DNA of 64,000 nucleotides from Lytechinus pictus (GCF_037042905.1 NC_087245.1:15068001-15132000); one strand, 5' to 3'. Positions 1-64,000 are shown, counted from the stretch's first letter. Numbers and translations are program-made. Notes: generated from the letters alone by a model not told the origin.

Positions 1-1559
1 TTTTCTTCATAATCTTTTAAACTCTATTTTGGCTACACTCTGTCCTAAATAATACTATTAGCTATATTTAATGTCTAGTTTAAAGAATTGAAGAAATGGC
101 TGTCATGATATTATATTTTGGTAAAGGTGCATCAAATTCATAGTTGCAGCATTCAGAATGGAATAACTGTTGCTTAAAAAAAAATGGATTTAGTTGTTTT
201 CCGAAAATCCTCTGTGAAAATTTTAGTTATATCACTGAGTTTTCCCATTCCTGCAGTTACCACCATCTGAAAGGGATATGACTAGAATATATGTAGAGAA
301 ATAAAAGTAATCATTTGCTCAATGAACAGTGAATACGTTCGTCCTTACTCCAATGGAAAATTATTTGCATTTTTTGTGACAGTCAGATCTTGCATCCAAC
401 AATTTTGCTACTGAAACATAATATTAATTTTTTGACAATTGGAGATGTAGGATGTATAAAGCAGGGGCTGTCACAGAAATATACTGAAAAATTAAATGAA
501 AGAAAATAGAAGGCAAAAATTTATTGTGCACCTATGCATATTTTTGATATGGTATGTTATTGAGTCATGGATTTGCAAGTGAATTTCTAAAACAAGTGCA
601 GAGATTTTTGTATATATATATTTCTATAATTAGTTGCATGATTAAAGGTACACTTTATAAAATGTAAGAGAAAATATACTTGGAGAGATAGAGGGTAAAA
701 AAAGGAGAGAGGAAACATTAGATGGTATGGTGAAGCTCAAAATCAAGAGTGATGTGATATAGTTAAAAAGAGTAGGAATGGAATATGAATAAAAGACTGA
801 GTAGGAGAATATGAATAAACAATGATTAATTGGCTACTGTAAACAATTTTTTACCAAAGCAGAATGCATTAAACATCAAATGAATGGTCTGAACTCTGAA
901 GTGCAAATGACTCTTCTTACCTTTTAATGGGGGGGGGGGGGGGCATTTTTCAACCCCCTATTTTTTCAGGGGGGGGGGGGTTAAGTTCCTAGTCATAATC
1001 CTTTAACTTTAACTTTTATGAGGTCATTTTCTAAAGACCCCCCCCCCCTCCCCCCCCCCAAAAAAAAGGGAGTAATGTCTCGCTTTAAAATACAAAGACC
1101 CCTGAGGGGCAAAGGCGTAGACTGGTTGAGCATGGGGAGATAGAAGTGGTATGGGGAGGGGTGCACATCTTGGGGAGGTGGAACTAAGGTTTGGAAAATT
1201 AGCCGTTGAAAGTAGAAGGGGTACACATTTTGTTTTGCTTGCCAGTGTTGGAACTCCTTTGCCACAGCGGAAGGTTTCACATTCACCCAGTGTACCCCCA
1301 GCCTATGCCCTTGAGAGGATGCTTATTTCAAGAGTGTTAATGGACACCGCCTTTAACCTTTATTTTGATGTCAGATTTTAAGGACCAATCCCGCTCCTCC
1401 CCCAAAACCTAGAAATATTACTGAAGGTGACTCATATATTTTAATGCAGTTTAGAATTTAATATGAATCTTTACCCAAAGATGAATATTTCTTCAAACTT
1501 TTATGAGCACTGACTAAAAAAAGGGGAAGTCATTTGATCCACAATGAGTTTTCCTGCAT

Positions 1560-2507
1560 TTCTGGCTATCATATGTGGTTACCATGGCAATATACTCTCT
1601 GACAAATGCACACAAAAAATGGTTCCTGCACATCTTTACCTCAAGGCAAATGTATGAGCCAAAAATGATTTCATGAGAAATGGTTCAAAACTGATGAAGT
1701 TGTTCAAATTGCAAGGTTTTTACCTAAATTTTGCCATATAATATGTTGTTACCATGGCAACACAATTTCTGAAACACATACAAAAAGTGCCTTGTACATC
1801 TTTACTCTAATACCAATGTGTGTGTCAAATTTCATGAGAATTGATTTAAAACTGATGAAGCAGTTTGAATTGTAATTTTTTCCCCAATTTTCACCAAATA
1901 ATATGTTGTTACCATGGCAACAAGATTTTTTAAAGACACACAAAATGTGTCTTAGACATCTTCACCTCAAGACCAATGTGTGTGCCAAATATCATGAGAA
2001 TCGGATGACAACAGAGGAAGTTGTTCTAACTGCAAGATTTGTACCTTATTTTTGCCATAATACACTGTTACCATGGCAACACAATTTCCAACACATGCAA
2101 AAAATGTGTCTTGCACATCTTTACCCCAAGACCAAAATATGTACATACACACCAACATTCAACCCCCTCCATCACCACCCTTCGGCTTGTTTAGCATCTG
2201 CATTCAGATATTTAGTGCATCGAGATGTGAGGACAAACAGAATATTTGTTCAAAAAGGGTCTGAATTCAAGAACTAAACCAATGCAAAATAATGCACTGC
2301 TATTGAGTTTTGCACTAGCGCTAGTCTATATATCAGACCAATCTAAACTCATAAATTTTGACATTTTCACCCATTTTTTCACTGTTCCTGCAGCCAGATT
2401 TTTTGGAGCATACCCCATTTTTAATTCTCATACATAAACAAAGGTCTGGAGAAAAAATCATGCTTTTGTCCACCGTGTCCACATAATTCCGCTAACAGAC
2501 CAGACTA
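1560..2507. mobile_element. Academ-like DNA transposon end with ~160-bp subterminal repeats
   Basis: GTTACCATGGCAA x4 (~1578, 1748, 1908, 2067). Terminus ...cagaccagACTA resembles the terminus of the element at 16882-20213. Confidence 0.5.
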
Positions 2508-3063
2508 GTACGGCCACCTTGGCATCCGCGACGACCGTAAACTGCGTGGCGGGAGATAAACTGCACTGCCTTGTTGAGTGGGTGCTGCAAACAAACGGCG
2601 CTGCCTCAGGCAGTTACGGACCGGCCCTTGCGAAGCTGCATGAGCGCCAATTGAACTTTAATTTAATTAAACTTTAATTTAAAGGGAAGTTCACCATGAT
2701 CCTTAGTTGGGGTTAAAAATAAAGCAAAACAAAAAGGGAAATTTAGTGTCATAAATGAATTCCTCATACTCATAGTCATAGTCCATAGAAAACGTAGTGA
2801 ATTTGTACTGTCTGTCTGTACTGTAGTGTAGTTGATCTAGACTCGAGTCTAGACTAGTTTAGTTTTACCATGGCATGGATCCTAGGCTATGTACTAGAAC
2901 AGGATAAACAGGATAGGAATCTTCAGCTCATAAGTAGCCAGGCGGCTTCTTGAGAGTAAAAATTATTTACTAACGTATGCTTACTCTCAATGCAGCCAGG
3001 GATTCCTTCCTATTCATCTGCGTGTACCGCAAAAAAACCTGTAATGTAACTGTCTTTTGCCCC

Positions 3064-3576
3064 CGAGATTTCTACTTTCCTTCTAAAACATCTACCCATA
3101 AATCATGTACATGGGATAAAACTTCATTTCCGACATTTCTATGCTCTCGGTTTTATTTTTAAACAAGAATTCATTAAAAAAATGAGAAAAATATTGTGAA
3201 AAGACGGAAGAGACTTGCCCGATGTTTACGCCGCCATCTTGTTTCCTATTTACTTCCCCAACGTTACGGACGCGTGCGTCGCGTAATGTTGGGGAAGTAC
3301 AATAAGAAACGAGATTGCTACTTTCCTTCTAAAACTAAAAGATCTATCCCAGAATCATGTAAATGGGATATAACTTCATTTCCAACATTTCTGTGCTATA
3401 ATTCATCAAAAAAATGAGAAAAAATATTATGAAAAGTTGGGGGAGACTCGCCTGATGTTTACGCCGCCATTAGTAGTAATGTCAGTAATGTTGAAATGCT
3501 GAAAAAGATGGCGGCGTAAACATCGGGCGAGTGTAATGTGGCTAAATATTTTGCTATCAAATCTGAACTGACCAAG
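3064..3576. promoter_or_regulatory. Promoter-like cluster with three YY1-like (AAG)ATGGCGGC motifs in both orientations, a tandem duplication and a hairpin
   Basis: GCCGCCATCTT 3230-3240, GCCGCCAT 3463-3470, AAGATGGCGGC 3505-3515. Donor AAG|GTAGGC at 3577. Confidence 0.4.
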
Positions 3577-6500
3577 GTAGGCATTTTATAATACTTTTGT
3601 TCTCAATTTTTATAAAACATTTTAGCATCCACGCTTCATTTCAAATTCCTCAATCTTTTCCCATATTTTGGGTGCTCCTAATTTTTTTCAAAAACAAGTT
3701 TTTTAATCTCAGCATTTCAATTAAATTCAAGTTGAAATTAAATGGTTACTAGAGATATCTTTTGATTTGAATTTGATGAGACATCATAAACTTTGCTTTG
3801 CGTGCACTGACCGCCTCCTTTAAAATTAAATCCTGGCTACGCAGTTGCTTTTTTTAGTGTGTTATTTCATATTCTACAGATTTGACAATAAGGACCAACT
3901 TGACTGAACCATAAAAACAATGGTAATTCGATACCTTCTGGGATAAATAAAACACTAGTAGTGATCACTGCTGGTCTGTAAGTCTGTCGGTCTGTTACAG
4001 AAATGTTTTTTGTTCAACTTGCTCTTTTTCCTTTATTTCTGCATCAATTATGTTCATACAAGTTGGTACATACATTGTATATGACCCTTGGGTAATACCA
4101 AATGTAAGCTCATGAGAATGATAGGGTAAATTGTCATTGAGGGGTCAAAAGGTCAAATGATATGCGTTTAAGGTTCATCCTTTGAAGTTTTTGTTCAACT
4201 TGCTCTCATTTCTTTATTTCTGAATCAATTATGTTCACACTTGGTACATATGATCCTTGGGTAATAACCACATGTGTGTTCATGAGGATGATGGAGACGA
4301 AGGTCATCTAGGGGTCAAAAGTACAAATGATATGAGGTCATGTCCATCCATTTTTGAAATTTATGTGCAACTTGTTCTCATTTCTTCATTCCTGCATCAA
4401 TTTTGGTTAAAATAATCATAGGGTAATACCACATGTGTTTTGTTGAGGATGATGGGATCAAAGGTCATGTAAGGGTCAAAAGTTCGATTTTTGTTCTAAT
4501 TCCTCTTGTTTCTTTATTTCTGCATCAGTTACATTTGGACATGCGTCTTTAACTCGCCCCACAAAAAGGTAGTGGTGTTACGCTTTTTCAATTTTCATTT
4601 GGTTGAACATACAATAGCTCAGTTGAACAGAGAGATATTGTCATGAAATTGGTATCATGTCTGAAAAGATGAGCGCAGTAGCATGTGAATTCGCGACACA
4701 GAGACCGATAGAACGCAAAATGGTGAGGGTGGTGTGGGGGGGGGGCGGTACACACAAAGTCTATCGGGTGAGTCACGTTTCATATTTTAAAGGTAAGTAA
4801 CTTTTGTAAACAAAGAGCTAGGGATTTGATTTTGGTCTCATTTTAACTTGAGGTCAGAAGTATAATTATTTATTTATATAATTTATTATTTATGTAATTA
4901 ATTTATTTACTTCAATAATTGTGATGTATCCATCTACTTTTGCCAGTTCATGTTTCATGGACTGCCCTTGAATATATATATGTACACAGATTTTTGTGCA
5001 ATAGCGACATCTCCCAGTGAATCCATACCACTTCTACTTGCGCTCACACCCATATCATGCTAGCACGCACGTTAAACATCCTCTTTGTTTCTTCACCTTC
5101 ACTGAGTGAAGACGTCTACAAGAAAGTCTCTTCTTGAAACAGCTAAGTACACTTCAAAAATACGCTTTTAGGCAGTATTTTGTTGCTTTTTGCAAATAGT
5201 TTCATTGCCAACCATTTTTACTTTGGTACTCATGGTTTGGCTCATTTGAATTTCTCTGAGTGCGACTATTATTAAGTAATTTTCTGAATTGCTTCTTTTT
5301 TATCCCATTGTACTATTTTTGTACACAGTGTTTATGTGGGATCTTCTTCCTCCCATAGCTCCCCGCGCTTTTCTTGCATGATTGCTCTGTTTGACGTCCA
5401 GTCTAACTTTATTCTCGTCTTTTGACACGCAAATATTTTCTCCTTTGCTACACAGCCGGAGTTTTGGCATTGCCAGTCCTCCTGGGTTTGAAACATGAAT
5501 TCTTTCCTCTGCTTTCATTTCAGATTGCAGCTGCACTTAAATTCTTTTATTCAGTCTCCCTTTTATAGGTTTTTAGACTTGGTTTTGCTCCTTTTAGAGA
5601 TTCTTATTATTAATTCTGCCTCTTTTGGCTTGATGGATTATTTAATTAAATTAGTTTATAATCATTGACTTCTCGCCTTGATTCTGTTTGGCTGAGAATC
5701 AGTGTAACTGTCGGATAAACGGATTGGTCAAGTATCCGACATTCCTTTCATGAAACATCCCTCATATGTTCGTTACGAGCAGATAACCCTGCGTCTAACA
5801 GCATATTCTGATTTCTCCTCTCCCTCTGTTCCAGAGCCTCAGAGTTAAACATTTCCGTCTCGGATAGTTTGCTTTATGAATCTATGCTGACCATTGTCGG
5901 CACACTCTGGATACAATCCCAGAAGAACTTGTTCAGGGGAGCAATCGCCTTTCTTGAGGAGATTGAGGGTAAAAAATGGGCAAATGAGATTATGAACAAT
6001 TCTTGATGCCTCCCACTCGTGGTTCTTCCATTCGGAAACCGTCAAAGACTCCCCCAAGCCGCGGAGCAGCTTCGCGGCAGCTTTATGCAACAGTTAGCCA
6101 CGGTGGCCCAAGAAGAGCGAGCGAAAAATGTTTCAATGTTAACCCGGTGTTTACCGGCACTCATATATTTTCTATATCAACGAAGTAATATCACAACTTT
6201 TATTTAAGTTGCTGCATGCTCTCGAGCTCTGTTGCGTTTTACCCACCAACTCCATGCCCTTTTTATCCCTTGATTCTCGGTGGATAGAAGGCGAATCATC
6301 GGCATCTTACGTGGCTGGAACGGAATTAAAATTCCACTACCACCGCTACCTGCTGGGGCACATATAGCCCTTCTGTCGCAGGTTTTTCTGGGCGCCCGCT
6401 CGAGCAATCACCCCCTAATTGCGGGGCGCTGTCTTAACTCCCTAACCGCAATCAGCTGGTAGGAGCTTCAGGGCTTCATTACTCTACTACTACCCTTACA

Positions 6501-6726
6501 GTGTACATCGAAGTTTGAGAAATTTGAGGTTAAGCTACCCGTAATTTCGGGCAACTCCACCTCCTCCGGGTGTTCTTGAGATCTGAAGGTTCGTCCTCAT
6601 CGACTCTACACAGATTTACGTGTTGTGTAACAATCAGGCAAAGAGCCGAGAATCTCTCCTACCCTTTTTTGCCACACCTTCTAGGGTGCGATGGAGGAGA
6701 AGAACAAGGCATACCTCCCCTAATCT

Positions 6727-7021
6727 TAATAATAATAATAATAATACATCAACATTTATAAGGTGCTTACTACGGGTGTTTCTAAGCACAGTGTTCAGTT
6801 TAAAAAAGAATTGTTGAAGGTAAAAATGATACAGCTAATGCAACTAATACTAATTATCAAAACTGATGTGCACCTCCAATTGACCAGGACCCAAAACTGT
6901 GAATCATGTATTTAACAAGTAGGTTTTGAGTAGGGCTTTGAACTGATTCACAGACTTGGCATTATGAATGAAAGATGGTGGCTTACTCCAAAGGAAAGGG
7001 GCAATTGAAGAAAAGGCGCTT
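6727..7021 (-). mobile_element. L2-clade LINE 3' end inserted in DIRS copy 1
   Basis: Minus-strand SAFSSIAPFLWSKPPSFIHNAKSVNQFKALLKTYL matches the L2 ORF2 C-terminus. (TTA)n tail. Confidence 0.8.
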
Positions 7022-7234
7022 TGTAGGGGTTGGAGGTAGGGTAGACCACTGCTCTGCTCCTCCCCCCCCGTGTCATCAGGGATGGGCTGAGGTTGTTTTA
7101 CCTTTCCTTGAGGGAGCATTAACACCTCACCCTTTTGGGAAATAGTCCACTTCTTTCTGAGTTAGTAATTTCTAACCTCGGTATAGTGGCTGGTTGGTGC
7201 TTATTATATGGGAGTAGTCACCCGACTTCCCTTA

Positions 7235-7473
7235 CTGCCTTTTCATACGGTAAAAAAAATGATAATTTGAATCATGATTCCAGTGAAAATTAAGGCTAAT
7301 GACAAATTTTTAGCATATATGAGACCAAACTAGAATCGCGAACGCTAATCACAAATACCGTACAAATTCTACTCCTTAGGTACAAATTTTCTGTGTGAAA
7401 GGTCCGATGATTCTAAAGACTAATTGCGATCATTATTACAAAGATATTTCAAGATTCACATGTGAAAAGGTCC
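7235..7473. mobile_element. PIF/Harbinger-type MITE
   Basis: CCTTTTCA...TGAAAAGG TIR with TTA TSD. The empty site (cccTTAgtgtac) is visible in DIRS copy 2 at ~13718. Confidence 0.7.
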
Positions 7474-8302
7474 TTAGTGTACTACGCCCCTGTGCTTTCA
7501 CATTGCCCAGTTGGCTTAACTCATTGTAGTTTTTGCCTCTTTTGGTGAGGAGTCTGTTGGTTATTCTATTTTTTATTTTTTACACAGACCCATCTGTGTG
7601 GAAAATACCTTAGTGTTGCTTTGCTCAGTTGTGTTATCAGGGAGGCTTTCACACCCTCCCGTTGTCGTAAATTCCTCACCATTTTGCACGAGTGTGCTCT
7701 TTTGGTGTAGGATTTTGTGAACAAGTCTCCAGGGGCCGAATCCTTCTTCACTCAGATGTGTTATCAGGGAGGCTTTCACACCTTCCCTTTGGTGTAAATT
7801 CTTCACCTTTTGCACAGCGTGCTCTAGGGTGTATGAATTTGTGCACAGGTCTCTGGACTTTCAAACACAGCCAGACCTGAGCCTCCCTCGGCTGCGAGCC
7901 TTCCATTGTGCTACAATTCAGGATTTTTCACACCACCCCAGTATTATACCCTTCCCCTTGGCACTTTGGTGCTCTACAGGGGAACGATACCTATATATGG
8001 CTTGTTGTTAGACGACACGATCGACTTAACCTCAAGCTGTTTTTGGTTTGGTGGGGTAGTACTAGGATACCTTGTATCCTCCATAGCACACTACCTATCT
8101 GAAGCCTATCCTCCCCCTCATTTTAGGAGGAGTCTGCTGTGCTGGAGCTCACGCCTTCCCGCGTACCTTCATTTCTGTCACGGAAATAGACTTCAGGTCA
8201 ATCTACATGTAGGTTTTTACACAAGCTTTTCAGATATGCTTGTTGTGTCTCCTCAGGCTGGGCTTGTATGAGCTCACTTCAGTGACAACCAGTCTCAACC
8301 TG

Positions 8303-8370
8303 AGGTGCTCTGGCCAGATGGTCTATTGCGTCCGACTGCACCATGAAAGTCAGAGGTTCGATTCCCGGCA
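8303..8370 (+). other. tRNA-derived Pol III (A/B box) cassette inside DIRS copy 1; truncated equivalent at 14483-14533 in copy 2
   Basis: A box TGGCCAGATGG, B box GGTTCGATTCC, GTGC...GCAC acceptor-like ends. Confidence 0.6.
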
Positions 8371-10212
8371 CGACTCTTTTCCTAGACATTTTGCCCTTTA
8401 ATCTTGCATCTAGGTATAAAGAGGCTTATGCTTACCATATTACCCCTTGGGGTCACAGTGCTTTATGGTCGGGGGCAAGCACATATTCCGGGCTTTACCA
8501 TTCGAATTTTGCCTCATTGGCTGTTTTCCTATTGGCTTGTTTATTCAAACTCAAATCTGGCATATAATACTTGTCCCAAGTGCCCTCCAAGGAGGAAATT
8601 TGCGCATTTTTGGAGTCTCTCTTAGTCTCTTGTCGCCTTAACGTATTCTCCGTTTGAGCCTAGGTTAGGCCTTCTTGATCGCATCACATTACGTGCTTAT
8701 GTTTTACGGCCAGGCTTTTTAGACCGGAGAGGCGTAGAATCCGACCGATTCCAACACCTCCTTTCTTGGCCAAGAATCATAGGATTCCTTCTAGCTCTGT
8801 CTTGATCCGGGCATTCGAGTGCTATCTTGACAAGACATAGTATGTTCGTAACTCTTTGTATTCTCACATAAAATTCTCCCGCTTTTTTGCTTTGGATCGT
8901 TTGGGAGTTCCAAGCGGGGCTATTGATGTGAGGTCAGAGGCTCTCGATAATAGAAGTATCCACTCATCTTGAGCACTCTTCTTCAAGGTGTTCTCCCTGA
9001 TGACTTAAGACGCTCCTAGCATTTTGCCTTCCTTGGCTGAGGAGAGTTTGTGCCCTCAGGCTTTAAAGCAACAGCCTCTGCATCTATATCTCCCTTGAAC
9101 TTGATTACTTCCTTTTTGTGACATACCTCCCACGGTTTTCCGTGCCAGTCTAGCAAAAGTAGATGGATACATCACGATTATTGAAGTAAATCATGAAAAT
9201 ACTTGCCTTATTTTCTTATTTACAAGATAATCGGATGTATCCATCTACTATCCCACCCTACATCCCCTCGCCTTGCGTGGCAACATGTCACTTTAGCGAG
9301 TGCTCAAAGGGGAGGTTTAACGTGCGTGCTACCTTGATATGGGTGTGAGCAGAAGTAGAAGTGGTCATGGGTTCGCCGGGAGATGGTGCTATTGTGCAAA
9401 AATCTGTGTACATATATATATTCGAGGGCAGTCCATAAAACATGAACTACCAATCTGATTATCACGTAAATAAGAAAATCCGGTAATTTTTTTAATGATT
9501 TGAATTAACTGCAATTAACAATAATTAATTGAGAAAACCCGAAAATTCCTTACATAAAATACACAAAAATTCTCGCATAGGAACAGTTTATAATATGATT
9601 TCTTTGGTCAAATGGAGACATATTATGAGATTTGTGTCATTTGAAAGCCGAGTGTAAGCTTTATTAGGGTTGAGGGTATAATCTTAGAAATATATGCGCA
9701 TCAGTTTGTAATAAATTAAAAGAAAACATGAATAAAACAAGGGTAGTTGAGTGGTGGTGGAAGCGGTACACATTACATGTGGCTCTATGGGATTTTTTAA
9801 TGATATTATTAAACATACATAACTTTGGTTTTTAAGAGGCTAGACCTTTTATTTTGGTCTCATTTTTCAGCTAAATATCACAGGTATAACAATACATCTT
9901 TAAACACCACATACAATTGTTAATTAATCATGATTTATTAGAAAAAATAGGTAAAAACTGTTTAAAATGTCGGTTTTGGATATTTGAAATTAACATATTT
10001 ATCTAATTTGCCTCGATGAAATTACTGAATCCACTTAAGTTATATATCATTTGAAAGGGAATTTCATGGGCAATGTAAGCTCATGAGAATGATAGGGTCA
10101 AAGTTCATCTGGGGTCAAAATATCAAGTTCTTGTTCAAACTGCTCTCATTTCTTTATTTTTGCATCTATGATGTTAAAACTTGGTTCAAATGATAATTGA
10201 ATAATACTACAG

Positions 10213-10369
10213 GGGGGCGTTTCATGAAAGGACTTGTCGGACGTTTTATCCGACAAGTCCCATTTTATCCGACAGTTACCATAGTAATAGTACCTCTAAG
10301 CCAATCAACATCAGAGAAAGATGTCAGATCTGACAACTTGTCGGATGAAAATGTTGATGAAACACTCCC
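10213..10369. mobile_element. Harbinger-like MITE (related fragment at ~5690-5765)
   Basis: GGGGGCGTTTCAT...ATGAAACACTCCC TIR with CAG TSD. Confidence 0.7.
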
Positions 10370-11443
10370 CAGGTGTGTTCGTGAGGACGATTAGGTCAAA
10401 GGTCATCTAAGGGTCAAAAGGTCAAATGATATGAAGTCATGTCCATCCTTTTTCAATTTTTTTTTCAACTTGCTCTCGTTTCTTTATATCTGTATCAATT
10501 GGTACAAATAATTGGGTATTACCACATGTGTGTCTTGAGGATGATAAGGTCAAAGGTCATCTAGGGGTCAAAAAGATCATATTGCTTATTTTGTTGATCG
10601 CGAAATTAGGCGAGCCTTGTGGTTTATGAACCACCTTGTCAAACCCCCATTCTCAAAGACCGCTGTAAGGTCATGAAATTTGCTTGATCTATCAAAGGTC
10701 TTTCAATGAACTTTCAAAGATCTCTGAGGTCTTTCAAAATTTCTGATTTATCTTTAAGTGATCTTCATGATCTCCTTGATCTCAAAAACTTTTTGAAACA
10801 GTTCAAAGTGTTCAGTCTTGCAGTGGGCTTTCAGCAATCTTTCAGCGGTCTCTTATTAGTCTTTCCATGATCTTTTGACAGTCTCTCAAGATTTTTGCGG
10901 AGATCACTGAATGATTTTCTTCAATAATTGTGATGTATCCATCTACTTAACTTTGCTAGTTCATGTTTATGGACTGCCCTCAAATATTTTGTACACAGAT
11001 TTTTAAGCAATAGTGCCTTCTCCCTGCGAACCCATGTCACTTCTGCTCACACCTATATCATGCTTGCACGCACGTTAAACCTTCTCTTTCTTTCTTCGCC
11101 CTCGCAGAGTGAAGACGTCTACAAGAAAGTCTCTTCTCAAAAGAGCTAACTACACGTCCAAAATACGTTAAGCCGTATTGTGTTGCTTCTTTGCAACCAG
11201 ATTTATTTCCAACCCTTTTTATTTTAGTACTGTATGGTTTGGCTCCTTTTAAATATCCTGAGCGCGACTTTTAAGCAATTTTGTGAATTGTTTCTTCCTA
11301 TTTATCCCAGTGTACTATTTTTGTACACGGTGCCTATGTGAGGTGTATTTCCTTCCATAGCTTCCCCGCACTCTCTCTTGCGTGATAGCTCTTTGTTCAA
11401 CGCCCAGTCTTTATTTTTCATGTCCTTTATTACGTGAATAGTT

Positions 11444-11639
11444 GATTATAATAATAACATGCAACATTTATATAGCGCTTAATACAAATGTTTCTAAGCG
11501 CTGCATACTATTACCCCGGCTTTAGCATGGCTACCCTGATTGGGCACTCGAGCATTCCAGGAATTCCTTCCTACTGGGTACCCATTTACTACACCTGGGT
11601 GGAGAGTGGCAAATGTAGATAAACGCCTTGCCAAAGAAC
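11444..11639 (-). mobile_element. 5'-truncated SINE with L2-like tail inserted in DIRS copy 2
   Basis: Body matches the SINEs at 26007 and 29212 (attaccccggc, gggtacccatt, cacctgggt). GAATAGTT TSD. Absent from DIRS copy 1. Confidence 0.75.
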
Positions 11640-13979
11640 GAATAGTTCTCCTTTACAGCCGGAGTTTCGTTGGTCGCCCCTTCTCTTAGGTTAGAAATGT
11701 GAATTCCTTCCTCTGCTTTCTTTTCAGATTGCAGCCGGAATTGGGATGGCGCCTGTTGAGGATCCTCGACCAGATTCGAGGCCTCTAGTTATCCTCTTCT
11801 GCTCCTGCAGAGCCCCTGACAGAGAAGAGGAAGAAGAGTGAGGTGTCCTAGAAATATAAGCCCCGGCCAACTAGGCGATCCTACCTCCTCTTGGAGACTC
11901 AGAAGCTAATGTATTTGATTCATAAGGTAGAGCAGTGTGCACTCGTTTCACCAAGCACCTCACAGGATGCATCCCTGGTGTCCCTGCACACCATAGTTAT
12001 TAGCCAGGCGTAGAAAGCCTTTCCACACAGAGAGAAGCCACCAGTAATAATCAGGTTTCACTGGAAGTCAGGACAGCACAGGGGGTGACTCCCCTAGTGC
12101 ATCAGGTCCTGTCTAGTACAACTAGCCGTGACCGCTGGCAGTGTGATGAGTCAGCACGAGAGACATGTGCCTGGCTAGCTGACCGTCCATTCAGGTTAAT
12201 GAAGAAGACTACTCGTCCGTCGACGAATCCTCCCATGACTCCTTCATGGGCACAACTCCCCCACCTACACGTATATGAGAAGCACTTGTTTTGGGGAGCA
12301 ATCAGCTTTCTCAAGAGGAGATTGAGGGTAAAAAACAGGGCAAATGAGATAATGAACAATCTTCAAAGTCTCCTACCCGCGTTTTTTCATTCGGAAACCG
12401 TCTGAGTCTCCATTGAGATGCTGCCCAGCAGCTTTGTGGCAGCCTTACGCTACTGCAACAGTAGACTACAAACATTTGTGACCCCAGAAGAGGGAGTGAA
12501 AAATGTAACGACGTGAACCCGGTGTTTTACCGATATGCTGTAAAGCGCTTTGAGCTGTTATGGGAAAATCGCTATATGAAAATTAAAAAAAGCTATCATT
12601 ATTACCGGAGCAATATCACAACTTTAATTTAAGTTGCTGCATGCTTGAGCTCTGTGGCGTTTAACCCACCAGCTCCATGCCTTTTTTATCCCTTGATTCT
12701 CAATGGATAGAGGGCAAATTCTCGGCATCTTACAATACGCGGCTGGAATGGAATTAAAATTCTACTACCACCGCTACCTGCTTGGGGACATATACCCCTT
12801 CTGTCGCAGGTTTTTTGGGCGCCCGCCCGAGCCATCAACCCCTAATTGTGGGGTGCGGACTAAGCTCCCTAACCACAATCAGTTGGTTGGAACTTCAAGG
12901 CGTCACTACTCTACTTCGCTACCCTTACGGTGTACATCGAAGTGTGAGAATATCGAGGTTAAGCTCCCTGTAATTTTGGGCGATTCCACCTCCTCTGGGT
13001 GTTGTTGAGGTATGAGGGTTCATCCCCATCAACTCTACCCCTGTTTTCTTCGCGGCATGGGCCGTTGGATGGCTTGACTCCTAATCAAATCCCCTTCTAG
13101 GGGCAAAGAGCCTGGAATCTCTCCTACCCCTTTTCGCCACACCTTCCAGGGTGTGATGGAGGAGAAGAACAAGGTATTCCTTCTCTAATCTTAGGGGTAG
13201 CACCTTTACACTGGGCCAGACGGAATTACTTTCAGTACTAATTCTTTAATGTTGTTAGTTAGTAATCTGGATTTCCCCAATGCAATTGGGTAGCCCTGCT
13301 CGATTTTCCAAGAGATACCATGGGGTTTATGATCGTTGGCAGTCCGCCACGACTTCCCCGGAGCAGTATGTTTTGTTACTGGTCTCACCAGGCTTATTCC
13401 GCCCTAGCTCCAGTTCACTTTTTACCGCCTCAGATCATGCCGCTGACTGGGCATATTTTTGATCTGGTCATAACAAAACACACACTGGCATACCTAGCTG
13501 GCGGCGAGTCCCTTTCCCGCACTGGAACACTGGCTTTTGACCACTGCTCTGTCCCTGTGTCATTGGGGTTGGGCTGAGGTTAGTTTAGCACTCCTTGAGG
13601 AAGCGTTCACACCTTTCCCTTTTGGGGAAAAGTCCACCTCTTCTGAGTTAGTCTTTTCTAACTAAAGCATTATGGAGGTTTTTGGGGCTTATCATATGGG
13701 ACTAATCACCTGACTTCCCTTAGTGTACTATGCCCCTGTGGGGGCTTTCACACTGTCCAATTGGCTTAACTCATTGTAGTTTTTGCCTCATTTGGCAAGG
13801 AGTTTGTTGGTCACTTTTACCACAGACCCATGGGGGTGGAGCACACCCGAGTGTTGCCTTGCTCAGGTGTGTTATCAGGGAGGCTTTGCTATACGTCGGG
13901 GGTTTTCACACCGTGACCACCCCAGTATCACACCCTTCCTCTCGGCATTTAGTGCTCTACAGGGGAACAATACCTACAT

Positions 13980-14153
13980 CAGGGGTGTGAGAGATCAGAT
14001 TTTTATCTGATTTCAGATTTTTTTGGTTTTGATTTTCAGCTTATTTTTGGCTTTCCTCTGTACAAAAGGTATGGGAGCTCTTTCTATTTCAGATTTTTTC
14101 AACACTCTTCAGCTTTTTTCAGATCTTTTTATTTGTGACCACTCACACCCCTG
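13980..14153. mobile_element. hAT-like MITE with 6-bp TSD
   Basis: CAGGGGTGTGAG...CTCACACCCCTG TIR with CTACAT duplicated. Absent from DIRS copy 1. Confidence 0.75.
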
Positions 14154-14549
14154 CTACATGTATAGCTTATTGTTGGACGATACGATCGACTTAACCTCAA
14201 GTTGTTTGGTGCGGCGAGGTAGTACTAGGATACCTTGTACCCTCCATAGCGCACTACCTATCTGAAGCCTAGCTTCCCCCTTATTTTTAGGGTGAGTCTG
14301 CTGGGCCGCAGCGCACGCCTTCCCGCATACCTTTCATTCTGTCGCGGAAATAAACTTTAGATTAGTCTAGGTTCTACACTTGAGGTTTTTCAGAGAGGTT
14401 TCTTGCATCTCCTCAGGTTGGGTGTGTATAAGCTCATTTCAGACTTGGCTGCCAACACCAATGACAACCAATCTCAACCTGAGGTGCCATGGTCAGGTGG
14501 TCTATGGTGCCCGACTGCACCGTGAAAGTCTGAGACATTATACATATGC

Positions 14550-14582
<33 letters not shown>

Positions 14583-15564
14583 CTCTACATTATTGGCTTT
14601 TTCGCCGCATCGGCTGTTTTCCTTTGGCTCCTTTATTCAAACTCCAATCTAGAATGTATCCTAAATTGTTGAAGTACTTGTCCCAAGCGCCTTCAAAGGA
14701 GGAGACTTGCGCATTTTTGTAGTCTCTCTAAGGAACTTGTCGCCTTAGCATTCTCTCTGTTGAGCCTAGGTTAGGCCTTCTTGATCGCATCGCGTTACAT
14801 GCTTATTTTGACAAGACATCGTATATGCTTGCAAATCGGAACAACTCTTGTATTCTCGCATGAATACTGCCTTGCTCGCTTCTTCATTTTGGATCCAAGC
14901 GATCCAAGTGGTGGGCGCAAGCGCGTGGCTATTGATGCGAGGCCGGAGGCGCTCGATACTATAAGTATCCACTCGTCTTGAGCCCTGTTCTTCAAGGTGT
15001 TCTCAATGACTTAAGACGTTCCTGGCGTTTTGCCTTTTCCTTACATCTTTTTTAAAGGAAAAATTCCTCGGCTGAGGAGAGCTTGCGAGCATGCATGCAA
15101 GCATGATATAGGTGTGAGCAGAAGTGACATAGGTTCGCTGGGAGATGGTGATATCACACAAAAATATTTGAGGGCAGTCCATGAAACATGAACTAGCTAA
15201 GTAAATTAGATGGATACATCCGATTATCTTGTAAATAAGAAAATCAGCTAAGTATTTTCATGACTTGTGAGAGATCATTAAAAGATCATTGAAAAAAATC
15301 CATGGAAAGAATTCTGAAAGATCCCTTGTTGCATAAAAGATCTCTGAAAGACCATATTGAAAGATTTCTATAGGACTAGCCTAAACCCAGTTAGACAATA
15401 AGTATCAATCAGTTTTTTTATTATTTATTTGAGGGGTCTTTCAGAGTCATTCCATAGAGATGACAAATTTTAATGATGTTGGAGACTGCTGTAAGACCTT
15501 GCCAATTTTGGTTCTTTCAAAGGTCCTTTGAAGGTCTCCCTTCTCCTGTAGTATGTCAAGTTTA

Positions 15565-15850
15565 GTTACACGCATGATTGCTAAGTCCAAGTGGAGGCAA
15601 ATACTAGTATTTGATTGAAGAGATCAAAGCATCAGTGCTCGTGAAGATCCAGTCTGACATTTGGGTTTTGTCAGTTTCTATATCATGTGGGACTGTGTGG
15701 GTTGACATGCATATTATGCTGGTGAAGGAAAGCTTCCTTGAGTTGATGGCAGTGAGAAACATGTACTACAAGTTATTGAAAGACATGTTCACATGTGATT
15801 TCTTCCAGTTGATGTCAGGAACGTTGAAATCCTGATCCTCCATACAGTCC
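15565..15850 (-). pseudogene. CR1/L2-group LINE AP-endonuclease relic
   Basis: Minus-strand DFNVPDINW...DWIFT...YLPPLGLSNHAC with stops. Corresponds to the GDFN and SDH APE motifs. Confidence 0.7.
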
Positions 15851-17648
15851 GAATTCTCTTATCTGGAGGCACACTTGCCGAGATTTTTTTTTCAATTTAG
15901 TTTGTGGGGAAGTGAGATTCCAATCTAAAATCAAAATTGTTATGCAAACTCACTTTGATTACATTCATTTTCCAATAGTCTATAGTCTACCTACATGTAC
16001 AACCACATTATTTTTAATGAAAATATCTTACCCAATCATGGAAGAATTTTTTTCCAGTAAATCAGGGCACAGCACATTTTTTTTTATTTTGGGAAAAAAA
16101 CTACAACACATATCTCGCTAGCACTCATGTTAGAGCCTACAGTATAACAATGGCTGACTTAGCGAAGCTGCGATGATCCAATTTTCAAACTTAGTTTCAT
16201 CGAGTCATTCTCTTACTTTCGAGGTATGCTCGATGTATTCCTGAATCATTTCATGAAGGAAAATTATCCGAGATTTATGGCAACCAATCGATTTCACTTC
16301 CGTAAAAAACGACTATAATTTGCTCTGACAGCAGTGAAATACTGTGTACACCCTCTTCAATAGATTACACTGTACGTGTAGCTACCGTTGGGGAGGCTAG
16401 CTGCGTGTATTTAATATCGGGTCTCTCAGATCCGGATAATTCTTTGTCCGGATTGGTGCTGGTCCCAACATGTCGGGATAAGAGAGGTCAGACTGTAATT
16501 AATAGTTGCTTCTCTCCTTTCTTACTGACTAACTCCATGAGTCTACATAGTAGCTTATGGTATCAGTTGAGCGAGAAGTGCTTCTATAGATGAAAGAGTC
16601 CATCTCCCTCATTTAGCTTCACCATACACTAAATTTAGTGTATTCAGGAATTGCTTCACTTGCACCAAACAACTTTTGTCACAAATACTCACACTTCTCT
16701 GTGTAACACACTAGTTATCTTGTAATGATTCAGATGATGATGATGATGCTTAACATTATCACTCAAAGTATCTGAAAGAATTTGATTTCTTTAATATGAA
16801 GGCAAAAGCCTTTCATGAAATTGCCCAAGATGGTTTTCAAGGCTTCAAAATCTCAAGGCATGCTCAAGACCAAGGGACTAATAGTCTAGATGATCAGTGC
16901 AATAAATAGCAAGAATTGTTCAGATTATGGTGCAAGCATGAAATTTTGCTATCAGGGGGTGCCAACCTCTCCTCGTATAGCAACAGTTGCTAGGTAACAT
17001 TTACCTTAGCAACCACCATTTTGGGGGTGTTATCTGCAGTTTAAAAACTGTATTTTGACTTCTAAGCGCCCATTTTACAATCAAATATCAAGCAACATTC
17101 CAACCATTTTTAGAAACGGTTGCTAAGCAACACATTTTTCATAGCAACTATGGATAATCCTGAATAGTGAATATAACATCTGGACAAAATATTTGAATGA
17201 AAATGGTTAGAAAAATAGTCAAAGTATAAAACTTGGAAGTTAATAAATATCTCACATGCCTAAAAAGTTCAGAGGCAGTCCAAATAATTATAATGTTACC
17301 TAGGTGACAAAACTGATTTCGATGTACATAATTTTATTCTTTTTCTTTGTACATTTTACTCTACATGACAAAACTAACACATAGAAAAACAAAATCACTG
17401 GGCCATCGAATGTGCTTACTATTTGACAATTATATGGGGTCTCTTCTGTTATGAAAATGAGACAGGGTATTATATTTGTGTCAAATGTGACACTGGGAAA
17501 GACATTAAACATTGAGGGAAGCTGAAATTGGATTTATATGAACTAATCGCTCCTAAATGACAGAGCTTCAATGGAAAGTAATGGCGAGTAATGTCAACAC
17601 ACTTGTCAGTGAAGTTTTGATATTATTGACTGACTTGAATAGCATGTA

Positions 17649-18057
17649 TCATTGTTACTGTCCGTTATGACTCCATTGGCATGTAAGGCAGCAATGAATA
17701 TCCTCCACTTCTGTCGGTCCTGTGCCAAATTCTTTATTGTTCTCCATGTGTACCTTAGGTTTTTTCAATCAAAGATGCATCTGTTGATGACTTTGAAAGC
17801 CTATCATGCCATGAAGTGCTGGTTATATTCGTTGCTGTTTCCGTATCATTTTATGGGACAGATCTGTTAGCCTTGTGCCCAACCCTCAACATGGAGGGCC
17901 AGGTATCACTCTTAGTCTCGACTCTCCCTTTGACCTGTCTGGCTTAGGTGACCCTAACAGGAGCCGGAGCTCCAGCCAGCATAGCTCTTGGGGGTCACTG
18001 AGACATGCAAGCTCCAAGATCTCATCAAGTTTGTGATCCTCCTTGGAGGAATTATAC
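17649..18057 (-). mobile_element. Internally deleted (bipartite) RTE-clade retroelement
   Basis: RTE/BovB-type 5' UTR (GGATCAC...GAGCTATGC...TAGGGTCACCTAAGCCAGACAGGTC) joined to an ORF C-terminus TWRTIKNLAQDRQKWRIFIAAL. ATAGCATGTA TSD. Confidence 0.75.
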
Positions 18058-18065
18058 ATAGCATG

Positions 18066-18212
18066 TACAGTAGACCTGAAAAAGAATCATTGACTGTATG
18101 TACACTGTAAAGAAAGTACAGTAGATCTGAAACAGCCTCACGCATCATTGGCTGTATGTTCACTGTATAGCACAGTAGAACTGAAAAAGCCTCCAGCATC
18201 GTTGACTGTACG
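18066..18212. repeat. Minisatellite, about 3 degenerate ~52-bp units
   Basis: acagtagaNctgaaa...catcattgactgtatg repeated. Confidence 0.6.
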
Positions 18213-19142
18213 TGCTACGTGCTCTACTTATGAATATATAACGAAGTAGTACATTTGGTGATTATACAACAAAATCTTTCAAGAGAATGGCTATCTCTGT
18301 AATTGACACTTATCACTAAGGCCGCATCCTATAAATTATGAAGATGACTACAAGATATTGTATGTTGTACAAGCTCATCAAAAAGTACGGTTGGAAAATA
18401 TAAAGCAATGTAAAGGTGTTGGTATAGCTTCAAACCTGCTTGAGATGAATATTTTCATAATTCTTTCCCATTCTATTTCAGCATGATCTTTTCCAAAAAC
18501 ATGATTCTAATAGATTTAGAAGCACTGTGCGTATCTGTTTTAAAAATTTGTTTATAATGCTGGGCAGTTGAGTCATTTACATAATTTACAGATATTTTGC
18601 AATAGTTCCTAGATGATAAAGAAAATAAAGTATTTACATGATGTACAACTGTACAGCTTCCAATAGCCTGGGACTTTGGGTACAATTCTAGCGAATGAGT
18701 CAAACTTACATTTAAGGTGTCGCACATTCATTCTCAAAGTTGGGCATATATTTACTCCAAAATGTAAGTTTGAGACTGTTTGTGTTAATTAAAAGTAGGG
18801 GAAAGCAAACCAATGTAAGTATGCATTATACTCGTCAAAGAATATTAGAGGCAACAGAGGAATGCATCAAGAAAGTTTCAGTCATCGTCCTCTTTGGTGG
18901 GACAATGAATTGTTCATCAATCAAAGTGTAAGAAACATCTCTTCCCATAAGGACATATTGCGAGACAAGGTGATAATGCCATCAGCATAATTATTTCCAT
19001 CTTAGTTGGCATGCCAAGAAGTATTGGAGGCATATGGAAGGAAGAAACACATCAGAACTTCATGCTACTGTTTTGTGGCCGAGTAGCCACATACCAAGTG
19101 CTTCACGTACATGTACGTAGGTTACAAAGTCAGCTGCTCATA

Positions 19143-19582
19143 GTCCTGCAAGATCTTTCATGATAGATCTTGAAGGTGCATGATCCCAGCCAAAACGGGT
19201 CAAGATCTACTTCTGCAATAGCTTTCCAGTCATGATAGATCACTGAGCTGCAGGATCAGGCCAACATGCTTAGAAACAGAACTGGCCAGTCCAATTGCAA
19301 GATCTTTCATGTGATAATAAAGGCTTGAGCTACAGGATTGGGTGGTCAAACACCCGGAAACAGAACGGGCAGGTCCAAATCAATTTCTGCAGGATCGAAT
19401 CGTGATAGATCAAGCATTATAGCTGCAGGATCCAGGTCAACATGCCTAGAAATGGAAATGATGGGTCCAAATGAACCTGTGCAAGATCTTTCACGTCATG
19501 ATAGATCCAGGCGCTGCATAGGATTGATCCAGGTCAAAACATCTGGAGACGGAACTGACCAGTCAAAATCAACTCCTGCACG
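19143..19582. repeat. Degenerate tandem array, about 6 units of ~70-80 bp, inside the Academ-like element
   Basis: Recurring tgcaagatctttca...tgatagatc...gctgcaggatc...ggaaac-gaac. Confidence 0.6.
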
Positions 19583-20529
19583 TGGCATTAGGTCCGGGAA
19601 CGGCATGGAGAACTAATATGATCTTCATTGCTACTGGTTGCTACAGAAAACATGTTACTTTAATAGCAACTGGTACTTTGCATGGTCGGGTATACATGGA
19701 ATAACTGTTCCTGGGTTGTGATTAACGTATTAATGCCTTAAAAATAGAAAAGATGTAGTTCATAGAAATTATAATCTAATGAAAAACATACTGAGGAAAA
19801 TGTTACCTAGCAACCGTTTCTATGGTGCTCATTGGGTCTACCTGTGGAAATATTCATCACATGAGGAATCTATGGGTCAGATTTAATTTCTGAGCTATTC
19901 TGAGAAAATTATAATGATCTGAACAATGATAAACAATTTGTTGCTATGGATAAATGGATCAAAACTATTGTGATACAGATGAACATGCTTTAGATTACAA
20001 TTTATGTGACATATCACCTGTAAAAATGTTACTCAAGCCCAATAAAGCTCAGTTACTAAGGTAAAAATATTACCTAGCAACCGTTGCTAAGATTTGGGAA
20101 ACTCACGTTGGCACTCCCTGCTAAAAATGTTTAGAATATCTCACTCTACCTTTATGCAAATTTTCATACTTGTACCATTTTCTGAACATATTTTTCACCA
20201 ATCACCTAGACTATAAAGTCAATGGCCAAGATATTGTAAAAATATGACTAAAAAGCTAAAGTTAAACAGAATCAAGGTACACATTGTAAGTCGTTTTTTG
20301 ATATCTGGCATGAAGAACAAAAAATGGAATTTGGCCGTGTCATTTCATTTTTGAAAACACAACTCAAACAAATTCATTTATAGTACTGTTTCCGTTCTGT
20401 GATTTTGATTTTGCACTTCAAACACCAAAATTGATGCTGTCTCTCTGATTTCTGAAAAAGTTTCTTTCAAGTTTCATCAATATTAAACAACACCCTCTAT
20501 GTCAACTAAATATTTAACCTGTAATCCAG

Positions 20530-20832
20530 GTGGGTTTTTCATAAAAGCTGTTGGAAAGTTAAGACCGACTGGTGAACCTTTCCTACTAAATAACTTTCTT
20601 ACTGAATAATCACCATTTAATGGTTAAAATCATTTACCACAAGAAAGGATCACCTGGGGCCCGTAACACAAAGCTTAGCAATCAATCGTAGAAAATTTTT
20701 CTACGATTGTTTGCATTGACTACAATGTACAATTAAACGTGAAAATCAAGTGTACGAATAATCGCTAACCTTTGTGTTACGGGACCCAGTTCTTAAAGTC
20801 CCTTCTAACTTACAACTTTATGAAACAGCCCT
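20530..20832. mobile_element. Harbinger-like MITE with a nested MITE at 20657-20786
   Basis: Outer element TTTCATAAAAGCTG...CTTTATGAAA with CAG TSD (family also at 33044 and 62567). Inner element GGGCCCGTAACACAAAG...CTTTGTGTTACGGGACC flanked by CTG/CAG. Confidence 0.75.
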
Positions 20833-21949
20833 CAGGCGTGCTCCTGTAATCCAAGCTGCGTGCCCTTGGATTCATTACAGTCCTATTGTTTTTATGTCAT
20901 TAATCATCTTCGTTAATATTGGTTAGAACTGAACATTCATCTTTATCTACCCTCCACGTCTATTCAAATTGCAGACTATGGGCCTAGAACAATCTTTTTA
21001 TCACTTTACGATTGTTTTAGAAATATACTATGAAATAAAGAGAGTATCACTTATACCAATCAATATTTGATGAACATCATTTCAAACTGTTTCATTATCA
21101 TGCATAACATTAGCATACATGTATGTGCATGTATTGTATTGTCAAAAGACCTGGGATCAAACTTTGTAAACTCATAACACAATTTTCTTTTTTTCTTTAT
21201 GAATAGATTTAGGTTCTTTGGGTGAAGGATTCCACACGTGACTAGAATAGGTATGTATCACTGCAAATATCACTGTAAATATTGGAATGAATTATTAAAA
21301 CCACATTTATAGAAGATCTTGAAATCTTACACGAATATTGTGTAAAAAGAAGAAGAAAAATAATGGGGAAAATGCATTTTACCAATGCCTTGCCATTTCA
21401 TGCTTGATTATGTTTATAAATCATTACTGATGCCTATTATATGAAGTTGAAATTAATGACTTCCATTTTAATAGGGGCCATTGGTTATGGAGGATTGTCT
21501 AACTTATACTTGAAAATCATCGAATTTGTTGTTCATCAGCTTGTATGTACATATAGTTCCCATCCCCAAGACACCTCAAAGATGTATTAAGATGAGATGT
21601 GGGATAGAAGGCATATTTCAGAACAGATAGGATTTACTAGGCTTACATTGTAGGTTATATGCAAAGATATCTTGCTACATGTAAGTGCCATGATTTATTG
21701 CCCAATAACTCAAAGTTTGTGTTATGAGAAATCAAACAGTTGATCATATGGAAAGTAAAATAAACAATGCCACCTGACCAACCATGTAGTGTGTTATGTA
21801 ATTGGCACTAGTCTTGGGGATGAAATTGAGGGCATAGACTGACCAACCAGATGTAAACTGGATTTTATGCCTCCGCTCATTATTTGCAGGTGGTTTATAC
21901 GGTACGCATTAAGTTATCAGGTCTTCCGTACTTGTCCATCCTGTTTTTG

Positions 21950-22335
21950 TACCAGAACTGTGGTAATGATCTCAAAATAAGTTCAAACAGAATCCAATAA
22001 AATTACCACACAAGTGTTTGTAAACTAAAAAAAATGTGTGCCAAATGGCTCTGGAAGAAAATGTGTACACTGTAAGTGCTGAGAAATTACCAAAATAAGC
22101 ACGGAATCCCATCAAATGGGTACTTTTCCAAGCAATATTAGTACACTGTCCTACATACTTTTTTGTGTTATCATCGGTTTTGGAGCTAAGATTTCATGAT
22201 TTCACAAACATATAAGTTCACATTAATGTACCAGATCTACATGTAGATATATGATTATAATGGTGACAATTACCTTGATTTAAAGACTTTCGCATGAAAT
22301 AATTTCTTGCTGCAACTACTTTCTTTTACCTTTAA
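21950..22335. mobile_element. Degraded copy of the Kolobok-like MITE at 55777
   Basis: Shared cagaatccaat...caccac...tgccaaa...ctggaagaaa...gctgagaaat. Ends cctttaa. Confidence 0.55.
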
Positions 22336-22900
22336 CTTCAAACTTAGCTCATACCAATACCGTATGTAATACAAGGGATGATGATCTGATTAATAGATTT
22401 TCGGCTATGAGGTCAAAAATTCACAAAGGTCATAATTGAAATATATTATTATGAAAACTGAAAAACCAACTTCAAACTTAGTCCATGTATAAATGTATGT
22501 GACTCTGAATGATCTTGTGAGATTTTGGATTTGTGAAGTCATAGGTCACAGAGGTCTTTATTATACACTTTTAGAGGTCAGGTGATACGCTTTTATCTTG
22601 CATAAATTTTACTGCATGCAGTTGTAATAAAATTCATGTAGTTTCACTTTGAAACATATTGTTTAATGTGGTCTGTTTTGATTTAAGAACCATGGGACTT
22701 GTTAACAGTCTAGGACTCCAAGCTTTATTGAAGGAGTACAATGTAAGTGATGATCCTGAGTTTGATGAGATTCATACTGTCAAAAAATTTATCACATTAA
22801 TCAGACAGGCTCACATGAAGAACAGATTATACTGTGCAAATAAAGTCTTTTGCAAATTCAGTATGATTCCATTTTCCCATGATTTGTGACTGTGTTTCCT

Positions 22901-23448
22901 GGGGGGCCACTTCCATTGACGAGTGTATACCAAGCGCGACCATGGGGTCTCGAAAAGCACCCTAAACACGTATTTCCCATATTCTGAAAATGCACCCCTT
23001 AACAAGTATTGGAATGTGATGAAACCCTACCCTTAACAAGTATTGGAAACAAAATGATCCTCTTGGCAAGTATTCCCTGAATTGAACCCCTAAACAAGTA
23101 CAGCAATATTTTCATTGTTATGTCATGGACGTTGATCGTCGGCTACTACATTGTTGGGTTTAGTACTGCCCACACCTTGCGCAATTCGTACTCTAAACAC
23201 GTAGTGTTGACTCTTGGAGCAGAAAGTACTTCCTTTATACAATTTAGTCTTAATTTTTTATACCATTGCAAATTTGACCCTCAACACGTAGCTCCCTAGC
23301 GAAAATAGATACCCTTTTTTCATTATTTTAGTGTTTTTGTCACCCTTATTACATTACGTACGTAACGTGCCCTATCTTAAAAAAGACATCCTTTTTACGT
23401 GTTTTTTTGGTCGCGCATGGTATCCACTCGTCAATGTAAGTGGCCCCC
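22901..23448. mobile_element. Non-autonomous TIR element (partial second copy at 32294-32530)
   Basis: ~42-bp TIR GGGGGCCACTT(C/A)CATTGACGAGTG..TACCA.GCGCGACCA. Internal cccttaacaagtatt repeats. Confidence 0.8.
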
Positions 23449-26006
23449 AGGCTTTGTTTGCTAAATATTTTTGTAGGAATGGCTATTAGATGATTGATAT
23501 AAGCTTTGATCACAGACAGTTAATAATAGATTCATTCAGACTGTTGTATCTGATTAATGAATGATTAACCATGTTGCTACATGTATACAGACATTTGTCA
23601 ATCCTGAGTGACAGGCACAGTTTTTTAAAGTGTTATTTTTGCTACATTACATAAGGTTATTGGAGGATCACCCAAACGGACTGCATGGTAGGTTTGTGAC
23701 TGGACACCTGTAGATGCTTGGCTTCACTGCGTCGTTTGACTCTTCCCAATAAACTCATCATCTCGGGTACTTGGACAGGACAGATCTGCCGTATCCAATC
23801 AGTAGCAGTAGGAGAGGGGTCTTTTCATATCGTCTGGGGTGGTTGACCAATCAGCAGAGGGCGCTTCATCAGGGCCATCATGGCAGGGGAAGATTGAGGA
23901 CGAAGTGCACTCACCAACTTTCATCACCTGCTGGCATCGTCACTGCTTACATCTTTCTCAACTCCACAAACCACCATCCATCCCAACCAACGTCTTTTTA
24001 ACTATTGAAGACTGACACCTGCTACATATTAAGGTAAATGCATCTCCTGTCTTTAACTAGTTTAGGGGCTTAGAAACTCATGAGGGAGCTCTAGAGATGT
24101 CGTACAGACTGCAGACAGAGAATAAAAATGAAGCAACTGATGGATGAGGACTGAACCATTGTGACTGGAGAGAAAACTTCATGCTACTACACTCCTTCAA
24201 CTCTGCGCTTGATATACATTTTTTTGTTATAGTATATTGATTTTTTTTGCACAACAATAGACAGACTTGTACAGTTGAGAACTCCAGCTATTCTAAAGAC
24301 TTTCTGATAGTACCCTAATTACTTACAGCCTGATTTGCCACGTTATCAAAATTTGGTCTTGTTTTCAAGTCATTGGAACAAGTCTCCCTGGTTCATAATT
24401 TTTATTTTTTCTATTTTTTGCTGTGTTTTGTCCCTTTAAAAGTTTTATAATTTTCCTGTATTTATACGGCTATAGAACATCTTGCTCATGCAGTAAGTGC
24501 ACTATGTTTGGTTTAAAAAGGAATTTTGTCCATGTACTGGTTACAATCAAATTTCTGTAATGGTTTGACATCTTAACATATTTCACAAATTTATCTGATG
24601 GGGGGGGGGTTACATGTACCTTTTTTATTGATTGGTACGCTGAATGCCCCTTTTTTAGTTTTAAGATTTAATGTACCCAATCCAGGGGAAAAATTAGACG
24701 GGGGCTCAGGGATTCCCCCCCCCAAAAAAAAAAATGCTCACAAGAGCCCAGGAAACTTTTAAAAAAGGGGCCCTGGAAAATTCCCCTTTTTTGCAATGTT
24801 AAAGCTTATTGAATGTTGCAGATTGAGGTCATAAGTTGTATTAAAAGCATACCCCTGAAGTTTGAATTTTTTTGCCTGACTCATACCAAGATATATAATA
24901 CCTTTTTTGTGTCTACATGTATTAAAGGAAAAATTATATCATATACAGTTTATAGACATATAAACTGTATTTTTCTTTAATACATGTAGGCACAAAAAAG
25001 GTTATGCATAAAGATCTTTAAAATATATCTACTTTTAAAACTTGCCACACGCCAGGGCTCCTGTTTCCACAAAATATATCATTTGATATACATGTTGTTG
25101 GCTTATTTCTGGAGACTGGAGGGCTTCATCCAATTATGTTCGTAAAAGTTGAATAAATTGGCTTCACTCAGTTCCTTGAAAAATCAGTATGTATTATAGA
25201 TTCCAAATCTCTAGATGTATTCAGTGACAAGAAAAATAATATTGTAAAAAATGTCCTCGCACAAATTGGAGAGAAATATTGCACTGAAAATCATTCAGTG
25301 TTCAAATGGATGGAAATTGCAGCTCTTGGCTAGATTTTTTTGTGTGTGATTTCATAGCTAGGCTTTTTTTTTTGGCCTGAATTGCTATGTCAGGAAGAAT
25401 TGTTATGCATAATATAATCATGATTTTGAAAATGAAACTCTGTCATGATCATTGGAAGATCAACTTTAAGTTGTTATGTATATTGTCTGATGGTGACAAT
25501 TATGGTTATTTTTTATGCTGCAGTATTGGAGGTTAAAGGTCACAGAGGTTATTTAAATGGCTCGCCCTTGCAGTAACTAACAAACGTTGCTCATGTTAAG
25601 AAAACAAAATCTGAATACATGTACATGTAATTATGGTGGGAGGGTCACATGGCTCGAAAGGTCACCTTAAACTCCAACTGTGGAAAGCTTATGAGCTGAT
25701 CTACAAAAAATATTTTCTTTGTAGCAGGTTTGCTTTGCATAAGCAAAATAAAAGTCTTTCAAAGTCATGACCTTGAAAATCATGATTTTTGAATAAATGA
25801 ACTTTATTTATTTATTTTATTGTACTCTTCAAGATACACATTTCCTCAAAATATCATGCGAATCCAATGATTAGAACTGAAGCTACATGTACATGTATTA
25901 CATGTGTCATGGGAATAACCTCATTTTGTACAATTTTATGATAACACATGTTTTACATTGTAAAACTCCTTTAGTTTTTACAAAAATTTCGTTTTGACCC
26001 CCCTCT

Positions 26007-26300
26007 TATAATAATAATATGTCCATTTATATAGCGCAGTTACTATGTGCATATACTCAACTGTGCTTTGATACTTGGTATCATGTTATTACCCCGGCTG
26101 TAGCTAAGCCGCCATAATAATAGGCGCTAAAGCGTTCAAGGAATAAATCCTACCGGGTACCCATTCACCTCACCTGGGTTGAGTGCGGCACAATGTGGAT
26201 AAATTTCTTGCCGAAGGAAATTACGCCATGGCTGGGATTTGAACCCACGACCCTCTGTTTCAAAGTCCGGAGACTAATCCACTGGGCCACAATGCTCCAC
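26007..26300 (-). mobile_element. Full-length tRNA-derived SINE
   Basis: Minus-strand A box TGGCCCAGTGG, B box GGTTCAAATCC, shared body, (TTA)n tail. Confidence 0.85.
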
Positions 26301-27704
26301 AAATAATGATTGCTTATAAAAAAAAGAGGTGGAATATTGAAATAAATATGTTGCATGATGAAGTACTACACACATTAAACTAACCAAAAAGAAAAAAAAA
26401 GAAAATCATTGAAAAAAGAATGTTTTAGGCACCTGGCACATTAAAGCTAAACTTTGTAGTCTCAGCAGTTATAGGCCTTATCTAGATCTACATGTGCAAC
26501 ATTTATAACATAACTTTGTGAAATCAAAGATATCTCATCTGAAAAATGAGCAGACCGAAGCCAACACTGTATTATCATTATTGCTTGGAATGTGCCTGTC
26601 ACCTAGCGGGAGTGCTTTTTTTTTTTTTTTCTTTTGCCAATTCTGAGCAATTACATATTTTTCTAAGAATATTAGGGTGACATGGATTTTTGGGGTTGTA
26701 GCATCATGGGTCAATTAAAGAATCAAAGTGACCTTGCGATACAAATCATTATTCATTCTGATTGAATTTTAAAGTATTCCTTTCAAATTATTAGAAGTTA
26801 AAAATTGTGTGATTTTTAGATTAAGCAATGGCAGAGGAGTCAAGAAGTTAAAAAGGTATGCATTTTTGATTTTTTTTTTAAAAGTAGTTGGCTTCATTGC
26901 ACAAGATCAACATTTTTGCACAATTTTTTTTTCCAGATGTGAAAATCCAGGGTGGGAGCATGATCACATTATGCTTTATATCTACATGTACAGTATAATA
27001 AAATTCAATGTTTACCAAAATGCTTTTAAAAATGAAATAAAATTATGAACAAAGATTTCTGATCATTCTCGATCCTTACAGGCAAAGTGAAGAAGAGTAA
27101 AACCGTAGTTAACATGGATATACCCAGTTATTTTTATTTATTTTTTTAACTGGATTGAAAAATTAGAGACAACTTATGTCACATAAACTCAAGTTTTCAG
27201 AGATTTCAGCAATAAGTTCTATCCCCTATACATGGTGCTCTCATGTGTCTGAGGGAGAAAAATCTCATGCATACAGTTAGACCTCGAATCAGTCTGATGT
27301 GGGGACCCCTTTTCTACATTTTATTTTCAGTGTAAAAAAATTCTTAGTGGTATCCCTCAACCCTACGTCACTCTATCAAATAATGTTATTTAAGCGGCTG
27401 TATGAAATAATTCTTTGAAATACCACATGGTAAATGTTTGAGTCATGGTCTGCCCTGGAAACTTCAACACCAGGATTTAAGATATTGAACAACATAATTG
27501 GCTTAATAGGGTTATTTTAAATGGCTCAAAAAATTGTCCTGGAGCTATTATTGATCTTGATCTAATCAATTCTCACCTGATCTAATCTAATCTATTAAAT
27601 CTCTCAGAATAGATTGTAGCACAATTATTTAGAATTGAGGTATATATTTGCAAGTAGTATCTTGAGAATGATATCTTACACCAAGGAACAATGTACATGT
27701 ATAC

Positions 27705-29157
27705 TAGGTTTGGGCGATTCCCACCTTTCCAAGAACCGACTCCGGCTCTGACCTAAGGCTTCGGTTCCGAGAGGAGTCGACTCCACCATCACTGAACACA
27801 TTAGTGAATTACGAGATACACACCGAGCTCTTTTCATGTCCATAAAGTGAATGAAGCTACATGTACTGTATACACTAGCAAGATATCCCCCTCTTTTTCT
27901 CTCTAATACATCTCTCCCCCCCTCTTTCTCTTTTTCAAACCAACCTTTTGGGTTTCTTGTTTGTTATTGAAACCTTGAAAGTGTGTATCTTAAAGGGGGC
28001 AATTATGTGGTCAGTAGATAATACCCCTTTCAAACTGGCCTCTTCATTTTTCCCCGGCGAACATCTCCGGCACGCATTCCTCACTTCCCCGGCGAAGAAA
28101 AAAATTTACCCTTTCGCACTGACATCTCTTCCCCGGCGAAAGTCGACGGGTGATTTGCTCGGGCGTAAGTAAGTGCAAATGAAAGCGCACGCTTTTTTCA
28201 ATTTGAATTTTAATCGTACTCTTTCCTTATTTATTGCAGATACCTAATTAATTTTATTAGTTTTGGAGATGACAGCTGCTGCTGATCAGCTCACTCGGCA
28301 TGTCCATGCAGAATTAGAACGAACAAAAAGAAAATTGTAAACATTGCTTCACCGATTACAAAAAGGTGTAAAAAAAAATTACAACATATTCTAGAAATAT
28401 TAGAAGCAAAATAAAAAAAAGTATAAAAGTATTTTGATATTTTAAGCGCATTTTCAGCATGTAAAATAACGGTTTTATAATAAATATCGTTAGTGAAAAA
28501 AAACTGTATGTTCCATCGAGAATATTTAACTCTATGGAATGATTAAATCGCTCATAAAGCGTGGCCTTCTACATTTAGCCACAGAATTAATAGCTAGCTA
28601 GCTCGCGAGATCTCAGTTCAGGGGATTTCGGGGAGAGAAAAAATGACATCTGACGTCATTAAAGAGGAGAAGTTATCCGGTTTGCTTTCATACTGGCTGT
28701 ACAGCCAGGGAAACAGTTTCACCGGCGAAGTTCGCCGGGGAAGTTCTCCTGTGTACCTTTCATACTGGACACTTTCCCCTTCGCTGGCGAAGTTCGCCGG
28801 GGAAAAGCGCAATATGAAAGGGGTATAAGAGAAGCCAGACATGTTCTGTTTAGATTAGTCTGCTTGCACAGGCCCTACGTGACACTAATAGGTCTATAGA
28901 GCAATGGTCTGGCACAACTACACATTGAACTAACTTGTGTATTAGATTTCCATACAATGATTTAAGCCTGCAATTATAAAGTAATTCTGGAATTCTCTTC
29001 AACAGGACTTTTATGTGTTATAAAACAGAATCGGTTCTCTTGTAGAGTGGATCCCTCAGGCTCGAGTAATGGGCCTTGAAAGAATGGGGGTCGACTCCTC
29101 GACTCTGGTGACAAGAATCGGGGAGACTTGATTACTCGGCTCTGATGCCCAAGCCTA
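27705..29157. mobile_element. hAT non-autonomous element
   Basis: TAGG(T/C)TTGGGC TIR with perfect 8-bp TSD ATGTATAC. Confidence 0.8.
28022..28825. mobile_element. PIF/Harbinger non-autonomous element nested in the hAT element
   Basis: TACCCCTTT...AAAGGGGTA TIR with TAA TSD. Subterminal ccccggcgaa repeats. Confidence 0.8.
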
Positions 29158-29211
29158 ATGTATACAGTATTCATATTTTTGAATCCCCTCATGAGATTTC
29201 AGCTTTCATAG

Positions 29212-29545
29212 TAATAATTATAATAATAGCTATTTTTTATATAGTGCTTTTCCCATAATGGCCCAAAGCGCTTTACAGCATATTATTACCCCGGTCATCG
29301 GATCCTTACATGCCCGCATACAATGTATGCACCTTCTCCACTCCCTGAGGAGCATATTGAGTCTTGGAACTCTTGTTGGAATGATTCCAACAAGAGTTCC
29401 AAGACTCAATTGCTAGGCATACTACATAGGCTAACGAGTACCCATTTAGCACCTGTGTCGAGAGTGGCAAAGTGTGGATTAACGCCTTGCCTAAGGACGC
29501 TAGACCGCAGTGGGATTCGAACACACGACCCTCTGTAAGAACAGG
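29212..29545 (-). mobile_element. tRNA-derived SINE (5' truncated) containing a perfect internal palindrome
   Basis: B box GTTCGAATCC on the minus strand, shared body, (TTA)n tail. Confidence 0.8.
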
Positions 29546-32099
29546 GAATTTTGAAATCTTTATTTTACTATTCATATATTGGAATGTTAATATAAAGTGC
29601 TAATAGTAGACATCATAGACAGATAGAAATATAGTTCATCAATCTGATTACTTACAAAAATTCAAACGGCCTCTGTTTCTCTGGATTAAAAAAAGTACAA
29701 TTAGCATACATCAACGTTTTTCTGTCCAACATTAGCGTAAAGGTATAAACTGCTTCAAATTACGGTTACACTAAACAGACGGTACAAATTTATGGAAGAT
29801 GTTTCACTTATCTTCACAAAACTATTCCTTTACTTTTGTCAGTGACACGTAATGATTTCCATTAAGCCTGGCGCACACTACATGATCTGTTGTTGCCCAG
29901 CTTTAAAAAAATTAGCACTTTAAAAAATAAAGATTTGAAAATTCCCTGTTCTTCTGTAGAAATAAAAGCAAATTTGATTCCAAATCGTGATAAAGTCTTT
30001 GGCTTCAACTTAAAGCTCATTTGGAGGTAACTCTTGCCACAAGGTTTAAAGCAAAGCAGAATTATAATTTTAGTATCCCTAGCATTATGCTGAACTTCCA
30101 AATGAAATAAATGTTACTTCTTGGAACTTTCGTATATATGTATGCACATGTGATTTGTTAAAAGAATGTGTTGTAGTCAGATTGTCTAGTGTGCAGTAAG
30201 CTTTAAAAAGAATGAAATTCAAAGGATCAGCTTTACCACTTCTCAGTTTGTGAATAATTGATACAGTACCTTTTTTTATAGCCCTAAGAGAGCCAAGACA
30301 TCAACTTTTATGCGATATTTGACAAGCAGGGATAATGTTTAGATTGATGAATACATTGTTTGGAAACATATACATGTACTTCACATTCTGCAAACATAGA
30401 TCTATTACTGGCTTCGTAATCGATCAGTCAGCCACTTATTTGGCTTTATCTTGTTTAATATGGATTATTCTTTTACATATACTGTTCCATGTATATTTTT
30501 CATTGTGATGAGAAGTGATTTGGGTATTTTTTCCATTTCTTATGGCGGTTTTTGTGCTTCCTGTCCATGTTTGTGGCAAATATTTGTACTGAGATCTGTA
30601 CCTAAAATTGAGGGTCTGAAATTTAGCAGGTCTGGAAAACCTAGAACAATAACTAGAGTTCCTTTGACTTGTAGAACATGTCTAGGCTCCTTGATCAAAT
30701 GAATCTAAAATACTCTGTAGAAAATTTGGTTGTATACATGTAGGCCTACATTCAGAGTATTTTCATTTAGAGTACTTTCAGAGTATTATACTGATCAAGT
30801 GATCAATATGTTTCATTGCTGTGTAAATTTTGTCCTTGTTTATGACTGAGGAAACCAGATGTATCAGGGTAAACTATTGTTCTTCATTCATTGGCAGATT
30901 GCAGTGATTTGGGGACAGAGAGTTATGTGAGGCTACAGCACACATGCCTCGTAATAAAAAGTATGGTAATACAAGGACACACATTTCACACACTGTGTTG
31001 TGTTCCATGCTCAAATGCATTGTGCCTCTACATACAGACTGCAAGCTGCTTCGTTGTGCAGAGAGCTGTATTCAAAGGTCATACCCAAAATCTGTTTTGA
31101 AGGTGTGTCTCTTGTTTGGCAGCCATGTTTGTCGCTGAGCTTGAGCTGGTTAGGGACTTGAGATAGCTGTGCTTGCTCTCTGTTGCTCCCTGCCTACTGT
31201 GTGTATAGTCATCATGCACATGATTGTGCTGTGAGGCTTAGAGGGTGTACTTTTATTAGGGAAACTACCTTTTTTTCGTTTACAGACTTCCCTTTCTACC
31301 TCCCATATTTCAATTCATATCTTGCTCGATATTCATCTGTTCTTGTGAACAGCTACATGTATCTACCTTCACAAGTATCTTTCTCAGATTGTGTACAACT
31401 ATGGTGGTCATGATTATCAACTTTCTCAGTCAAAATTATGAACAGATAATTTTTGCTTTTTGTTCCTTTTTCCCTTTTTTGCAATCTCATCGCGACTATG
31501 GTTAGGCAATTAACGTTTTAGATATTGGTACTCGATACATGTAGAATCCTGACTTATATCATGGAGCTATAGCTCCATGCTTATATCCATTATCCAATCC
31601 AAACCTTTTCCTCTCTGTTGCGATGCACTGCACACACTACTCCATTATATATTTCCTATTACTGTAGTACAGTCATGGATGGAGATTTGGTTTTCCAATC
31701 TAACTTCAAAATTTACGGTGACGGATATATTTGGTTGAATGATAAATTCATACATTTACTTATGAATTCTATGTCAGATAAGTGTGAGCTTCATCAAAAT
31801 TGTTAGGTTGACGATATCAACCTCCCTTTTAAAAATGATCCCCTTGCTTGCAGTGCATTAGCTTTCTTGGGTATTCAAAATGGTATGTGTGGGGAATGAA
31901 TACAGTATTGCAAAGCAAGAAGACTTGCACATAAGAAATAGGGGCAAAAATATTTTTTTTTAATAGAATATTGTACTTTCCATCCATTCTAGAAATCTGT
32001 TAATGAGCATCTTGAACAAAGTATACTGTAGGCCTACATTGTGTATCAGTTGTCAGTCGTTGATGCATAGATAGCCAATATACCTGAAAATAGATGAAT

Positions 32100-32290
32100 C
32101 AATAATAATGATAATTATGTGTTAAGTTCATGCAGGGTTAGCCAGTTCAGTTAGGTAATTATTGCTCTGATAGAGGGCCCTTCATATTATTACTCTTCTC
32201 CGATCTAAATGCCGAGGGCCTAGCTAGAAGACAGTTCAAGATCTCTTATTCTTTGGTATGACTCTGCCGGGATTCAAACCTACATGCGTG
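32100..32290 (-). mobile_element. Degraded SINE
   Basis: B-box-like GGTTTGAATCC on the minus strand and (TTA)-like tail. Confidence 0.5.
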
Positions 32291-33043
32291 ACCCCGGAGG
32301 GGCCACTTCCATTGAAGAGTGGATACCATGCGCGACCACGGGGTCTTGAAAAGCACCCTAAATACGTATGTTCCATATTCTAAAAATGCACCCCTTAACA
32401 AGTATTGGCATGTGAAACCCTACCCTTAACAAGTAAACAAATACTATTGGCAAGTATTCCCAGAATTGAGCCCCTAAACAAGTACAGCGATGTATTTTCC
32501 ATATTCTGAAAATGCACCCCTTAACAAGTAAAGTAAAAGTAATCAGTCACTTTTTTCCATGTCCTTTTTGTGTAATGCGACTGACCAATTTTTGGGGCGT
32601 CATGGTGTCCAGAATAAACAGCATACAACCTCTCTGTATATTGTAATAAAGCCTCAGTTGTCAAGATAAACTGACAGTAAACTTGACAGAAGGACTCAGC
32701 CGTAAGTATTAGAAAAGACACATAAAAGTGTAATGCGACTGACCGTGGAATCGCCCATAGGCATGGAATTTACACAAGGAAAGCATATACTGCACACTGT
32801 TTTGACGATTCTTGTCCAGCTTGGCTTTCCATAGAGATCAAACTGGAGTTTGGAAGCTTTCATGAAATGGGCCCCTGAACTTTTTATACAGTTAAATTCC
32901 TTACATCATGTGGAAGAGAATTCTGACTTTAGTATCCCATGGATACGATATAATGGAAGCCATGATGAGTTTTCACTCTCCTGAACATTACTCTTTTTCA
33001 CTCCATCAGCATGGAATTATTCCCAAATTAAAACTAGATCCAG

Positions 33044-33206
33044 GGGGGCGTTTCATAAAGCTGTTCGTATAAAGTTAAGAACGACTGGTGAACCTTTCTT
33101 ACGTGCCAAACCATCGCCAATGAAGATACCATTTACCACAAGAAAGGATCTCCAGTCATTTTTTAAAGTCGCTCTTAACTTACGAGCAGCTTTATGAAAA
33201 ACCCAC
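33044..33206. mobile_element. Harbinger-like MITE
   Basis: GGGGGCGTTTCATAAAGCTG...CAGCTTTATGAAAAACCCAC with CAG TSD. Confidence 0.8.
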
Positions 33207-34493
33207 CAGGTACACAATATTTTGCTAAGATATAGAGATAAATAGATATGGCTCTCCATATTAATTTTTTGATCAGTAACAAAACATGATATTGGCAAGA
33301 TTAAAGTTACACGCACTTTACAATTGAAAATCTGAAAACTTTGGTAGAGGTTCAATAATGTGAATTACATTGGTGTTTTATTTACCATTCCAATTTTACA
33401 AAACGGATTATCTTTTTTTCATTTATTAATATATGTGAAAATTCGAATTTTTATTACATTTAGCACCGTCTCAGTAATGGTTTTATTTTTCTCTAAAAAA
33501 GAGAGACTATTTGAACAAAATACAATTCCATATTTTGTGATTGCATATATTGCTACATACAGAGATTATATCCTGATTTTTTTTTCAACCCATTTTATGT
33601 TTGACATATTGCTTTATACAAAAAAAGTAGTGTTCTTTTTAATATTAAGATATTGGTTAACCAAAAAAAAAATCATGCAAAGTCGCAACAAAATGAATGA
33701 TAAAATGAAACCTGTTTTAATTTCATATCATGTACATCCCACTCAATATTTTGGGACATACACTTGGAAATGAACTGAGATGTTGACTAACTTTTTGAGG
33801 GGAATTCACCAAAACTCAGGGAATGAATTAACTTTGTTCAAAGTATAGGAATTAGCTTCTTGAGAAAATAGAGGCATATTATATCTCTTCCAACAGTGAA
33901 ACCAATGCTACACTTTTAGACAAAATGGAAGTAAAACTAAAAGAAGGCTTTATGCATGTATACACCATTAAGTGGGAGATGTAGGTTGATGGAATAAGGG
34001 TCAACAGAACATTTAGGCTCCTCTTCCCTCTCTCCTGCCCAGTCCTGCCCTCCCCTCCTGTTGAGAGACTGATTGCTGTTGTCATGTACGCGTGAAGTCC
34101 AGAGCAGAATGTTGATTTAATGATAACTTCTGCATTGGAACATCAACTTTTTCCTATCAATCGTTTAATCACTTTATCAATAAATCAACTCATTCAATGT
34201 GCAGTGTGATCAATCAAACATTCAGTTTTTTTTCCAAAAGTTATTTCATAAATCATCATAATAAGTCAATTCTTAAAAAAATGACCATCAGCTACCAGTC
34301 ACTTGGGAGTAAAGTTTGAATAGGCTACAATCCAGGAAGTGAGACAGAGAGTGAGAGGGAGCCTGGGAAATGGAGGTGGGGAAGGTACATGACTTTTAAT
34401 TTGTAAAATGACAAAAAGAAGAGGAATGTTCTTGTAACCAAGTCTTACCATATCTCGCCCTCTTGCTTGTAACAGGTACCATCACATTACTCT

Positions 34494-35081
34494 AACTCTC
34501 ACGAATACACTGCTGAGGTCCACAAGATGAATATGCTACACTAAAATTACAATTCCTGTCACTCATGCATTAAATTTAAATTTAGTAACTCATGAAATTT
34601 GCTTCAGAAACCAAAACTTATCTCATTAATTTAGCATAACACCCTTAGCTTTGCAAGTTCCAAAGGACTAACCACTCAAAAAAACTGTAAGGCTAATTCC
34701 TGTCCAGCCTAGCGGAGCTTAGTCTCTTAGGAGGAGAGAGGTGGGGGGGGGGGTAGAGATGGATGGAGGGGTTGCTAAATGTTCTGTTGACCTTTATCCC
34801 ATCAATGTACTTCACCTACTTAAGTCCTATCTTACCCCCTATTCTCCTGACTCTCATGAAAACATTGCTGAGATCTAAATGATAAAGTAAAAATGCTGCA
34901 CTAAAAACTGCAATTCATGATCACTCATGCATTAAATTTCAATATAATAACGCCTGAAATTTTCTCAAACAACAAACTGGTCACAATTGATCATTAATTC
35001 ATCACAAAACCCTCAAATTTGCAAGTTCCAAACAAAAACAAAAATCCTGAAAGAAATTGGAAGGCTAATTCTGGCCCAGCA
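34494..35081. repeat. Local tandem duplication of a ~220-bp unit (34494-34710 and 34849-35081)
   Basis: Shared actctca..aa..ca.tgctgag, atgct.cactaaaa, tcactcatgcattaaattt, tttgcaagttccaaa, aaggctaattc. Confidence 0.7.
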
Positions 35082-35695
35082 TAATTTTCATACCCTTTGT
35101 TTCAGTGGGATGTGCTCGCTCAAGCATGAATAGTTTTCCAACTTTTTGGTGTCATTTGAAAGTTGAGTTTATTGGCTTTCCATATCTATACAAGTCTTTC
35201 TCCCCAAAGTGATATATTTTTTTTGGCAGCCATTTCAAAAGTAATTTTTTTTTAATGCACTGTAGGCCTATAGAATACAATATGGTCTGCCAGTTGGCTG
35301 TAAACTGGACTCTCATTGGTTAATGAAGTCATTAATGACTTAACACAGGACAGGGAGTAGATACCAGTGCTTAAAGGGCCTTCAATAAGAAACATTTTTT
35401 TATAAAGGTTCATCTTTAAAGGGAATAAGATTTCATCTCCCATAATAAACTACCTGACTTTTGTCTTTTTAAATATACTGGTAGCTAGTTTGATATCCAT
35501 GGTGAAATTCTATTTAAAAAAGTGAAAAACTTTGAAGTTGTAAAGAAATGGATTTGGCCCTTTTGCAAGTAAACTCTTCATTCTAGTATATGGAAACTCA
35601 TAAATTGGTACTTTATCAGTGCCAAGAGTGTTATGCTTTTATTGTAAAAATATAGCTAGTACTCTCTTTTGGCATATAACCATTTTACTTATTAA

Positions 35696-36299
35696 AGGTC
35701 AAGTCCACCCCAGGAAAATGCTGACTTGAATAGAAAGAGAAAAATCAAACTAGCATAGTGCTGAAAATTTCATCAAAATCGGATGTAAAATAAGAAAGTT
35801 ATGACATTTTAAAATTTCGCTTATTTTTCACAAAACAGTGATATGCACAATTAGATGGGTCAGTCGATGATGTCCATCACTCACTCTTTCTTTTGTTTTT
35901 TACTGTTTGAATTATACAATATTTCATTTTTTTATAGATTTGACAATAAGGAGCAACTTGACTGAAACATAGTATTAAACAATGCTAATGCCACATGTTC
36001 AGGGAGGAATTAATTGTTGTATCACTTGCCAATGAGGAGAAAATTAGAATATTTTATATTTGACATAATAAAATACAAAAGAAATAGTGAGTGGATGACG
36101 TCATAGTCTCCTCATTCGCATACCAAGTGGTATTACCAGCCAGGATGTGCATGTAACTGTTTTGTGAAAATTAAGCAAAACTTTAAAATGTTGTAACTTT
36201 CATATTTTACATCCAATTTTGGTGAAATTTTCAGTGTTATGCTTGTTGGATATTTCTCTTTTTATTCAAATCAACTTTTTGTTGGGGTGAACTTGTCCT
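35696..36299. mobile_element. Kolobok-like MITE with ~150-bp TIRs
   Basis: AGG.CAAGT.CACCCCA...TGGGGTGAACTTGTCCT termini with TTAA TSD. Confidence 0.8.
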
Positions 36300-37663
36300 T
36301 TAAAAGTTTGTTGTACTCAACAAGGTCTAGCTTCATTTATTTTTTTCTACAATCATTTTATCTACTTTTAACATCTAAGCTTCGAATCAGTCCAAATCAT
36401 AATCAGTCATTCCTCGGACATGCCACTTCATAGTTCACGCGACTGAATAACTCAGTTCTAGGCTTGAAATATAAGTTTCATAACTTTACTTGTGTGTTTG
36501 CAATTACAACGTCACTGTTACACAATCGTGGCTATCATGTGTGCAGTTCTTTGTGATAGTCTTTGCATTCAGACTTTTCATTACTTTCTAGTCAGGGATA
36601 TCACACCAGTTTGCGTAAATTCCACTCGACCTGATAACCATTTCCATCCCCATTAATTCAAACATATTTCACCTTGGTTAAAATGAAATGATATTAAGAT
36701 CAAATGGTAATTAAACCAAATGATAGACCAGCTGATAATTTACTTGGTGGCCATGGGAACTTGTAGCAAGTAGGTAGAAAAAATAATACATGAAACAAAA
36801 GGGTTTAGCTCTAATCTAATGAAGATCAGGAAACTAGATCAGGTGGCTAGTGACCAAGTGGCCATACAATGTTTTTATATGCCCAGTAGGGCACTGCATT
36901 GTACATATCCAAATCTGGATTCAAAATAGAAAAGAAATTAAGAAATAGATATAATTTGTGACGAAATAGTTAGCCTCTTGTGAAAAAAGGGCCAGGGAAT
37001 ATGCATTTCTCAGTGATTCACATACAGTGATGCTTTCTTATCCCCATGGAAACTCAAGATAGACTCATAGATCCAAATGTGTTTGATTTGTTAATAGAAA
37101 ATTCATGCAGAATATACTGTACAGAGGCATGGCTACACAAATTTGCCAAAGTGCAAAAGGAAAGGTACCTGCTGTAAAATGAAAATCTTGCTCTTTGACT
37201 CGGAGCAAGCTTGTCATTGTAAAGTTAGACATGTTCTGTAACACAGGGTCCAGGAATGTACCTATTTTCAATATCCTCAGCCATTTGACCAAAGAAATTT
37301 CAAAGCTACATGTATTTTGTGCTAACATAACCTAAAAATGATGCCAAAAGAGATTCTAGTGTTCCTGCAGCAAAGTATGAAAAGCAGTGGATATCAGTAA
37401 TTATATTATTTTAGTTTCTCCTGATTTGCTTTCTTGAGAGCTCTCATATTTCTTTGACACATGACCAGGGGAAGATTCAAAAGAGGGGTGGGGGCAAGGC
37501 ACACCCCTCCCCCACCCTATCATCACCTGCATATCACCTTGGAACAGGATGTAATCAAGAAACAATCACTTGTGTATTAAACTCGGACGAGTGTTTGAAA
37601 ACCAATAGATCTTACAGATTATTTGATACCAACCTTGACACTTCTCTGATTTGTTTGAAAAAA

Positions 37664-37719
<56 letters not shown>
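37664..37719. repeat. (AT)n microsatellite (a second one at ~14554-14582)
   Basis: Direct observation. Confidence 0.95.
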
Positions 37720-37724
<5 letters not shown>

Positions 37725-40029
37725 TAATGTTGATTTCATTAGATTGGGGGTCAACAGGTAAAAAGTCAAAGCCAGGTGGTAGAAAGTAAAGACTTCTGAA
37801 TCATCTGAAGACTCAATAAATTGTGAGAATGAACAAATTAGTTTCTGGTTACAAGGTGAAAGTTCTCATCAATATACATTTATATAGCCTTCAAATCAGC
37901 CAGTGAAACTTGTGCCATTATACAGCATCATTATAAAGTAATTGGTTATCAGTATCAGGGGCCCGCTTTATAAAAAAAAATCAACAAGTATTATAAAAGT
38001 CATAAAATTGTTATGTTAAAGAAAAATCCAACACAAATATTTTTTAGAGGAAAATCAGACAACATGATAGGTGAAATATCGGTCAAACATTAAAGGTTAT
38101 GAATTTTTAAAAGTTGTAAAAATTGGTAATCACTATACCTATGGACACTTTCAATTTGCTGCATTGATGATGTCATAACGATGTATTAAAGGTCGTGACT
38201 ATATTCCATTTACTCCAATACATAAAGAGGCTATGATGTCATTTATTGAAAACTTTTACTTGAAGTTGTAATTTTCTTTCATAAGGTTATAAAACAATAT
38301 GCTTCCTATTTTATATTGTGATTACTGCTCCATGGCCAGTGGAAAAGTTGTCCCTACCACTTATCAGAATTTCCTTTCTCAGTTGCCAATAATACAGGTG
38401 TTTCTAAGCGCTCAGTTTTCTGCCTATCAACTATACCGGGGAAAATAAAGATGTAATCTTAATAAATTAAAAACAAAATAAACAAGTTTACATAATCTTA
38501 GGGTTCTTTATTTTAAAACAGCCATAACTTTGTTATTGTTTTCGATTTCTTTCAAACTTCTGTTTTTTCCTATTTCTCTCTTCTCACACATTTTTTTTTA
38601 CCAAGTTTGGATTCTTCTTTACTGTTAATTATCAAGGGTTCTGATTATTTAACATAATGACAAGGTTATAGTCACAAGTCTTTCTGAAAATGTGTCCAAG
38701 AAAATAAAGAGCCATGAAAAAGATAGTACATGTATATTAATTGTCCATTTTTTTTAACACATCCAGAAAAGGGGGCTCTGATACATGACATAACTAGATA
38801 GCATGGCACTAACCTTCAACATTACTCTTTGAAAGGCTTGAAGCTCAAGACAACATCAATCAATATGTAACTCCTAAAGCTGAAAGGCCCACTTTTATCT
38901 TTCATCTTATGAATGAACGATGAATATGATAGGTAGTAATTATTACATTTGATTAATTTGCACTTTCATGAAATATGCGGATATTACTTATTGGAATGGG
39001 ACAAAAACATAAGTATATTTCACATTATAAAGATTTTTTTACACCAATAACAGAGACAAATAAAAAATGGTTAGATCACTGACAAGTTTTTGAACAATTT
39101 ATTGAATGGATCATGATCAATGGAGCTTTCATTAATCATTTTATTAGTGAGTTTAATTGACAATTGCATCTGATTGGCTGAGAGCAAGATACACTGTACC
39201 TCCTGAAATGATGGGTGATGGGTTGTTTTGATACAGTGTGAGTTATATCCCACCGATGCCACCACAATTAAGGGAAAATGAAGGGGGAACTGACCACGAT
39301 GGAAGTCAGTTGCATGATGGGTGATTCTCTTCCATATGCCCATCATACAGCGATCTTCTATTGTAGATGATAAATATATCTATTCATAAATAAATAGAAA
39401 TGAATTGGGAATTTTGGTTTCAAAAACCTGTGATGACCATCTAGCTCACTTTTGTTGTAAAAGAGGAATATTTTGATAAAATTTGTATGCATGTACAGTA
39501 GTTTTTTTTTCTTGACAAAGAATGCGAAGATGCAGTTATTTCGTATAAAGCTAGTATAGGTCTATAAATTATGAGATATTGCATATTCTTTGGAGTATAT
39601 TTGCTGATAGGCCTATACTTTTCCATACTAGTAGTGGGACAATTAATGTGTTGATGCTGAAGCTGCCACATTCCCTTTGTAATTCTATTGACAGCTTCCT
39701 GAATAATTAAAACGAAATATTCATGCCAAATGAATGAAGTTTATTAATAAATTCAAACAAGAAAACCTGAATAATCTTGTCAATTACCATTTGTTAGGGT
39801 AGTGGGGGTAACTAATGAGCGTACCGACCCCTTTCATTTTCTTGGGTTTCTTTTGCTCAAATTATTTGTCTCCCGTGTGATTGTACAATTCCCATTTGAT
39901 AAGTTTATCATAAGAAATCTTGAAGCTTCCATCTTCCCAGAGCTACTACTCTAACCCAAGTACCGTAATTCTTCCATTTTTGGAAACCCCTTCCAATTTA
40001 TTCTCAGTGCTTGCTGTTGGATTTCTTGG

Positions 40030-40800
40030 GGTGTGGATGCCAAGCTCAAGCGTCACACACACACAAATCGATGCCGCGGTGTATATCACGTGATTATATA
40101 TGTTGCATTCGAGGATTGGGATTGGAATGAGATTCGTGGACGTCCGAAGAGCAAACCTAACGAGTGCCTAAAATACACGTTTTCGGATCGTGTAAGGCAG
40201 AGTAAGTATATAATAATACTTCTGAGGACTTTTTAATTCTGTTGTCGGTGGTTTTTAATGGCATGAACATAGCATTTTCATGGTTTCCGCAAATAAATGA
40301 AATGATACCGAGAATATGTTTGGGGAGGCCGGTTGTGTTGATGACTGATAGTGATATCTTAAAACTGACGCAAATGTGCGTGGAATGATGTCTTGTTTAC
40401 GACTTTTCTCCGATTTTTGTAGGTAAAATAATTTTAATTGTGTTAGTCAGTGAGGTTGGTAAATTCATTAAGTCGTCTAATATTTTTCCTGGTACATTTT
40501 GTCCAAATTATCATTACAAAGAGAACTTTAAAAGCACATTCGGTAATCAGAGTAGACATTCGCACTGCAATGCAGCTAGGGGATTTTACCCCAATAGGAT
40601 ACACACGCGTCTCCGCATGTACACTCGACTCTCGCTGAACCAGCGTGTGTATGTTTGTATCCCAATCCATAGACATCGTGTATACAAATGACCTCCGCCC
40701 GAACTTGTGGGGGAAGGTAATGTGTGCGTTTCGGTGGAAGACGTGCCGTGTGCTTGTTTTGTTCCGAAAACTGCTGTACTCGTCAAAGTTCTAGCAGCAA
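40030..40800. promoter_or_regulatory. CpG-richer zone, candidate SETD2 promoter and first exon(s)
   Basis: Visibly more CpG than the flanks. TCACGTGA E-box at ~40087, CCGCCC at ~40695, + strand donors A|GTAAGT (40202) and AAG|GTAATG (40717). About 5 kb upstream of exon 45518. Confidence 0.4.
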
Positions 40801-42625
40801 ATTCAAACTCAAATCCCAATATGTTGAAATTCATTTAATTTCATGATTAACAGCACATTATTACAGTCTATTCTGATGTAATTTTTGTGAGTATTTTGAG
40901 GCTAGAAATCCAATTCAAGTTGTGTCAGTCTGGTGGTGCAGTGGTGGGATTTTGTGAAAAGGTTTATTTGCAAATGGCGATCGTCAATGCAATGAGCATG
41001 GCATTGTTGAAAGCCATTCGGTTTATATTGAATGTCTTGTACATGTAAGTGCTTTGCTGGATGAAATCTATTATAAATTCTATGACCATGTGATCTGATC
41101 CACCCCAAAATATTTGGATGATTCCAGAGATCCTGACTTTGGACATTTAAAAGTTGGAGCAGACTCAATTTTCAGTTAACCTTTTATACTGTATGGTGGT
41201 GTGACCTTATTCGTGCTTTACCTTATTTTGCGCACGGTCCAATATCTCGATATCTAATTAATATATTGTAAAACTGATAATCACCAACAGAAAAAGCGAC
41301 CCAAAATTACTAAGTATGGTATTTTTCTTGAAGGTAAGGTCTCGATTTGTGAAAATATTGGCATATTTTGTTACCTTTTGCATCTGCTCCGAGAAAATCC
41401 GAACTTCTTGACAAGCATCAAGAAATCGCCAGTTTGCAAGCGCAAGCAGAGGTATCCAAAAAAAGTAAGTCAAATGTTATACCAACGGAATTTATGGCAG
41501 TTTAACCCTCATCTGATACAATTATCTCACCTTTGTCTGATTTATTTTCTAAAGCTTTGCAAAATTTAGATCACACTTTTTCATGACACTTTCAGCCAAG
41601 TGCGCACTAGTCAATCGTCATGGAATTTTGAGATCACGATACCGGCGACACCCTTGGCCTACTTTATAATTCTGTCAAGCTAATTTGACTTTGGAATCTT
41701 GCCTTCCGTTTGGTATTCATGATTTTGATTATTTTTGTGTGAACCATGAGAAATTTTTGATTGAAAATCAACTTCATGATAATTTTTATAATGTGCGCAA
41801 ATTATGGTCCCCCATCATACTAAAGTGACCTTGTCAGTTTGATTCTGTTTTTGATAATATTGATCTGCATTTATTGATGTTAGGCTGAGCTTTGCTTTAA
41901 GTAATGATTTTACTGACTTTTTAAGAAATCTTTTAAAACTTCATATTAAAAATTTAGACCCTCCAAAGTCCAAGAGTCCAATATTTTTTCCCTTCAGATT
42001 TAATATACGGTTCTACGTGTTGAAATTGCGTGATCATGGCAACAAGAGTAAACTATCAAACACTCGGCAGTAGATCAGATTTGCCTATTGACAAACATGC
42101 TGTGCTCTGATTAGCTGACTAATTTTTATGTACGGGTGCAGATCCAGGAGGTGGTGGGAAGGGGTCGTTTATTTTTATTTTTTTGCTTGTCACATTTCTT
42201 CAGTAATTCATCCGGTAAATGTCAGACTCTGGATCTGCACAAGCCCTGGGGGCGTCGCAAAACACTTTTGTGTTCGGACTGCTGCAGTAAGATCCGTGCC
42301 TGCATGAATTTGGAAAATGATGCCAATCTCGGTTTGGCTTAGCATTAGGGTATCTGTGCCTACTAGAGGATTTCAATAGAACACTTGACAACAATACACA
42401 GGCTAATATGATGAACTTCATTGGATTTGGAATAAAACATCTTAAGCTTCCCCAAACACATCTATCACTATCCAATTCATTCACAGATAATGTGATTGGG
42501 TATGCCCTGAATGCAGGCAAAAATAATTTTTTAATTTTCAAATGCTACTTTTCACAACAGATTACTTAAATATGCAACATTGGATTAGCTTTAACATTGC
42601 AGTGAATGGGGAAATTCGGGGCTCA

Positions 42626-43814
42626 TTTTTGTCTCGCCTGCATAGCAGAGCGAGACTACAGGCACCGACGGCGGCGTCGTCAACATTGAAATCTTAACCT
42701 TGGTTAAGTTTTTGAAATGTCATTATAACTTAGAAAGTATATGGACCTAGTTCATGAAACTTGGACATAAGGGTAGTGAAGTATTACTGAACATCCTATA
42801 TGAGTTTCAGGTCACATGACCAAGGTCAAAGGTCATTTAGGGTCAATGAACTTAGACCATGTTGGGGGAATCTATATCAAAATCTTAACCAAGGATAAGT
42901 TTTTAAAATGTCATAACTTCAAAATTATATGGACCTAGTTCATAAAACTTAAACATAAGGGTAATAGTGTATCACTGAATATCCTGTCTGAGTTTCACGT
43001 CACATGATTAAGGTCAAAGGTCACTTAGGGTCAACAAACTTTGGCCATGGGGGGGTTATTTGAGGAATTGTCATAACTTTAGAAGTTTATGGATCTAGTT
43101 CATGAAACTTGGACATAAGAGCAACCATGTATTCCTGAATATCATGCGCGAGTTTCGGGTCACATGACAAAGGTCACTTAGAGTCAATGAACTTTGGCCA
43201 TATTGGGGGTATTTGAGGAATTCTCATCATAATTTTGAAATTTTATGGATCTAGTTCATGAAACTTGGACATAAGAGCAATCAAGTATCCTTGAACATCC
43301 TGTGCTAGATTCAGGTCACATCAAGGTCAGAGGTTATTTAGGGTGAGCAAACTTTGGTATTAATGTTAGGGATACATGTATTTGTGGAATTGTCATCATA
43401 ACTTTAAAAGTCTATGGATTTAGATCATGAAACTTGGATATAAGAGCAGCAATATATCCCTGAATACCCTGTGTGTGTTTCAGGAACATGGCCAAGATCA
43501 AAGGTCATTTAAAGGTCAATGAACTCTGGCCGTGTTGGGAGTATGTGTTGAATTGGCATAACTTCGGAAGTTTATGGTACTTGCTCATGAAACATCGACA
43601 TAAGGGTAATCAAGTATGAATGATTGTTTTGCACATGTCTTAGGTCACATGATCATGGTCAAAGGTCATTTTTGGTCAATGGACATAATATTTTATTATC
43701 ATATTAGTGTTTTCTTTTATGAATAATTATTCATTAGCTGTTTTTCAAAGGAAGCACTGCTGCTATATCGAATTGCGTAATGCAGGCGTGACTGCCAGAT
43801 GCGTCCCACTTGTT
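42626..43814 (+). mobile_element. HINE/Tsp-like element with ~120-bp tandem units
   Basis: TTTTTGTCTCGCCTGCAT...GCGAGAC 5' sub-TIR, cggcggcg microsatellite, repeated catgaaacttggacataag...ggtcaaaggtcattta units, 3' GCAGGCGTGAC...CTTGTT. Confidence 0.75.
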
Positions 43815-45616
43815 AATTTTCCATGCTATCTTTTAGGCTAAATCATGTTAGAAATTTTTCTTTCCAGATTTTCAATGCCCTACCGATGGAAAACCAGTAT
43901 CCCAACAGATGGATGTCAGAAATTTGAACATTTAAAAAAAAAATCAAGCATTGTTATTTTCCCAACAATTAATGCTGTGAATATTAGCATGATAATAGTG
44001 TAGGGTGTGATCTACATGTACAAGGCTGATGCTTAATTTTTCCAAGGCAAAGTAATATTATTTTTTTTACATGAGGTAATTATGCTAATTTATGCGTAAA
44101 TCATACTGTGTGCTCTAATTCAACAAAAAGAGCTAGAATGCTAATTTGTGGTGTCAATATTCTTTATATGATTGCTAACGATTACAAATGAAAAAAAATT
44201 AAGGTTTGAAAAAGAATTTCTTTTGTATTTTACTGTTTTATGAATTTCTTATGTATTTATTTGTTTTAGACCTTTTGTTTTTCTTTATTTTTTTCACCAA
44301 ATTTAGAGCAGAATCTTTTTGAAGCATAATTATTCTAAAATCAATTTATTTCAGCTGATGAACATAAAAATATTTTAATAAGATGAGAAAACTCATATTG
44401 ACTTTGTACACAAATTGGAGCAAATTTGGGTCTGCATAAATTTTCAACCGCATACCTGGGCATCATAAATTCGGTCTCAAAAGATGCGCAAGACTTCAAA
44501 GTAAAGTCAGCAAGTGAAACGGTAAAAAAATTTCACGCAGCGGAACAGTGGCAGAAAATGTCTAGGTGGGGTCGATTCCCACCCCCCCCCCCCCGGCAGT
44601 TTTAGGGTTAAAGATTAAATGCCAATATGCTGATATTGAGAAAATATCAACATTTTACCCTCGGACAGGATTTGCAGTCTTTACTGACATGAATTGTTTT
44701 GTTAAAACTTTGGAATGGGGAAATGTTACTACAATACAAACGTATTAGACAGATTCTGGTGTTCCAGAATCAGTGACTTGGTCGGGCCTAGTGACCTTAA
44801 TTGGATGATCCATCCATATCTCGGGTGAATTGATTAAAAAATGCCTCTTGTCTTTTAGTCAGGATTTTATAACGCTGGTATTTAATTTGTTATAAATCTA
44901 ACCTTAAATTCTAATTTCTAATTTATCATCAGATGAAAACAAAAAACCTCAATACTAGTGATCTAGAGTGTAATAATTTTCTAAAGTAAAATCAATAACC
45001 AAGCAGGTCCTTGACTTTTGAAAAGCTTTTTCCTAATAGATATTAAACCATATTTTTACATGGTACTGGTAGATTTCAGGAGGCAAACTTTGCATATAGT
45101 TTTGATCTACAATTGGACAATAATTCTTTGAAGGACCAATTCTGGAAAAGAAATGTTATGAGAGATTAGAGATGTAAACCAATTCAACAGTCAAATTCTA
45201 ATGAAGAATTGATGGGTGAAATGGATATGCCTATACTGCCTGGTCACTGCACTAAGTGCCCTTAAATGTACTTTTGGAATGTCGTCCAATAATGTACACA
45301 TTATCTTGATCATGAATGTCGCTTGAATTAAGAATGACAAAATAACATCTTTTTCACACAGGGCAGCCATGTCCTGCACTGGTATGGACACTTTGAAAGT
45401 TTTGTGAATGCCTTTGAATTTAATAGACATTCTTTGAAATTGAGATTTCCCCTCCTCTTTTTTTGAATCCCATGCTTCTTTTCAATCTTACTATTGTTAT
45501 TGTAATTTAATTTCCAGCTTGAGCCTGCTGCCTAAGGATGGTAATGTAGCAGGGGAGGATGAGCTGCATGACAGACTTAATCTTCTGATACAGGATACAG
45601 AAGCTGATAGATCACT

Positions 45617-45694
45617 ATGGAGCCTTTCAGAATAATTCCTACCAGGCGATGGCTGAGAAGCAGCAAGAAAGCCCAAGAGGTGAACGAAAAAGGG
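45617..45694 (+). CDS. SETD2: Probable first coding part of SETD2 (exon 45518-45694): MEPFRIIPTRRWLRSSKKAQEVNEKG
   Basis: Acceptor tttccag|45518 and donor GGG|GTGAGT at 45695. ATG 45617 has a strong context (actATGg) and follows an in-frame TAG. The exon ends in phase 0, matching the giant exon. Confidence 0.55.
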
Positions 45695-46489
45695 GTGAGT
45701 CCATGCATTTATGCAGCAGTGCTTCTGGAAATTTATGAAATGAGACTGAGTGAGTGAATAAATGTTTAAAAAAAGTCTGGTGTTTTAACTTCACAAAGAA
45801 GTGTCAATTTAACCTGCAATTTCACTTCTATCAACATTGATTTTTACCAGAGTGATGCCTGTTTGAACTCTGGCCAGAGTCCATAATGGTGATGTGTGCA
45901 AGGTCCATGTATAAGCCAACTGCAACAATAGCCTGATTTCATTAAGAAGTTGTGATTAGTTACTTTGGCACATGTAGCTCTTCCTGATTGACCATCATCA
46001 GACTCGGAGCACAGACAATATATTTCTGTGCATTCATCCTGCAGGCAGGAGTATGCACTTGTACAGTAGTCCATTTATTCAGTTACAGATAACACACGCA
46101 CGCACTCATTCAAGCAGTCCATGTTAATGTGCTTTTAATACAGTGCAAGATTGAATACAGTAGGCACCCCAGACACTACATGTACAAGTACCACTGTACC
46201 ACTTTATAGACATTCACCCTCCACTTGCATTAAAGTAGCAAACATATTCAAAGCATTTATGCAAACTAACAGATTTTAAAGGAATTTAAAACATACAAGC
46301 ATGACAAAATTTCATCAAAAAAGGTTATCAGAAATAACATGGTGATGGGCAGATGGGGAAAAAAATGGCACACTGCTGTCTACAGCAAACTAGTTCTGCA
46401 TTTGAATAATTGCAGTGTGTATTGCAGACTACATTTATTGAGTTTCCCCAGTTGACTCGACTGAGTATTGAGAGGCATTCTCAAATTCA

Positions 46490-47030
46490 TTTCATTTGGC
46501 TGCTATGCTTTTACTTGCCACTTTAACATTTGCTTGTGATGGAACATAAGCCACAAACATAAAAATTTGATCGAACTCCCTTGGTATAGATATAATGGGC
46601 ATTGTCGTACTAAAGCAATTCATACATGTAGTCAACGGTATTCTCTTTAATTGATCAGTTGTTTGCACTTGACTTGTTTGTATAAAAGCAAACATAAGCC
46701 ACCTCTACAGGTTATTCCAAATTTTGTAGATTTTTCTATTACTTCTCGTATTAAAGTTCAAACTTTCAAAGTATGTAATTTTTGCTCTGCCTGGAATGGC
46801 TGGGTGGAGTTGGGTCTCCTGGAAAAAAAGTAGGCTTGCTGCTCTGCACTCGTTGAGATACTGTGCATTTGCATGGTATCGATGTATTTTTCAAAAACAA
46901 TTGAAGGTACAAGTGTAACACTGGGATTTTGAGTCTGCGCCTTCATACTCTTGTCGTAGACCACCAGGCTTCCCTTACTTGCGTAGTGTTATTTCCTGCT
47001 AAAAGTTTTCATATTGGTTGGGTGATAAGG
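46490..47030 (-). pseudogene. Rex1/Babar- or L2-like LINE endonuclease relic
   Basis: Minus-strand TLVPSIVF..., RGGLC, PREFDQIFMFVAYVPSQANVKVA with frameshifts. Confidence 0.65.
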
Positions 47031-48961
47031 ACAGCAGCTCCGCCGTTTGTACACATATGAAATATTAGCTCATTTTGTGAGGTCAAAGTCAGAGGGCGGA
47101 TATGTCAGCTTGAAAAACCTTGTTAATAAGACAACCATCAGAAACAGGGTCCACTTGAAACTGGATGTAAGAATCCATTCCAGCACAACTTACAAAATTG
47201 CACATTTCCACAACGTACTGAAGTATGAAATGAAATCGCCTAAACCAGGAATACCAAAAAAAAGTAAGTGCTGTCCGCCGTGGTAATCACCACAATTCAA
47301 ACCTTAACTGTGTCGGATTTTACTGGTCAACAAAGAAGCACCCATTTTCTATTCTCTACAAGTTTATAAAAATATATGTAGTGATGGACATGGACCAATG
47401 TAATCTACCCAAGTCAAATATTATTAGGATTTCAGTCTGTTACATATATTTTTTTTCTATGTATACCTAAATTTTACTTTAGTTTACAAACACTGTTTGA
47501 TTTTGGGAAAATTTGACCTATGAAAAAAGAAAAAAGAGGTAAATAACTTGCTTTGCATAATATATTCTGATATTAATAAAGTGTTTTGATGGCTTGAGCA
47601 ACATATTTAGGTATTTAGTTGACTGCACATAAAATGGAGAGGGGGGGGGGGGGGGATAAAATATGGGTCAGGGACTTAAGATGAAATTTTATGACCCTTA
47701 TTTCCTCAGGGAACCTGGTGAGTTGTATTGGGATAATGAGAATAATGTCTGTTTTGTAGCAATTTGGGACACACTTGAATATATCTACATGTAGCAATGT
47801 TGTTCATGACCAAGGCTTTATTTAACATGCCTAGAAAATCCCACAAAAATCTTTATTGGATAAAATTCAACCTCTGCACCCCCTCCAACAAAAAAAGAAT
47901 GATGTACCAGTAGCCGGTAGGCCTATTTATGTACTTTATCTCCAGAAATATTTGAATTGCCATGAAAAATTTGGTATCACATTAACATGAATAATTTTAT
48001 CATGCTCTTAAATTAATTTTGAAAGGCATATCTTTTAATGCATTAAATTTTGAGATTTGTTGAAATACACCATGGGCACAATTTTGGCTAATATTGATTT
48101 CACATACATCACAGATATTTCATTACATACATGAAATTTCAGCTTTCTCGTGATAATTAGTCACATTAAGGCTTGTGTGCATTTGGGAGTGACAGAGATT
48201 TGATGCATGAATTTGCATCACAAATTGATTAGAAGTTTGCACTGTTTCGATAGTATTTAACAATGTTCTCTACAGTCCTATAAAAAAACCTGTGACACAA
48301 AGATGTTTTGTGTAACTATTTTTGAAATTTGCTTTGTATATTGCATTAGGATACCAGGAAATTGTTAAAATTTCGTTTTTACAATCCTTTAGATCCATAA
48401 TCAAAAGAGTGAAAATCTGATGAGATTATAAATCCATTGTTCTCATTAATTTAAAGTTATCGTATTTGGTTTTGATTAGATTGAAATGGTATCATTTTTT
48501 TGTTGTTGTTGACATTTTGAAAATTTGTAGTGTCTTTGCTGATGGATGGCCTGCGGTTTAATTTCAAATTCACGGGTGTAGTGGTAATAAGTGAACTTAA
48601 TATTTTTGGATCAGAAAATAAATAATATTATTCATGGTCTAAAACATAGTTTTCATATCACAGAATAAATTCAATGAGAATTGATCTTGCATTCACTTTA
48701 TTTAATTTTTTAAAAGCCATTATTGCTCAAATGTAAATTGCTTTATAACTCCTTTCTCTTTTAAAACCCTGAAATGGCATAATATGACATGCTTTCTAAG
48801 ATTGCCAGTTGACTGCAAGAACATTCTTGCTGCTTTGTTTTGTTTAAGTGTGGAAAATTCTATTTTATGTATATTCTAATATTTTGTGAAAGCTCAACCT
48901 ACATGTATTGAATACCTAGGAAGGGCAAACATATTTCAAGAGCATCTTTTAAAAGTAACAT

Positions 48962-49696
48962 TACAATTCTCGCTACCCCAAATAGCGATTTCGGCGAGAT
49001 CCAGGAAAATCCCTGCAACGCGCATTGCATTATGGGATAGCTTTTCGGTATTACAACTTCCTGTTCGGAAGTCCAATGCACTGTTTTGCCATTCAGATCA
49101 ACAGTGCCGTCACGCACAACAACACAACGTTGCTTTCGCTTTGAAAGTTCGTGATCACAACCCTCTCTTTCACGATACAGTTTAACGGCCTTTTCTGCTA
49201 AAGTCATTAATTCTGCCTGACGCTTTCCATTGCACGGTATTCCTCTGTCAGTTAAGATTTTTTTCAGTTCCGAAACTGATTTTTTATCCATTTTGTGGTC
49301 GACGAAAAATTGAACGGAATGAATGCTGTATATATTTAGTGTCTAGTCGAATACGATCGTGATGTCAGGCCGGTCGCTAAATGCAAAATTTTAAGATATT
49401 CATTTTTTGTTTACTTTTTTATAACCAAATAAAAACATTAATAAAAATTATTTTCACGTATTTTTATTTATAATTCAAATGGAATCAAAACTGACCAAAT
49501 TAAATAAAAAGTATTATAATTTGTACATGTTGCGCTGATTGGCATCGATTTCAGCGTGGTGGAAAACTTAGTATCGCGAACCTCGCGCGAGCATGACTCT
49601 GAACCGGAAGTGGTGATGACGACCCGACGGAGTGAAAATTATCTCGTCTCGCGCATTATGAGATTTTTGTTCCTATTTGGGGTAGCGAGAATTGCC
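48962..49696 (-). mobile_element. ISL2EU-like non-autonomous element carrying the 5' part of a SAP-domain ORF (ATG 49291)
   Basis: 22-bp TIR CAATTCTCGCTACCCCAAATAG, right end GCC|AT with AT on the left flank. ORF MDKKSVSELKKILTDRGIPCNGKRQAELMTL is SAP-like. Confidence 0.65.
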
Positions 49697-49850
49697 ATTG
49701 CACAGTGACAAATATAATTTGGTTTACTAAAATATTAAAAAATCTTGGTTATTTTTTGGCAATGCTTGTTTTTGTTCTTGTTTTGTCATGTCAAATTTTT
49801 CATTTGTGTTTTTGTCAAGAAATTCATGTGGCCTTTCCTTTCTATTTCAG

Positions 49851-52800
49851 GATCAACTTGGGATTCTTGGAGCTAAGCCTAAGGCTGCCAGCCCGCATCC
49901 AGATCCCTCTACCTTGGCAAAGGAAATGGAAGAGTTTGAAAAACTAATGCAGCTTGGCTCTACTGAAGGGGATGATGGTTCAGATGCGAAAGACACACAC
50001 AAGAATGAAAAAGCAGAGAAACCTATAAAAGAAGCAGGAGATAAATATGTTCCTGACCAACCAACCACATCTCTAGAACCTTACGAACCAACACAGCCAA
50101 CAGCATCACCAGTGATTCCTACCAATGTTCGACAGACCTCTAAGTCACCTGAAGCATATGAACCAGATGAACCAACTCCAGTTGATGAGGTGTACACCCC
50201 TGATCAACCAACTTCACTTCAAAGTTCTGATCCATACGAGCCAGAGCAACCGACTGATGAGCCTATGGTTGTAGAGGACTCTGATATTTCTGCTAGCGCC
50301 AAGAGAGAAGAATCGGAAGTAGAAGCTGATATGCCCCAACTTCAGTTAGATTCGGTTAGCTCTGGTTATCATGGACAAGTTGAAAAGGGAGGGGAACATG
50401 CTGCTAGGGAAAACACAGATTCAACACCAGCTGAAAGTGTTCCTAAACATGAAGGAAATAAATCTGAACAAGAAAATCTTCTTCCTGAAGAATGGTTACG
50501 GAAAAAGGAGAAAAAGAAAAAGCATGGCAAGCACAAAAAACCTCTGGTCGAATGGCGGTTGGGAGTTCTCAGGAAAGATTATGTCATCAAAGATTTCAAA
50601 AGCTTTCCTGTTGATGAAAAGTTAATGGCTACAACAAAGCATAAATGGAACAATGAGAGTGAAGTGGAACACCTGAAAGTTCTTCATTCAGGGGATGGGA
50701 GCCAAACTGACACCTCTGAAGTATCGGGTATGACTTCACCTGCAATCGCCCAAAGTGACAGTGAACTTGAAAGTGAGCAAAATACAAGTGGTGAAATTGA
50801 TGCTATTGGAAGAGCAGCTGAAGAAAATACACTTGAAGGTGATGATAGTATTCATAGTTCAAAGGACAATGCCATTGTGCATGCAGAGTCTAAATGTGCA
50901 GATGAAGAAATAAAGAAGGGAGAATATGGTGAAACAGGAAATGTGAAAGAGAGTGCTGTACCTGAAAAAGTGCAGTCAAGTTCTGTCCTTGATGCCCAAC
51001 TTGAAAAAGATACCAGACTCGATTCTGTCGAGAAAAGTGAGGACTTAGATGCTAAAAAGAATCAAGAAAAACAGGAAGTTCAAACAACTGGTAAAGAAGA
51101 AAAAAAGATCAAGTCAGAACCAGAAGAAAGTTCAAATAGAAGAAGCACAAGGCAATCAAGCCGGAGAGCAAGAAGAGATTCAGGTGAGAATAAAACGGAT
51201 ACTGATCAGAGAAGTGATAAAAAGGATGATGACTCTGGCCGAAGAAGATCAAGGAGAACTGAAAGACATAAAGACGATTCAGATGATGAGAAGAGAAAAG
51301 AATCTGATAGAAATAAAGCAGAATCAGACAGAACTAGAAATGAAACTAGGAGACGCTCGCTGAGAAGAGACAGATTTAGGGATAACTCTGATGATGAAAG
51401 AAGAGAGGAAAGTAGAGAGGGAAGGCGAAGAGGGAGGAGTGACAGCCGGGAAAGAAGGGAAAGAAGTAACAGTAGAGAAAGACGGAGGTATAGAGATGAT
51501 GATGACAGATATGACAGATATGATAGAGGACGTAGGACGAGACGTAGTGACAGGAGAAGCATGGACAGAACTGACGACCGGAGGTCTAGGGAGGATGATC
51601 GAAGAAATGAAAGAAGTTTATCAAGGGAGCAGGATGAAAGGAGGAGAAAGGAAAAGAATGATAAAGATTTGAAGAAAGAAGTGGACAAAACCAAGGAGGA
51701 AAGTAAAGTAACTGCAGAGAAGAGAACCGAAAAGGCTGATTTAAGGGATGATGACAAGTTGCAAGGGAAAGGTAAAACTGATGCAAAGATAACGGAAAGT
51801 AATACTGTTCCAGAAAAGGACCAAAATAACAAGCAGAATACTTCGAATAAGGCTACCGGGAGAGTACCCATTAAATTTAATTTCACATCAAGGGCAGTTC
51901 GAAGAAGCACTCGCAGTGCAGTCAAAGCAAAGAGTGGAGTATTCGAAGATGACGAGGACGAGGATGAAAAACCACTCTCAGAGTTGCAGAATTTATGTGA
52001 TGAGAAGGAAGCTAAATCTTCAAAATCAGAACCATCAGAGGATAAAGCTCCAGCTGTTACTCGCAGTAAAAGTCGAGAAGGTTATCCAGTTGAAGAACCA
52101 ACGGAAGTCAACAAAGTCAGTCAGATAACCTCTGTTCCTTGTGAAACAGGCACATCAACCAGATCCAAAAGCAGTCAAAAAGTAGAAAATCTGTTTGAGA
52201 TCACACTCAGGAAGGAATCTAAAAAAGATCATGGATCGGAATCGGACAGTGGTGCAGAATTGAGTCTGATGGGTCTAGGAGAGGCCCCCAGTCTTTATCC
52301 CGAAAGTATTCTTGAAAGTCAGGTTGAAATGGAACTCTTAGCAAACGCATTTTCCTCCACTGATACAGAAGCAGAGATAGAAATTGAAAAAGTGTTCTGT
52401 AAGAAAATCGAAAATGATACTAATGCAAAGGAAGAAGAGAGTTCACCAAAACAAGAAGACAGAGTGGTAGACTCTAGGAGTGAAATTGTTGACATGGAAG
52501 TTGAGGAGGAACAGCATGATACCAGTACTATTGAAGTCCTTTCACACCCACAGTTATCAGGTGTGGAAGGTACAGCTAATGATTCAATATCAACTGATAG
52601 TCATAATAATACAGAGAACAGAACTTTTACTGAAGAGGTGCCAATTATTCAAGGAGACCAAACCAATACAGATGACAAAGAGTTAATCAATAGCCATAGT
52701 CCTCAGCAGAATGGGAAAACTTGTTCTGAAGAATTGCCATTTGCTTCAGAAGGACAAACCAGTTCAGCAAATAATACAAACCTAATTGAGCATCCTCAGG

Positions 52801-54533
52801 AGGTCAGTAGAACTTGTTTGTATAATGCTCCACTTGTATCAGAAAAAGAAAAGAGTTCAGTGAACAATGCAAAGTTGATTGATATTTTTGATAGTCAAAG
52901 TCCATGTGAAAATATTAGAACTTGCTCTGATGAAGTACCCACTACTTTAGACGAACAAGAAAGTACAGTGAAGGATACTGAGTTGATCGATAGTCAGAGT
53001 CCTCTGGACATCAGTGAAGTTCCAGGTCCTTTTGAAGAAAAAACCAGTACAGATGATACTAGAAAATTGATAGATGACCATACTCTACAGGATAATGAAA
53101 GAGCTTCTAAAGACAAGGCGTCGGGCAGTATCAAAGAAAAATCGAGTTCAGAAATTGATGTAAATGGAAGACAGGGTCAAAATGAAATTCTTCAGAACAG
53201 GGATATTGATGTTGATAAAATGTTGAATGTTCCAGAGATCAAAATAGTACCCCCTCCCGATGAAACCCTTGACCAAGCTTGCTCAGAAGCAGCAGGTGAA
53301 AGTACAGAAGTAAAAGAAATTGAGACTGCAAATACATTATTAGAAACTGATCAAAGCGATACTGAGATTGTCTCACCGTTGAAGGCAAGAGGCTCGAAGG
53401 AGCATGAAGATGACTATACCAAAACTGAATCTGAATCTGATGATGCAATGACATTGGAGGTCATTGACCTAATGGCTGGTACAGCATACACAACGTCAAA
53501 GGTGTCTGTTGTCTTACCACCTGGAAATTCTGATGCTGATGCCAAAATTGAAGATATCTCAGAAGCAATTGTAGATAATGAGGCGATGTCACATGAACAG
53601 AATGTAACAATTTTGGACAAAGTAATGGCAGCGTCGTGTCCTATACGTCCACCTAGCAGTGATACCAAATTTTCTGATGGTAACACCGAATGTATTGTTC
53701 TTGACCACAGTACTAGTGAACAGATTGTAACCGTCCAGAAGTCAAGTGCAGAAGTTTCTTCAGAAGTTATGCACAGTAGTGAGAACGTCATGCCTTTCAC
53801 TGAGGTTGTTAGTACATATCTTCCATCTGAAAAGCCTACCATAGAAGTATTCAACAAAGAATCTGCCATGAATGAGGATGAAGTTTTGGAAGCAAATGTA
53901 CCATCCTCAAACATTGACTCTGCCAAAAATGTTGAAACAAGTATCGGGATTGTACCATCTCTCTCTGAAGAAGGCACAGAAATTTCCAGTACTCAAGAAG
54001 CTGTGACTGCTATTACTGACCCACCAACAAGACATATCATCCAAGAAGGGCCTTCAGTTAGTAAACGTAAAAGGAAGTCTAGGTGGGAGGTGGTTAGCAC
54101 AGAAATCCCTTCAGAAACTCCACCTCAGATGGCTGTTAATGTAGACCAAAGCCAACAAAATAAGCCATCCTTGATTAACATGACCGGTGAGCCAGTATTG
54201 CAGACAGAGGCAAAAGCTGAAGAAAGCAAATTGGCCCCAGTTGAAGCCCTCATTGGAGAGGAAATTAGCAGTTCTCCAAGCACCATTCAAATTCAACCAT
54301 CAGATGTTAGGCTTACTGTGGATTCCTCAGAGGTGGAAAGAGAGATCTCCCCGACAAAGAAAGTGAAGGTAGATCCTGATGCAACTATTGGTGCAACTGC
54401 TGACTACTCTTCTGGCCAAGATGGCAGCACTTCTAACTTGATTCTTGACGCAGGAGAGAGCAAGATGGATGCAACATACCATTCTCGTGGACTGGACCTT
54501 GAGGTGAACGCAGCAGGAGATAATCAGGCAGTG
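49851..54533 (+). CDS. SETD2: SETD2 giant exon (4683 bp, 1561 aa): acidic, disordered N-terminal region with an RS/RD/RE-rich block
   Basis: Lies in the 1596-aa ORF 49788..54578. Acceptor ttctatttcag|GAT, donor GTG|GTGAGG, phase 0/0, in frame with the next exon. Comparable to the large N-terminal exon of vertebrate SETD2. Confidence 0.9.
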
Positions 54534-55199
54534 GTGAGGCTCATTTTTTATCTCCTGAATACTGTGATATATATATAAAATATAAGCAGATGATTCTCAT
54601 TCCATTTCAACTTCCTATTAAAATTGAATGGTCCCATGTTGACAGCTCTCTAGAACATTCAATTTGTAATTCATTTAAACGTTTAATTTGAGCATTTAAT
54701 TTGTAATTTATTAAAACATTTCATTCTTCGATATTCACTTAAAAAGAAGTTGACAGTGATATTAAATTTGGGTTCAAGCAGAAAAATTGTTTGAACAAAG
54801 TACTTATTTTAATACATGACATGTCCAGTGCATGATTATTTCATCTTCCATGTTCATGAAGTTTTGTATCTTATCCCAAATGATTTGGGCAAGTTCCATT
54901 GGTACTCTGCAGTATATAAGGCACTGCAGGACACTATAGAAATTTCATTTGCAATTTTTCATACGGGTGTATGTTTTTTTTTCTATTTTTTCATTTTAGA
55001 AAATGAACTGTTCAGTAAATTTTAGCACATGTTATTACCCAAGAAATTATGATCAGTATTGATTTGCAGTGTGGTAAGTAAAAAATTAAAGAAATCTTCA
55101 AAAATTATTAATTGTCATTCAGCTCTCCAGTAAATATGACACACAGATAATCAGCATGTTCTCTATTTGAATGTTATTTGCACCCAATTTTTCATGTAG

Positions 55200-55654
55200 A
55201 TCAAACCTGAAGATTTTGTTGAAAAGGAAGAAGCTGGCATAATCATGGAAGAAAGTAAAGACACAGGAGAAGTTACCAAGCCAGAACCGGGGACAGAGGA
55301 GGAATCAATGGAAGAAGGAGAACTGGATTCTGATGTTAAGGAGGAGATGACGGAGAAACCTTGGGATGATAGCACAGGGATCGAACAAGGAGAAATCAAA
55401 GATGACGGTGATGAGGAAGTTGAAGATAGTCGGGAAGAAAGGCCCAGACGCTCCAGCGAAGACAAGGAGAATACACCTTTCGATGACTACTGGGCCGGGG
55501 ATGGAAGGAGAGAGGTCAGGGAAAGACCAAAGGAGGAGAGGAGGGAGAGTCGTGAAGAGAGGCAGAGACGTCAGTACCAGGAGTGGGGTATGGTTGAGAG
55601 GAGCAAGATGCCTCGCTTTTCAGAGTTGACTGAGAATTACTACTTGACAGAAAG
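55200..55654 (+). CDS. SETD2: SETD2 exon, pre-AWS (IKPEDF...FSELTENYYLTER)
   Basis: Acceptor ttcatgtag|ATC, donor AG|GTATAT (phase 2). ENYYLTER matches SETD2 ENVYLTER. Confidence 0.92.
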
Positions 55655-55776
55655 GTATATATTTCTATTATATAAATTATGATTCCTTGCAATGAAGCCC
55701 TTCCGCTTACCCAACGATGTATAAATGTCAAGTAGTGTCGTGAAAAATCTTAACTGAACTCGTGATGATTACTTAA

Positions 55777-56171
55777 AGGTAAATGCTAGTTTTGGTAACG
55801 ATATCAAAATGAGTTCGTACAGAATCCAATGAAATGACCACCAAAGTGTCTGTTTGTATAAATAAAACGCATGTGCCAAAGGATTCTGGAAGAAATTGTG
55901 TAATTGCTGAGAAATCAGCAAATAAGCACAGGATTCGGGTAGAGCGTCGGGCCCGACGCTCAAAGCAATAATTATACACTGTCCCACGTGCGCTTATCTG
56001 TGTTGGGGAAGTTCAGTCTGAACATTATTCAGCGTAGATTTCTAGATTTCACAAAGTTCAGTTTATGTAACTGTACCAGATCTAGATCCTCGATGATATA
56101 CTGACAATTAAGCCTGGTTTTACAGACTTTCTCATGAAATCAGTGTTTACTGCAACTACTGGAATTTCTCT
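55777..56171. mobile_element. Kolobok-like MITE
   Basis: AGGTAAATGCTAGT...ACTGGAATTTCTCT termini with TTAA TSD. Confidence 0.75.
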
Positions 56172-56179
56172 TTAATCTA

Positions 56180-58791
56180 CAGTGCGTATCAAAAAAAAGT
56201 TTACACTTGGAAAAAATCCTGTAAAGTTATACATTTGTAATCTCCTGAAGATTTTCCACATTTTAACATTGGTACAGATCCATTTAAGCAAATGACGATA
56301 TAACTGTTGAAAAATATTTCCGCTTGAGTGAGCACCACTTACTTTGGAAAAGTTAGTGAAAAATGATTTGCGCAGAACTTTGAAATAGTTATGCGAATAA
56401 AAGTAGACCTTAATCATGAAGAACACATGGAATTTCACTAGTAAAATTGATTTGAAGATATCTTTAACCTTTTTTAACTTGTTTCCTTGCCAAAAACACT
56501 TCAAAGAGTGCATTGCACCCCACCCCACTCCCCCACACACCGAGGCCATCGTGACGATGTTTGCTTTACACTGAGCTGTGCATACCTGCCAACCATTCCG
56601 ATTTTGGCGGAATTATACCGATTTTTTAGCCTCCATTCCGAATTCCGAATTTTTAAACCGAAATTCCGATTTTTGGGTCAATCAATATAGTGTTGAAATT
56701 ATTGAAACGGCTGTATGATGCGACTAACGCATAAGCGGCTGTAACATACGACTAACGCATAAACAACTGGAGCGCACGGCTAAGTGCTAAGTGCACAGTT
56801 CCATTGCAATTGCATGTGAAAATTACGAGCAGCGCGCGGCCGATATTAGCGTTGACTTCCGGAACAAAATGGCGGCTGACATCGGCTCGCGAAAGTGCCA
56901 GTTTTCAGTGAGGACACGTTTTCAAAATCCACGAACATCGGAAAAACCGTGAAAAATTCACTTTTTTAGACCCCTTGTTTCCTAACTACGATGTATAGAA
57001 TTAACGATGGTGATATTTTTGACGCGAAATATGGTGATTTAGTAAGAAAATTTCACTTTTTATTCGAGGTTTTGCCCTTTTCGCCGGATGATTTTGTATT
57101 GTGGAATGAGTTAGTGAATGAGTCGTGTTTTGGTGTCTAGAGTGTGTTGGTAATATCATTGATGAGTCTGCTGACCGGCTGCTTAAATTACCCGGCCGCT
57201 CGGCCGGCCGCGCCGTGCACATGGGGAAGCTCTGCTGCAGTTACTCAAGTTAGATCTATCACTACGCAATGTTAAAATTGATCTGTACTTTATTTTTTCG
57301 AATAATTGTCAAATTTGTGAGAAAGAAAGGAAATTATCAACTTTCGAGTCAAGTTGAGCCATCGGAGCTGAACGCCAAATCTACTTGCTTCGCTTGCCTA
57401 AACTCCCGGCGCCCGAGTTGCTGCGCCTCAGCCTCCCAGTCTCACCGGCGCACCGCAAGTGCAGTGGTGGTTGCGGGTCGGGCGTATGCCGCCGTAAGCT
57501 TCGGCTCCGTTTTTGTCATGGCTGAAAATCTGCTTTCTTATGCCAACAAGCACTTATCTAATAAAGTTTATGATATAACCTTGTCCTCAGTCACTACTCC
57601 TGTGTGGTGAAATATAAACATGAATAAGATGACAATGTTTGGCTTATTTTGATGCATATGATAGACTTGATATAAATGATAAATAAATGTTAGATTTTTT
57701 TGCACTCAGTTTTTAATACAGTAGGCCAACTTGAATCTGAATTAATGATACAAAATATCCCTTGGCCCAAAACTCAATTGTATTCTTGAAATTATTTTTT
57801 TTCTGATTAAAAAGAGAATCTTTCCAGAAACTTTCCAACAATAGAGGGCCTCACAATTTATTAAAAAATTAAATTATTCCTAAGTCTATATAGATTTCAA
57901 TGAAAACAAATCACACCTGAATGAAACTGGGTGTATTTTTTGTCACAAACGTGATATCTTCAAGACCTTTGTTTTAATGTTTAATTGACAAATGATATTA
58001 TATTACATATAAGTAGACTAACGTTACATGTAGGTCATCCTGTGGTATGGTAAATAGGGTAAATTTGCTTTAAAAGGGGTAGAGAAATGCTAATTTTACA
58101 TGCAGAAAATGCAGAGTCCCTACCATGGGAGGGGGAAACCATCTCGCGCGCGACCCGTTCGGGGCCCTCGTGGCTTTGATACTGATTTTTTATTATCAAA
58201 GGTTGGCAGGTATGGCTGTGATTTACATGAAATGGCTTTGGCTTGATTTTCATTTTGATAATCATTGTCAAGCTTGGGAAAAATGTGGAGAAACAAGTAT
58301 TAAATGAAAAATGAAATGTAAACCCACTTTAAATGATAAAAACTTCATGAAAAAATTCTGGAGATGTCTGATATAAACTTTTGTTCAGATCCAGTTATGT
58401 CCTCAGATCCAGCTGGCACAAATAGGTAAAGGTTGTGCTTACTAAGTGTTCAAATTTCAATTTGGGTGGCAAAATTGTTACAAAATGCTTGAATGTATCC
58501 ATTTTAAAAGTGCATGGGAAATGTATGAGAAATGTTTTGCAGGGTAAGTTTGTTTTCGCCCTTTCCCCTTGACACAGCGTGAAAACGAGCATTTCTGCGC
58601 AAACAGATTTCTGCGAGCTTTACAAAAATGGACAGTGCTCACTCATGTGTAACATTCTGTCAAAACTTTTACTTTCATTGGATAGATGAGACACAAACCC
58701 AAAAATATATGTGAAAAAATTACCCACATGTTGTATATTTTCTAATTCCCAGGGCTTTTTCAAAGTGTAAACTTTTTATTGATACGCACTC
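56180..58791. mobile_element. Tc1/mariner-type non-autonomous element interrupted by a nested insertion
   Basis: CAGTGCGTATCAA.AAAAAGTTTACACTT TIR with TA TSD. Confidence 0.8.
56581..58214. mobile_element. CpG-rich non-autonomous TIR element with 6-bp TSD (hATx/hAT6-like)
   Basis: Perfect 14-bp TIR CATACCTGCCAACC with GCTGTG duplicated. Confidence 0.8.
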
Positions 58792-58989
58792 TATATTGCC
58801 TATTTCACACTTATTGATAATATAGTGACACAATTAAATTATCTTTCAATTTTGTTCTACTAGTACAAGACTCTTGACATGCAAATAAGGCGAGGTGATA
58901 TCCCATAATGTCCATTCCTGATATTGCTTACACAAGCCCAGCAGATTTTCTTGAGTGAGTTAAAAATGTTATGTCTCTCTGTCCTGCAG

Positions 58990-59118
58990 GCGAAGATCAA
59001 AAGCTGGTAAGGAAGCAAGGAGAATGGTATGCTGCTGTACAACATCTAGAGAGGAAAGAAGGCGTGGCATCCAGGCTTGTGGGGAAGATTGTCTCAACAG
59101 AGTTCTCATGCTTGAATG
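58990..59118 (+). CDS. SETD2: SETD2 exon, AWS domain (RRSKAGKEARRMVCCC...CGEDCLNRVLMLEC)
   Basis: Acceptor gtcctgcag|G. AWS Cys pattern. Ends TG|GCAAGT (GC donor). Confidence 0.93.
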
Positions 59119-59551
59119 GCAAGTCTTTCTCTTAAATTCATCTAGAAAAATCTAATGATGGCAGAAGATTATCAGGTTTTGCTCTTAGCAGTATTATATC
59201 AATTTCATTTCAATTTTCAGTGACCAATTATCTAGGCAAGTGACTCTCATGAAATCCTTAGTAGAGTGTTAAATAACATGGCTTTGACACAAAAAGTCAT
59301 TGTCAACATATCCTGCTCCAAAACGTAACTCCAGATAGTTGATATTTGTGATTTGTGAAAGATAAACTGTCAGGGTTATTTTGTCTATGTACAGTAAACA
59401 GTTTACTTTGAGAACCACAGGTTTCCTTGAAAAATTGAGGTGCTGCAAGTATAAGTTTTAGTTCCTGTCATTTCAATATACAACATTTCATATCTCTATA
59501 TTAAAGGCTTGCTAACATTTCTACTTCCACCTGTGTTTTTCTCTTTAACAG

Positions 59552-59603
59552 TGGGTCACGATGTCCATGTGGAGATTACTGTACCAACAAACGTTTCCAA
59601 AAA
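59552..59603 (+). CDS. SETD2: SETD2 exon, end of AWS (CGSRCPCGDYCTNKRFQK)
   Basis: Acceptor ctctttaacag|T, donor AAA|GTGAGT. Conserved CxNxRFQ motif. Confidence 0.93.
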
Positions 59604-59960
59604 GTGAGTGCTATTATTATTTCATTTGAATATGTTTATTTTTAGTTAAGGTCTGGATCTAGTATTAATAATTAAGTACCTCTCCAATAATTGGTAAATC
59701 CTAAATAAGCAAACTTTTTGTAAATCTGTAAATAGCGTAAAATGTTTTATCATTATTTTGGTTAAATGTGATAAGACTGCTGGTACACAATCTAAATGTT
59801 GTATTCAGAGTCAGGTTCCATATTGTTTTAGCAATTCAGGATTTGAGCCAGTGTGGTTCTATCTGGCTATGGTATGTTGCATTTAAACATTGAAGTATTT
59901 GGTCAATTGGTAATTTACTATTTTGATGATCATATTTTATAATTTGTTTGATTTTTCTAG

Positions 59961-60037
59961 AGAGAACATGCCCGAGTTGGAGTTTTCTATGCAGAAGGAA
60001 AAGGGCATGGTTTAAAAACAAAAGAAGAACTAAAAGA
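59961..60037 (+). CDS. SETD2: SETD2 exon, start of SET (REHARVGVFYAEGKGHGLKTKEELK)
   Basis: Acceptor atttttctag|, donor GA|GTGAGT. KGxG SAM-binding motif. Confidence 0.92.
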
Positions 60038-60393
60038 GTGAGTTATTAGTCATTTCTTGTCTTTGTTTAACTTTCCTATGATTGAAAACATTTTTATGAA
60101 GAAAAAGTAATGTGCTTAAGAAAAAGGAATATTAAAATAAGACAGTGTGAAATGTCATTTGAAGTTGTAGCAGTATATAGACCGAGTAATTCTGATTTCA
60201 TATGCTCTTTATCCTAGTTTGTGTTTTGTTTGAATAAATGTTATCAATAGTAACTCTCAATCAGATGCATATTGTGTTATGGCAATAAGGATTAAATGTT
60301 GTTTGCTTAGAAAGCTTCATTGCAATTTCAGATACTCTTTGCATGGTATCATGCTCTAAATTTTATGATTTTGGGGTAATATTCTTCCATCAG

Positions 60394-60517
60394 AAATGAG
60401 TTCGTAATGGAATATGTTGGAGAAGTTCTGAACTTCCATGAGTTCAAGCATCGAGCCAAGCAGTACAGCAAAGACAAGAACTTACATTTCTATTTCATGG
60501 CGCTCAAGTCAGATGAG
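60394..60517 (+). CDS. SETD2: SETD2 exon, SET (ENEFVMEYVGEVL...HFYFMALKSDE)
   Basis: Acceptor ttccatcag|, donor GAG|GTGAGT. EYxGEV and YFMAL motifs. Confidence 0.95.
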
Positions 60518-61076
60518 GTGAGTGATAATGGTCATTTTAGAAGAGTAATATATCAATGGTGAAGATTGTACCCAGATTCAATCAAAAGGAGGCAATAACC
60601 ATGCATTTTCGATTGTTTAATCTCCAACTGTTTAATAATGTGCATGACACTGCAATCAGCTTACAATGTATATCATAAGTTATCCTTCAAATTTTTAACA
60701 GGATGGGCCTTGTACAAAGCCGTTGACTTTTTTTGAGAATTAAAAATTTCAGAAGTAGTAAATTTTGCTGATGTTTTACTTCGAAGGACCTTGTAAATAG
60801 GTATTATTGTTACCTTTTTTAATTCATGATCCACAGCATTTAAAAACTGGTCTCTTTTATTAGCTACATCTTGTTTGTAATGAACTGAAATAGATTGTAT
60901 TACATGTATTACATCATATTAAATCCTTGCAAACTGTAACTGGGTAGTCCCGATACAAAACCCTTCCAAATTATCTATAGATTGGCGATAAAGGCCAAAT
61001 TATTATTACAAATTGTACACAGTTTAGCTTAAAGTTATGTTGTTAATTTTTTAATATGCCTTTCATTTTCTTTCAG

Positions 61077-61154
61077 ATCATTGATGCTACTGAGAAAGGG
61101 AATGTATCTCGATTCATGAACCACAGCTGTGATCCGAATTGTGAAACACAAAAG
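61077..61154 (+). CDS. SETD2: SETD2 exon, SET ([26 protein letters not shown])
   Basis: Acceptor ttttctttcag|, donor AAG|GTAAAT. RFxNHSCxPN signature. Confidence 0.96.
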
Positions 61155-61621
61155 GTAAATTTTCAAGAAAATTCTTTAAAACAGTTCATTGTTTGTTCCA
61201 TTTGGATAAGAAGGTGATAATGAATGTAGAAATAAAACCAGAAATTAGACTCTCCATGTGGTAACAGTATCATGGTTATTGAGTAAATATCAATGACAGT
61301 AATCAAGAGGAAGGGCATATGAGAGATGTAAATACATTTTGCTTGAAGTGCATTATGTGAATCATGAGACAATATGGAAAGTGTCTCGTTTGGAAATACT
61401 GAATTAATCAGATGCATGTTTACGTACTACAGTAAAACCAACACAGGCATTAAAGTTAAACACAGTCTTGTCTGCAGTTTTCACAACAAACTACCTTTAG
61501 TATTGTTTATTGGTATCAAACAGCTAATTTTATGCTGGAATTAATAAAAACAAAGAAGAGATAGTACAGATATATTTAATGTGTATAAGATTAAAACAAA
61601 ATGCAATTTTCTGTTTAATAG

Positions 61622-61719
61622 TGGACAGTGAACGGTCAGCTTCGAGTAGGATTCTTTACCAAGAGACAGGTCAAACCTGGTGAGGAGCTTACATTTGACT
61701 ACCAGTTTGAAGTTTATGG
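61622..61719 (+). CDS. SETD2: SETD2 exon, end of SET (WTVNGQLRVGFFTKRQVKPGEELTFDYQFEVYG)
   Basis: Acceptor tttaatag|, donor GG|GTAAGT. ELTFDY motif. Confidence 0.96.
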
Positions 61720-62335
61720 GTAAGTCAAACATGTTTCAATTATGTTGTCAGGCCGATGTAAGTTTAGAAATTCTTAGGTAGGATAGCAAGACATTTTTTT
61801 ACTACTGAGATAATAATGATAATGTTAACATTGTTTGATATTGTGTTTTTTTATACTAGTTTTACTATCTTTGTTTTCAGAAATGGTGAGATTAATTGCA
61901 CTGCTTTTCTTGATATACACGCATATGACTCAAGTCTTTAAAAAAAATGTGTGTAAAACTAAAAGATGCATGAAAAACCCTCCCATAGTAATTATTCCAT
62001 TATGTCACTGCTCGTGTCATTCGATGTCATAATTATATGTTATAGTGTCTTGAGTTTTTTACTGCAACTCTTAACAAATTATTTGCACATACTTGATTTT
62101 ATTTGCACTAACTATTGAGAGAAATAAATTGGTTTGAAAATTTTTCTTGCCTTGTGATGAAAAATACACTGGATGGGTGGGACTATAGACAATTATTGCT
62201 TTTTAGCAAAAGATGTGATTCCCTATAAAAGTGAATCACACCTTACTGCATTCAAAGCTAATCATTTGACAAGGGTTTGGGAGTGAGCTGTGTAGAAGAT
62301 AATGAAGCAATTGTCTTTGCTTTATCTTTTTTCAG

Positions 62336-62486
62336 TCAGGAAGCTCAGAAGTGTCTTTGTGGATCTGATAAGTGTAGGGGTGTGATTGGCAAACAGAAGA
62401 AACAGAAGGAAGGCAAAGATACAACACCTAGGAGAAGAGGGAGTGTTGGAGAGAAGCGAAGGAAAGAAGCTTTTACAGATATCACA
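62336..62486 (+). CDS. SETD2: SETD2 exon, post-SET (QEAQKCLCGSDKCRGVIG...FTDIT)
   Basis: Acceptor tcttttttcag|, donor ACA|GTAAGT. CxCx4C post-SET motif. Confidence 0.94.
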
Positions 62487-62566
62487 GTAAGTGAAATCTC
62501 TTCTCTTGATAATCAACATTTCCAGTCACTTTGAGACAGTTTCTTCCACAGTTAAATATTGTAAAC

Positions 62567-62740
62567 CAGGTAGATGTTTCATAAAGCTGTTTGTAAAGAT
62601 ATGTGTGACATAAAAACTACTGGAACATGTTCTTAGGTGCCAACTTAGCTACATAGGGATATATCATTTAGCACAAGAAAGGATCACCGGTCGTGCATAA
62701 GGTCACTTTGTAACTAATAGCTTTATGGAACACTCATCGG
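62567..62740. mobile_element. Degraded Harbinger-like MITE (33044 family)
   Basis: gtttcataaagctg...cacaagaaaggatc...gctttatg. Confidence 0.6.
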
Positions 62741-63171
62741 AACATATATTTTTCTTTAATTTCTTTATATTTGGTTTCTTATTGCATTTTTCTTTTGTCA
62801 CTTCGTATCGTCATTGTTTCCACTCTGTGTCTGTTCTTGGTTATGGAGTATTCTTTAGCCTAGGTACTTAAGCATGTGGTCATCTGGAAAAGCATGTAAG
62901 AACCCACCCCCCCAAAAAAAAAATGTTTATATGCAATTCATTCCTTGCTATAAACAGCGGTCTGGTGCATATTGATGAATTGAATAGGACGAAACTTCTG
63001 GATTTTGTTCAAATTCAGTAAAAACAAACCTGTAATATATTCCATGCTCTCCTTGAAATAGACAGTTCTGGGTCCCGTCTTACGAAGAGTTGCGATTGAT
63101 CCAATCAATCGTAACTCTATGGAAATCCATCAGTGTCATAATTTTTTCTACAGGAAATTTGCACAATGTCC

Positions 63172-64000
63172 TTTTTGTCTCGCCTGCATAGCAGAACGAG
63201 ACTATAGGCGCCGCTTTTCCGACGGCGGCGGCGGCGGCGTCAACATCAAATCTTAACCTAAGGTTAAGTTTTTGAAATTACATCATAACTTAAAAAGTAT
63301 ATGGACCTAGTTCATGAAACTTGGACATAAGCTTAATCAAGTATTACTGAATATCCTGCCTGAGTTTCAGGTCACATGACCAAGGTCAAAGGTCATTTAG
63401 GGTCAATGAACTTAGACCATGTTGGGAGAATTATTTTCAAAATCTTAACCGAAGGTTAAGTTTTTGAAATGACATCATAACTTAGAAAGTATATGGACCT
63501 AGTTCATGAAACTTGGGCATAAGGTTAATCAAGTATTACTGAACATCCTGCTTGAGTTTCAGGTCACGTGACCAAGGTCAAAGGTCATTTAGGGTCAATG
63601 AACTTTGGTCAAGTTGGTATTTGTTGAATTACTATCATAACTTAAAAAATTTATGGATCTATTTCATGAAACTTGGACATAAGGTTAATCAAGTACCACT
63701 GAATATCCTGTGCGAGTTTCAGGTCACATGACAATGGTCAATGGTCATTTACGGTCAATGAACTTTGGCCGTGTTGGGGATATTTGTTAAATTACCATCC
63801 TAACTCTGAAAGTTTATGGATCTAGTTCATAAAACTTGGACATAAGAGTAATCAAGTATCAGTGAGCATCCTGTACGAGTTTCAGGTCACATGACCATGG
63901 TCAAAGGTCATTAAAGGTCAATGAACTTTGGCCGTGTGAGGGTATTTGTTGAATTACCATCCTAACTCTGAAAGTTTATGGATCTAGTTCATACAACTTG
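63172..64000 (+). mobile_element. HINE/Tsp-like element, same family as 42626; runs off the window
   Basis: TTTTTGTCTCGCCTGCATAGCAGAACGAGAC, (GGC)n, ~120-bp tandem units. Confidence 0.8.

Follow-up and report, generated by a model that had tools for sequence, protein, structure and literature searches.

A short CTD-like motif of bilaterian SETD2, also present in human SCAF1 and PHRF1, and its five-copy array in the sea urchin Lytechinus pictus

The SETD2 locus and its repeat array

The window analysed is a stretch of 64,000 nucleotides from Lytechinus pictus (GCF_037042905.1 NC_087245.1:15068001-15132000), with positions counted from its first letter, and it carries a SETD2 gene on the + strand that continues past the end of the window. 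The assignment to SETD2, made in a preliminary description of this DNA, holds: two exons downstream of the repeat array give human SETD2 as their best match in the PDB (E 6e-13 and 6e-8). With the SET exon, human SETD2 reaches 50.8 bits, compared with 18 for NSD2 and 16.6 for ASH1L, and SETD2 is the sole match of the AWS exon. The AWS-SET-postSET core is closest to SETD2, and not to NSD or ASH1L, which places the protein among the SETD2/Set2 H3K36 methyltransferases. A search of cluster representatives returned a protein of 3124 amino acids, P0005, named as L. pictus SETD2-like, with AWS, SET, WW and SRI domains. By tblastn, this protein maps to the window from 45617 to approximately 62528, with 95-100% identity in most exons. 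The C-terminal domains of SETD2/Set2 are present in P0005 (Pfam WW at residues 2955-2984 and SRI at residues 3036-3116), their exons lying beyond the window end.

A probable non-coding first exon of SETD2, together with the promoter, is located at approximately 40100-40201 (+), where a CpG-rich sequence is followed by a GTAAGT donor and RNA is found on one strand at a depth of 1.6-2.6. The first coding exon of the annotated model (45617..45694, +) encodes residues 1-26 with 100% identity to P0005 by tblastn, and RNA in the corresponding bin (45212-45875) is again confined to one strand (depth 6.6/8.9). This exon lacks the motif described below, unlike the SETD2 N-terminus of starfish, crinoids and vertebrates. 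It is followed by a giant exon at 49851..54533 (+), supported by tblastn and RNA reads, which encodes residues 27-1587, a low-complexity N-terminal region that holds the array. RNA contigs from two organisms span the giant exon and resume at 55199. The next exon (55200..55655, +), placed by RNA contigs and tblastn, encodes residues about 1588-1739 and leads into the AWS domain. Seven small exons within 58934..62528 (+; approximate tblastn limits) encode the domains AWS, SET and post-SET, as judged from PDB, Pfam and tblastn matches.

The introns hold sequences of other origin. In the intron before the giant exon, 48902-49342 (-) contains an open frame of 147 codons with a SAP domain (Pfam E 1.3e-5). 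RNA reads from both strands, together with numerous variant letters, suggest that this frame is a fragment of a multicopy mobile element and not a SETD2 exon. A repeat that is highly transcribed and has an internal tandem unit is present in two intronic copies, at approximately 42600-43800 and 63150-64000 (+); over the former, the RNA depth is in the thousands, mostly on one strand, and derives from other genomic copies.

Translation of 50046-50255 (+) gives YVPDQPTTSLEPYEPTQPTASPVIPTNVRQTSKSPEAYEPDEPTPVDEVYTPDQPTSLQSSDPYEPEQPT, and confirms the five heptads of the form Y-x-P-x-x-P-T reported within these 70 amino acids: YVPDQPT, YEPTQPT, YEPDEPT, YTPDQPT and YEPEQPT. An acidic residue is located at position -2 in 5/5 copies. 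From this residue to the threonine, the copies, placed by translation and tblastn of P0005 and all on the + strand, occupy 50040..50066 (D-K-Y-V-P-D-Q-P-T, Tyr92 of P0005), 50076..50102 (E-P-Y-E-P-T-Q-P-T, Tyr104), 50151..50177 (E-A-Y-E-P-D-E-P-T, Tyr129), 50187..50213 (E-V-Y-T-P-D-Q-P-T, Tyr141) and 50229..50255 (D-P-Y-E-P-E-Q-P-T, Tyr155). The array corresponds to residues 92-161 of P0005, and its tyrosines are all five of those present between residues 92 and 155. No further Y-x-P-x-x-P-[TS] is found in the open frame, given as 1575 residues and as 1615 codons. Shuffling the exon yields at most one motif (20,000 shuffles) and shuffling its first 200 amino acids at most two (100,000 shuffles), while the 70-amino-acid stretch itself reaches three once in 100,000; five were never obtained. 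Stranded RNA in the bin 49860-50523 is found on one strand only, with depths of 30.7 and 34.5 versus 0 in two raw runs labelled with the same species. The five motifs are real, transcribed and not the product of chance.

The preliminary description also noted that positions 2, 4 and 5 of the heptad are often Glu or Asp. This is borne out at position 2 (V, E, E, T, E; 3/5) and position 4 (4/5), and fails at position 5 (Q, Q, E, Q, Q; 1/5). Serine is absent from every heptad position of the urchin copies, and the residues after the threonine in the five copies are mostly non-acidic. Nor are the copies arranged as tandem heptads in the style of the CTD, being spaced by 12, 25, 12 and 14 amino acids. 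Pairs of copies have 14-20 of 27 bases and 1-4 of 9 third codon positions in common, so the copies are old at the DNA level; Tandem Repeats Finder reports no tandem repeat across them. The array is predicted to lie in a disordered SETD2 N-terminus, as an AlphaFold model of P0005 residues 52-343 has a mean pLDDT of 45 and no secondary structure over the array, a weak prediction built on an alignment of 3 sequences only. Pfam gives no match on the giant exon.

Conservation and relocation of the motif in animal SETD2

On sequence comparison, the five urchin repeats are extra copies of a short motif that is borne once at the start of SETD2 in many animals. The full motif is longer than the heptad first described and reads [DE]-x-Y-[D/E/S]-P-x-x-P-T; in its typical form it makes up the first eleven or twelve residues of the protein. 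It was surveyed in the best 120 of 569 SETD2 proteins, a bird-heavy sample whose counts are not independent because of the many birds. Within these 120 proteins, Y-x-P-x-x-P-[TS] is present in 51 (177/2400 when shuffled), and Y-x-P-x-x-P-T falls inside the first 70 residues in 43 (3/6000 shuffles). The other 69 have no motif, and 29 of them are without a starting methionine, i.e., partial models. Among the 53 distinct copies, position -2 is D or E in 50, and position 7 is T in 50 and S in 3. Position 2 is D in 26, E in 10 and S in 8, and the residue that follows Thr7 is D or E in 26/53. When 52 distinct copies are counted, position 2 is acidic in 38 and position 5 in 7.

The motif begins SETD2 in mammals, birds, reptiles, frogs, sharks, lamprey, amphioxus, crinoids, starfish, molluscs, a nemertean and chelicerates. 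The sequence MGDFYDPEHPT opens the protein in birds, snakes, turtles, frogs and lungfish and occurs in two rodents after a short leader. Human SETD2 presumably bears it as well, in agreement with the rodent sequences. Sharks and rays begin with MGDAYDPEHPT, lamprey with MGDIYDPLNPT and amphioxus with MSDHYYNPESPT. The corresponding starts are MTEEYDPAFPT in crinoids, MADEYDPAFPT in starfish, MADFYDPADPT in the nemertean Lineus, MADIYDPAFPT, MEEYDPADPT and MMDDYDPACPT in molluscs, and MTEIYDPAYPT and MSEIYDPAYPT in scorpion and horseshoe crab. The proteins examined included none that was recognised as coming from a hemichordate, cnidarian, sponge or fungus. Conservation in relatives had been put forward as the test of the urchin motif, and it is found in SETD2 from chelicerates to mammals. 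The earlier statement that no such array was known for vertebrate SETD2 has to be revised, as vertebrate SETD2 does bear the motif, in the form of one invariant N-terminal copy. Judged from sequence, the finding is broader than first described, a bilaterian motif of SETD2, SCAF1 and PHRF1 with the vertebrates included.

Both the position and the number of copies have shifted during evolution. The sea-urchin models (Lytechinus and three Diadema) have a different first exon and no terminal copy, and carry internal arrays instead. There are five copies in L. pictus and in a second urchin protein, P0003, four in a third, P0004, and three in Diadema. Identity to L. pictus is 25/25 in the core and 17/27 in the linkers for P0003, 21/25 and 5/27 for P0004, and 17/25 and 3/27 for Diadema; on this comparison, the core positions outlast the linkers, which turn over. 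In the window, no frame contains an ancestral-type terminal exon with Y-x-P-x-x-P-T besides the five copies. Among bivalves, Saccostrea and three relatives likewise have no terminal copy and possess 3-4 clustered internal copies, and the oyster copies YSPSHPT and YSPSRPT are the most CTD-like. In Mytilus, three internal copies accompany a terminal one. Spacings in the seven arrays listed all fall within 9-38 amino acids, and none equals 7. It appears that the array was re-expanded independently in urchins and bivalves. A linear motif under selection would be expected to behave in this way, disappearing from one site and arising at another, as seen in two phyla.

The element also appears to be switchable through alternative first exons. 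Automatic gene models predict isoforms with and without the terminal motif in Acanthaster, Patiria, Limulus, Centruroides, Scyliorhinus and Petromyzon; it is present in 1/3 predicted isoforms of Acanthaster, 1/5 of Patiria and 4/5 of Centruroides.

In certain lineages, the motif is missing altogether. None of 32 insect and shrimp SETD2 proteins carries Y-x-P-x-x-P-T, and SETD2 therefore works without it in these animals; that of Diachasma has one unrelated-looking YGPGIPS. The motif is absent from all 13 Octopus entries (several of them partial) and from single models of Owenia, Liolophura, Dreissena and Pinctada. In Ixodes, histidine replaces the tyrosine in 7/8 models: residues 1-9 of P0161, P0313-P0317 and P0319 read MHEPESPTG, which corresponds to the motif with His for Tyr and without the upstream acid.

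SCAF1, PHRF1 and known mimics of the CTD

The same nine-residue element is present in two human proteins besides SETD2. SCAF1 contains DIYDPFHPT and a second copy, KYDPFEPT, and PHRF1 contains EVYDPSDPT within SEVYDPSDPTGS, as recorded in a phosphoproteome table (PMC4893159, Table S6A) that gives windows around phosphosites only and is not a proteome scan. As a control, the tripeptides YDP, YNP and YEP were followed in the same source. Among the matches listed (YDP, 30 of 31 places in 12 proteins; YNP, 17 of 17 places in 7 proteins; YEP, 30 of 35 places in 14 proteins), the continuation x-x-P-T is found only in SCAF1 and PHRF1 of the 33 proteins (77 of 83 places), although for ATF4 and MAP1B the peptide ends too early to judge. 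The available text of a SCAF1 preprint (10.64898/2025.12.08.691990) names SETD2, SCAF1, PHRF1, RECQL5 and SCAF11 together as SRI-domain proteins. In the table, the windows of SCAF11 (30 of 51 places) and RECQL5 (19 of 19 places) are free of the motif and cover a small part of either protein. From composition, the strict 9-mer is expected in approximately 1-2.5 per 10,000 proteins of such size, so its presence in three of the five SRI proteins is not due to chance, even if SCAF1 and PHRF1 are one family. The human segments match SETD2 in the 9-mer and in the class of protein, an SRI-domain CTD binder. They are internal, whereas the SETD2 copy is mostly terminal. When shorter proteins were searched with the Mytilus array, not one of the 2545 candidates scored, and no invertebrate SCAF1 or PHRF1 was obtained.

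A full-text literature search, with most subscription papers outside its coverage, found no description of the motif, and there is none in the available text of PMC11879057, PMC13451535, PMC10767929 and PMC13370473. The last of these, the ASHI motif atlas, brings up SETD2 there solely in connection with its WW domain. The SCAF1 and PHRF1 segments were not found described as a motif in the literature either, and they are a parallel and not prior art.

By class, the element is probably a CTD-mimic linear motif. It has Y1, P3 and P6 in common with the Pol II CTD heptad YSPTSPS, so that the likeness pointed out for the urchin copies is retained. It differs from this heptad in being non-tandem, with Ser2 mostly replaced by D/E and Ser5 by Q, H, F or Y. 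A second relative is ZNF768, in which a CTD-like array that retains Y1, P3 and P6 and has an acidic position 2 occupies the N-terminus of a nuclear protein; the array has been proposed as a pSer2 mimic (PMC6344866) and is also treated in PMC9834408, as far as the available text of both goes. ZNF768 has 10-20 tandem heptads with a conserved Ser5 and a free position 7, and is restricted to placental mammals. The SETD2 copies, in contrast, are separated by linkers, lack the Ser5-Pro6 pairing (there is no Ser5 in the window copies), have a fixed Thr7 and an acid at -2, and are spread across Bilateria.

The closest precedent may be the Nrd1-interacting motif (NIM) of yeast Trf4, Sen1 and Mpp6, ELM class LIG_Nrd1CID_NIM_1 (PMC10767929, available text). 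According to the text available of PMC7110113, its features are an upstream acid, a tyrosine followed by a turn-forming or extended segment, and a disordered context. At the sequence level, the upstream acid and the disordered context appear to be present in the SETD2 motif, and the turn may be. The acid N-terminal to the tyrosine is found in 5/5 window copies and 50/53 distinct copies, as a single acid versus the long run of yeast. A D, S or N at position 2, compatible with a turn, is found in 36/53 copies, versus V/E/E/T/E in the window. The low pLDDT, with the reservation made above, and the lack of a Pfam domain point to disorder. The two also have in common the proline two residues after the tyrosine and their occurrence in transcription or RNA-processing factors. 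However, the yeast motifs have no conserved Pro6-Thr7 in that text, which the SETD2 motif does; they occur singly in budding yeast and their reader is proven, whereas the SETD2 motif is metazoan, resides in a histone methyltransferase, forms arrays and has a candidate reader only. It is not assigned as an NIM here.

Other resemblances were dropped. PxQxT is the TRAF-type consensus, and four urchin copies match it, but Gln at position 5 is limited to urchins and Mytilus. A PDB search with the array returned designed Kelch propellers, spurious matches through the YDP/YEP turns only, and searching with a profile built from 13 motif stretches yielded no match below E 1.2. One weak match to a viral glycoprotein G in the ESM Atlas (0.75) was rejected.

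Candidate readers of the motif

One proposal for the urchin array is that low-complexity sequence in a disordered region was duplicated neutrally and serves no selected function. The region is indeed acidic, proline-rich and predicted to be disordered, urchins differ in copy number (3 to 5), and a period of roughly 12 residues hints at an old duplication. Yet the cores are kept while the linkers and third codon positions have diverged, with no tandem repeat across the copies, and the 9-mer is a fixed part of the SETD2 N-terminus in animals from chelicerates to mammals, and recurs in SCAF1 and PHRF1. This conservation largely refutes neutrality, which is left as very improbable. The preliminary description had suggested a possible decoy of the phosphorylated CTD that might autoinhibit the SRI or WW domain intramolecularly. 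In the form considered here, the motif would mask the SRI or WW domain of its own molecule or family until the doubly phosphorylated CTD displaces it. This idea stays alive because the same motif is found in two other SRI-domain proteins, such that SETD2, SCAF1 and PHRF1, all the strict-motif carriers known here, have this domain. The agreement of Y1, P3 and P6 with the heptad and the opposite charges of a basic SRI region (22 K/R versus 13 D/E) and an acidic array (16 D/E versus 3 K/R) are also in its favor. Against it, an SRI diheptad ligand needs adjacent heptads in register, and the closest spacing of copies is 9 amino acids. The charge at positions 2 and 5 that a pSer2/pSer5 diheptad would call for is not seen, given how seldom position 5 is acidic in the window and elsewhere. 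WW domains bind PPxY or polyproline runs, and the motif has neither. Insect and shrimp SETD2 retain a closely similar SRI with the motif absent, and multiple copies would be of little use to one SRI located 2900 residues away. In the available text of the SCAF1 preprint (10.64898/2025.12.08.691990), the SCAF1-SRI bound only phosphorylated CTD in vitro, with a strong preference for pSer2+pSer5, and the SCAF4 CID in place of the SRI restored SCAF1 function. With an acid so seldom at position 5 and with non-adjacent copies, whereas the SCAF1-SRI prefers pSer2+pSer5, the motif would make a poor pSer2/pSer5 decoy. In this respect the finding is weaker than first described, and a masking role toward the SRI domain is doubtful.

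The likeness to the CTD could also be incidental. The motif would then be bound by a non-CTD reader, such as a WD40 or E3-ligase adaptor common to SETD2, SCAF1 and PHRF1, or a protein that reads phospho-Thr after an acidophilic kinase has acted (CK2/FHA). The fixed Pro6-Thr7, with a near-invariant threonine that is often followed by an acid, would fit such a reader, as would the acid at -2, which coincides with Pro6 in the CTD register. It has also been reported that the N-terminal region of human SETD2 governs its proteasomal turnover (PMC11626819, available text). On the other hand, the motif is confined, so far as seen, to CTD-binding proteins, its Y-x-P-x-x-P spacing is kept exactly, and the window copies seldom have an acid after the threonine. 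A reader of this kind is unlikely, while deserving more credence than the SRI decoy.

In the reading preferred here, the motif would be a CTD-like docking peptide that needs no phosphorylation and is bound in trans by a CTD reader of the CID type, in the manner of the yeast NIM. It is held tentatively, with somewhat less than an even chance of being correct, and was chosen because the sequence shows NIM-like features and because Pol II bound by SCAF4/8 brings down SCAF1 and PHRF1 as well. Of the two roles raised for the urchin copies, recruitment of CTD readers is the one that now seems likeliest. A CID, for which RPRD1A/1B, RPRD2, SCAF4/8 and PCF11 are candidates, would accommodate Tyr1 and Pro3 in its hydrophobic groove, and the acids at -2 and +2 would replace phosphoserine, as in yeast NIMs. 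SETD2, SCAF1 and PHRF1 could in this way gain a second contact with the elongation complex besides their own SRI. Alternatively, the peptide may be a hand-off site that competes with the CTD. The urchin copies, with a weaker position 2 (V/E/T and not D), might offset this by avidity.

SCAF1 and PHRF1 were enriched in SCAF4/SCAF8-bound Pol II along with RPRD1A/1B/2, which the authors put down to shared Pol II binding; SETD2 is unnamed in the main text as available (PMC9795356). The enrichment is compatible with docking, as indirect evidence. Sen1 demonstrates that a CID can accept an extended peptide, per the available text of PMC7110113. Two features of the motif itself speak against docking to a CID: the urchin position 2 is without the D/N/S of an S/N-P-x-x turn, and the invariant Pro6-Thr7 lies outside the NIM description in that text and may point to another reader.

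A 2024 review (PMC11626819, available text) describes residues 1-1443 of human SETD2 as "obscure", its disordered regions as being without sequence similarity to other proteins, and its N-terminus as dispensable for catalytic activity. The last point counts against the docking reading, as does the absence of the motif from insect and shrimp SETD2. For SCAF1, the available preprint text (10.64898/2025.12.08.691990) argues that specificity must reside in an unannotated disordered part. The present element of nine residues is fixed at the start of vertebrate SETD2 and common to SCAF1 and PHRF1, and it offers a route to a missing partner that would join H3K36 methylation to CTD readers and 3′-end control. 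The urchin array is the least important part of the finding, and may be of use as a natural high-avidity bait. A more far-reaching proposal is that the CTD-like peptide of SRI proteins gates their own CTD binding or hands these proteins between CTD readers, and that animals tune SETD2 recruitment by using or omitting the small first exon with the motif or, in sea urchins and oysters, through an internal multivalent array. This is speculative and rather unlikely. If such a built-in gating peptide were true, a major tumour suppressor would have a regulatory switch within its "obscure" N-terminus, and this switch would be common to SCAF1 and PHRF1.

Other short elements were observed in the same protein. 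In the exon at 55200-55655 (+), EEGEL is found at P0005 residue 1625, with a looser EQGEI nearby. We take these to resemble the EDGEI-type motif that binds ARS2. In the best 120 of 569 SETD2 proteins, [ED][ED]GE[ILV] occurs in 13, including urchins, starfish and several molluscs, and in 0 of the 7 vertebrate proteins listed. Further upstream, P0005 residues ~232-305 (approximately 50470-50690, +) contain a block, SEQENLLPEEWLRKKEKKKK...HGKHKKPLVEWRLGVLRKDY...FPVDEKLMATTKHKWN, that is near-invariant in three urchin proteins while its flanks diverge. Pfam gives no match on it, and a role in nuclear localisation or in binding is possible. Just upstream of the array, at P0005 residues 52-60 (approximately 49926-49952, +), a short predicted helix, (K)EMEEFEKLM, is kept between sea urchins and starfish (Acanthaster, Patiria) and is possibly a second binding motif.
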